A stretch of 39,818 nt of DNA from a virus. The stretch is from the IMG/VR virus record IMGVR_UViG_3300000052_000001, positions 1 to 39,818 of that record; one strand, written 5' to 3'. Positions 1-39,818 of the stretch are shown piece after piece (position 1 is the stretch's first letter; each line of letters begins with the position of its first letter). A model generated the notes under the pieces. That model made no database searches. It had not been told where the DNA came from and saw only the letters and a list, made by a program, of their open reading frames with translations. Both the position numbers and the translations under genes were made by a program.

Positions 1-47
1 CACCTGTGCCTGCTGGCGGAGCGATAGCGAGCCATGACCATGCACAG
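1..47. repeat. Terminal direct repeat, copy 1 (identical to 39772..39818)
   Basis: cacctgtgcctgctggcggagcgatagcgagccatgaccatgcacag occurs verbatim at both window ends. It covers the last 27 nt of the tail-fibre ORF plus 20 nt downstream. Confidence 0.95.
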
Positions 48-104
48 ATTGCCTGACAGCCGCAACCTGATGCGCCACCTAACAACCCAAGCGGGAGACA
101 GCCA

Positions 105-380
105 TTGAAGATCATCGTACAAACCGCTGCTGACCTAGACGCCCTGCAGCAGGCGGACCCGCACGGCTATCGCGAGCAGCTGACAGCCATCCTCGGCAGC
201 GCCCGTATCCGCACAAATCAGGCCGAGTATCCAGAGGATTACGACAGCACATTAACTGAGGGCGATGAGGGTTATATCGCGCCGCTGTGGGTCGAGGTCG
301 ATGACGGGGCAACTCTGGCGCGACTGGGCTTTGAGAGCCGCACGGCGGTGGAGCTGCGGCTTTCGAGCCTCGACGGCTAA
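105..380 (+). CDS. Hypothetical 91-aa acidic protein between tail fibre and endolysin
   Basis: TTG start about 7 nt after a GGGAGA Shine-Dalgarno. No domain recognised. Followed by its own intrinsic terminator. Confidence 0.55.
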   Translation: MKIIVQTAADLDALQQADPHGYREQLTAILGSARIRTNQAEYPEDYDSTLTEGDEGYIAPLWVEVDDGATLARLGFESRTAVELRLSSLDG

Positions 381-407
381 TCGGCTGGCCCGATCAGAAG
401 CACCATG

Positions 408-427
408 CCCGCTTCGGCGGGTTTTTT
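408..427 (+). terminator. Rho-independent terminator
   Basis: Stem cccgc / loop ttcg / stem gcggg, followed by TTTTTT. Confidence 0.75.
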
Positions 428-444
428 ATTGCCTGGAGAAAACC

Positions 445-876
445 ATGCACACATCCGAAACCGGCCTGGCGCTGATTCGCCAGTTCGAGGGGCTGCGCCT
501 GCTCGCCTATAAATGCGCGGCTGGCGTCTGGACCGTCGGCTATGGTTCGACGGCTGGCGTAAAGCCCGGCCAGAGCATCACGAAAGAGCGCGCCGAAGAA
601 CTGCTACGCGAGGACGTGGCGCGATTCGAGGCTCATGTGCGCCGACTTGTCCGCGTGTCGATCACGCAGGGGCAGTTCGATGCCTTGGTCGCCTTCGCGT
701 TCAACGTCGGCCATGGCGCGCTTGAGCGCTCGACCCTGCTGCGCCTGCTCAACGACGGCAAATACGACGAGGCCGCGTTGCAGTTCAATCGCTGGGTCAA
801 GGGTGGCGGCAAAGATCTGCCCGGCCTTGTCCGTCGCCGTGCTGCTGAGCGTGCGTTGTTCGAGGCCGTCGCATGA
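445..876 (+). CDS. Endolysin, glycoside hydrolase family 24 (T4/P22-type lysozyme)
   Basis: 143 aa from the ATG at 445, preceded by GGAGAAAAC. FEGLRLLAYKCAAGVWTVGYG fits the E-8-(D/C)-5-T lysozyme catalytic pattern. No N-terminal TM segment. Confidence 0.9.
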   Translation: MHTSETGLALIRQFEGLRLLAYKCAAGVWTVGYGSTAGVKPGQSITKERAEELLREDVARFEAHVRRLVRVSITQGQFDALVAFAFNVGHGALERSTLLRLLNDGKYDEAALQFNRWVKGGGKDLPGLVRRRAAERALFEAVA

Positions 877-1355
877 TGCCGCCCCGCCTGATCGCCGCAA
901 TCACTCTCGCGCTGATGGCCCTGTCCGCTGCCGGCGCCTGGCAATACCAGGCCAACCGCTACGAACGCCAGATCGCTGATATCCGAGCCGACTACGCCGA
1001 GGCCGCGCGCAAAGCCGAAGCGCAAGCCCGCTCCGAAGAACAACGCCGACAGACCGCAATCGAGGGCATCCGCCGTGACGCACAAACCCAAATCGCTGCC
1101 GTGGCCGCTGATGCTGCTGCCGCTGATGCTGCTGCTAGCCGGCTGCGCAACCGAGTTGCCGAGCTATCCCGTCGACCCGCCCGCTGTCCCGGCGCTGCCG
1201 CAGGAGGCGAGACAACCGACCCCGCCCGCGATCTGCTCGCCGTCATGCTCAGCCGGATTGATGATGCTGCGGGAGGAATTGCTGAGTATGCCGACCGAGC
1301 CCGAGTAGCGGGGGCGGCGTGTGAGGGGGCTTATGATGCTGTGAGGGGGGATTAG
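873..1355 (+). CDS. Rz: i-spanin (Rz-like)
   Basis: ATGA overlap with the endolysin stop. N-terminal TM helix (LIAAITLALMALSAAGAW) followed by an Ala/Glu/Arg-rich coiled-coil periplasmic region. Confidence 0.8.
   Translation: MMPPRLIAAITLALMALSAAGAWQYQANRYERQIADIRADYAEAARKAEAQARSEEQRRQTAIEGIRRDAQTQIAAVAADAAAADAAASRLRNRVAELSRRPARCPGAAAGGETTDPARDLLAVMLSRIDDAAGGIAEYADRARVAGAACEGAYDAVRGD
1075..1308 (+). CDS. Rz1: o-spanin lipoprotein (Rz1-like), fully embedded in the +1 frame of the i-spanin gene
   Basis: GTG start 8 nt after GAGGG. Signal peptide with lipobox LLAGC. Pro-rich mature part. Embedded position as in lambda Rz/Rz1. Confidence 0.75.
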   Translation: MTHKPKSLPWPLMLLPLMLLLAGCATELPSYPVDPPAVPALPQEARQPTPPAICSPSCSAGLMMLREELLSMPTEPE

Positions 1356-1717
1356 GTTTGCCCGGACGGGCTGGGATAGTAGACCGGGACACCGGCCTCT
1401 GTTGCTGCGGACGCCATATCGGCACTTCCCTTGCCGCCAGGGAAGCAGACAACGCCATCCGGCCGCAGGGTTAGCATGTACCGGTTCCGAAGCGGGCCGG
1501 CGCGCTTGCCGTGCGTCTCCCACTCTGCCCGGCAGCGGGTGAGCGGGATGCCATAGCCGGTCGCCCATTCCCGAGCCCAGCGATCTGCGCCGGTCGGGCA
1601 TTCTCCCTGGATGACCTCGGCTATCCCGCGCAGCGTGTGGATCTTGTCGAGCACTCGGAACGCGTAGTCGCGGTCGGCGTAGTCGCGGCCTCCGCAGACG
1701 ATGATTCGGACGGGCAT
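1352..1717 (-). CDS. DUF2493 / SLOG-superfamily protein (moron next to attP)
   Basis: 121 aa from the ATG at 1717, preceded by AGGAAGG. RIIVCGGRDY...GADRWAREWA...GPLRNRYML...PDGVVCFPGGKGSADM matches the DUF2493 SLOG pattern. Its stop codon overlaps the Rz stop on the opposite strand. Confidence 0.75.
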   Translation of the reverse strand: MPVRIIVCGGRDYADRDYAFRVLDKIHTLRGIAEVIQGECPTGADRWAREWATGYGIPLTRCRAEWETHGKRAGPLRNRYMLTLRPDGVVCFPGGKGSADMASAATEAGVPVYYPSPSGQT

Positions 1718-1745
1718 GCAGGGCCTTCCTGTGGGCAACAAAAAA

Positions 1746-1767
1746 GGTTGCTGAAATGTTGCTGAAA
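1746..1767 (+). repeat. Arm-type repeat ggttgctgaaatgttgctgaaa (putative integrase arm site, P arm)
   Basis: The same 21-mer recurs at 1908..1928. An inverted variant lies at 1789..1809. Confidence 0.6.
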
Positions 1768-1788
1768 CCGACCGTAACCCAGCGTCAT

Positions 1789-1809
1789 TTTCAGCGACTT
1801 TCAGCAACC
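1789..1809 (-). repeat. Inverted copy of the arm-type repeat (ggttgctgaaagtcgctgaaa on the minus strand)
   Basis: Shares the two GCTGAAA half-sites with the direct copies. The half-site spacing is one nt shorter. Confidence 0.55.
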
Positions 1810-1844
1810 TTTTCCGCTGGAGGCCCCGTATTCCGGGGCTTGTA

Positions 1845-1876
1845 TGGTGGAGCCGGGGGGATTTGAACCCCCGTCC
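1845..1876 (-). other. attP core: 3'-terminal fragment of a tmRNA/tRNA gene (T-arm, 3' acceptor strand, CCA)
   Basis: The minus strand reads GGACGGGGGTTCAAATCCCCCCGGCTCCACCA: a 5-bp T stem, a TTCAAAT loop, an acceptor 3' strand with a U at the position pairing with G3, discriminator A and CCA. No 5' half of a tRNA is present. It lies next to the integrase gene. Confidence 0.7.
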
Positions 1877-1907
1877 TGTTGGCGTATTTGCTGGGCTGTA
1901 GCGGGGT

Positions 1908-1928
1908 GGTTGCTGAAATGTTGCTGAA
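1908..1928 (+). repeat. Arm-type repeat ggttgctgaaatgttgctgaa (putative integrase arm site, P' arm)
   Basis: 21/21 identity with 1746..1766. It lies on the other side of the tRNA-like core. Confidence 0.6.
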
Positions 1929-2246
1929 CTAGCTGTTTTTGCCTATCTCTGCGGCGGCGCGAACGATGGCGCGGCGCCAACCTGACGTGTAGTCTTCGGG
2001 GCCGTACATGTATTCGATGCACTCAACGCCATTTTCGTCTTCTGCAAGAATGCAGGCTTCAGACGCCAGGACGTTCAGCACAAGCTTCGCCGCCAGCCGC
2101 AGTGCATCGCCGTCATCGTCGAGCGGGTCCCACTGCTCTCGCCCGATCTCTTCCTCGCATCGGTAGTAGCAGCCGGAATTCTTAACCCACTCCACCTGAT
2201 AGCCAGCAGCCTTCGCCGCCAGTTCAAGCAATTCAATATCCTGCAT
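1929..2246 (-). CDS. Hypothetical protein (105 aa)
   Basis: ATG at 2246 preceded by AAGGAGG. Overlaps the integrase 3' end by 14 nt. No domain recognised with confidence. Confidence 0.65.
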   Translation of the reverse strand: MQDIELLELAAKAAGYQVEWVKNSGCYYRCEEEIGREQWDPLDDDGDALRLAAKLVLNVLASEACILAEDENGVECIEYMYGPEDYTSGWRRAIVRAAAEIGKNS

Positions 2247-3414
2247 TTGAATCCTCCTTAGGGATTTGAACCGGCGTCCCGAACAGCTCTGCCGCCTTGC
2301 TGCCTGACGTGTCGCCATCGTTCGGAATGTACCGGCCATAGACGCGGGCGATCATCACCCAACTGCTGTGGCCCATCTGTTTTGCTACCCACATTGGATG
2401 TTCGCCAGCTGACAGCATCATCGATGCATAGGTGTGCCGGGTCTGGTACGGGTTCCGGTAGCGAACCTTTGCCTTGCGTATCGTCGGAATCCAGAATGAT
2501 TTGCGAATAGCCTGGTCGCCGTCGAAAGGTTTGCCGTACCTCGGGTCATGGAAGACCGGCCCGCCTACTATATAGGTGTGCGCCTTCTGATCCTCGAGCG
2601 CGGCCAGCGCCATCGGCAACAGCTTCACATCCCGCAATCCTGCCGCCGTCTTCGGCAACTCCGCTTCCCTGGCCGCCTTGGTCAGTCCTCGCGATATCCG
2701 CGCCTCCCCCCGCAGCCAATCAATATCCCCCCATTCCAGCGCCACCAGCTCCGACGTGCGAAGGCCGGTCCAGAACGCGAACTGCAACAGATTCCGATAC
2801 TGCCCGGTGGCCGCCGCCAGGATCGCCGCCTGCTCCTCCTTCGTGAACGGGTCTATCTCGTCTTCGGCCTTGGGCTTGCCCTTCACCGAGTATGTCCAGC
2901 CGGCCAGCGGGTTCGATTCGATCAGCTCATCGTCCACCGCATCGTTGAGCGCAGACCGCAGGCAGCTTTGCACGTTGGCTAGCCGCTTGTTCGAGGCATC
3001 CATCTGCGACAGCTCGTCTCGGACCATCTTGCGCGTGAGCGTCACCAGCGGCACTTGCCCGAGCCTCGGGACCAGAACACCGCTGACGATCTTGCGGTAG
3101 CCGTCCAGGGTGGACGCCTTGAGATGCGCCTCCTTTCTGGCCAGCCACTTGTCGAGATAGTCGCAGAGGGGAATCTGCCCGGTCTGATGCCCGAGCTTGG
3201 CGGCGCGCTTTGACTTGGGGAAAGTCGCGGCGTAATCGAAGGTTCCGCTGTAGATGGCCAGCTCTATCGCAGCCTTGTGCTTCTCGGCCCGCTTTAGATT
3301 AGCGGGGCTGGGCTCAAGCGGGAGACGCTCGCGGCACTGCCGCCCCTCGAACATGAAACTGATTTCAATGCTGGTTGCCGACGCGCGCCTGACGCCATTC
3401 CGCTTTCCGCCCAT
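2233..3414 (-). CDS. int: Tyrosine integrase with N-terminal arm-binding (DUF3596-like) domain
   Basis: 393 aa from MGGKRNG. C-terminal catalytic region contains ...RTSEL..., HTYASMMLSAGEHPMWVAKQMGHSS and VYGRY (the R..H-x-x-R..Y pattern). Adjacent to attP. Confidence 0.9.
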   Translation of the reverse strand: MGGKRNGVRRASATSIEISFMFEGRQCRERLPLEPSPANLKRAEKHKAAIELAIYSGTFDYAATFPKSKRAAKLGHQTGQIPLCDYLDKWLARKEAHLKASTLDGYRKIVSGVLVPRLGQVPLVTLTRKMVRDELSQMDASNKRLANVQSCLRSALNDAVDDELIESNPLAGWTYSVKGKPKAEDEIDPFTKEEQAAILAAATGQYRNLLQFAFWTGLRTSELVALEWGDIDWLRGEARISRGLTKAAREAELPKTAAGLRDVKLLPMALAALEDQKAHTYIVGGPVFHDPRYGKPFDGDQAIRKSFWIPTIRKAKVRYRNPYQTRHTYASMMLSAGEHPMWVAKQMGHSSWVMIARVYGRYIPNDGDTSGSKAAELFGTPVQIPKEDSNAGY

Positions 3415-3572
3415 GCCTCGTACCCTTCCACGCTGATCAGCACCCGGTTGTCGGGCGCCTTGATCCACACCTCACCCATCGGCCAGGTGCCGTCCTGTAT
3501 TTTCGTTCGGATCGCGCGTTCAGTGTAGCCGCTTGCCTCTGCAAATTTCTTGACCGTCTGGTATCGGGCCAT
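3294..3572 (-). CDS. xis: Excisionase-like DNA-binding protein
   Basis: 92 aa. GGGGAGGA Shine-Dalgarno. Lies directly upstream of and overlapping int, as in lambda. Winged-helix-like N-terminus FAEASGYTERAIRTKIQDG. Confidence 0.6.
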   Translation of the reverse strand: MARYQTVKKFAEASGYTERAIRTKIQDGTWPMGEVWIKAPDNRVLISVEGYEAWAESGMASGARRQPALKSVSCSRGGSAASVSRLSPAPLI

Positions 3573-3657
3573 AGCAAATCCTCCCCGCCGACTCTCGCCG
3601 GCAGGCTGTATAGATAGTGGGGTTATCGGGGTGATTACCTGGCTTGGGGTCAGGGGG

Positions 3658-3930
3658 TCAGTCGTCCGGGTACAGGTCGTACTTGTGGCAGATTGCGTTC
3701 ATGTCCTGACGCGCACGAAACTCGCCCCACCCGTCACCGCCGACGCTGGTCTGGTAGATGTGCTGCATGCCGGGAAGTATCTGGCAGCCTTCGGCGCGGA
3801 CGGCTTCGACGGTTACCCAGTCATCCGGCTCCATATCCTGCTGGCCATAGTTGCTCCGGTCGAACCAGTAGTAGGCGCCACATGGATATGCCTTGCGCGC
3901 CACCCGTATTTCGTCACGTAGAAGCGCCAT
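3658..3930 (-). CDS. Hypothetical protein (90 aa), last gene of the leftward early operon
   Basis: AAGGAGG Shine-Dalgarno. The start abuts the stop of the upstream gene. Confidence 0.6.
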   Translation of the reverse strand: MALLRDEIRVARKAYPCGAYYWFDRSNYGQQDMEPDDWVTVEAVRAEGCQILPGMQHIYQTSVGGDGWGEFRARQDMNAICHKYDLYPDD

Positions 3931-4497
3931 TCACGCCTCCTTCGCAGCCAGGGCGGCTTTGGCGATGTCCCGACTGATATTGCAGGTGTCGTAGCACCAG
4001 TTCCTATCGTCGGCGAACTGCTCCAGCGCCTTCCGCAGCCCCTCGACCTCGGCGCGAGGCCTATCGCGCTCGCCTACGCTATCGGCAAATTCGTTCCAGT
4101 TTGTCTGCGCCGCACGCTTCAGTCGCTCATTCTCCTTCAGCAGCCTATCCCGCTCGGCGGTCACGGCGGCAAGCACGGGTATCGCGGCATTGCGATAGGC
4201 GTTCCAGCCGCTCCGATAGTTGACGCTGCCCCGATGGACAGTCTGGTAGGGTTCCACTTCCATTCGATCTGGTAGCGCACCTTCCGCCTCTGCGGGCCGG
4301 GCGAGGATGGCGCGGGCTGCGTCGTACATCGCGCATTCGGCGCACGGCTTGCCCGCAATCCCCTCCCGGTTTCCTTGGTCCCATATTCCGGGCTTGTCAT
4401 GGCAATGGCCGGGCGACCCTTGCCGTCCGCCGCCCTTTAGACTCCACAGCGCAACTAGGCCTTCAAGCAACTCCCGATCAATCAATACCTTGCTCAT
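3931..4497 (-). CDS. Hypothetical protein (188 aa) with C-terminal coiled-coil
   Basis: ATG at 4497 preceded by GGGGGAAGGA. An alternative GTG start lies at 4518. Confidence 0.65.
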   Translation of the reverse strand: MSKVLIDRELLEGLVALWSLKGGGRQGSPGHCHDKPGIWDQGNREGIAGKPCAECAMYDAARAILARPAEAEGALPDRMEVEPYQTVHRGSVNYRSGWNAYRNAAIPVLAAVTAERDRLLKENERLKRAAQTNWNEFADSVGERDRPRAEVEGLRKALEQFADDRNWCYDTCNISRDIAKAALAAKEA

Positions 4498-4514
4498 TCC
4501 TTCCCCCTCGGCGC

Positions 4515-4862
4515 TCACGCCGCAATCAAATCCGGCCTGCGTCTCAGCACTGCGCTGCGCAGGCTGTCATTCGGATGGCCGACAATCGCCGCCGCTTGCT
4601 CGGCAGGCATCGCCCGGCGCAGTTCGATAAACCGGCTCAGCGTCTCGTCCGGTATTGGGTGGCGGATTGCCGATGCGCGCAGATCCAGCGGCCACGGGCA
4701 TTCAGCGCGGCGGCGGGCAAACCATTTGCGCATGTCCGTCGAGGTGCGATAGCCGATGATCGTTGAGGCGTATTCGATTCCCTTGCCCTGTGCATACATC
4801 TCGCGGCAGGTTTCGGCTACGGTCTGGCCTGTGCGGGCGTAGTGGGCGCTGGCGATTGTCAT
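4515..4862 (-). CDS. Hypothetical protein (115 aa)
   Basis: ATG at 4862 forms an ATGA overlap with the upstream gene stop. GGAGA Shine-Dalgarno. Confidence 0.6.
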   Translation of the reverse strand: MTIASAHYARTGQTVAETCREMYAQGKGIEYASTIIGYRTSTDMRKWFARRRAECPWPLDLRASAIRHPIPDETLSRFIELRRAMPAEQAAAIVGHPNDSLRSAVLRRRPDLIAA

Positions 4863-5068
4863 GCTCTCGTCTCCGTAAACAGTTTTTCCCAGGGCGACAC
4901 AATCGGTCGCATGTATCCCCGCGATCTCGTCCGGCTCGGCTTCTCCGCAACGCAGGCCCGGCACGTCCAGTCGAGGCCGTCCGGGTTGCGGGTGTGACGG
5001 AAGAAGAATTCGCCGTCAGCGGGCCACCATTCGCCGCACTTCTTGCAGAACTTTTCGGGCTCGGTCAT
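4859..5068 (-). CDS. Small zinc-ribbon-like protein (69 aa)
   Basis: CKKCG...CRAC cysteine pairs. ATGA overlaps at both ends. Confidence 0.6.
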   Translation of the reverse strand: MTEPEKFCKKCGEWWPADGEFFFRHTRNPDGLDWTCRACVAEKPSRTRSRGYMRPIVSPWEKLFTETRA

Positions 5069-5526
5069 GCCGCGACCCTCGCTTGGCTCCAGGCGCCGCA
5101 CGCCTCGAATATCCGGTCGGCCTGCTCGTCGTCGAGGCTGGTCGCGCTTGGAATGGCGATCCACCCTGAGCCGATTCGATGGTTCGGGTTGCTGCCCTTG
5201 ACGAGCGCGGTGTAGTGCTCTTCCAGCACCCGGGCGAGATCGTCGGAGCGGTAGATGCCGCGCGGCGCCACTTCGGCGGCCTTCATGTAGCGCAGCCCCT
5301 TCTCGTCCACGCAGAACGCAGCGAGGTAGATGGTCCAGCTGTGGGCGATATCGCAGACGGCCTCGGCAACGTCGCGGCCGGTCTTGATGTTCTTGCAGGT
5401 CAGCCAGTCAACCAGCCCCTGCCGCCCCTCGGGGTCAATGTTCACGACCGCCACGCGATGCAGGCTCAGCAGGGCGCGGCGCTCGCGAAGGAATCGCTTC
5501 ATCGGGTTGTATGGCTTGCGTTTCAT
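5065..5526 (-). CDS. Hypothetical protein (153 aa)
   Basis: ATGA overlaps with both neighbouring genes. Confidence 0.65.
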   Translation of the reverse strand: MKRKPYNPMKRFLRERRALLSLHRVAVVNIDPEGRQGLVDWLTCKNIKTGRDVAEAVCDIAHSWTIYLAAFCVDEKGLRYMKAAEVAPRGIYRSDDLARVLEEHYTALVKGSNPNHRIGSGWIAIPSATSLDDEQADRIFEACGAWSQARVAA

Positions 5527-5684
5527 GCCGCCTCCTTGCCGTACCTATCGCGATGCCCGGCGAGCCAGGCACAGCGCTTGCCGATCTCGTCTATGCCATA
5601 CGGGCACGCCTCGCCAATCTCAGCCCTGCGGCCTTCTCGCAGCTCGCGGATGTAGCGCGGGATTTTCAGTCGTGCGGGAGTCAT
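5523..5684 (-). CDS. Small hypothetical protein (53 aa, below the ORF-track cutoff)
   Basis: My translation: MTPARLKIPRYIRELREGRRAEIGEACPYGIDEIGKRCAWLAGHRDRYGKEAA. It exactly fills the gap between two genes, with an ATGA overlap on each side. Confidence 0.45.
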   Translation of the reverse strand: MTPARLKIPRYIRELREGRRAEIGEACPYGIDEIGKRCAWLAGHRDRYGKEAA

Positions 5685-6061
5685 ATACGGTGCGGCTCTT
5701 TGAGTTCGATGCGGCCCAGCGCGGCTAGCTGCTCGACCCGTGGCCGGCTGAGCTTGTCGCCATCCTTGCGCATGAGCTGCGCGACTTCGTTCGCTGTCCG
5801 CAGGTATGGCAGGCCAGCCAGATCAATCACCGCCAGCTCGCGAATGCGCTCAATCAGCCGCAGCTGTTCGGCTTCGTACTCGCGGCGCTTGTAGTCGCTC
5901 TTTGTGACCGGGCCGTAGTTGTACGAGTGACGCCGATCAGGAGCGCGCTCGGTGGTTTCGAGGCGATGGATTTCGCCGCCAGCGGCCAGGAATTGATTGA
6001 TCAGATTGTCGTTTTCAGCGCGAGCGGATGCGTTCTGCGCGATTGCAGTCTGTGAAAACAT
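5681..6061 (-). CDS. Hypothetical protein (126 aa)
   Basis: Sits in the operon and overlaps the next gene by ATGA. Weak Shine-Dalgarno. Confidence 0.6.
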   Translation of the reverse strand: MFSQTAIAQNASARAENDNLINQFLAAGGEIHRLETTERAPDRRHSYNYGPVTKSDYKRREYEAEQLRLIERIRELAVIDLAGLPYLRTANEVAQLMRKDGDKLSRPRVEQLAALGRIELKEPHRI

Positions 6062-6105
6062 GGTGTCTTTTCCGGTGGGGTAGGGCGCCGGAGCGCCCGG
6101 CGGGG

Positions 6106-6822
6106 TTAGGCTGCTTGCTGGAAGGTCAGGCGCTGGTGGATCTGGCGAACCCGCTCAACGTCGCCAGCGCAGTACCGGGCAACGTCAGCGATGCGGCCAG
6201 CCTTCACGAAGTCCCAAACCTTGCTGCCGTCGATTTCGTCTTCGATCTCGCTGCCCTTGCCGGCAATGCCGAAGGCGCGACACAGCTTGTCCAGGCTGAC
6301 GCGGTTACGTGCGCCGGCCCATGCGGTCATGGTGTCGAAGACCGTCTTGTCCCACGGCTTCGCGTCGAAGGGCAGGCACTCTGGCGGGCGAATGCCCAGC
6401 ATTACCGCGCGCTGGAAGATGAAGCGCAGATCGAAGTCCAGGACGTTATGCCCGATTATCGTCGGCGCCGATCCGGTGCGAGTGCCGCCAGCAAGCATCC
6501 TGCCGCCCGCGCCACTCACCGCAGCGAAGAACCCAGCAAGCATGTCTCGCTCAGCTTCCGGCGTGCCGTAGGCATCGTGGTAGAGCGTCACTGGCTCATC
6601 GTCACCGATGGCGTAACCGATGACAGCGATGTGACCGAGCGCGCCGTCGAAGCTGGTCTTGCGCCAAGCCTCGTCGATTGCGGCCTCGCGACACTCTGCG
6701 TTCCACTTGGCGATTGTTTCCGGCTTGCTCATGCTGGCCGGATGGGAAACAGATTCCGCGATCAGTTCGCGCACCGCTGGCGACTGGCCGGGTATGGTTT
6801 CGATATCTAGATGGATGTTCAT
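6106..6822 (-). CDS. DnaQ-like 3'-5' exonuclease (PolB-exo-like, RNase H fold)
   Basis: Exo motifs HLDIETIP (DxE), IIGHNVLDFDLRF and YCAGDVERV. ATG at 6822 with a GGAG Shine-Dalgarno. Confidence 0.8.
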   Translation of the reverse strand: MNIHLDIETIPGQSPAVRELIAESVSHPASMSKPETIAKWNAECREAAIDEAWRKTSFDGALGHIAVIGYAIGDDEPVTLYHDAYGTPEAERDMLAGFFAAVSGAGGRMLAGGTRTGSAPTIIGHNVLDFDLRFIFQRAVMLGIRPPECLPFDAKPWDKTVFDTMTAWAGARNRVSLDKLCRAFGIAGKGSEIEDEIDGSKVWDFVKAGRIADVARYCAGDVERVRQIHQRLTFQQAA

Positions 6823-6866
6823 TTTCAACTCCAAAGAGAAGGGCGCCCTAGAGCGCCCTTGTGTGG

Positions 6867-7343
6867 TCAGATGCCGGCCAGATACGGCAGCGAGCGGAAC
6901 GGAATGTCATCATCGAAGGCGTCCGGCCCCTGCGTGCCTTGCTGGCTCTGCGGCTGCGGAGCGGGGCGCTGTTGCTGCTGACGCGGCGCCTGGCCCTCAC
7001 CCTTGCCGCCGAGCATCTGCATGGAGCCGTCGATACCTACCAGCACCTCCGTGGTGTAGCGCTTGACGCCATCCTTCTCCCATTCGCGAGTGCGCAGCTT
7101 GCCCTCCACGTAGAGCTGTTGCCCCTTGCGAACGTACTCGCCGACGATCTCGGCGATCTTGCCGCTGAAGACCACGCGATGCCATTCGGTGCGCTCCTGT
7201 AGCTGGCCGGTCTGCTTGTCCTTCCAGCTTTCCGAGGTGGCCAGTGTCAGGTTGGCGAAGGCGTTGCCGTTGGGCGCATAGCGCACCTCGGGGTCGCTGC
7301 CTGCGTTGCCGATGAGGATGACCTTGTTTACTCCGCGACTCAT
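6867..7343 (-). CDS. ssb: Single-stranded DNA-binding protein with a 9-residue extension after the canonical DDDIPF tip
   Basis: OB-fold N-terminus [18 protein letters not shown], a Gly/Gln/Pro linker, then DDDIPF followed by RSLPYLAGI. Confidence 0.9.
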
Positions 7344-8209
7344 GCTGTTTGCTCCAGGGGTTGAGTGAGTTCGGCTTTGCGCTTGTCCTTCGCTGCGTTG
7401 AGCTTGGCAAGCGTCTCGGGGTAGTCCTGCACCTGGCGGTAGGCGGCGCCGTAGACGCTTTGCAGTTCGTGCATCGTCTCCACCAGCGGGATTTTGCTGA
7501 TCGCCTCGGCGGCGGTGTCGGCTGCTTGCTGCTCTTGGCTGCGGCCGTCGTTGAGCCAGGCCAGCAGCTTGGCGCCAGTCTCAGGCGTGATAACTTCGGG
7601 ATGCTGGAACAGGCGCGTCCGGTCCTTGCTGGCAACGGCGTAATGGCCGTCGTGGGTCACGTCGAGAACCACGGTAAATTCGTAGTCCGTGCCGTCCCGC
7701 TGTTCGCTTTTGAGGCCGAGCTTGACGATCTTCTTGCCCTCGCCCTGGACGGTTTCCGTCTTGCTGCGCATCGTGCAGATGATGTGCAGGGGGCTGGTCA
7801 GGATCTTGTCTGTGAGCTTGCGGTGGCGCGGCGTTGTCTCGCTCCAGGCTGCCCAGGTGTTGCCCTTACAGTTGGTCTTGGCGTAGGTGTCGTTGATCTC
7901 CAGGCAGCCGCCCGGCCCGGTCCATTCGTGCGAATAGCTGTCGATGATCAGCACGTCATAGCCCGCAGCCTCTGCCGCCTGGATGGCCTCGACGTAGCGC
8001 TCGGGCGAGTAGGGCGCGTGCAACTCCATCACGTCGAACTCGGCGGCATCGGCATACAGCGATGCGCTGCCGTGCTCGGTGTCGATGACGGCGATCTTGC
8101 TGCCCAGCCCCTTTGCCATCTGGAGCGCGGAATAGGTCTTGCCCGACCCGGAAGGCCCCGCCAGTGCCAGCCGTAGCCGGGCCTGCTTGCGTTCGGCTTT
8201 CTTGAACAT
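7340..8209 (-). CDS. Sak4-like / AAA_24 RecA-fold ATPase (single-strand annealing recombinase family)
   Basis: 289 aa from MFKKAERKQ with a GAGG Shine-Dalgarno. Walker A GPSGSGKT and Walker B VLIIDSYS. Directly upstream of ssb with an ATGA overlap. Confidence 0.8.
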
Positions 8210-8214
8210 GGTGT

Positions 8215-8358
8215 TTACCTCGGTTGGTTGTCCCACTGCCGCAGGATCGCGGCCATTGCTGATTCGTACTCGGCGCGATCCGCCCCGGCATAGCGCTCGG
8301 GGTGAAAGGCGCCCTCTGCCGTCCAATCGAGCTGGGCAGCGATGCGCGGGCTGCTCAT
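8215..8358 (-). CDS. Small hypothetical protein (47 aa)
   Basis: ATG at 8358 forms an ATGA overlap with the upstream gene. Confidence 0.4.
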   Translation of the reverse strand: MSSPRIAAQLDWTAEGAFHPERYAGADRAEYESAMAAILRQWDNQPR

Positions 8359-8552
8359 GTCGTAATGCTCCCCGCTGTCGCGCAGCGCTTGTCGTAACGA
8401 TGGACCCACGGCCCGCCCTGCTCGCGACCGGCCTTGATGGGCCAGCCGATGTAGCCGAGCGATTCGGCCAGTTCGATGACCTCGCTCAGGGTGCGGCCGG
8501 CGACTTCTTCGAGCTGTTCGTCGGTGATCGACTTGACGAGTGCCGTGGTCAT
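8355..8552 (-). CDS. Hypothetical protein (65 aa)
   Basis: ATGA overlaps on both sides. Confidence 0.55.
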   Translation of the reverse strand: MTTALVKSITDEQLEEVAGRTLSEVIELAESLGYIGWPIKAGREQGGPWVHRYDKRCATAGSITT

Positions 8553-8824
8553 GGCTGGTCTCCTTGCGCGCCCATAATCGCGCTCCTAATTACCGCCCAC
8601 TCCTCGTCTGTGCAGTGCTGCGCGAGGGGTTTGCTTGTGGCGATCAGCAGGGCTTCTAGGAGGTCGGGGGCGCTGGCGATCAGGCGGGCGTCTGCTGCCG
8701 TGTTGTCGTGCTTTACTCTGCCGCCAGCCGGCATGATTGCGAGGCTGCCAATGCTGGCGATGCAGTACGCATCGGCGGCTTTCTCAACTACCCAAGGGCC
8801 GGGCGTAAAACTTGGCTTGCTCAT
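8549..8824 (-). CDS. Hypothetical phage protein (91 aa, TPGPW...APDLLEAL type)
   Basis: ATG at 8824 preceded by GGAAGGAAGG. ATGA overlap with the upstream stop. Confidence 0.6.
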   Translation of the reverse strand: MSKPSFTPGPWVVEKAADAYCIASIGSLAIMPAGGRVKHDNTAADARLIASAPDLLEALLIATSKPLAQHCTDEEWAVIRSAIMGAQGDQP

Positions 8825-9045
8825 GCTGCCTTCCTTCCTGTCAGTTCCTTCCATCGCTTGTCCGCAGCCTCATCCAGCCGCGCCAGGGCTTTCCGGTAGT
8901 GCGCGTCACCGATCAGGCCGCAGGCATACGCCAGCTCAGCCATTCCCCAGCCGTACATCTGCTCGGAGTGCGGCGACAGATGCTCGGGAATGCCGTCGAT
9001 AACACGCTCGATCAGCTCGGCGGCCTTGCTTTGTGGGTAGCTCAT
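8821..9045 (-). CDS. Hypothetical protein (74 aa)
   Basis: Part of the translationally coupled chain. Confidence 0.6.
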   Translation of the reverse strand: MSYPQSKAAELIERVIDGIPEHLSPHSEQMYGWGMAELAYACGLIGDAHYRKALARLDEAADKRWKELTGRKAA

Positions 9046-9257
9046 GCGGCCATCTCCCTATTGATTTCGTCGGCGTGTTCGCGGCGCCGGGAGGCTTCCA
9101 ATTCGAGGAAGTCGTCGATGCGGTCGTCGCAGTGTTCGAGGAAGGCGCGCACCGTGGCCTCGTCGAGCTCTTCGAGCTGGTCGCGGATCGCTTCTTCGAG
9201 CAATGTGGCTTCATCCGGGCACGGGTATTCCCGAAACCCTGTTTCGTGTCTGGTCAT
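9042..9257 (-). CDS. Hypothetical acidic protein (71 aa)
   Basis: GAGG Shine-Dalgarno. First gene after the 445-nt ORF-free region. Confidence 0.6.
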   Translation of the reverse strand: MTRHETGFREYPCPDEATLLEEAIRDQLEELDEATVRAFLEHCDDRIDDFLELEASRRREHADEINREMAA

Positions 9258-9370
9258 TTGGGATGCCTCGATTGCCCGGGCGGGCGTTGAATGGGTGCCG
9301 GTCTTTCCCGGCTGTCAGCCCTTGGCTTGGAAGGCCGCAGGCGAGCCCCTGAAGGGTCTCAGGCGTGCAC

Positions 9371-9554
9371 TGCATCGGGGAGCCAGCTGTGCTACTGAGC
9401 GCGGGGTGCGCCAACACCTTGTTCCGCTTGCGCTTCGCTGGCTGCCGTGGGAGTAATTGGCGCCCAGCTGGCTCTCCGATGCAGGCTCTTAACGCGAGCC
9501 ATTCGGCACATCCCGCAGGCGTGTACTACCTGCTGACGTGCTGCCGGGGTTTTT
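9371..9554 (+). ncRNA. Candidate structured RNA antisense to the early-left operon: 19-bp stem, small hairpin, then a terminator-like hairpin with a U-tract
   Basis: Arms 9371..9389 and 9465..9483 pair over 19 bp. The only non-Watson-Crick pair is G.U on the plus strand and would be C.A on the minus strand. Hairpin ggctc/gagcc at 9484..9501. Stem cccgcag/ctgc(c)ggg at 9512..9549 followed by TTTTT. No promoter recognised. Confidence 0.35.
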
Positions 9555-9702
9555 CAGTCTCAAGGCACGATCCGGCTAATCCTCGTCACAGTTATCCGCT
9601 GCCGGCCCGCCGTGCTCGGGTGTGATATGTGCCTGCTACCGATCCCCGGCAGGCGCTGGGCAGGAGGTGTCTTCCGTGACGCCGGATCGGCTCCGGCTGT
9701 GT

Positions 9703-10011
9703 TCAGGCGCGCCTTTGGATGCCTGCTCGGCGTAGCTCGGCGCGCATGTGCAGTTGCCAGATCGGCGGGCCGACTGACTCGGCATAGCCTTGGCCTCTCA
9801 GGCTTTTGATCACCTCGCCAAGGACCGATTCGGCCTCGCGAAAGCTGCGGAACGAGCGGTAAAAGCGCACGTCGACGGGCTGCTTACCGTGAAGCCCGGC
9901 AGCGCAGAGCAACGCCCAAGGGGCGCCAGAACGCAACAATGGACTGATGCAGCACTCAATCCGCAGCACTGATCCGCTTTGGTAGCGGGTCATGCACAGC
10001 GCATCCGACAT
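9703..10011 (-). CDS. Hypothetical protein (102 aa), possibly a degenerate WGR-like fold
   Basis: ATG at 10011 preceded by GAGGGA. PWALLCAAGLHGKQ...FRSFREAESVLGEVIKSLRGQGY loosely follows the WGR-domain pattern, but the WGR triad itself is absent. Confidence 0.5.
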   Translation of the reverse strand: MSDALCMTRYQSGSVLRIECCISPLLRSGAPWALLCAAGLHGKQPVDVRFYRSFRSFREAESVLGEVIKSLRGQGYAESVGPPIWQLHMRAELRRAGIQRRA

Positions 10012-10105
10012 AAGAAAATCCCTCGCGATATGTGGCGCTGCCAGCACCGGGCGCCCTCGGTTAATCGCAGGCCGTAAAGCCTGTCCTGGCTGGCTCAGGG
10101 GTGTG

Positions 10106-10339
10106 TTACTTGCCGCGGGCTTCGAGCATTGCGTCGGCCATCGCGTACGCAACTCTTGCTACTGAGTGGTTGTCGCCGCCAGCGCTCGGGGATGTAATGC
10201 TCAGCCCGTTGGCGCGCAGGAGGGGCTGCATCGCCTTCGCCGCGAAGTAGTCGCGCAGCGTCATGCCGCGAGTGCCGTAGTCTTCCTCGCGATTGGCGTC
10301 CACTGTCGGAAACGCCGGCCCGCCGTTGTCTTTGCTCAT
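10106..10339 (-). CDS. Hypothetical phage protein (77 aa, GGPAFP motif)
   Basis: ATG at 10339 preceded by GAGGAGAG. Confidence 0.55.
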   Translation of the reverse strand: MSKDNGGPAFPTVDANREEDYGTRGMTLRDYFAAKAMQPLLRANGLSITSPSAGGDNHSVARVAYAMADAMLEARGK

Positions 10340-10353
10340 CTCGCTCTCCTCAT

Positions 10354-10509
10354 TCAAAAAACAAACCGCCCCGAAACCCTGACCGCAGCCGGCCGACTCA
10401 TCGCCTGGCGTGTCGGCCTCATCGGCTCTCGGCGTACTGGCTGTCGCTCTGGGATGAGCAGCAGCACGATTAGCGTGAGGGCTAGCAGTGCCCATGCTTT
10501 GTCGGTCAT
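10354..10509 (-). CDS. Small membrane peptide (51 aa, below the ORF-track cutoff)
   Basis: My translation: MTDKAWALLALTLIVLLLIPERQ... One hydrophobic helix. AAGGAAGGAG Shine-Dalgarno. Confidence 0.4.
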   Translation of the reverse strand: MTDKAWALLALTLIVLLLIPERQPVRREPMRPTRQAMSRPAAVRVSGRFVF

Positions 10510-10533
10510 GGCGGGGCTCCTTCCTTGGGGTGG

Positions 10534-10845
10534 TTACTCGCTCGGCGGTGGCGGCAGGGGCATCCAGTGGGTTATCACTCCCTCAGTAACTGCGATGCTG
10601 GAGTACTCGTCCCAGTTGTCCATCAGCTCATACCAGCCGGCAGTCAGGTAGAAGCAATCAGATTCCTCGTCATGCTCGACACACTGCGTGTCAGGGTCGG
10701 CGCATTCCCATTCCGCTTCGCGACTCTTTGGCGCGACGTATTCAGCCCTGATGCGACGACCCTTGCTGAAGGAGTTGGTGTAGTAGGCGAGGACGTTTTC
10801 GCCTGATTCCGGCAGCCGCTCCTCAACGCTTATCCATTCGCTCAT
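10534..10845 (-). CDS. DUF551-domain protein
   Basis: WISVEERLPE...THWMPLPPPP is the typical DUF551 signature. First gene of the leftward early operon. Confidence 0.8.
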   Translation of the reverse strand: MSEWISVEERLPESGENVLAYYTNSFSKGRRIRAEYVAPKSREAEWECADPDTQCVEHDEESDCFYLTAGWYELMDNWDEYSSIAVTEGVITHWMPLPPPPSE

Positions 10846-11075
10846 CTCAGCCTCCTATGTGCTGATCAGTAGATTCCCCCTGATGCGCCCCGCTTGAGGC
10901 GCATCGAGGAATCGTCTGTTTCAAAGAACTCATTGCCAGTCGGTCCCCTTCGCGGGGGCTGGGAGATCATTTCGCTGATCCCGTGCTGAGCCGGCGTGTC
11001 CGGCGAGGTGTTCCGGGTTGCCCCGAGGCATCGCTGCCTGTGTTCCGATTTGTGCTGTACGCAAACCGTGGATGC

Positions 11076-11104
11076 AATATCGCGCATGCCGAACATTGCG
11101 TCAA
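11076..11104 (-). promoter_or_regulatory. Candidate pL: TTGACG-17-GATATT on the minus strand
   Basis: -35 at 11104..11099 and -10 at 11081..11076. Lies just downstream of the cI terminator. Overlaps motifs shared with the cI-cro intergenic region. Confidence 0.35.
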
Positions 11105-11130
11105 GCGCAAATTTGAACTTTTTGAAGACG

Positions 11131-11157
11131 AAAAAAAGCCCGCTCAACGGCGGGCTT
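11131..11157 (-). terminator. Rho-independent terminator of the cI transcript
   Basis: Minus strand: stem gcccgc / loop cgttga / stem gcgggc, followed by TTTTTTT. Lies 29 nt after the cI stop. Confidence 0.8.
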
Positions 11158-11185
11158 GTGTGCGTAACTTTTACAGGTTTGCGGG

Positions 11186-11827
11186 CTACAGCACCTCGCC
11201 TTTGAAGATCACGACGCCAAGAATGCTGTCGCCATCGCCAAGCTTCACGATCCTGTCGGGCCAGGCGTCATTGAGAGCCTTTAAGTAGCGGCTGCCGCCC
11301 TCTGTGAATAGCTGCCGAAACATCGGCTCGCCTCCCTGTGCCAGCTGCGCAACGACCAGTGCGCCGTCGACGACCGCGCGGTCGGGATCGACATAAATGA
11401 AGTCGCCCGGCCGGAAGGACCGTGGTGACCTGGCGCAAAGCATCGACTCCCCCGAGACGCGCAATGCAAAGGTGCGTGGGCCGTGCTGAACCGGGCAGGG
11501 CACCCAATCCTCGGCATCCGTAGCTTTGAACGACTGCATAGATTCCATCCATTGTGTTATGTGGCCCCAGGATATTACCGGGACACTACTGGATGGAATA
11601 CCAGTATTTTCAGCGCCAGACCGCATTGTTGCGGCGTCTATGACTCCGCTCAAGGAAATTCCAAGCGCTGCGAACAGTTTCGCCAAGATTTCCTGGCTTG
11701 CGCCCTGCTTGCCGCGCTCAACCCGCGACAAATTGCCCGCGTCGGCACCAACCATGCCGGCCAGCTCTTCGAGGGTCATCCCCTTGGCAAGCCTTGCTTT
11801 GCGGATGGCAACTCCGATCTCGCTCAT
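11186..11827 (-). CDS. cI-type repressor (XRE HTH plus S24 LexA-like autopeptidase)
   Basis: 213 aa from MSEIGVAIRKARLAKGMTLEELA. C-terminal GESM (Ser nucleophile) and a downstream Lys (YLKALN). Divergent from cro. Confidence 0.9.
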   Translation of the reverse strand: MSEIGVAIRKARLAKGMTLEELAGMVGADAGNLSRVERGKQGASQEILAKLFAALGISLSGVIDAATMRSGAENTGIPSSSVPVISWGHITQWMESMQSFKATDAEDWVPCPVQHGPRTFALRVSGESMLCARSPRSFRPGDFIYVDPDRAVVDGALVVAQLAQGGEPMFRQLFTEGGSRYLKALNDAWPDRIVKLGDGDSILGVVIFKGEVL

Positions 11828-11976
11828 TTCGATACGCCCCTGATAAACGGTCGTTTCATCTTCTACTTTAATGCACATTACGCAAAAGCGCACAGAACAA
11901 ATTGTGCTTGCAACACATATGTTTCTAGCGCAAAATCTGTGGCGCAACTGGGAACATTGGCAGCGAGGGAAGTTCC
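11828..11976. promoter_or_regulatory. Divergent pRM/pR promoter-operator region; candidate pR is TTGCAA-17-CAAAAT (11908..11936, plus strand)
   Basis: AT-richer than its surroundings. Alternating CACA/TGTG inverted elements (GCACAgaacaaatTGTGCttgcaaCACA). Motifs ACGCAAA, AGCGCAAA and GAACATTG are shared with the pL region. Confidence 0.5.
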
Positions 11977-12213
11977 GTGACGCCACTGAAAAAAGCGCGA
12001 CTGGCCAAAGGCTGGGTTCTGGAGGACGTGGTTTTCCGACTGAAGCGCATCGGCGGGTCAGCGGACGTAGGAAACCTGTCCCGCATCGAGCGGGGCTTGC
12101 AGAAAGCATCTGTTGAGCTGGCGGCATCACTTGTCCGGGTTTTCGGCAAGCGCTCCCTAAGCGAGATGCAGGTGCTGTACCCCGAGCGGTACATGGAAAA
12201 AGAAAGCGCGTGA
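11977..12213 (+). CDS. cro: Cro-like XRE-family HTH regulator
   Basis: GTG start 7-8 nt after GAGGGA. 78 aa. LKKARLAKGWVLEDV...GNLSRIERG parallels the repressor HTH. Confidence 0.8.
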   Translation: MTPLKKARLAKGWVLEDVVFRLKRIGGSADVGNLSRIERGLQKASVELAASLVRVFGKRSLSEMQVLYPERYMEKESA

Positions 12214-12636
12214 CAAGCCGCTGGGCTGGCTAGCAGCCCGAGGGCGCCTTCTCCGAGCAGGCGCGGCGGAATGGAGTGATGACCGAATCATCGGGTTTGG
12301 CGTTTGACGGTGTAACGAACGCTTGGCGCCAACCCTGATAGCAGCAGCCGGCAAAAGGCTCCCAAGGCCGGCAGGAGAGGGAAGCGGGTGATGTGGCTAT
12401 CACCAGTGGGCAGCTCCGGGATGCGTCGTCGCTGACGTGAATCCTGCCCAAGTGACAGCGAGCGGTTCGACTGTCGCCAGCATCGCCGAGTACCAGGCGC
12501 CCTGCTGAAAGCTCCATACCCGCGTTGGTGGGTATGGGGAAGATGTGCCCCAAAGCACCCTGAGCCAGCAGGGAAGTAAGTGTAAGAGCTGAGTAGTACG
12601 CACATGCGAGGGCTCAGCAGCAAACGGCGCGAACTG

Positions 12637-12694
12637 CGCAAACAAAAACGCCCCACAGCGGCTAGGCAGGCGGGGCGTTACTCAACAAGCGAGC
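12637..12694 (-). ncRNA. Candidate OOP-like antisense sRNA (about 55 nt)
   Basis: Perfect TATAAT on the minus strand at 12706..12701. About 15 nt downstream of the predicted transcription start lies stem ACGCCCC/GGGGCGT (12678..12648), followed by TTTTTGTTTG. Antisense to the helicase 5' leader. Confidence 0.35.
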
Positions 12695-12707
12695 GAGGGA
12701 ATTATAC

Positions 12708-14198
12708 ATGCAGCAGCTAAGAGACTACCAGCAGGACGCGCTAAACGAACTGCGCCGGGGTATCGGGCAGGGCTACAAGGCCCAAGTCCTCATGGCTCCG
12801 ACTGGCGCAGGGAAGACCACGATTGCGTCCGCGATGAAGCAGGGGGCCATGCTCAAGGGCAAGCGCGCGTTCTTCGTCGTGGACAGCCTGGAGCTGGTCG
12901 AGCAGGCCGTGACGCGCTTCGAGGCTGACGGCCTTGAGGTTGGCGTGATCCAGGGGCAGCACGAGCTGACGAACTACAGCAAGCCGGTCCAGGTTTGCAC
13001 GATCCAGACGCTGCGCGCCCGCTGGGATCGCATCTGCGCGGCTTTCCGGCCGGACCTGCTGGTCATTGACGAGTGCCATGTGCTGCACAAGGACCACATT
13101 CGCATCATTGAAGAGTGCGTGAAGGCGGGCGTCCCGGTGATCGGCCTGTCTGCGACCCCGTTCCGCAAGGGCATGGGCCTAGTGTTCGACCGCCTGGTCG
13201 TAACTGCGACCCTGCGCAGCCTCACAGAGCAGGGCTATCTGGTGCCGGCTCAGTGCTACGCGCCGAGCGTGCCGGATCTGACGGGCGTGAAAAGCAACGG
13301 CGGCGACTGGGTGGAAGACGCGCTCGCCGAAGTGATGGGTGACGCGAAGCTGGTCGGCGACGTGGTGGACAACTGGTGCCGTCTCGCTGAGGGGCGCCAG
13401 ACCATCGTCTTCGGGTGCAACGTCGCGCACAGTCGCGAACTGGCCCGGCAATTCAAGCTGGCCGGGGTAAGGGCGGCGCACGTTGACGGGTACACCGATA
13501 TCGCCGAGCGCACGCAGATCATCGGCGCATTCCGCGCTGGCGCCATCCGCGTGCTGTGCAACGTGGCGGTGCTGACCAAAGGCTTCGACGCGCCGGAAAC
13601 GTCCTGCGTCGTGCTGGCCCGCCCCACAAAATCGCTGATGATGCACTATCAGATGATGGGGCGCGGTCTGCGCACCGCTTCCGGCAAATCCGACTGCATC
13701 ATCATTGACCACGCCGGCAACTGCCTGCGCAATGGCCTGCCGACCGATGAACTTCCTGTCGCGCTGGATGACGGCAAGGGTGACAACCCCGACCGCAAGA
13801 AGCGCGACAAGGAGAAGGCAGAGCGCGAGCCGCGCCCTTGCGGCCAATGCGGCTACGTCTACTCGACCTCCCGCTGCCCCGCCTGCGGCCACCAGCCGCT
13901 CCCGCATCAAGACGTGGAATGGGTGGACGGCAAGCTGGTCCCGCTCGGCGAAGTGAAGCGCAAGACCTTCTCGACCGCCGACAAGCTCGACATTTATGCA
14001 CAGCTTCTGAGCTATGCCCGCCGCACTGGCAAGCAAGACGGCTGGGCATACCACAAGTGCCGCGAATATTGCGGCTCCGCGCCACGCGACACCAAGTCCG
14101 TCAGCCCGAAGCCGGCCGGCAGCGAGATTGCCGCCTGGATCAAGCACAAAAACATCGCCTTCGCCAAGCGCCGTGACGCGGGGAGGGCGGCAGCATGA
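12708..14198 (+). CDS. Superfamily-2 DEAD/DEAH-box DNA helicase with C-terminal zinc ribbon
   Basis: Motif I APTGAGKT, motif II DECH, motif III SAT, motif VI QMMGRGLR. CGQCG...CPACG near the C-terminus. Confidence 0.9.
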   Translation: MQQLRDYQQDALNELRRGIGQGYKAQVLMAPTGAGKTTIASAMKQGAMLKGKRAFFVVDSLELVEQAVTRFEADGLEVGVIQGQHELTNYSKPVQVCTIQTLRARWDRICAAFRPDLLVIDECHVLHKDHIRIIEECVKAGVPVIGLSATPFRKGMGLVFDRLVVTATLRSLTEQGYLVPAQCYAPSVPDLTGVKSNGGDWVEDALAEVMGDAKLVGDVVDNWCRLAEGRQTIVFGCNVAHSRELARQFKLAGVRAAHVDGYTDIAERTQIIGAFRAGAIRVLCNVAVLTKGFDAPETSCVVLARPTKSLMMHYQMMGRGLRTASGKSDCIIIDHAGNCLRNGLPTDELPVALDDGKGDNPDRKKRDKEKAEREPRPCGQCGYVYSTSRCPACGHQPLPHQDVEWVDGKLVPLGEVKRKTFSTADKLDIYAQLLSYARRTGKQDGWAYHKCREYCGSAPRDTKSVSPKPAGSEIAAWIKHKNIAFAKRRDAGRAAA

Positions 14199-15103
14199 AG
14201 ACCAAAGACGCGATGGTAGGCCGCTGGGCCTGCGCTCTGAAAAAGTACGGGTTGAGCGATAAGCAGGTGAGCGGCAAGCACTGCGAATGCCCGGTATGCG
14301 GCGGCAGCGACCGTTTCCGCTTCGACAACAAGCAGGGCAAGGGGACGTGGTACTGCAACAACTGCGGCGCGGGTGATGGCTTCAAGCTGCTAGTGGCGAT
14401 GACGGGCAAGCCGTTCTCCGAGCTGGCTCGCGAGCTTGACCGCGATATCGGCAACTTCGACACCGCCGAAGCGCCGCGCACCGACACCAGTGAGCTGGTG
14501 GGCAAAATCTCGGCGGGCCTGGTTGCGCTCGCCGATATCGACCCGGTAGTCCGCTACCTGCGCAATCGCGGAATCAACCGCGTGCCGCGTGAGCACCTGC
14601 GCTTCAACCCGCGCGCCCTGCACTGGGGTGAGCGCGGCCACTTTCCGGCGATGGTCGCAGCCATGCGTGATGTGACCGGCAAGGTCCGTGGTTATCACGT
14701 CACCTACCTGAATGATCGCGGCGGCAAAGCCAGCGTATCGAAAGCCCGCCTTTATACCCCAGGCCCAACAGGCGACTGCGTAATCCGCCTGTCTGCCGTC
14801 GTGCCGCATATCGGGCTGGCCGAGGGCGTTGAGACAGCTCTCAGCGTCACGCAGATGTACGGCATTCCGTGTTGGGCAACAGGCGATGCCGGTCGCATGG
14901 AGCGGTTCATGCCGCCAGCCGGAATCGAGCGCGTGACGATCTTCGCTGATATCGACGCAAACCACACCGGGGAGGCTGCCGCCGAGGCGCTGGCACGCCG
15001 CCTGATTATCAACCACCAGATCGAGTGCGACGTGCGCCGCGATTGCGAGCGCGGCACCGACTACAACGACCTACTGCTTAGCCAGTGCAGGGAAACAGCA
15101 TGA
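14195..15103 (+). CDS. DNA primase (P4-type Zn-ribbon plus Toprim domain)
   Basis: CPVCGGSDRFRF...WYCNNCG zinc ribbon. Toprim residues in LAEGVETAL and FADIDAN. ATGA overlap with the helicase. Confidence 0.85.
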   Translation: MKTKDAMVGRWACALKKYGLSDKQVSGKHCECPVCGGSDRFRFDNKQGKGTWYCNNCGAGDGFKLLVAMTGKPFSELARELDRDIGNFDTAEAPRTDTSELVGKISAGLVALADIDPVVRYLRNRGINRVPREHLRFNPRALHWGERGHFPAMVAAMRDVTGKVRGYHVTYLNDRGGKASVSKARLYTPGPTGDCVIRLSAVVPHIGLAEGVETALSVTQMYGIPCWATGDAGRMERFMPPAGIERVTIFADIDANHTGEAAAEALARRLIINHQIECDVRRDCERGTDYNDLLLSQCRETA

Positions 15104-15366
15104 CCGACTACATGGAAATCGCCGAGGCCCTGCGCCAATCGCGGCAGAGCGCCGATCCGAGCGACCGGGCAACCGGAATTGAGACCGCCGAGCGGCTGAG
15201 TGTGGTGGCTGCTGCGCGGGCGCGTATGCAGGGGCAGGGTCGGCCGGACTGCCTCGATTGCGGGTACGACATACCGAAAGAGCGCCGCGCTGCCGTATCT
15301 AACGCCGTGCGCTGCAAGCCCTGCCAGGACCATCACGACGCGCGGGAGGCTCGCCGGTATGGATGA
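15100..15366 (+). CDS. TraR/DksA-family C4 zinc-finger protein
   Basis: CLDCGYDIPKERRAAV...RCKPCQ. ATGA overlap with the primase stop. Confidence 0.8.
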   Translation: MTDYMEIAEALRQSRQSADPSDRATGIETAERLSVVAAARARMQGQGRPDCLDCGYDIPKERRAAVSNAVRCKPCQDHHDAREARRYG

Positions 15367-15697
15367 GCAGATCGAGCGCCCGCTGACCTTCATCCGCGAC
15401 CGCGCGCAGGAGCACGCCGAGGCCAAGGCCAACCGCGTTTACCTGGAGCAGTTCCGCAAGAGCAAGAAAGCGATCCTGATGCAGGAAGCCGAGCGCGAAG
15501 GAATCAAGACCATCGCCGAGCGCGAGGCTTTCGCTTACGCGCACCCGGATTACCTGGGGTTGCTGGACGGCCTCAAGGTGGCCGTAGAGCGCGAGGAGTA
15601 CCTGAAGACGCAGATCGGCGTGGCTCAGCTGCGAATCGAGCTGTATCGCACGGAGCAGGCCAACCAGCGAGCAGAACGGAAGGGGTACGGCGCATGA
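15359..15697 (+). CDS. Hypothetical coiled-coil protein (112 aa)
   Basis: ATG at 15359 overlaps the TraR 3' end by 8 nt. Confidence 0.6.
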   Translation: MDEQIERPLTFIRDRAQEHAEAKANRVYLEQFRKSKKAILMQEAEREGIKTIAEREAFAYAHPDYLGLLDGLKVAVEREEYLKTQIGVAQLRIELYRTEQANQRAERKGYGA

Positions 15698-15996
15698 CCA
15701 AGGCCGAGAAAGCCCATCTCTCCCGCGTCGCCGCCCTGGGCTGTGTCGCCTGCTACATGCAAGGCACGCCCGGCACGCCAGCCGAGGTCCATCACCCGCG
15801 CGCCGGTCGCGGCAAGGGTCAGCGCGCAAGCCACATGGATGGCATACCGCTCTGCCCAATGCATCACCGTGGCACGGCGCACCCGGCCGTCCCCAGCATC
15901 CACCTGGCAAAGCTGGCGTTCATCGAGCGATTCGGAACAGAGGAGAAGTTGTTGCAGTTGGTGCAACAGCTAACAGGACAGGAGCAGGCGGCATGA
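15694..15996 (+). CDS. Ref-like (RecA-dependent nuclease family) HNH protein
   Basis: GCVACY...EVHHPR...IPLCPMHHRG pattern. ATGA overlap with the upstream gene. Confidence 0.6.
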   Translation: MTKAEKAHLSRVAALGCVACYMQGTPGTPAEVHHPRAGRGKGQRASHMDGIPLCPMHHRGTAHPAVPSIHLAKLAFIERFGTEEKLLQLVQQLTGQEQAA

Positions 15997-16433
15997 GCCA
16001 CGACCACTACTTCATCGACGTTTCCCACTATGACCGCGTGGACGTGTACCGCCTGATTGAGCTGATCGGCATCACTTGCCCTGTGGCTCAGCACGTTTTC
16101 AAGAAGGCGTTCGCCACCGGAAAGCGGGGCCACAAGGATCTGCGCCGCGACTGGCAGGACATTGCCGACAGCGCCGCTCGCCGGTTGCGGATGATGGATG
16201 AGGACGCCAAGGCCGAAATGCGCCGCGAGGTCGGACGCAAGCTGGCTGACGGCGTGCGCAAGGTTGCCGGGGGTGCGGTCTGCAACGACCCCCGCGCCGT
16301 AGTTGGTGTTGACGTGGCATTCGATACCGAGAAGCACCTGAACTTCGCGCCGACCGGCTGCGGCTGCTGCGGGGCGCAAGAACTTGAACCGCACAAGATG
16401 AGCTGCGAGAAGCGCGGAGGCTGCCATGAGTGA
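15993..16433 (+). CDS. Hypothetical protein (146 aa; N-terminus resembles DUF3310-type phage proteins)
   Basis: HYDRVDVYRLIELIG...KKAFATGKRGHKD. Cys-rich C-terminus. Confidence 0.6.
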   Translation: MSHDHYFIDVSHYDRVDVYRLIELIGITCPVAQHVFKKAFATGKRGHKDLRRDWQDIADSAARRLRMMDEDAKAEMRREVGRKLADGVRKVAGGAVCNDPRAVVGVDVAFDTEKHLNFAPTGCGCCGAQELEPHKMSCEKRGGCHE

Positions 16434-16651
16434 GCGCGTCGGAGATGACTGGCTCTCGGAATTTGGCCTTATTGCCGCAAGCGGAGAGGGCGCTGATCGA
16501 AGCCAGCAAGATCGGCTACCTGATCCAGCACAAGCTCAAGGGGCTACAGGGCGGGGCGCGGCAGGCAAGGGGGCGGGAGCTTCTGGCGGCTGTGCCGGAG
16601 CATGTGCGGGATGCCGTAACGGCCTGGCTGGTAGCGAGGAAGCCTAGATGA
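16430..16651 (+). CDS. Hypothetical protein (73 aa)
   Basis: GTG start 9 nt after GGAGG. Its stop forms an ATGA overlap with rusA. Its composition is more protein-like than the competing frame at 16426..16647. Confidence 0.5.
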   Translation: MSASEMTGSRNLALLPQAERALIEASKIGYLIQHKLKGLQGGARQARGRELLAAVPEHVRDAVTAWLVARKPR

Positions 16652-17007
16652 CCGCAATCGTCCTGCCGTGGCCCCCCTCCAACAACACCTATTACCGCCG
16701 CGTTGGTGCCAAGACGCTGATCAGCGCAAAGGGCCGCGACTACTGCAAAGACGTGGTGGCGATATGCGCGGCAGCGGGCGTGCAAAAGCTGGAAGGGCGC
16801 CTGTGCGTGACGATTGCGGCTTGCCCGCCAGACCGGCGCCGCCGTGATCTGGACAACCTACTCAAGGGGCTCTTGGACGCCCTGACGCACGGCGGGGCAT
16901 GGGATGACGACAGCCAGATCGACCAGCTAGCGATTATCAGAGGCCCTATCAAGGCCCAAGGCTGCGTTGAAGTGACCATTTCAGAGATAGAAGGGGAGGC
17001 AGCCTAA
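16648..17007 (+). CDS. rusA: RusA-family Holliday junction resolvase
   Basis: LPWPPSNNTYY...RRRDLDNLLKGLLDAL...DDSQI is the RusA signature. Confidence 0.9.
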   Translation: MTAIVLPWPPSNNTYYRRVGAKTLISAKGRDYCKDVVAICAAAGVQKLEGRLCVTIAACPPDRRRRDLDNLLKGLLDALTHGGAWDDDSQIDQLAIIRGPIKAQGCVEVTISEIEGEAA

Positions 17008-18542
17008 TGGTTGCACGCAAGGCGACGGACGAAGACTTGCAAGAGGCGTTTGGCTCGATGAGCCTGCGGCAGATGGCCCGGCACTTCAACATGAATCACC
17101 GGACCATCGAGCGCCGCTTGCAGCGCCTCGGATTGGGCCGCACGGATAGCGTGGAGCCTGTGCCAATGCAGGCAGAGACCTACGTTATCACGGCGGCGGT
17201 AAATGCCACCAAGGCCCATGCCGGCTTCCTCAAGACCTTGCAGCTCTACTGCTCGATGCGCGGGGCGCGCCTGGTCGTGATCCCGATGCGCTACAAGAAC
17301 CCGACCCGTCGCGACGAAGTGGCCGATGACGACTGGTGGGACGCTCGCCTGGCGCCGTACATCACCCACGAGCGGACCAAGCTCGCCAAGGGGCTGGTGG
17401 TGCTGGCGGACATCAAGATTCAGCCGACCGCCGTTAACCCCCTGCAGGGCTGGCTGACGGTATCAGGGACTGATTCGGCCATCCTCGGGCATACCAAGAT
17501 CGCGCTGCGCACCGTGGCGACCAATCCGGGCGTGCCGGCAAAGCTGGTCCTGACTACCGGGGCCTGTACGGTCGAGCAGTACAGCGACACCAATGCCGGG
17601 CGTCGCGGCGAGTTTCACCACACGCTCGGGGCGGTTGTCGTGGAAGTCGACGGAGCGCGCAACCACATCCGCCACATTTGCCCGATGCGCGATGGATCCT
17701 TTATCGACCTCGGCACCAAGTACACCGCGAGGGGCGCAGAGCGGGCGCCACAAGCCGAAGTCCTGACGATGGGGGATATCCATGCGGAGATGGCAGACCC
17801 GAGCGTCACAGAGGCAACCAAGGCTCTCGCCAGCCTGATCCGTCCTCGCTATCTGGTGCTGCATGACGTGCTGAACTTTGGAGCTGCCAGCCATCATGCG
17901 CGCTACTTCGAGAAGTTCCGGCGCCACGTCAGCGGCACAAGCGGCGTGCTGCATGAACTGAAGGCGACCGCGCGTCACGTCGACACCCTGGCGCAGCTTG
18001 CCGATACGACCGTAATCGCTGGATCGAACCACCACGACCACTTCGGCCAGTGGCTAGAGCGCGCCGAACACGCCAACGACATGGAAAACGCCCTGGTGTT
18101 TCACGAAACCAAGGCGGCGATGCTGCGCGCTATCCATGAGGGCGGCTACTGCGACCCGTTCAAGCACTGGATGGACAAGCTCATGACCAGCGGCGACCGC
18201 CTGCATTGGCTCAAGCCCGGCGAGTCGTTCATGCGTCATGGGATCGAATTCGCCTGGCATGGGCATAAAGGCCCGAATGGCGCCCGAGGCTCGACGCGCG
18301 GCTTCGCCAACATCGGCGCCAAAGTCACCAAGGGCCATTCGCACGGAGCCGAGATTATCGACGGCGCCCACTCGGTCGGGACCAGCTCGAAAATGGATAT
18401 GGGCTACAACGTCGACAGCCCGAGTTCCTGGACCCATACGCACGACATTACCTACGCCAACGGCAAGCGGACGCTGATCCACTGCGTAGGTGGGGCATTC
18501 TTTCGCCGCGATGCGGCACAGGCACGGGGAGCCGCAGCATGA
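17007..18542 (+). CDS. 511-aa fusion: N-terminal HTH, unknown central domain, C-terminal calcineurin-like metallophosphoesterase motifs
   Basis: HTH-like LRQMARHFNMNHRTIERRLQRLG. Phosphoesterase motifs GDIHAE (I), LHDVLNF (II, degenerate), GSNHHDH (III), WHGHKG (IV) and GHSHG (V), in the canonical order. Confidence 0.7.
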   Translation: MVARKATDEDLQEAFGSMSLRQMARHFNMNHRTIERRLQRLGLGRTDSVEPVPMQAETYVITAAVNATKAHAGFLKTLQLYCSMRGARLVVIPMRYKNPTRRDEVADDDWWDARLAPYITHERTKLAKGLVVLADIKIQPTAVNPLQGWLTVSGTDSAILGHTKIALRTVATNPGVPAKLVLTTGACTVEQYSDTNAGRRGEFHHTLGAVVVEVDGARNHIRHICPMRDGSFIDLGTKYTARGAERAPQAEVLTMGDIHAEMADPSVTEATKALASLIRPRYLVLHDVLNFGAASHHARYFEKFRRHVSGTSGVLHELKATARHVDTLAQLADTTVIAGSNHHDHFGQWLERAEHANDMENALVFHETKAAMLRAIHEGGYCDPFKHWMDKLMTSGDRLHWLKPGESFMRHGIEFAWHGHKGPNGARGSTRGFANIGAKVTKGHSHGAEIIDGAHSVGTSSKMDMGYNVDSPSSWTHTHDITYANGKRTLIHCVGGAFFRRDAAQARGAAA

Positions 18543-19084
18543 CCTACCAGAACGTTGTTTCAGCAGTAGTCCGGGCGCTGGCGTCCGAGACGATCAATAG
18601 CGCCGGGGGCTGTGATATGGAGCCCAAGGTGCAAAAAGCGCCCATTCCTGGCGAGATCAGCGGGCGCGAGGCAGCCTTCCTGTTCGACTGCATGGTCCAC
18701 GCCGTCCTGCATCGCGAGCTGACGACAGAGCAGTGGGATGCGTTGACCGCGAAATACTCGACGCACATCGACCGCAAACACGCGGCAATGATGGCCCTGG
18801 CTGCGCGCGTGAAATCCCCGGCGCCGAAGCGTTTCGTCGAGTGTGCGACCGCGACATGGGCTTTCCCGAAACTACCGGGCGCTGACGGCAAGCGGAGTAC
18901 AAATGTACTCCCCTCGGGATGGTACGAGATTGACCGCTGGGATGAGGACGGTCGGCCGCAGAAAACCCTTGAGCGGTGGAGGCGTGACATTCGCCGGGAT
19001 CTGGAGCGGCAGGTAGACGAGGCGCTAGTCGCGGCGCAAGAGCTGCTGGATGCCGAGGGGCTGATACGCGAGTGCGCGGCGTGA
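18539..19084 (+). CDS. Hypothetical protein (181 aa); by position a possible late-gene regulator
   Basis: ATGA overlap with the upstream gene. Last gene of the rightward early operon. No motif recognised with confidence. Confidence 0.6.
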   Translation: MTYQNVVSAVVRALASETINSAGGCDMEPKVQKAPIPGEISGREAAFLFDCMVHAVLHRELTTEQWDALTAKYSTHIDRKHAAMMALAARVKSPAPKRFVECATATWAFPKLPGADGKRSTNVLPSGWYEIDRWDEDGRPQKTLERWRRDIRRDLERQVDEALVAAQELLDAEGLIRECAA

Positions 19085-19104
19085 AAATATTCTGCTCGGG
19101 GGTG

Positions 19105-19132
19105 TTGATTAGGAAATCTTTTCCGGTATAGT
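19105..19132 (+). promoter_or_regulatory. Strong sigma70-type promoter TTGATT-16-TATAGT
   Basis: Near-consensus hexamers in an otherwise GC-rich genome. The spacer contains the inverted repeat GGAAAtctTTTCC (19112..19124), a candidate operator. Confidence 0.65.
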
Positions 19133-19179
19133 GAAGCCATGCCAGCCAATAAGGCGAGGCGAAACCAAGGAGAGACACC

Positions 19180-19398
19180 ATGAACGCAGCACGCCAATTC
19201 ATCGAAGCCATCGCATCCAACATGGCCGAACTCAAGAAGCCGCTGATCGACATTCGCAACGTGCTGGAAGACGGCGAGGCGCTGACCTACCTCGGCGCAA
19301 CCGATGACGACCAGGAGATGGTCGAGGAAGCGCACGACATGGTTACGGCATGGATCAACGCCGGCCACCTGACCCTCGATCAAGTAACCGAAGCCTGA
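19180..19398 (+). CDS. Small acidic protein (72 aa), candidate anti-CRISPR 1
   Basis: AAGGAGAG Shine-Dalgarno. About 15 Asp/Glu against 4 Lys/Arg. First gene after the strong promoter and upstream of the Aca1-like HTH. Confidence 0.6.
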   Translation: MNAARQFIEAIASNMAELKKPLIDIRNVLEDGEALTYLGATDDDQEMVEEAHDMVTAWINAGHLTLDQVTEA

Positions 19399-19474
19399 GC
19401 CGACCCCAAGCGGCCTGTCCATCGCGGGCCGCAACCAGCCAGCCGAGAGGCGAGGCGAAATCAGGGAGATGAAC

Positions 19475-19693
19475 ATGCCCGCACAAGATTGCAGCGAAGA
19501 GCGCGACACGCTCACCGATGGCGAAATCGAGATCAGCATCAATCGAGTTCGCCCCGAGGCGCCCGTCTGGTGGCGTTGGGCCTGCGCCGATGAGTGGCAG
19601 GGCCTGCCGTTCCAGACAGCAGACCTGAACCCCTCGGATGAGTACGCGCTGCGCACTGTCCGTGACTGGCTGGCGATTGACGATGAAGCCTGA
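19475..19693 (+). CDS. Small acidic protein (72 aa), candidate anti-CRISPR 2
   Basis: Start chosen by analogy of Shine-Dalgarno spacing with the first gene (an alternative ATG lies at 19469). About 17 Asp/Glu against 6 Arg. Trp-rich core. Confidence 0.6.
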   Translation: MPAQDCSEERDTLTDGEIEISINRVRPEAPVWWRWACADEWQGLPFQTADLNPSDEYALRTVRDWLAIDDEA

Positions 19694-19901
19694 CGCCTCC
19701 CGCCACAACCCCGACCCATCCTACCTGCGCGGGTTACTGGAGCAAGCCGGCCTGAGCCAGCGCAAAGCCGCCGAACTGCTGGGTATGAGCGACCGCAATA
19801 TGCGGTACTACCTCGCAGACGAGGGCAGTCCAGCACACAAGCCCGCGCCGTACCCTGTGCAGTTTGCACTGGAATGTTTGGCGGCATGCAAAGAGGGTTG
19901 A
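19683..19901 (+). CDS. aca1: Aca1-like HTH transcriptional regulator (anti-CRISPR-associated)
   Basis: KPDASRHNPDPSYLRGLLEQAGLSQRKAAELLGMSDRNMRYYLA...PAPYPVQFALECLA matches my recollection of Aca1 from JBD30-type phages. Overlaps the upstream ORF by 11 nt. An alternative ATG lies at 19638. Confidence 0.65.
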   Translation: MKPDASRHNPDPSYLRGLLEQAGLSQRKAAELLGMSDRNMRYYLADEGSPAHKPAPYPVQFALECLAACKEG

Positions 19902-19972
19902 CAGAGCGCGCCAATGAGCCGATGATGAGCCATCCTGTCGATTCTGCGCGTTAAGGATTGACACATAACACC

Positions 19973-20015
19973 GAAGCCCCGGCACAGAGCGATCTGGTCG
20001 GGGCTTCTTCGTTTC
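19973..20015 (+). terminator. Rho-independent terminator closing the three-gene cassette
   Basis: 9-bp stem gaagccccg/cggggcttc with a 17-nt loop, followed by TTCGTTTC. Confidence 0.6.
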
Positions 20016-20170
20016 GGGCGTCAACGGCTGTTTGAATGGCTCGCCCCCCATGCGCCCATCCCATCCCCGGCATGCTTGCAATCGGCCTCGCGCCACATGC
20101 AGCACAAACCGCGACCTGAGTACAGGTATCGCCCTGCTGACGAGCGGGGAGTCGGGCTCTACACCTTTCG

Positions 20171-20195
20171 GCCTCGCCTAGTGCGGGGCTTTTTG
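20171..20195 (+). terminator. Second rho-independent terminator upstream of the methyltransferase gene
   Basis: Stem gcctcgc/gcggggc (one G.U pair), loop ctagt, followed by TTTTT. Confidence 0.55.
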
Positions 20196-20212
20196 CATTC
20201 TGGAGTTTCGCT

Positions 20213-20935
20213 ATGTTCGATCTTCGCCTCGGAGACTGCCTTGAGGTGATGGCGGATATTCCAGATGGCAGCGTTGACCTGATCCTGTGCGATCTGCCCT
20301 ACGGCACCACGGCCTGCAAGTGGGATTCGGTAATTCCGTTCGAGCCGCTGTGGGCGCAGTACCGGCGCATTGCCAAGAAGAATGCGGCCATTGTGCTGAC
20401 GGCGAGCCAGCCGTTCACTACGGCTCTAATCGCGTCGAACATGAGCGAGTTCAAGTATTCGTGGGTATGGCGCAAGTCAAACGCCAGCGGCTTTGCAAAT
20501 GCGAAAAAGCGCCCCTTGAAAATATGCGAGGACGTTTGCGTGTTTGCCTGTGGAGTGCCGCCGTACCAGCCGCAGGGTCTTGAAAGACTTATCAAGCCAA
20601 AAGAGCGAAAGGCAAAGGTTGGCGAGGCAGTTGGCGGGAATGGCTTTTACGACGGCTATCTTCAGGAATGGACCAATTACCCGAAGAACATCCTCGAATT
20701 CCAGAGTGATCGCGGCCACCACCCCACACAAAAGCCCGTCGCCCTGATGGAATACCTGATCCGCACCTATACAAATGAGGGCGACACAGTCCTCGATAAC
20801 TGCATGGGCAGCGGAACTACCGGAGTCGCCTGCGCCAACGCAGGCCGCCGCTTCATCGGCATAGAGCGCGATCCCGGCTACTTCGCCATAGCCCAGCAGC
20901 GCATTGCCCAAGCACACCAGGCGCAAGTCGCCTAG
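20213..20935 (+). CDS. Orphan beta-class DNA methyltransferase (N6-adenine/N4-cytosine type)
   Basis: Motif IV DLPYG near the N-terminus and motif I DNCMGSGTTG near the C-terminus. No partner endonuclease. Visibly lower GC than its neighbours. Confidence 0.85.
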   Translation: MFDLRLGDCLEVMADIPDGSVDLILCDLPYGTTACKWDSVIPFEPLWAQYRRIAKKNAAIVLTASQPFTTALIASNMSEFKYSWVWRKSNASGFANAKKRPLKICEDVCVFACGVPPYQPQGLERLIKPKERKAKVGEAVGGNGFYDGYLQEWTNYPKNILEFQSDRGHHPTQKPVALMEYLIRTYTNEGDTVLDNCMGSGTTGVACANAGRRFIGIERDPGYFAIAQQRIAQAHQAQVA

Positions 20936-20941
20936 ACCTTT

Positions 20942-20997
20942 CCGGCTCCCGATCCTGCGTCTTTGCTTAGGCGGATGACAGCGCATCGGAGAGCCGG
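20942..20997 (+). promoter_or_regulatory. Long imperfect hairpin between the methyltransferase and holin genes
   Basis: Arms ccggctcccgat and atcggagagccgg form 12 bp with one bulged A and a 31-nt loop. No U-tract follows. Confidence 0.4.
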
Positions 20998-21020
20998 ACC
21001 CAATCACAAGAGACCTCGTT

Positions 21021-21338
21021 ATGACAGCAGAGCAGCAGACTCTCGCGGACATGCCGTTCTGGCTGCTCGTACTGATTTCAATCGCCGGACTGTCCGGGGA
21101 GATGCTGCGCGCATCGGGTGATGATCTGACCATGGGGCAGATAGCCAAGCGCGTTGCCCTCCGATTCAGTGCGTCGGGCTTCCTCGGCATGAGCACATTG
21201 ATGCTCGCGCTGGCGTTCGGCTCTGGAATCTACATGGCAGGCGGCATCGGCATTGTGGTTGCGGTGCTCGGCGCTGATGTGGCTGGCGGCCTGTATACGC
21301 AATGGCTGGCCCGCAAGGCTGGCATTCGCGCGGAGTGA
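21021..21338 (+). CDS. Class I holin (lambda S-like, three TM segments)
   Basis: Three hydrophobic segments and a charged C-terminal tail. ...GGLYTQWLARKAGI resembles the lambda S C-terminus ...SLIKRFAAKKAGV. Confidence 0.7.
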   Translation: MTAEQQTLADMPFWLLVLISIAGLSGEMLRASGDDLTMGQIAKRVALRFSASGFLGMSTLMLALAFGSGIYMAGGIGIVVAVLGADVAGGLYTQWLARKAGIRAE

Positions 21339-21342
21339 TCGC

Positions 21343-21459
21343 ATGAGGCGCGCCGTCTGGATTTCCGTCTTCATTTTCGGCCTCGCCACGCTCTGCCTGA
21401 TCGGCTGGGCTGTCATTGAGGGTGTGAGGTGGGTGGCTGGGTTGATGGGCTGCGTGTAG
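21343..21459 (+). CDS. Small single-TM peptide (38 aa)
   Basis: MRRAVWISVFIFGLATLCLIGWAVIEG... Starts 5 nt after the holin stop. Confidence 0.4.
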   Translation: MRRAVWISVFIFGLATLCLIGWAVIEGVRWVAGLMGCV

Positions 21460-21522
21460 CCATGGCCTGCCAGGCATGCGAGAGGCGAAGAGCCTGGATC
21501 AAGAAGTGGGCAAAGGTGGCAT

Positions 21523-21678
21523 ATGACCGAGCGCGCGGAATCACTACTGGCCCTGATGCTGGAAGAACAGCGCAAGACCAATCAGCTCCTGCTGATGCTG
21601 ATCGAAGCGATGGGGCAGGAAGAGGCTGATCCTGATGGCGAGCCTGCGAGGTACATGGATGGAACGCCAGCCCGTTAA
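21523..21678 (+). CDS. Small hypothetical protein (51 aa, below the ORF-track cutoff)
   Basis: My translation: MTERAESLLALMLEEQRKTNQLLLMLIEAMGQEEADPDGEPARYMDGTPAR. AAGGTGG Shine-Dalgarno. Confidence 0.45.
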   Translation: MTERAESLLALMLEEQRKTNQLLLMLIEAMGQEEADPDGEPARYMDGTPAR

Positions 21679-21973
21679 GCCCTGGCGCCACCTATACAAC
21701 AGGAAGGCATGGCATCGACTGAGAGCCGGGCAGTTGATGGCTCAGCCGCTGTGTGCGTACTGCCAGGCGCTTGGGCGAGTGACTGCCGCTGATGTGGTAG
21801 ACCATAAGACGCCGCACAAAGGCGACCCCGATCTGTTCCATGATCCGTCAAACCTGCAAAGCCTCTGTAAGCGCTGTCACGACTCGACAAAGCAGAGGCT
21901 AGAGAAGACCGGCCATCTCGTCGGATGCGATCTCTCAGGCGCCCCGCTGGACCCCCAGCACCACTGGAACTAG
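21659..21973 (+). CDS. HNH endonuclease (terminase-associated)
   Basis: CAYC...VDHKTPH...NLQSLCKRCHDSTK. An alternative ATG lies at 21635. Sits immediately upstream of terS/terL, as in HK97-like cos phages. Confidence 0.85.
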   Translation: MERQPVKPWRHLYNRKAWHRLRAGQLMAQPLCAYCQALGRVTAADVVDHKTPHKGDPDLFHDPSNLQSLCKRCHDSTKQRLEKTGHLVGCDLSGAPLDPQHHWN

Positions 21974-22066
21974 GGGAGGGGGAGGGTCGAAAGTCCTGAC
22001 TCGCGCACAGGAAGACCGCCTCCGAAAGTCTTCTTTCATTAACCGCAACAATTTTGGTGATTTGCC

Positions 22067-22501
22067 ATGGCCGTACGAGGCAGGAAGTCTGTTGCCTCGC
22101 TGTCCGTGGCGACGTCCGTAGGGGTTGATTCACGACTAGCCCCGCCGTTCATGTTGACCCCGGCGCAGAAGGCCGAGTGGGTCGCCGTTGTCAATTCCAG
22201 GCCTGCCGATTGGTTCGGTCCTGAGAACGCCGCAATGCTAATCCAGTATTGCCGACACAAGGTTCAGTCCGACCTGATTGCCCAGCAGCTCGAAGAGTTC
22301 GATCCGGCCTGGCTGGTCGATGACGACGGCATGAAGCGATTCGACAAACTCGGCGCAATGCTGGAGCGAGAGACGCGGGCGATCAACGCCTTGCTCCGCT
22401 CGATGCGCCTGACCCAGCAAAGTCTGTACAACGCCAAGTCCGCCAACACGGCGAGCCAGGGCAACAAGGGGCGCAAACCATGGCAAGTCGAAAACGACTG
22501 A
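22067..22501 (+). CDS. Terminase small subunit (P27 family)
   Basis: N-terminal GRK motif. Its position and size match P27-type TerS. Overlaps terL. Confidence 0.8.
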   Translation: MAVRGRKSVASLSVATSVGVDSRLAPPFMLTPAQKAEWVAVVNSRPADWFGPENAAMLIQYCRHKVQSDLIAQQLEEFDPAWLVDDDGMKRFDKLGAMLERETRAINALLRSMRLTQQSLYNAKSANTASQGNKGRKPWQVEND

Positions 22502-24006
22502 CCAGAGGCGAGCGCAACGCCCAATGGATCGAGCAATTCTGCTGCATTCCAGAAGGCAAGATGGTCGGGCAGCGGGTCAAGCTGACGAAGCATCAACGCA
22601 AGTGGATAAAGCGGATCTACGACAGCCCGACGCGCGTGTTCATCCTGAGCATGGCCCGCAAGAACGCCAAGACGGCACTGTCTGCATTCATCGTCCTGCT
22701 GCACTTGTGCGGCCCGGAGGCTAGGCCAAACTCGCAGCTGTACAGCGCCGCGCAGTCGCGCGACCAGGCGGCGATCCTGTTCGAGCTGGCCGCCAAGGTT
22801 GTTCGCATGAGCCCGGACCTGTCCGAGTACGTGAACATCCGCGACACCGCGAAAGAGTTGCTGTGCGGCGATCTCGGCACCTTCTACAAGGCGCTGTCCG
22901 CCGATGCGGCTACCAAGTTCGGCCTGAGCCCGGCACTGATCATTCACGACGAATTGGGGCAGGTCATCGGCCCTCGCTCGCAGCTCTACGAGGCGCTTGA
23001 AACCGCCTCAGCGGCTCAGGAAAACCCGCTGTCGATCATCATCAGCACACAAGCGCCGACAGACGCCGACTTGCTGAGCCTGCTCATCGATGACGCGCTG
23101 ACCGGCGCCGACCCGCGCAACAAGGTCGAGCTATGTACGGCTCCGCTCGACCTTGACCCGTTCAGCGAGGAAGCCATCAGGGCGGCTAACCCGCACTTTG
23201 ACGACTTCATGAACAAGGACGAGGTGCTTCGCCAGGCATCTGACGCCAAGCGATTGCCCAGCCGCGAGCCGGCCTTCCGTAACCTGATCCTGAATCAGCG
23301 CGTCGAGGCCCGCAGCCCATTCGTCAGCCGGTCGATCTGGCAAGAAAACAGCGACCAGCCCGATTGCCTGGAAGGGCGCCCCGTCTATGGCGGGCTTGAC
23401 CTGTCCAGCGTGAACGACCTGACAGCCTTGGTTCTGGTTTCGGATGACGGGGACGTTGAGTCGACCTTCTGGCTGCCGGAAGAAGGGCTGGCCGAGAAGT
23501 CCCGCAATGACCGTGTGCCGTATGACCAGTGGGCGCGTGACGGTGCGCTGCTCACTTGCCCTGGCCGGGCAATCGAATACGAGTTCATCGCCCATCATCT
23601 CCGCGAGCTGTTCGACCGCTACGACGTCCGCGTCCTGAACTTCGACCGCTACAACATGCGCTTCCTGAAGCCGTGGCTAGAGCGTGTCGGGTTCAGCGAG
23701 GACGAGCTTGAGCGGTTCAAGGAGTTCGGCCAGGGCTTCGTCTCGATGAGCCCCGCCCTTCGCGAGCTGGAAACACGCCTGCTCGGGCGAAAACTGAGGC
23801 ACGGAAACCACCCCGTATTGACCATGTGCGCCGCCAACGCGGTAGCTGTGAGCGATCCGGCAGGCGGGCGCAAATTCACCAAGTCCAAGGCGACCGGCCG
23901 CATCGACGGCATGGTGGCGCTGGCGATGGCTGTTTCGGCTGCCAGCGCACACGAAACCGACGCAATCGACCTCGACTCCTTCTTATCCAACCCTCTGGTG
24001 CTCTGA
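22480..24006 (+). CDS. Terminase large subunit (HK97/Terminase_1 type)
   Basis: 508 aa. Walker-A-like SMARKNAKT and ATPase coupling IIHDELGQ. C-terminal nuclease domain. Confidence 0.9.
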   Translation: MASRKRLTRGERNAQWIEQFCCIPEGKMVGQRVKLTKHQRKWIKRIYDSPTRVFILSMARKNAKTALSAFIVLLHLCGPEARPNSQLYSAAQSRDQAAILFELAAKVVRMSPDLSEYVNIRDTAKELLCGDLGTFYKALSADAATKFGLSPALIIHDELGQVIGPRSQLYEALETASAAQENPLSIIISTQAPTDADLLSLLIDDALTGADPRNKVELCTAPLDLDPFSEEAIRAANPHFDDFMNKDEVLRQASDAKRLPSREPAFRNLILNQRVEARSPFVSRSIWQENSDQPDCLEGRPVYGGLDLSSVNDLTALVLVSDDGDVESTFWLPEEGLAEKSRNDRVPYDQWARDGALLTCPGRAIEYEFIAHHLRELFDRYDVRVLNFDRYNMRFLKPWLERVGFSEDELERFKEFGQGFVSMSPALRELETRLLGRKLRHGNHPVLTMCAANAVAVSDPAGGRKFTKSKATGRIDGMVALAMAVSAASAHETDAIDLDSFLSNPLVL

Positions 24007-25251
24007 ATGGGACTTTTCTACAGCCTCCGGGGCTTCTTTCGGTCGCCTGGCGCGCCTACGCGCGATGCCGGCATCCAGAGCGGTGTGCCGGGCGGGTACA
24101 GCACAGACGCGGCGGCCGAAGTCACCTTCGACAGCGCCATGCAAATCAGCCCGGTATGGGCGGCGGTCAAGCTGATCTCCGAAACCATCGGGTCCATGCC
24201 GTTCAACATTTACGAAGTCGGGCCGGGTGGCCGCAAGATCGCCATCGCGCACCCGCTGCATCGCATCCTGACGCGCAAGCCCAACCAGTACCAGACCGAC
24301 GTTGAATTTTGGGAGTCGATGGCGCTCAACCTGGCGATCAGCGGCAACGCCTATGCCATCATCCAGCGCCTCGGCAACGAGATCGTCGGCCTGCTGCCTG
24401 TCTCGTCCAGCCAGGTCGAAACCACGCTGCTCGATGACGGCACGGTCATTCACGCCTACACGACCGGCGCTAACGTCAAGGTCTACAGCGACCAGTCAAT
24501 GTGGCACGTCAAGCTGTTCGGCAACGGCATCGTAGGCCTCTCGCCGCTGAGCTACGCACGCAACAGCATCGGCATCGCCATTGCCGCAGACAATCGCGTC
24601 TCGCGCGTCTACAGCAACGGCGCCAAGCCTTCGGGCGTGCTGACTATCGACAAGACCCTGACCGAAGCGCAGCGCGCCCAGGTGCGAGCCTCCTTCGCCG
24701 GGCTTGAGGCCGGCAACGATGACCGCCTGTTCGTGCTCGAAGCCGGCATGCAGTACCAGCAAATCAGCATGACGCCGCAGGATATCCAGCTGCTCGACTC
24801 GCGCCGGTTCCAGATCGAGGATATCGGCCGCTTCTTCGGCGTGCCGTCAATCCTGCTGAACCAGACCTTCGGTCAGTCCAGTTTGGGCAGCAACGTCTAC
24901 GAGATCCTGGCGGCGTTCTACAAGCTGAACCTGCGGCCCTATCTGGAGAAGTTCGAGGCATCGGTTCCGCGCTGGCTAATGTCGCCAGAGGATGCCGTGC
25001 GCTACGAGTGCGAATTCGACTTCGACGCCGCCCTGCTGCGCGCCGATCTCCAGACTCGCATGCAGGCCAACCGTGAGGCCATCAACTCCGGGCAGCTTAC
25101 CCCCAACGAAGCGCGCATCGACGAAGGCCGGCCGGCACTGGCTGGCGGCGACCGGCTGCTGATTCAGGGCGCCATGATCCCAATCGAAAACGCCGGGATG
25201 AAGCCGGTGCAGGAGGTTCCGAGTGGAACGCAAGAATCTGAGCCTCGGTGA
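24007..25251 (+). CDS. Portal protein (HK97 family)
   Basis: 414 aa. Follows terL by one nt. Typical HK97-family portal length and order. Confidence 0.9.
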   Translation: MGLFYSLRGFFRSPGAPTRDAGIQSGVPGGYSTDAAAEVTFDSAMQISPVWAAVKLISETIGSMPFNIYEVGPGGRKIAIAHPLHRILTRKPNQYQTDVEFWESMALNLAISGNAYAIIQRLGNEIVGLLPVSSSQVETTLLDDGTVIHAYTTGANVKVYSDQSMWHVKLFGNGIVGLSPLSYARNSIGIAIAADNRVSRVYSNGAKPSGVLTIDKTLTEAQRAQVRASFAGLEAGNDDRLFVLEAGMQYQQISMTPQDIQLLDSRRFQIEDIGRFFGVPSILLNQTFGQSSLGSNVYEILAAFYKLNLRPYLEKFEASVPRWLMSPEDAVRYECEFDFDAALLRADLQTRMQANREAINSGQLTPNEARIDEGRPALAGGDRLLIQGAMIPIENAGMKPVQEVPSGTQESEPR

Positions 25252-25885
25252 ATTCGAGATCAAATTTGACGAAGCCCGAAAGGGCTTTTTTTCTGGCTAC
25301 GCATCCAAGTTCGGCAACGTCGACAGTTACGGCGACACCATCGCGCCAGGCGCCTATGCCAAGACTGTGGGCGAGCGTGAGCGCCCCATTGCGATGCGCT
25401 GGAACCATACCGGCCCAGTGATCGGCAAGTGGCTCAAGGCGCAAGAAGACGAGCACGGCCTGTACGTCGAGGGCGAATTGACCCCCGGTCACTCCGTCGC
25501 CAGCGACGTTTACGCGCTGATGAAGCACGGCGCCGTTACCGGCCTGTCCATCGGCTACCGCATCCCGGAGGGTGGCGCGGAAAAGCGCGATGGCGTGCGC
25601 CTACTCAAGCAAATCGAACTGGTCGAGATCAGCGTCGTTGAGGCGCCGGCCGACCTGCACGCGCAGATCGCGGACGTGAAGTCGGCCATCGAGCAGATCG
25701 ACAGCCTGAAAGAGGCCGAAGAGCTGCTGCGCACCCAAGGATTCACCCGGTCGGAAGCGTGCGCGCTGGTGTCACGCATCAAGGCCATGGCTCACGGCGA
25801 GCGTGAGGCAGAAACGAAAACCGCAGAGATTGCGGGACTTTTCCAGCACTTCCAAATCCCGCAAATCAAAGAGATCAAACCATGA
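25223..25885 (+). CDS. Prohead protease (HK97 family, S78)
   Basis: GTG start after AGGAGG. FSGYASKFGNVDSYGDTIAPGAY is the typical N-terminus. Confidence 0.85.
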   Translation: MERKNLSLGEFEIKFDEARKGFFSGYASKFGNVDSYGDTIAPGAYAKTVGERERPIAMRWNHTGPVIGKWLKAQEDEHGLYVEGELTPGHSVASDVYALMKHGAVTGLSIGYRIPEGGAEKRDGVRLLKQIELVEISVVEAPADLHAQIADVKSAIEQIDSLKEAEELLRTQGFTRSEACALVSRIKAMAHGEREAETKTAEIAGLFQHFQIPQIKEIKP

Positions 25886-27033
25886 GCGAAGAACTCAAGA
25901 GCGTCATCGAGCAGGGCCTCAAAGGCGTACAAGACCAGTTGCAAGCCAAGATGGGCGAGTACAACGCCGAGCTGGCCAAGTCCACCGGCCAGGTGAAAAC
26001 CGAACTGACCGGCGAAATCGAAAAGCTCGCCGAGCAGTACAAGGGCCTCAAGGAGCAGATGCTCGACCTGGCGCAGAAGCAGACCCCGGCGCAAGGCGAG
26101 GCCAAGACCGTCTCGGCTGGCTCCGAGTTCGTCGGCTCCGAGGCGTTCAAGGCCCTGTCCGAGCGCCGCGTCGAGCGCGCCCGCATCGAGGTCAAGAACA
26201 CCGTTGTGGCGGATGGCACCACGACCCAGCCGATGCAGCGCCCCGGCATCATCCCCGGCAGCTTCGCGCCGCTGACCCTGCGCCAACTGATCCCGACCAT
26301 TGCCGTCAGCTCCAACGCGGTCAACTCTCTGCGCGAGAACGCATGGACCAACAGTGCGGCCGAAGTCGCCGAGACCCTGGCCAAGCCCGAGTCGGCCATC
26401 ACCTTCGAGCCCTACGACGTGACCATTCAGACGGTCGCTCACTGGATCAAGGTGTCCAACCAGCTGCTGGCCGATGCTCCGGCTGTCGCGGCGTACATTG
26501 ACACCCGCCTGCGCGATGGCCTGGCGCAGCGCATCGACCGTCAGCTGCTGCTGGGTGACGGCACTAGCCCGAACCTGTCGGGCCTGACCGATGCCGGCAA
26601 CTTCACCGCATTCACCGCCACCTCCGGTGCGAATCTGGTCGAGTCGATCAACAAGGCCAAGTACAACCGCTGGGCCGTGGGCGAGACCGTCGACACCGTG
26701 GTCGTCAACCCGGCTGATTGGGCTGCAATGGAGCTGCTGCGCGAAGGCGCCGGCACTGGCGCTTACCTGTACGGCGCGCCGGGCGTAAGCGGCAACATGA
26801 GCGCGTTTGGTGTTCAGGTCGTCATCTCGGCGAACATGCCGGCCGGCAAGTTCCTGATCGGCTCGCTGCGCAGCGCCGCGACCATCTACCAGCGCCAAGG
26901 CGCCGTGGTCGAGATGGGCTTCGTGAATGACGATTTCACCAAGAATTTGGTGACAATCCGAGCCGAAGAGCGCCTTGGCCTGGCGGTAGATCGCCCGGTC
27001 GCGATCATGTACGGCGACATCACCGCCGTCTAA
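25882..27033 (+). CDS. Major capsid protein (HK97 fold) with N-terminal coiled-coil delta domain
   Basis: 383 aa. ATGA overlap with the protease. The order portal, protease, capsid is conserved. Confidence 0.9.
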   Translation: MSEELKSVIEQGLKGVQDQLQAKMGEYNAELAKSTGQVKTELTGEIEKLAEQYKGLKEQMLDLAQKQTPAQGEAKTVSAGSEFVGSEAFKALSERRVERARIEVKNTVVADGTTTQPMQRPGIIPGSFAPLTLRQLIPTIAVSSNAVNSLRENAWTNSAAEVAETLAKPESAITFEPYDVTIQTVAHWIKVSNQLLADAPAVAAYIDTRLRDGLAQRIDRQLLLGDGTSPNLSGLTDAGNFTAFTATSGANLVESINKAKYNRWAVGETVDTVVVNPADWAAMELLREGAGTGAYLYGAPGVSGNMSAFGVQVVISANMPAGKFLIGSLRSAATIYQRQGAVVEMGFVNDDFTKNLVTIRAEERLGLAVDRPVAIMYGDITAV

Positions 27034-27039
27034 CCGAGC

Positions 27040-27061
27040 GGGGCCGGGTAGCACCGGCCCC
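27040..27061 (+). promoter_or_regulatory. Stable GC hairpin immediately after the capsid gene
   Basis: 8-bp stem ggggccgg/ccggcccc with a 6-nt loop. No U-tract follows. Confidence 0.5.
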
Positions 27062-27075
27062 AATCTGGAGGCGAC

Positions 27076-27312
27076 ATGCAAGCCAAAGCCATCAAGACCT
27101 TTCTGCACGACCAGCTCGGGCGCGTAGTGAAAGGCCAAGAATTCGAAGCAACCGAAGCGCAGCTGGCCCCGGTCGCGCGCTTCGTCGAGGTCTACGAGAC
27201 CAAAGTAATTTACGAGGAGCCGCGCCATGGCAGTGCTGACGCTGGACGAGATCAAGGCGCACCTGCGACTGGACGGCGACGAGGAAAACGCCCAGCTGAC
27301 GCTGCTGAGTGA
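27076..27312 (+). CDS. Hypothetical protein (78 aa) overlapping the next gene by 86 nt
   Basis: GGAGG Shine-Dalgarno. The N-terminal 50 aa or so look protein-like. The C-terminal tail is Arg/Gly/Ala-rich out-of-frame sequence of the connector gene. Confidence 0.45.
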   Translation: MQAKAIKTFLHDQLGRVVKGQEFEATEAQLAPVARFVEVYETKVIYEEPRHGSADAGRDQGAPATGRRRGKRPADAAE

Positions 27313-27535
27313 GGCTGCGGAAGACTACGCGGCGCAGTATTTGGGCCGCTCGCTGCCTTGGCTGGACGATTTAGGCGCTCCGGTGGCTGTTCCGGCATCG
27401 GTTCGCGCCGCGCTGCTGATGATCATCGGTGATCTGTACGAAAACCGCGAAGGCGCGCTCGTTGGCGTTTCTCGCGTCGATAACCCGACTGTTGACCGTC
27501 TGCTGCACTTCTATCGCACAGGGCTAGGCGTATGA
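27227..27535 (+). CDS. Head-tail connector (gp6-like, Phage_connect_1)
   Basis: LTLDEIKAHLRLDGDEENAQLTLL..AA..YA is the typical family N-terminus. Confidence 0.8.
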   Translation: MAVLTLDEIKAHLRLDGDEENAQLTLLSEAAEDYAAQYLGRSLPWLDDLGAPVAVPASVRAALLMIIGDLYENREGALVGVSRVDNPTVDRLLHFYRTGLGV

Positions 27536-27867
27536 GAGCCGGCAAACTGCGCCACAAGGTCACAATCCAGGCCCCGAGCACGACGCAAGACCCGCAAACC
27601 GGCGAAATGCTGGCCGGATGGGTCGATTTTGCCTCTGTTTTCGCCTCAATCGAGCCGCTTTCTGCCCGCGAATTCATCGCAGCCCAGGCGCAGCAATCGG
27701 AGATCAGCGCCCGCGTGACGATCCGCTATCGGCCCGGCGTCACCGCAGCGATGCGCCTGCTGCACGGCGACCGGATCTACAACATCCACGGCGTGCTCGC
27801 TGACAACAAGAGCGGGCTGGAGTATCTGACGCTGCCGGTCAGCGAGGGAGCTTCTGATGGAAACTAG
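27532..27867 (+). CDS. Head closure / head-tail adaptor protein (SPP1 gp16 / HK97 gp9-like)
   Basis: GKLRHKVTIQ...A.VFASIEPLSAREF...ITIRYR pattern. Confidence 0.8.
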   Translation: MRAGKLRHKVTIQAPSTTQDPQTGEMLAGWVDFASVFASIEPLSAREFIAAQAQQSEISARVTIRYRPGVTAAMRLLHGDRIYNIHGVLADNKSGLEYLTLPVSEGASDGN

Positions 27868-28114
27868 AAAACTTGTAGTGCGCCGCGACACGCGCGGGCA
27901 GCTCTGCCTGCATGACGCTGAAACTGGGCAGATGATTTCCGCCCAGGCGTCTCTCCAGATCGATCAACAGCCTGACGCGCCGACGATGGTGATTGTTCGA
28001 CTGTTCGCGGATCCGCGAATGCGCGGTGCCGTGCGAATCGAGGCAGAGAAAGAAGGCAACAGCGAAGTTGTTGATCTATTCGTTTCCGATCTGATGGGAA
28101 GAAAAGATGGCTGA
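27857..28114 (+). CDS. Hypothetical protein (85 aa)
   Basis: Overlaps both neighbours slightly. No domain recognised. Confidence 0.5.
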   Translation: METRKLVVRRDTRGQLCLHDAETGQMISAQASLQIDQQPDAPTMVIVRLFADPRMRGAVRIEAEKEGNSEVVDLFVSDLMGRKDG

Positions 28115-28595
28115 CTCTCTGGACTTCAGCCTGACGGGCCTCGATTCGCTGCTCGGCAAGCTGGAGGCGGTCAGCTATGACGTGAAGCGCCGGGGCGGCA
28201 GGTCGGCATTGCGCAAGGCGGCGCAGATCGTCGCCGAGAAGGCGAAGGAAGGTGCTCGGCGGGTGGATGATTCCCAGACTGGCCGCAGCATCGCGGACAA
28301 CGTCGCGCTGCGCTGGAACGGGCGGCTGTTCAAGCGCACGGGGGACCTTGGTTTTCGCATCGGCGTCCTTCATGGCGCTGTCCTGCGAAACGGTGGTGAC
28401 CTTTCCAGTAATGCACCGACGCCGCACTGGCGCTTGCTCGAGTTCGGAACGGAGCAGATGCGCGCCCAGCCGTTCATGCGCAGCGCCCTGGCCGACAACA
28501 TCAGCGCCGTGACCACCGAATTTCTATCGCAGTACGAGAAGGCCCTTGATCGCGCCATCAAGCGTGCCGCGAAGAAGGCAGCCGCAGGAGGCTAA
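28107..28595 (+). CDS. HK97 gp10-family neck/tail-completion protein
   Basis: ...HWRLLEFGTEQMRAQPFMRSAL is the family signature. Confidence 0.8.
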   Translation: MADSLDFSLTGLDSLLGKLEAVSYDVKRRGGRSALRKAAQIVAEKAKEGARRVDDSQTGRSIADNVALRWNGRLFKRTGDLGFRIGVLHGAVLRNGGDLSSNAPTPHWRLLEFGTEQMRAQPFMRSALADNISAVTTEFLSQYEKALDRAIKRAAKKAAAGG

Positions 28596-28961
28596 ATGTT
28601 CCCGCCGATCTTTCAGGTTGCCGCGGCTGACCCTGGCGTAACCGCGCTGCTCGGGCCGGGGCCGGTCAGGCTCTACCCATTCGGCGAGGCGCCCCAGGGC
28701 GTGACGCTCCCGTATGCCGTCTGGCAGCTCGTCAGCGGGTCGCCAGAGAACTACCTGGCCGGTCGCCCGGATGTCGACAGCTTCACCCTGCAGGTCGACG
28801 TCTACGCCAGCACGGTCGCATCGGCCCGTGCGGTCGGGGCTGCGCTGCGCGATGCCGTCGAGCTGCACGCCCATATCACCCGCTGGGGCGGCGAATCACG
28901 CAACAGAGAAACCGGCCGGTACCGGCTGAACTTCGACTGCGACTGGTTCGTTTCCCGCTAA
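28596..28961 (+). CDS. Tail terminator (DUF3168 / gpU-like)
   Basis: LYPFGEAPQGVTLPYAVWQLVSG pattern. Sits before the major tail protein gene. Confidence 0.75.
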   Translation: MFPPIFQVAAADPGVTALLGPGPVRLYPFGEAPQGVTLPYAVWQLVSGSPENYLAGRPDVDSFTLQVDVYASTVASARAVGAALRDAVELHAHITRWGGESRNRETGRYRLNFDCDWFVSR

Positions 28962-28980
28962 ACCGAATCAACCCAGACAG

Positions 28981-29002
28981 CCCGCCTCCGAGCGGGTTTT
29001 TT
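28981..29002 (+). terminator. Rho-independent terminator/attenuator upstream of the major tail protein gene
   Basis: Stem cccgc / loop ctccga / stem gcggg, followed by TTTTTT. Followed by the same ATTGCC motif seen at 428 and 30522. Confidence 0.65.
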
Positions 29003-29033
29003 ATTGCCCAAAAGACCCCGACGAGGACAACAC

Positions 29034-29501
29034 ATGAGCATCCTTTCCCAAGGCACGCAGGTATATTTCAAGGACCCGGAGGACGGCACCATCGTCGCGG
29101 TCGAGTGCGTCACTGCATTCAACCCGGGCGGCGCCCCGGCTGATCAGATCGAGGATACCTGCCTCGAGTCGAATGTCCGCACCTACAAGCGCGGCTTGCG
29201 CACGCCTGGCCAGGCATCCCTGACCGTCAACGCGGACCCGCGCAACGCATCCCACATTCGGCTGCATGAGCTGAGCGAAGACGACACCGTTGAGACCATC
29301 GACTGGTTCGTTGGCTGGTCCGACGGCACTGATGCGCCAACCGTTGTCGCTGACGAAGTGACCCTGCCGACCACTCGCACCTGGTTCACCTTCCAGGGTT
29401 ACGTGAGTGATTTTCCGATGGACTTTGCGTCGAACTCCGTGGTCACCACTGCCGCTACCATCCAGCGCAGCGGCGGTTCTGCCTGGATCAAGAAAGTATG
29501 A
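29034..29501 (+). CDS. Major tail (tube) protein
   Basis: 155 aa from the ATG at 29034, preceded by GAGGA. Sits directly upstream of the G/GT chaperone pair. Confidence 0.8.
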
Positions 29502-29839
29502 AGCTGAGCATCGATTCGCTGAAAAAAGTCGGCGCGTTCTCCGGTGACCTGGTGAAGCGCACCGTCAGCTGGAGCCAGAACGGCGAGGACTTCGAGGCCG
29601 AAGTGTTCATTCGGCCCCTGTCCTACAAGGCCGTCGAGGACGTGAAAGCCGGCGAGCCCACCAGCGCCAAGCGCATTGCCGGCCACATCCGCAACGAGGA
29701 CGGCTCTGCCATCTTCACCGTCGAGGACATTACCGGCGAGGCTGATCCTGAGCGGGGCCCGCTGGGCCTGTCGCTGTCGAGCGCGCTCGTGATGGCCATC
29801 AACGAAGTGACCTTCGGCGGAAAAAAGAAGAAGGGCTGA
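29498..29839 (+). CDS. Tail assembly chaperone (gpG-like)
   Basis: 113 aa. Ends ...FGGKKKKG and contains the slippery A_AAA_AAG at 29821..29827. Confidence 0.85.
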
Positions 29840-30135
29840 CCGCAGAGGAAGAGGTCTGGCACGAACTGGTCCTGTCCGGAGTAGGGGGCAGGACCATTGC
29901 CGAGGCCCAAGAACGGATCAGCTACCCCGAGTTTCTATCCTGGCTGAAGTACCGGGCCAAGCGCGGGTCGCTGAATGTGGGGATGCGGGTAGAGCGCGGC
30001 ACTGCGTTGTTGGCATCACTGTACGTCAACGCCCACCGCGGCAAGGACACGCAGCCAGCGCAGGTGTGGGACTTCGCGCCTCATCACGATCAGCCGACCG
30101 TTTCGCTGGATGAGGCAATGGAGCGCTGGGTATAG
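29498..30135 (+). CDS. Tail assembly chaperone -1 frameshift product (gpGT-like)
   Basis: The -1 frame from 29821 is open for 104 codons to the TAG at 30133..30135. It encodes ...[17 protein letters not shown]...[10 protein letters not shown]..., a gpT-like sequence. It has no start codon of its own. Confidence 0.75.
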
Positions 30136-30169
30136 GCGTGCTACTTTTCGATTTTCAGGGAGGGTGAGC

Positions 30170-30478
30170 ATGCGCGCGTTATTCGTTATTTTGACGGCAG
30201 CAGGCATGGCAGCTTGCGTCAGTCACGGCAGGCCCATTACGGATGAGCAGGTGGCGGCTGTTAGGGAAGGCGTAACGACCAAGCAAGAGCTGCTGGCCAG
30301 CTTCGGTCGGCCGGTGGTGTCATCGAAAAACTCAGATGGCACCGAGGTCATCGGGTGGGCCTATGCCAAGGTCGGATTTGCTGGCTCTAGCTATACCAAC
30401 CAATCGATCACGGTAACTGTCGGCCAGGACGGCACCGTGAAGAGTTACACAACCAGCGTGATCAGCGACCCGCGTTGA
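30170..30478 (+). CDS. Lipoprotein moron, BamE/SmpA_OmlA-like
   Basis: GGGAGGG Shine-Dalgarno. Signal peptide MRALFVILTAAGMAAC with a lipobox Cys. ITDEQVAAVREGVTTKQELLASFGRP matches the BamE-like fold pattern. Lower GC than its neighbours. Has its own terminator. Confidence 0.75.
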   Translation: MRALFVILTAAGMAACVSHGRPITDEQVAAVREGVTTKQELLASFGRPVVSSKNSDGTEVIGWAYAKVGFAGSSYTNQSITVTVGQDGTVKSYTTSVISDPR

Positions 30479-30500
30479 TAGTCGCAGCTACGCAAACGAA

Positions 30501-30521
30501 CCGCCTTCGGGCGGTTTTTTT
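30501..30521 (+). terminator. Rho-independent terminator after the lipoprotein moron
   Basis: Stem ccgcc / loop ttcg / stem ggcgg, followed by TTTTTTT. Confidence 0.75.
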
Positions 30522-30538
30522 ATTGCCCGGAGAAAACA

Positions 30539-32905
30539 ATGGCAGCCAATCTCGGCACGCTTACGCTCGACCTGATCGCCAAGATCGGTGGCTTTACCGG
30601 GCCAATGGATCAGGCTGCCCGCCATTCGCACAAGCGCGCGAAAGAGATCGAGAAGGCGATGGCCAACGCCGCCGACGCGATCAAGAACGTGGTAGGCGCT
30701 CTGGCAATCGGCGCCTCGTTCACGCAGATCATCCGTGCCACCGCGGACTTCCAGAACGAACAGGCGCAGCTTGCCGCGGTGCTGAAGTCGACCGGCGAGG
30801 CCGCCGGCTTCAGTCAGGGCCGGCTTAACGAGATGGCCGATGCGCTCAGCCGCACGAGCATCCTCTCGGCCGGCGAGATCAACCAGGCACAGACCACGCT
30901 ACTGGCGTTCACCGGCATCGTTGGCGAAGAGTTCCCGCGCGCGCTGCAGGCTGCCGTCGACATGGCGTCGCGCACCGGCATGTCCGTCGTATCGGCATCG
31001 GAAACGATCGGCCGCGCGCTGGACATTCCATCCAAGGGCCTGGCTGCATTGAGCAAGCAGGGCTTTCGCTTCACCGAGGACCAGAAGAAGCTCGCCGAGT
31101 ATCTCGAATCGACCGGGCGCACCGCAGAAGCGCAGGCGATCATCCTGCAGTCCCTGGAAGAATCCTACGGCGGCGCAGCACAGGCTGCCCGCAATACGCT
31201 CGGCGGCGCGCTGGCCTCGCTGGGTAACAGCTTCACCGATCTGCTGACCGGGGAAGACGGCGTAGAGGATGCAACCCAGGCCATCAATAGCCTGACCGAC
31301 ACGCTGAGCGATCCGCGGATCAAGGAAGCGTTCTCCACCATTGTCGCCGGCGTTTTCAATATCACCGAAGCGGTAGCCAAGGCGCTCCCGCACCTGGTCG
31401 GCTTCACAACCTGGGCAGCGGAAGAGCTGGCGTCGATCACGGTCGGCATTGCAGGCGATGACATCGTTCGCCTCGAGCAGGACGCGCAGCGCATCCGCGA
31501 AGTACTGGACGGGGGGCTTGGCAGCGTTGGCGAGCGAATCCGGTTTTTCGGTCCGGACGGAATCGTCAAGCTCTGGACCGATGCCGATCTTCGCAAAGAG
31601 CTGGATCGGCTCAATGGCGCGATCGGCTCCTACTACAAGGCGCAAGTTCCGGCGCCGTCAAAGCCCGAAGGCGCGAAGCCGCGCGTAGCCACGGACCTGC
31701 AGGCCGAGGCCAATGCGGCGGCGGCTGCAGCTGAAGCGCAGGAAAAGGCGGACAAGGCGCGCATCCGGGCGAACGAAGCCATAGAGCGGCAAATCGCGGC
31801 GCTGCAGTTGCAGGCCGATACCGTTGCCATGTCGTCCGAACAGGCGGCGCTCTACAAGCTGAAAGTCGAGGGCGCGACGACTGCCCAGCTTGCCAGTGCA
31901 GAGGCCGCGCTGTCGGCTGTCTCGGCGTACAAGGAACAAGCCAAGGCCATCAAGGAACTGAACGACGCCGACGAGCAGACCAATAAGGATGCCGTTGCGA
32001 TCATCGACTCGCTGCGCACAGAAGAGGAGGCCATCCGCGAATCATACGAGCGCCGCCGCCAGATCATCATGGACGCCACGCTGCTGACTGAGGAGCAAAA
32101 GAACGAGGCTGTCCTGCGGCTCAAGCAAGAGCACGACGAGAAGATGATCGAGGCGAACGGCTCTTATTGGGAGCGCTACCTGCTCGCCGCCGAAGAGAAC
32201 CTGCAGTCGTTCGACGAGCTTTCAGGCGTGATGCTGGAGAATTTCACCGGTCGGTTTGGCGACGCCTTCGAGTCGATGGTCTTCGACGCCGAGTCGCTGG
32301 GCGATGCGGTGCAGGGGCTTGCGGTCGGCATGGCGCGTTCGATTGTCAATGCGCTCGGCCAGATGGCGGCGCAATGGATTGCCTACCAGGCAGTTCAGAT
32401 GCTGGTCGGCAAGAGCGTGCAGGCGTCGGCAGCGTCAACGATGACCTTCAACGCGCTGGCGTCTCAGCAAATGGCTGCGCTGAATGCCTTCGCCTCTACC
32501 GCAGCTATCCCGCTAGTCGGCCCGGCGCTGGCGCCGGCAGCGTCTGCTGCCGCGCTTGCTGCTACCACGCCGATGGTTGGAGCGGTTGCAACCCTCGCCC
32601 TTTCCGGCATGGCCCACGACGGCATCGACTCCATCCCCGAAACCGGCACCTGGCTGCTGGAAAAAGGCGAGCGGGTCACTACCGCCGGCACAAGCGCCAA
32701 GCTGGACAAAACACTGGACGAAATCAGCCGGGGCGGCGGCGCCTCTGGCGGCGTGACGATCCCGATCAGCGTCAACGTGACGGCAGAGCCGGGCATGAGC
32801 GACGCCGAGGCGCGGCGGCAGGGCTCGGCCATCGCCAGGCAGATCGACAGCCAGATGATGATGGTCATCGCCCGAGAGCGCCGCCCAGGCGGCCTGCTCG
32901 CATAA
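30539..32905 (+). CDS. Tape measure protein
   Basis: 788 aa, Ala/Gln/Glu-rich and helical. Sits between the chaperones and gpM-like protein. Confidence 0.9.
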   Translation: MAANLGTLTLDLIAKIGGFTGPMDQAARHSHKRAKEIEKAMANAADAIKNVVGALAIGASFTQIIRATADFQNEQAQLAAVLKSTGEAAGFSQGRLNEMADALSRTSILSAGEINQAQTTLLAFTGIVGEEFPRALQAAVDMASRTGMSVVSASETIGRALDIPSKGLAALSKQGFRFTEDQKKLAEYLESTGRTAEAQAIILQSLEESYGGAAQAARNTLGGALASLGNSFTDLLTGEDGVEDATQAINSLTDTLSDPRIKEAFSTIVAGVFNITEAVAKALPHLVGFTTWAAEELASITVGIAGDDIVRLEQDAQRIREVLDGGLGSVGERIRFFGPDGIVKLWTDADLRKELDRLNGAIGSYYKAQVPAPSKPEGAKPRVATDLQAEANAAAAAAEAQEKADKARIRANEAIERQIAALQLQADTVAMSSEQAALYKLKVEGATTAQLASAEAALSAVSAYKEQAKAIKELNDADEQTNKDAVAIIDSLRTEEEAIRESYERRRQIIMDATLLTEEQKNEAVLRLKQEHDEKMIEANGSYWERYLLAAEENLQSFDELSGVMLENFTGRFGDAFESMVFDAESLGDAVQGLAVGMARSIVNALGQMAAQWIAYQAVQMLVGKSVQASAASTMTFNALASQQMAALNAFASTAAIPLVGPALAPAASAAALAATTPMVGAVATLALSGMAHDGIDSIPETGTWLLEKGERVTTAGTSAKLDKTLDEISRGGGASGGVTIPISVNVTAEPGMSDAEARRQGSAIARQIDSQMMMVIARERRPGGLLA

Positions 32906-32914
32906 GGATCGAAA

Positions 32915-33259
32915 ATGGAAACGCTACCCGATATTTGCCCCAGCTACGCCCCGGCGCTGACCCCGGAGTTTGCAGTTGACAGCAACAGGTTTGGCGATGG
33001 TTACGAGCTGCGCCGGCCGTCCGGGCTGAACTCGGTAACCGACTCCTGGCAGCTGAACTGGAACGCGCTTGCGCGCGACGACTACGAGCGGCTGCACGAC
33101 TTCCTTGTGGCCCGCAAGGGCGTCGAGGCGTTCCGCTGGCAGGCGCCGTGGGATAGCGCCCCGAAAGCCTGGGTCTGCACATCGCTGAGCGCTGTGCGGC
33201 CTATCGGCCCGAACCTCGCCAGCATCCAGGCCACCTTCAAAGAAGACCACAACTTATGA
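32915..33259 (+). CDS. Minor tail protein M (lambda gpM-like)
   Basis: 114 aa. ...RFGDGYE.R...G.N...W.L.W pattern. Conserved order M-L-K-I-J. Confidence 0.85.
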   Translation: METLPDICPSYAPALTPEFAVDSNRFGDGYELRRPSGLNSVTDSWQLNWNALARDDYERLHDFLVARKGVEAFRWQAPWDSAPKAWVCTSLSAVRPIGPNLASIQATFKEDHNL

Positions 33260-33960
33260 GCGCAATCATTGCCCGCGACGTGCAGCTGTTGGAGCAGGAC
33301 GCCATAGTTGTGATGTTCGAGTTGGATGCCAGTCAGTTCGGCGGCGAGCTGCTGCGGTTCGCTCCGGCGCCGGTCGACGGCCAGGTTGTGCGGTTCGGCG
33401 GCAATCAATACCTGCCGCTGCCGATCATGGCTGAAGGCTTCGTGTGGAATGGAAAAGGCACGCTGCCGCGCCCGACGCTGACCGTCACGTCGATGGATCT
33501 GGCGTTTCTGTCAATCGTCCTGTCCGCCGATGACCTAGTGGGCGCGCCTATTCGCCGGCTGCGCACGTACCGCAAGCACCTGGACGACGGCAGCGACCCG
33601 GACCCTACCGCGCTGTTCCCGGTTGACCACTACGTCATCGAGCGCAAGACGAGCCAGAACAAGCGGCAGATCCAGTTCGAGCTGTCGGTGCAGATGGATC
33701 AGGAGGGCCGGAAGATCCCGGCTCGCCAAGTGCTGCGCGATACCTGCACGAAGCGATATCGCTGGTGGGACGGCACGCAGTACCGGTACGAGGGCGTCAC
33801 CTGTCCTTATGCCGGCGCTGGCCAGTGGCAGCAGAGCGGGTCGCCTGCAGCTCAAGGCCAAGACCGCTGCGGTAAGCGGCTGACCGACTGCAGGCTGCGC
33901 TTCGGCCAAAACGGTGATCTGCCTTTCGGTGGTTTCCCTGGCGTTGCGAGGTATCGCTGA
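33256..33960 (+). CDS. Minor tail protein L (lambda gpL-like)
   Basis: 234 aa. C-terminal Cys cluster CPYAG...C...CRLRFG, consistent with the gpL Fe-S site. Confidence 0.85.
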   Translation: MSAIIARDVQLLEQDAIVVMFELDASQFGGELLRFAPAPVDGQVVRFGGNQYLPLPIMAEGFVWNGKGTLPRPTLTVTSMDLAFLSIVLSADDLVGAPIRRLRTYRKHLDDGSDPDPTALFPVDHYVIERKTSQNKRQIQFELSVQMDQEGRKIPARQVLRDTCTKRYRWWDGTQYRYEGVTCPYAGAGQWQQSGSPAAQGQDRCGKRLTDCRLRFGQNGDLPFGGFPGVARYR

Positions 33961-34679
33961 TGTTTGACGAATACCGCGACCAGATCCGGCGCGAGGCGAT
34001 TGCCGCCTATCCGCGCGAGGCGGTCTGGCTCATCACGCCGGGCGAGTGTCGGCAGGTTGAGAACATCGCCAGCGATCCGACCCATACCTTCCGCGTCAGC
34101 AAGCGCGACATGGCCGCCGCAATGGCGCGCGGGCTGCTCGCTGTAGTGCACAGCCACCCTGACTATCCGGCCTGCCCGAGCGCGGCTGATATGCGCGGCC
34201 AAGACGCCAGCGGAGTGCCGTGGGGCATCGTCGCCACCAATGGCGAGACAGCGACTGATGTCGTCTGGTTTGGCGATCAGGTAGAGCGCGCCCCGCTGAT
34301 CGGCCGGGGTTTCCGGCACGGCGTCACCGATTGCTACGCGCTGATCCGCGACTACTACCGCATCGAGCTTGGCATTGACCTGATCGAGTTCCCGCGCGAC
34401 TGGGAGTGGTGGCTCAACGGCGGCGACCTGTACCGCGATGGCATCAAGCCTGCCGGCTTCCGCGTCATCGAGCAGCACGAGGCCCGGCCGGGCGACATGT
34501 GGATCGCCCAGCTGCGCAGCCCGGTCCCGAACCACGGCGGCATCCTGCTTGAGCATGGCCTTGGCCTGCATCACCCGAGCGCTCGCGATCCGGTTGACCT
34601 GGCGCGGCTATCGGTACGCGAGCCGCTGGCTCGCTGGCTTCCCTACATCACACTCTGGCTCAGGCACGAATCACGATGA
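33960..34679 (+). CDS. Tail tip protein K (JAB/MPN plus NlpC/P60 domains)
   Basis: HSHPDYPACPSAADM (JAMM-like) and GVTDCYALIRDYY (NlpC/P60 catalytic Cys). Confidence 0.85.
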   Translation: MFDEYRDQIRREAIAAYPREAVWLITPGECRQVENIASDPTHTFRVSKRDMAAAMARGLLAVVHSHPDYPACPSAADMRGQDASGVPWGIVATNGETATDVVWFGDQVERAPLIGRGFRHGVTDCYALIRDYYRIELGIDLIEFPRDWEWWLNGGDLYRDGIKPAGFRVIEQHEARPGDMWIAQLRSPVPNHGGILLEHGLGLHHPSARDPVDLARLSVREPLARWLPYITLWLRHESR

Positions 34680-35224
34680 AGACCATCCATCTGCACGGCC
34701 CACTGGCTCGCTTCGGCGAGCTTTTTTGTTTAGACGTCCGAGACGCCGCCGAGGCGGTGCGGGCGCTGTCGGTGCAGATCAAGGGCTTTCGCGCGGCGGT
34801 CGCGGCCGGCAGCTGGCATGTGATCCGAGGGCCGATAGAGGGCGGCGATTCGCTGGACGTGGACGGCCTGACGGTCGGCCTGCCGGATGAATCCGAAATC
34901 CATCTGTTGCCCGTCATCGAGGGGGCTGGCGGAGTGTTCAACGTCATCGTTGGGGCGGTGCTGGTCGTGGCCGGCGTGGTGACCGGCAACCCGTATCTGA
35001 TCGCAGCCGGCGTCGGGATGATGATCGGCGGCATCGTCCAGCTAACCACAAGCGTGCCGTCCTCCGACTACGGCGCCCGCGAGGAGGCCGACCAGCGCCC
35101 CTCATTCCTGTTTGACGGCGCCGTGAACACCTCAACCCAGGGGCTGCCCGTCCCCGTCATCTATGGCCGCGTTCGCGTCGGCTCGGTAGTCATTAGCGCG
35201 GGCCTGACCAGCGAGGAAGTGTGA
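34676..35224 (+). CDS. Tail assembly protein I (lambda gpI-like)
   Basis: 182 aa. Ubiquitin-like N-terminus and a hydrophobic Gly-rich segment. Correct position. Confidence 0.8.
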   Translation: MKTIHLHGPLARFGELFCLDVRDAAEAVRALSVQIKGFRAAVAAGSWHVIRGPIEGGDSLDVDGLTVGLPDESEIHLLPVIEGAGGVFNVIVGAVLVVAGVVTGNPYLIAAGVGMMIGGIVQLTTSVPSSDYGAREEADQRPSFLFDGAVNTSTQGLPVPVIYGRVRVGSVVISAGLTSEEV

Positions 35225-38200
35225 TGGAAGCAATTCACGGCGCAGGCGGTGGCGGCGGCAAGGGCGGCAAGAAAGGCTCGTCCCGCACGCCGCAGGAAGC
35301 CCCGAACTCCCTGCAATCGGCCGCAACTGCCCGCATTCTGGACCTGCTCGGCGAGGGGCCAATCGTCGGCCTGGTCGACGGGCTGAAATCCATCTATCTG
35401 GACGACGCACCGCTGCAGAACAGCAATGGCTCGTACAACTTTCAGGGCGTGACTGTCCATGAGCGCCTGGGCGAGCCGAACCAGGCGCGTATTGGCGGCT
35501 TCCCGGCCGTCGAGAGCGAGGTCGATGTCGGTACGCAGATCAAATACGGCGTGCCGCTCGTGCGCAGCGTCTCCAATCCTGACGTTGACGCGGTGCGGGT
35601 CAAGATTCGCGTTCCGTCGCTGACCAGTCAGGACGTCAGCACGGGCGATATCAGCGGCACGGCGGTGTCGGTTGCGGTCGACGTGATGCCGGACGGCGGC
35701 AGCTGGCAGCAAATGGCTGTGATCACGATCAGCGGCAAGACCACCAGCGCCTATGACCGCGCGCACCGCGTCGAACTGCCGGGCGCCGGCCCCTGGTCCA
35801 TTCGTGTGCGCCGGCTGACGGCTGATTCGGATAAGTCCAGCCTGCAGAACGCAACGTACTGGACCAGCTTTACGCAGATCATCGACGCGCGCCTGACCTA
35901 CCCGGATAGCGCCCTGATCGGCCTCGAAGTGGACGCCCGCCAGTTCGGGTCGAGCATCCCGAAACGCTCCTACGATGTGAAAGGCCGCATTATCCGCGTG
36001 CCCAGCAACTACACGCCCGAAACCCGCGCGTATGCCGGCCTGTGGGATGGCAGCTATCAACTCGCCTGGGCCGACAACCCCGCCTGGGTCTACCTCGACC
36101 TCGCCACCCATGCCCGCTACGGCGCCGGCCTGGAGACGGTCGACAAGTGGTCGCTGTACGAGATCGCCCGCTACTGCGATGAGCTGGTCCCGAACGGCTA
36201 TGGCGGCATGGAGCCGCGATTCACGATCAACACCGTGCTGGCTGAGGCGGTCGAGGCTATCGACGCGCTGAACATGCTGGCCTCGGCGTTTCGCGGCATG
36301 ACGTATTGGGGCACAAATACTGCGATGGCCGTCGCGGATATGCCGAGCGATCCGGTGAAACTGGTCACGCCGGCCAACGTCATCGACGGCGAATTCGAGT
36401 ACAGCGGAACCAGCCTGCGCACCCGGCGCTCGGTGGCGCTGGTCAGCTGGAACGACCCGGCAGACGGGTACAAAAAACAGGTCGAGGTGGTCGAAGACGC
36501 CGCCGCGATCCAGAAATTCGGCTGGCGGCAGGTCGACGTAACCGCGTTCGGCTGCACCTCGCGCGGCCAGGCGGCGCGGCTCGGGCGCTGGATTCTCTAC
36601 AGCGAGCGCGCCGAGACGGAGACGGTTTCGTATGTGGCCGGGGTTGACCATGCGGACCTGCGGCCGGGCGACGTGATTGCGGTATCGGACCCGTCGACCG
36701 CAGGCGCTCGCCTGGGTGGGCGCATGAAAGCGCCGGGGCTGTCGGTACTGGAGCTGGATGCGGTGCCCGATGCCGTGTCCGGCCAGGACTGGTATCTCGA
36801 CGTGATGCTGCCGAGCGGCCAGATCGAGCGCCGCCAGGTGGCATCGTTCGCCGGTAATGCGGTCACGCTCGCCGAGCCGCTGAGCGCCGAGCCTGTGCCC
36901 GCCGCCGTGTGGGTGCTGTCGAGCATGGCCGTCGAGCCGCGCCTGTTCCGCGTCGTCTCGGTCTCTGAGCAGGACGGCAGTCGCTATCAAGTCACTGCCG
37001 CCGAGCATGACCCGGACAAATACGCCCGCGTCGAGCTGGGCCTGAACCTGCCTGAGCGTGATACCTCGCTGATCCCGACCGGCCCGCTGCCGGCGCCGGT
37101 CAGCATCTCGACGGGGGAGTACCTGTACCGCTCCGGCGTCACCGTGTACTCCGGCGCGACAATCTCGGTCGAGCCGCCCAAGGACGCGCGGGTGACGCTG
37201 TACGAGTACGAGGTTCTGCGCCCCGGCGAGAGCGGCTATGCCCAGCTCGGCACAAAATCGAGCGTCACGGTCGATCTGCCCGACACCAATCCTGGTGAGT
37301 ACAAGATCCGCGTCCGCTCGCTGAGTGCGACCGCGCTGCGCTCGCCCTGGAAGGAGATCACGGTCGCGCTGCAGGGGCTGTTGCTGCCGCCATCCGACGT
37401 GACCGATCTGCGGATAAGCGTCAATGCCGGGCAGCTCTGGCTCTGGTGGCCGGCTATTCCCGATCTGGACCTGAGCCACTACGAGGTCCGGTATAGCCCG
37501 ACGACCGAGGCCGTTACATGGTCAAGCGCCCAGGTGGTGATTGATCGCGTGGCGGCCGGCACCAACTCTGCGGTTCTGCCGGCGCGCAAGGGCACCTATC
37601 TGGTCAAGGCCGTTGATTCCTCGGGCGGCTACAGCCTCAACGCCGTGTCCGGTACGTCCGAAATTGCAGAGCTGAACGCCTACAACGCGGTTGAGTTGGT
37701 CGATGAGGGGCCGGTGTGGGCGGGCGCCCGCGTCGATGTGACGGAGGCAATCGGCCGGCTACAGCTCGGCAGCCGCGATCCGATGGCGTCGTGGGATGCG
37801 CTGGCGGATGTAGTGAGCCTGTCCTACGGCGTGGCCGGCCTCGCGCCGGAGGGCTGGTATTACGCGGACGAGATCGTCGATCTAGGCCACGTCTACACGT
37901 CGCGCCTGACCAGCGAAGTGCTGGCGACCGGCTACGACATTCTCGGGACGATTGCGTCATGGGCAAGCCTGGCCTCTGTCGACCGCATGGATGACACCGA
38001 AATCGGCCAGTGGGGGCTGACGCTGGAAGTGTCGCAAAGCAGCACGCCGCAGCCGGCGCCCCCCGTCGACTGGACGGAGTGGGCGCCGCTGACGATTGGC
38101 GAATACTCGGCACGGGCCTTCCGCTTCCGCCTGCATCTTCGCAGCTCTGCGCCCGCAGTGACCCCCAGCGTGAGCCGCATGCGAATCACCGTCGATATGC

Positions 38201-38448
38201 CGGACCGCGTGGCCGATGGCCGCGACCTGACCTGCCCGCCCGCTGGGATGCGGGTCAGTTTTGAGCCGGCGTTTATGGCTCGGCCGAGCCTGGCCGTAGA
38301 CGCCCAAGGGCTTTCGGCCGGCGACCGCAAGTGGATCACCGGCATCGACGAAACCGGCTTTGACCTGCAATTCCTCGACGCGGCCGGCAATGGCGTGTCG
38401 CGCACATTCGACTACCTCGCAAAAGGCTACGGCCGGCGCGCAGCCTAG
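35221..38448 (+). CDS. Host-specificity / central tail fibre protein J
   Basis: 1075 aa. N-terminus GGGGGKGGKKGSSRTPQEAPNSLQS...ILDLLGEGPI is typical of gpJ. Confidence 0.9.
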   Translation: MMEAIHGAGGGGGKGGKKGSSRTPQEAPNSLQSAATARILDLLGEGPIVGLVDGLKSIYLDDAPLQNSNGSYNFQGVTVHERLGEPNQARIGGFPAVESEVDVGTQIKYGVPLVRSVSNPDVDAVRVKIRVPSLTSQDVSTGDISGTAVSVAVDVMPDGGSWQQMAVITISGKTTSAYDRAHRVELPGAGPWSIRVRRLTADSDKSSLQNATYWTSFTQIIDARLTYPDSALIGLEVDARQFGSSIPKRSYDVKGRIIRVPSNYTPETRAYAGLWDGSYQLAWADNPAWVYLDLATHARYGAGLETVDKWSLYEIARYCDELVPNGYGGMEPRFTINTVLAEAVEAIDALNMLASAFRGMTYWGTNTAMAVADMPSDPVKLVTPANVIDGEFEYSGTSLRTRRSVALVSWNDPADGYKKQVEVVEDAAAIQKFGWRQVDVTAFGCTSRGQAARLGRWILYSERAETETVSYVAGVDHADLRPGDVIAVSDPSTAGARLGGRMKAPGLSVLELDAVPDAVSGQDWYLDVMLPSGQIERRQVASFAGNAVTLAEPLSAEPVPAAVWVLSSMAVEPRLFRVVSVSEQDGSRYQVTAAEHDPDKYARVELGLNLPERDTSLIPTGPLPAPVSISTGEYLYRSGVTVYSGATISVEPPKDARVTLYEYEVLRPGESGYAQLGTKSSVTVDLPDTNPGEYKIRVRSLSATALRSPWKEITVALQGLLLPPSDVTDLRISVNAGQLWLWWPAIPDLDLSHYEVRYSPTTEAVTWSSAQVVIDRVAAGTNSAVLPARKGTYLVKAVDSSGGYSLNAVSGTSEIAELNAYNAVELVDEGPVWAGARVDVTEAIGRLQLGSRDPMASWDALADVVSLSYGVAGLAPEGWYYADEIVDLGHVYTSRLTSEVLATGYDILGTIASWASLASVDRMDDTEIGQWGLTLEVSQSSTPQPAPPVDWTEWAPLTIGEYSARAFRFRLHLRSSAPAVTPSVSRMRITVDMPDRVADGRDLTCPPAGMRVSFEPAFMARPSLAVDAQGLSAGDRKWITGIDETGFDLQFLDAAGNGVSRTFDYLAKGYGRRAA

Positions 38449-38457
38449 GAGTAATCA

Positions 38458-39798
38458 ATGAGTCAATTTGATTTTTCAACTATCGACCCGAACGCAAAAA
38501 GCGGTACGCAGCTGGCGGTGGACCTGAACAACTGGCGGGACGCTCTGCACAGCGGCCATCGTGGCGCCGCGCGCCCGGCCTATGCGCAGGGCGGCATGCT
38601 GTGGGTGCGCGAGACATCCGCAGAGCAGTGGGATTTGATGTGCTACGACGGCGATACGGATTTCGTGTTGCGCAGCGTGAATCCGACGACGAATCAGCTA
38701 ATCGCGATTCCGCAGAGCGCTGTCGCTGGGCTGATGGAGCTAGAGGGCAAGGCCGCCGAGCTAGAGGGCAAGGCCGCCGAGCTAGAGGGCAAGGCCGCCG
38801 AGCTAGAGGGCAAGGCCGCCGAGCTAGCGGATTCGCTGCAGGGCCTTGCGGCCAGCCGCGGCTTCCGCCTCATAAAAACCACGGCCGCATCCCCGGCGTG
38901 GGCAAAATCTGGCGCGGCGCTGATCACAGCTCAGGCGCTGGCATATACGCTGGCCGGAGCGGCGCATGAACTGCCGCCCGGCACAGCCATCACCCTGCCT
39001 GCGCTAGCGAGCGGCAACGACTACGCCATTTACGCCACCGTCGACGGCCGCCTCGTCGCCGACCTGAACTGGTCCGCGCCCAGCGGAGAGCCAGCCGGCA
39101 CCACGCGCAAAATCGGGGGCTTCCACGTCGCGCTGACTGGCGAAATCCTCGAGTACAGCCTGTGGGATATCAACTACCGCCCGACATGCCCCGACCCGCG
39201 CGGGATGGTGTGCATCAATGGCATGTTCTGGGCTGATATCTACCTGCTGGGCGTCAATCATCACGCGGACGGCACGAGCCGGGCCGGTGTGGTCATCGCG
39301 GATGGTGACCGCCCACCGAAGATCCCCGCTATCTATGGCGGCAACGGCTCTGCAGCCTATGCCGAGCTGACGTGGTTCATCGCGCAGGACGTCCTGCAAA
39401 GCCACGGCAAGCGCCTGCCTAGCTGGGGCGAGCTCTCGATGCTGGCCTTCGGCGTGACCGAGGCGACTTCTGTCGGGACCGACCCTGTCACCACAAAGCA
39501 CGACGCGCCGCGCCGTTCGCGCTGGGGCGTCGAGCAGGCGACCGGAAACCTGTGGGTATGGGGCGCGGACGTAAACGGCACATCGGCCACCGGCACGACA
39601 ACATGGCAAGCGATCACGGGCGGGCGCGGGAGCATCTACACGCACTCACTGCGCGCCGTGCTTCTGGGCGCCGCCTGGGCCAGCGGGGCGTACTCCGGGT
39701 CTCGATCGGCGTTCTGGAGCCATTCGCCGAGCTACTCCGGCAGCGACATCGGCGGGCGCGGCCTCAGTGACCACCTGTGCCTGCTGGCGGAGCGATAG
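38458..39798 (+). CDS. Tail fibre with a heptad tandem repeat and a C-type-lectin/FGE-like C-terminal receptor-binding domain
   Basis: 446 aa. (ELEGKAA)x4 coiled-coil segment. C-terminus has GKRLPSWGEL, GNLWVWGAD and ...GSRSAFWSHSPSYSGSDIGGRG, as in FGE/CLec-fold domains. Confidence 0.85.
   Translation: MSQFDFSTIDPNAKSGTQLAVDLNNWRDALHSGHRGAARPAYAQGGMLWVRETSAEQWDLMCYDGDTDFVLRSVNPTTNQLIAIPQSAVAGLMELEGKAAELEGKAAELEGKAAELEGKAAELADSLQGLAASRGFRLIKTTAASPAWAKSGAALITAQALAYTLAGAAHELPPGTAITLPALASGNDYAIYATVDGRLVADLNWSAPSGEPAGTTRKIGGFHVALTGEILEYSLWDINYRPTCPDPRGMVCINGMFWADIYLLGVNHHADGTSRAGVVIADGDRPPKIPAIYGGNGSAAYAELTWFIAQDVLQSHGKRLPSWGELSMLAFGVTEATSVGTDPVTTKHDAPRRSRWGVEQATGNLWVWGADVNGTSATGTTTWQAITGGRGSIYTHSLRAVLLGAAWASGAYSGSRSAFWSHSPSYSGSDIGGRGLSDHLCLLAER
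38737..38827 (+). repeat. Perfect 21-bp tandem repeat gagctagagggcaaggccgcc x4 plus a 7-nt partial copy
   Basis: Copies start at 38737, 38758, 38779 and 38800, all identical. They encode ELEGKAA heptads in frame within the tail fibre. Confidence 0.95.
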
Positions 39799-39818
39799 CG
39801 AGCCATGACCATGCACAG
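39772..39818. repeat. Terminal direct repeat, copy 2 (identical to 1..47)
   Basis: 47/47 identity with the window start. Confidence 0.95.

What the first reader, a model, noticed from the sequence alone, without database searches (positions are those of the whole stretch)
19105..20015. Candidate anti-CRISPR operon: strong promoter, two unrecognised 72-aa acidic proteins, Aca1-like HTH, terminator
A near-consensus promoter (TTGATT-16-TATAGT, 19105..19132) drives three short ORFs of 72 aa each. The cassette closes with a 9-bp-stem intrinsic terminator (19973..20015).

The first two products are strongly acidic. The first has about 15 D/E against 4 K/R, and the second about 17 D/E against 6 R. 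I do not recognise either as a named protein.

The third ORF overlaps the second by 11 nt and encodes an HTH protein. Its sequence (KPDASRHNPDPSYLRGLLEQAGLSQRKAAELLGMSDRNMRYYLA...PAPYPVQFALECLA) matches what I remember of Aca1, the repressor at the 3' end of acr operons in Pseudomonas phages.

A strong promoter, small acidic proteins and an aca gene together form the guilt-by-association signature used to find new Acr families. The cassette sits between the early-right operon and an orphan methyltransferase, so this stretch may be a counter-defence island.
Basis: partly seen in the sequence, partly recalled or inferred. Interest (0 to 1): 0.85.

Follow-up and report, generated by a model that had tools for sequence, protein, structure and literature searches.

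The report
Aca1-controlled operon, two candidate anti-CRISPRs
This is a textbook anti-CRISPR operon in an uncultivated Pseudomonas-type temperate phage: it has the known Aca1 repressor with its DNA operator and RNA hairpins, and it carries two small acidic proteins that match no described anti-CRISPR but sit next to anti-CRISPR regulators in other mobile elements too.

Summary

**What is confirmed**
- The third ORF is a true Aca1 homologue (E 8e-28 to the solved Aca1 structures, about 71% identity).
- The promoter spacer holds a perfect palindrome, GGAAAtctTTTCC. It has the geometry and position of the JBD30 Aca1 operator but a variant half-site.
- The Aca1-binding RNA hairpin described in 2026 is present twice, once before each small ORF.

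**The two small acidic ORFs**
- Neither matches Pfam, NCBIfam, PHROGs or PDB sequences. The confident ORF1 model has no fold match; the ORF2 model was too poor to search.
- The ORF1 family (about 43 clusters) sits directly upstream of three different Aca families. It is the sole cargo of other aca1 operons, lies next to AcrIF11 plus Aca4 on a conjugative element, and lies next to Aca9 in Aeromonas.
- The ORF2 family (about 35 clusters) also occurs in an Aca4-type operon.

**Verdict**
This is a real Aca1-regulated operon carrying two probable new anti-CRISPR (or at least anti-defence) families. It is a new member of a known kind. Inhibitory activity and target are untested.

The parts
19105..19132 (+). 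Sigma-70-type promoter: -35 TTGATT (19105-19110), 16-nt spacer, -10 TATAGT (19127-19132).
   Evidence: One search gives 9 of 12 consensus matches. The layout is homologous to the acr promoters of JBD69/JBD30 and about 15 IMG/VR aca1 loci.
19112..19124 (.). Predicted Aca1 operator: the perfect 5-3-5 palindrome GGAAA-TCT-TTTCC, lying inside the promoter spacer.
   Evidence: It is the only perfect match in the window. It has the same geometry, the same ATTAGG flank and the same position between -35 and -10 as JBD30 IR2, GGCAC-AAT-GTGCC. Other aca1 loci carry GGAAC, GGCAG or GGCTC variants at the same place.
19141..19160 (+). 5' UTR RNA hairpin GCCAGCC-AAUAA-GGCGAGGC, the Aca1-binding RNA motif (copy 1).
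   Evidence: It folds as (((.(((.....)))..))), as in JBD30/JBD69. The stems are conserved in 18 other leaders while the loops vary. The motif and its binding by Aca1 are described in NAR 2026 gkag862.
19180..19398 (+). ORF1: 72 aa, pI 4.1, predicted all-helical. Candidate anti-CRISPR or anti-defence protein.
   Evidence: It has 43 homologue clusters, all unnamed. There is no Pfam, PHROG, NCBIfam or PDB hit. The AF2 model has pLDDT 89.9 and no fold match. Homologues lie upstream of Aca1 (L007, L036), of AcrIF11 plus Aca4 (L002-5), and of Aca9 (L130, L008).
19410..19432 (+). Strong G+C hairpin just after the ORF1 stop codon, with no T-tract.
   Evidence: A similar hairpin follows the ORF1 homologue in L002. 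Its role is unknown.
19438..19456 (+). Second copy of the Aca1-type RNA hairpin, GCCAGCC-GAGA-GGCGAGGC, in the ORF1-ORF2 intergenic leader.
   Evidence: It is the 22-nt direct repeat D1, 91% identical to copy 1, and it adopts the same fold. Intergenic copies of this motif are reported in the 2026 paper and seen in L022.
19475..19693 (+). ORF2: 72 aa, pI 4.05. Candidate anti-CRISPR or anti-defence protein.
   Evidence: The only match above 90% identity is itself. An exhaustive phmmer search finds 14 true relatives and a profile search finds 35 clusters, sharing the motif RPExPVWWR...WQxxPFQxAD. Homologue P0046 lies in an operon closed by an Aca4-like HTH on a conjugative element. There is no PDB, Pfam, NCBIfam or PHROG hit.
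19683..19901 (+). aca1: 72-aa HTH autorepressor. It overlaps ORF2 by 11 nt and has no Shine-Dalgarno sequence of its own, so it is probably translationally coupled.
   Evidence: PDB Aca1 at E 8e-28; phrog_3865 at E 2.8e-35; 129 phage records. DNA-contact residues R16, S25, Q26, R27, S36, R38, R41, Y42 and Y43 are conserved. The positions equivalent to JBD30 V45 and R59 are N39 and K53.
19973..20007 (+). Terminator hairpin closing the operon, followed by TTCGTTTCG.
   Evidence: dG -28.2 kcal/mol, z -4.5.
20213..20935 (+). Neighbouring orphan N6/N4 DNA methyltransferase. It is context only and not part of the operon.
   Evidence: PF01555 at E 1.4e-29 and phrog_67.

Best explanation
The region 19105..20007 is an Aca1-autoregulated anti-CRISPR (acr-aca1) operon in a lambdoid temperate phage, probably of Pseudomonas.

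**Proposed mechanism** (by analogy with JBD30 acrIF1-aca1):
1. On DNA entry the unrepressed sigma-70 promoter fires. One mRNA makes ORF1, ORF2 and, by translational coupling, Aca1.
2. ORF1 and ORF2 are small, very acidic proteins. They bind and block a host defence effector, most likely a type I CRISPR-Cas complex or its nuclease.
3. As Aca1 accumulates, its dimer binds the palindrome GGAAAtctTTTCC between -35 and -10 and shuts the promoter off.
4. Aca1 may also bind the two RNA hairpins that precede ORF1 and ORF2.
5. A hairpin terminator insulates the downstream genes.

**What is shown here:** the Aca1 identity, the operator-like palindrome, the RNA motifs, the operon anatomy, and the recurrent association of both cargo families with Aca regulators.

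**What is inferred:** repression at this variant operator, and any inhibition of CRISPR-Cas by ORF1 or ORF2, including its target and mode.

**Likely history:** ORF2 looks like a later cassette insertion between ORF1 and aca1.
For: **Aca1 identity.** E 8e-28 to 7c0g, 7fa3 and 7vjn, and 61-73% identity to aca1 products in 128 Pseudomonas phages.

**Promoter homology.** The promoter and leader align with those of JBD69 and L007. About 15 independent IMG/VR aca1 loci share the order -35, TAGG-palindrome, -10, hairpin, Shine-Dalgarno, ATG.

**Operator and residue changes.** The JBD30 operator is GGCAC-N3-GTGCC, and R59 contacts the G opposite the last C. Here the half-site ends in A and R59 is K. 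V45, which contacts the T opposite A4, is N. This is consistent with co-variation of protein and site.

**RNA hairpin.** Both copies fold like the JBD30 hairpin, and Aca1 binding to this motif is published.

**ORF1 family in other Aca contexts.**
- Sole gene between an Aca1-type promoter and aca1 in L007, and the N-terminal domain of the sole cargo in L036.
- First gene of an ORF1hom-AcrIF11-Aca4 operon in Ectopseudomonas mendocina. AcrIF11 is supported by NF052490 at 177 bits; the Aca4 is 66% identical to ABR13385.1.
- Directly upstream of an Aca9 protein identical to WP_161506949.1 on an Aeromonas caviae plasmid, and of a 76% identical HTH in phage contig L008.

**ORF2 family.** Homologue P0046 (53% identity) lies in an operon ending in an Aca4-like HTH that is 55% identical to Aca4.

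**Cassette history.** ORF1 ends in GAAGCCTGA, the same 9 nt that form the aca1 start junction. ORF2 brings its own copy of the RNA motif.
Against: - No functional data exist for either family.
- Neither resembles a known Acr by sequence, and the ORF1 model has no fold match.
- Many ORF1 homologues have no aca gene nearby. One is a lone gene between phage head and tail genes, one lies beside Tn7 TnsA/B, and others are in plasmid or phage regions with DarA-like or Lar anti-restriction genes. This fits an anti-defence role in general, not CRISPR specifically.
- One ORF2 subfamily (P0062, 37% identity) is a lone chromosomal gene between an aminotransferase and an efflux pump in Pseudomonas oryzae.
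- Leon et al. 2021 tested many aca1- and aca4-linked candidates that showed no activity. That supplement lists accessions only, so a tested negative homologue cannot be excluded.
- The operator half-site GGAAA was seen only here, so Aca1 binding to it is inferred.
- The host and its CRISPR types are unknown.
Confidence: 0.62

Rival explanations
1. The operon is Aca1-regulated, but ORF1 and/or ORF2 inhibit a defence other than CRISPR-Cas. An example would be restriction-modification, by DNA mimicry in the manner of Ocr or ArdA, or another innate system.
For: Both proteins carry a net charge of about -11. ORF1 homologues lie in plasmid regions with DarA_N/ddrB-ParB genes and in a phage early region that ends with a Lar restriction-alleviation gene. 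The window cassette sits next to an orphan methylase. The 2026 Aca paper predicts that Aca proteins also control other anti-defence genes.
Against: Nearly all characterised cargo of aca1, aca4 and aca9 operons is anti-CRISPR. One ORF1 homologue shares its operon with AcrIF11. There is no similarity to Ocr, ArdA or any other known anti-restriction family in Pfam, NCBIfam or PDB.
Confidence: 0.2
2. ORF1 and ORF2 are accessory genes with no counter-defence role, for example modulators of Aca1 or of phage development, superinfection exclusion factors, or selfish passengers. On this view their link to Aca genes reflects only shared recombination hot-spots.
For: No function is known. ORF1 homologues occur without an aca gene in several contexts, and an ORF2 subfamily is a lone chromosomal gene. 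The conserved leader and junction sequences could spread any cassette.
Against: Association with three unrelated Aca families in different kinds of element (phage, conjugative element, plasmid) is hard to explain by a single hot-spot. In L007 and L036 the ORF1-type gene is the only cargo of the operon, which would leave those acr-type operons with nothing to regulate.
Confidence: 0.13
3. The region is not a unit. On this view the promoter and terminator are chance matches, the small ORFs are non-coding, and only the HTH gene is real.
For: Promoter-like hexamers are expected by chance at about 1.5 per 5 kb. ORF2 has no close relatives apart from its own database entry. A 456-aa antisense ORF (18544..19914) spans the region, as is common in high-GC DNA.
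Against: Both ORFs have conserved protein families. The promoter, operator and hairpin are homologous to those of many aca1 loci. GC3 is gene-like. The antisense ORF runs opposite four genes that all have homologues.
Confidence: 0.02

Closest known systems
acrIF1-aca1 operon of Pseudomonas phage JBD30/JBD69, and other aca1 operons of Casadabanvirus phages
   Same: - The Aca1 repressor is about 71% identical.
- A 5-3-5 palindromic operator with an ATTAGG flank lies between -35 and -10.
- The GCCAGCC/GGCGAGGC hairpin is conserved in the 5' UTR.
- The small cargo gene overlaps aca1.

   Different: - The half-site is GGAAA, not GGCAC.
- Aca1 has N and K at the positions of JBD30 V45 and R59.
- No convincing upstream second operator (IR1) is present.
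- There are two cargo genes, each preceded by its own hairpin.
- The phage is lambdoid (CI-like repressor, helicase and primase, TerS/TerL), not Mu-like. The operon lies after the early genes rather than between head genes.
acrIF11-aca4 operons of Pseudomonas islands and conjugative elements (Marino 2018; Shehreen 2022)
   Same: Homologues of ORF1 (76% identity) and ORF2 (53% identity) are cargo of such operons. ORF1's homologue lies directly beside a bona fide AcrIF11.
   Different: The window uses Aca1, not Aca4, and has no AcrIF11. The promoters and leaders are unrelated.
Aca9-linked acr loci (Pinilla-Redondo 2020; Shehreen 2022)
   Same: An ORF1-family gene lies directly upstream of an Aca9 protein on an Aeromonas caviae plasmid, and upstream of a 76% identical HTH in a phage contig.
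   Different: The regulator family and the host genus differ. Those ORF1 relatives are only 51-69% identical to the window protein.
Small acidic DNA-mimic anti-CRISPRs such as AcrIF2 and AcrIF10 (recalled from the literature, not tested here)
   Same: Similar size (about 70-100 aa) and a strong negative charge.
   Different: There is no detectable sequence similarity for either protein, and no fold similarity for the ORF1 model. Charge alone does not establish mimicry.

Membership tests
Aca1 (anti-CRISPR-associated protein 1) | Significant full-length sequence similarity to JBD30 Aca1 | tested here: met
   E 8e-28 to PDB 7c0g over residues 2-67; phrog_3865 at E 2.8e-35; about 71% identity to the JBD5 and JBD24 aca1 products.
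Aca1 (anti-CRISPR-associated protein 1) | DNA-contact residues of the HTH (JBD30 R22, S31, Q32, R33, S42, R44, V45, R47, Y48, Y49, R59) | tested here: inconclusive
   Nine of eleven are identical. V45 is N39 and R59 is K53 (alignment; contacts). R59A abolished binding in JBD30, so the effect of K at this position with an altered operator is unknown.
Aca1 (anti-CRISPR-associated protein 1) | Palindromic operator overlapping the operon's promoter | tested here: met
   GGAAAtctTTTCC at 19112-19124, between -35 and -10, is unique in the window. The geometry matches JBD30 IR2. The half-site differs, as it does among other aca1 loci.
Aca1 (anti-CRISPR-associated protein 1) | Conserved 5' UTR RNA hairpin bound by Aca1 (NAR 2026 gkag862) | tested here: met
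   Two copies, at 19141-19160 and 19438-19456, have the 3+3-bp stem architecture.
Aca1 (anti-CRISPR-associated protein 1) | Last gene of an operon of small genes on a mobile element | tested here: met
Aca1 (anti-CRISPR-associated protein 1) | Represses the acr promoter | not testable with these tools
   This needs EMSA or a reporter assay.
Anti-CRISPR protein (any named Acr family): ORF1 | Homology to a described Acr family | tested here: not met
   No hit in Pfam, PHROGs, NCBIfam, PDB sequences (single sequence and profile) or PDB/BFVD folds. The family motifs are absent from the sequence supplements of Pinilla-Redondo 2020, Shehreen 2022 and Gussow 2020, the last of which was truncated when stored.
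Anti-CRISPR protein (any named Acr family): ORF1 | Encoded upstream of an aca gene in the same operon, recurrently and with different Aca families or known Acrs | tested here: met
   Aca1 in the window, L007 and L036. Aca4 plus AcrIF11 in L002-5. Aca9 in L130 and L008.
Anti-CRISPR protein (any named Acr family): ORF1 | Inhibits a CRISPR-Cas system | not testable with these tools
   This needs plaque or transformation assays.
Anti-CRISPR protein (any named Acr family): ORF2 | Homology to a described Acr family | tested here: not met
   No hit in Pfam, PHROGs, NCBIfam or PDB. The AF2 model was too poor (pLDDT 55) for a fold search.
Anti-CRISPR protein (any named Acr family): ORF2 | Encoded upstream of an aca gene, recurrently | tested here: inconclusive
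   Two Aca contexts were found: Aca1 in the window and an Aca4-like HTH in L040/L041. Other members lie in small-gene regions of mobile elements with no recognised aca gene, and one subfamily is chromosomal.
Anti-CRISPR protein (any named Acr family): ORF2 | Inhibits a CRISPR-Cas system | not testable with these tools
   This needs plaque or transformation assays.

The most novel reading that the evidence does not exclude
ORF1 and ORF2 found two new anti-CRISPR families. ORF1's family travels with three unrelated Aca regulators (Aca1, Aca4, Aca9) across phages, plasmids and conjugative elements of Pseudomonas and Aeromonas. That spread would suggest a broad-spectrum inhibitor, or one aimed at a conserved Cas component, built on a fold not seen in solved structures. 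In addition, the window's Aca1 (N39/K53) paired with a GGAAA operator would be a natural example of a repressor and its operator re-specifying together.
Probability: 0.45. Interest if true: 0.65.

Novelty: new member of a known kind. Interest (0 to 1): 0.55.

Why it matters
- **New inhibitor candidates.** New Acr families are still sources of new inhibition mechanisms and of off-switches for CRISPR tools.
- **ORF1 is well supported.** It recurs with three Aca families and beside AcrIF11, has a confident small helical model, and comes with about 40 homologues to test.
- **The operon illustrates cassette assembly.** Each acr gene here carries its own Aca1-binding RNA hairpin, and a junction scar marks where a second gene was inserted.
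- **A test case for specificity.** The variant Aca1/operator pair can be used to study how Aca repressors change DNA specificity.
- **Limits.** The operon type itself is well known, and guilt-by-association discovery is routine in this field.

Tried and rejected
**Searches that found nothing informative**
- Megablast of 18500-21000 against phages hit only a methylase fragment in a Stenotrophomonas phage, so no close relative is deposited.
- tblastn of ORF2 against phages gave no match.
- The search for related loci for the ORF1 family in representative genomes found none. For the ORF2 family in viral and genome collections it either failed or found none.
- The metagenome scan with Aca1 returned only three true Aca1 loci, none with the N39/K53 variant and none with a detected palindrome or hairpin. 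The GGAAA operator could therefore not be corroborated elsewhere.
- Rfam has no family in 19000-20300.
- The canonical JBD30 operator GGCAC-N3-GTGCC does not occur near the promoter, and hits with 2 mismatches are at chance level.
- An upstream IR1-like second operator was looked for by eye. TGAAAATATTCTG at 19082-19094 has 4 mismatches and was rejected.

**Structure work**
- The ORF2 structure was predicted without an alignment, before relatives were known.
- Fold searches with the ORF1 model were uninformative. The best PDB hit was E 3; the best BFVD hit was E 0.04, to an unnamed protein.

**Literature checks for prior description**
- Searching for accession WP_143503287 and for peptide motifs returned nothing relevant.
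- The family motifs are absent from the supplements of Pinilla-Redondo 2020, Leon 2021, Shehreen 2022 and Gussow 2020. Leon's lists give accessions only and Gussow's file was truncated, so prior testing cannot be ruled out.
- AcrIF25 and AcrIF26 were found in Acinetobacter through aca7/aca10; AcrIF26 is a beta-sheet AcrIF9-like protein. Neither was compared with ORF1/ORF2 at the sequence level.

**Artefacts**
- P0045, the top hit for ORF2, is a 1153-aa tandem-repeat protein and was treated as an artefact.
- The local Pfam copy lacks PF26151, so AcrIF11 identity in L002 was confirmed with NCBIfam instead.
- The 456-aa antisense ORF 18544..19914 was rejected as a high-GC artefact.
Full report
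**1. The observation**

- A sigma-70-type promoter, TTGATT-16-TATAGT, lies at 19105..19132.
- Three 72-aa ORFs follow: ORF1 at 19180..19398, ORF2 at 19475..19693, and ORF3 at 19683..19901.
- ORF2 also has an in-frame ATG at 19469. That codon overlaps the GGGAG Shine-Dalgarno sequence, and the database protein starts at 19475.
- ORF1 has 15 D+E against 4 K+R (pI 4.10). ORF2 has 17 D+E against 6 R (pI 4.05). ORF2 and ORF3 overlap by 11 nt. GC3 is gene-like.
- The hairpin at 19973..20007 folds at -28.2 kcal/mol with z = -4.5. Its T-tract is weak.

Promoter-like hexamers alone are not beyond chance: the shuffles gave 1.5 per 5 kb. The weight of the promoter call therefore comes from homology, described next.

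**2. The regulator and its sites**

ORF3 matches the solved Aca1 structures 7c0g, 7fa3 and 7vjn at E 8e-28 to 3e-26 over residues 2-67. It also matches phrog_3865. It is 61-73% identical to the aca1 product of 128 Pseudomonas phages.

The JBD30 operator is GGCAC-N3-GTGCC. The published contacts are R47 and R44 to the two G bases, Y48 to C3, V45 and Y48 to the T opposite A4, and R59 to the G opposite C5 (PMC8633003).

The window has no such site near the promoter. It does have a perfect palindrome, GGAAA-TCT-TTTCC, at 19112..19124. This is the only perfect copy in 39.8 kb. It lies in the promoter spacer and is preceded by the same ATTAGG flank as JBD30 IR2.

In 15 or so independent IMG/VR aca1 loci the same layout recurs: -35, TAGG-palindrome, -10. 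The half-sites vary among GGCAC, GGAAC, GGCAG and GGCTC, and the residue at the V45 position varies with them (V, A, S, T, M, Q).

The window's Aca1 keeps nine of the eleven DNA-contact residues. It has N at the V45 position and K at the R59 position, and its half-site ends in A where R59 would read a G. I take this as a variant operator-repressor pair. This is an inference: I found no second locus with the same pair.

**3. The RNA motif**

Directly after the -10 element the leader reads CATGCCAGCCAATAAGGCGAGGCGAAACCAAGGAGA. This is homologous to the JBD69/JBD30 leader and to the leaders of nearly all the aca1 loci retrieved. The stems GCCAGCC and GGCGAGGC are constant while the loops vary.

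A second copy precedes ORF2. It is the 22-nt repeat D1, 91% identical to the first. Both copies fold into the same hairpin, with 3+3 base pairs and a small internal loop, as in JBD30.

This is the Aca1-binding 5' UTR motif published in September 2026 (NAR gkag862). That paper also reports copies between genes inside operons. Its authors state that the effect of binding is unknown. The feature is therefore known, and it serves here as independent confirmation that this is an acr-aca1 operon.

**4. ORF1**

ORF1 has no hit in Pfam, PHROGs, NCBIfam or PDB sequences, whether searched as a single sequence or as a profile.

It has 43 homologue clusters, all unnamed, sharing the motif IASNM...LEDGEAL..LGATDDDQE.(V/I)EEAH. 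With that alignment AlphaFold gives a confident helical model, pLDDT 89.9. The model has no significant match in PDB or BFVD.

The genomic contexts are the telling part.

- **L007, a phage contig.** A 77% identical homologue is the only gene between an Aca1-type promoter, operator and hairpin and aca1. It overlaps aca1 by 11 nt.
- **L036.** An ORF1-like domain forms the N-terminus of the sole 121-aa cargo of another aca1 operon.
- **Ectopseudomonas mendocina and three metagenome contigs.** A 76% identical homologue (alignment A1) opens an operon of ORF1hom, AcrIF11 and Aca4 on a conjugative element. AcrIF11 is supported by NF052490 at 177 bits against a cutoff of 50. The Aca4 is 66% identical to reference ABR13385.1.
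- **Aeromonas caviae plasmid pSS332-218k.** A 69% identical homologue is followed at once by an HTH protein. That protein is identical to WP_161506949.1, which Shehreen et al. 2022 list under Aca9. A phage contig (L008) has the same pair, with an HTH 76% identical.
- **Aeromonas phage phiA005.** This phage has an ORF1-like gene followed by a short ORF whose N-terminus resembles the L008 HTH, by eye.
- **Other homologues.** These lie without a recognisable aca gene. One is in a plasmid region with DarA/ddrB-ParB genes. One is a lone opposite-strand gene between phage head and tail genes. One is beside Tn7 TnsA/B. One is in a phage early region ending with Lar.

**5. ORF2**

The word-indexed search found only the protein itself. 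The exhaustive phmmer search found 14 true relatives, and a profile search found 35 clusters. They share I-E-x-S-x-N-x-x-RPExPVWWR...WQxxPFQ(T/S)AD. In some proteins this domain sits at the C-terminus of a longer chain.

No hit was found in Pfam, PHROGs, NCBIfam or PDB. The single-sequence model was poor.

The closest relative, P0046 (53% identity, Geopseudomonas aromaticivorans), lies in a four-gene operon on a conjugative element. The gene order is 133 aa, P0046, 94 aa, HTH. The HTH is 55% identical to Aca4 and 55% identical to the Aca4 of the ORF1hom-AcrIF11 locus. The two Aca4-type promoters share inverted repeats and the leader CATGGAAGGCG.

Other relatives sit among small unnamed genes on plasmid-like or phage-like contigs. 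One subfamily is a lone chromosomal gene in Pseudomonas oryzae. The association evidence is thus weaker for ORF2 than for ORF1.

**6. Assembly of the operon**

The window and L007 are homologous at the DNA level from the operator through ORF1 to ...GATCAAGT. In L007 the gene then runs into aca1 through the junction GATGAGGCCTGA. In the window, ORF1 ends ...GAAGCCTGA, the same nine bases that form the ORF2/aca1 junction ATGAAGCCTGA. After that come a G+C hairpin, a second RNA motif, and ORF2.

The simplest reading is that an ORF2 cassette carrying its own leader was recombined in between ORF1 and aca1. This is an inference.

**7. Context**

The window is a lambdoid-type temperate phage.

- A CI-like repressor lies on the minus strand at 11186..12130.
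- A helicase and a primase follow on the plus strand.
- Next comes a 511-aa protein of phrog_1745 ("DNA transfer protein").
- Next comes a 181-aa protein with homologues in Pseudomonas phages. PS-1 gp41 is 69.6% identical; there it follows RusA and Lar and precedes HNH and holin genes.
- Then come the acr operon, an orphan PF01555 methylase, TerS, TerL, the portal and the major head protein.

**8. Verdict**

The operon identity is secure; I put it at about 0.9. Confidence that ORF1 and/or ORF2 are anti-CRISPRs rests on association only. I put the full explanation at about 0.6. An anti-defence role against another system is the main rival.

The kind of system is well known, and the RNA motif and operator architecture are published. 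What is new is two uncharacterised cargo families and a variant Aca1-operator pair. The rating is therefore 'new member of a known kind', with moderate interest.

Noticed in passing
window 9539..9620 (-): Rfam Proteo-phage-1 sRNA (RF03044), a full-length match at 64 bits against a gathering score of 42. It lies in the leftward early region.
   Followed up: no
window 19898..20212: A roughly 300-nt untranslated stretch lies between aca1 and the methylase. It holds a promoter-like TTGACA-17-GATGAT (10 of 12) that overlaps the aca1 stop codon, a second TTGACA at 19949, the operon terminator, and a second terminator-like hairpin with TTTTT at 20170..20200, just before the methylase start. Together with the 181-aa gene in the lambda-Q position, this resembles a late promoter with a terminated leader that is read through by antitermination.
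   Followed up: partly
window 18539..19084 (+): A 181-aa protein (phrog_3412, unknown function) is the last gene before the acr operon. Its homologue in Pseudomonas phage PS-1 (gp41, 69.6% identity) follows RusA and Lar and precedes HNH and holin genes. It may be a Q-like late regulator. The slot after it appears variable between phages.
   Followed up: partly
window 19410..19432 (+): A strong G+C hairpin (GCGGCCTGT..GCGGGCCGC) lies right after the ORF1 stop codon and has no T-tract. A comparable hairpin follows the ORF1 homologue in L002 (4221..4240). It may be a cassette boundary or an RNA-stability element.
   Followed up: no
window 19390..19398 versus 19685..19693: ORF1 ends in GAAGCCTGA, the same 9 nt as the ORF2/aca1 overlap junction. 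In L007 the ORF1 homologue joins aca1 through GAGGCCTGA. This looks like a scar left when the ORF2 cassette was inserted.
   Followed up: partly
L036 1639..2004: An ORF1-like domain is fused to a C-terminal extension of about 55 aa. The resulting protein is the sole 121-aa cargo of an aca1 operon.
   Followed up: no
proteins P0050, P0052, P0053, P0058: The ORF2-type domain also occurs at the C-terminus, or in the middle, of longer proteins of 152-338 aa. It therefore behaves as a mobile domain.
   Followed up: no
L002 3880..3960 and L040 2880..2940: The two Aca4-type operons that carry ORF1 and ORF2 homologues share a promoter layout. An inverted repeat overlaps the promoter and the leader CATGGAAGGCG is conserved, which hints at a conserved 5' UTR element for Aca4 operons as well.
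   Followed up: no
window 6745..6757: GGAAACAGATTCC is a one-mismatch copy of the predicted operator. It lies inside overlapping ORFs of the left arm. About 0.5 such hits are expected by chance, so it is probably not meaningful.
   Followed up: no
L022 1711..1760: Another aca1 locus has a second, intergenic copy of the hairpin motif (CCAGCCACAATGGCGAGGC) in front of a second cargo gene. This parallels the arrangement in the window.
   Followed up: no
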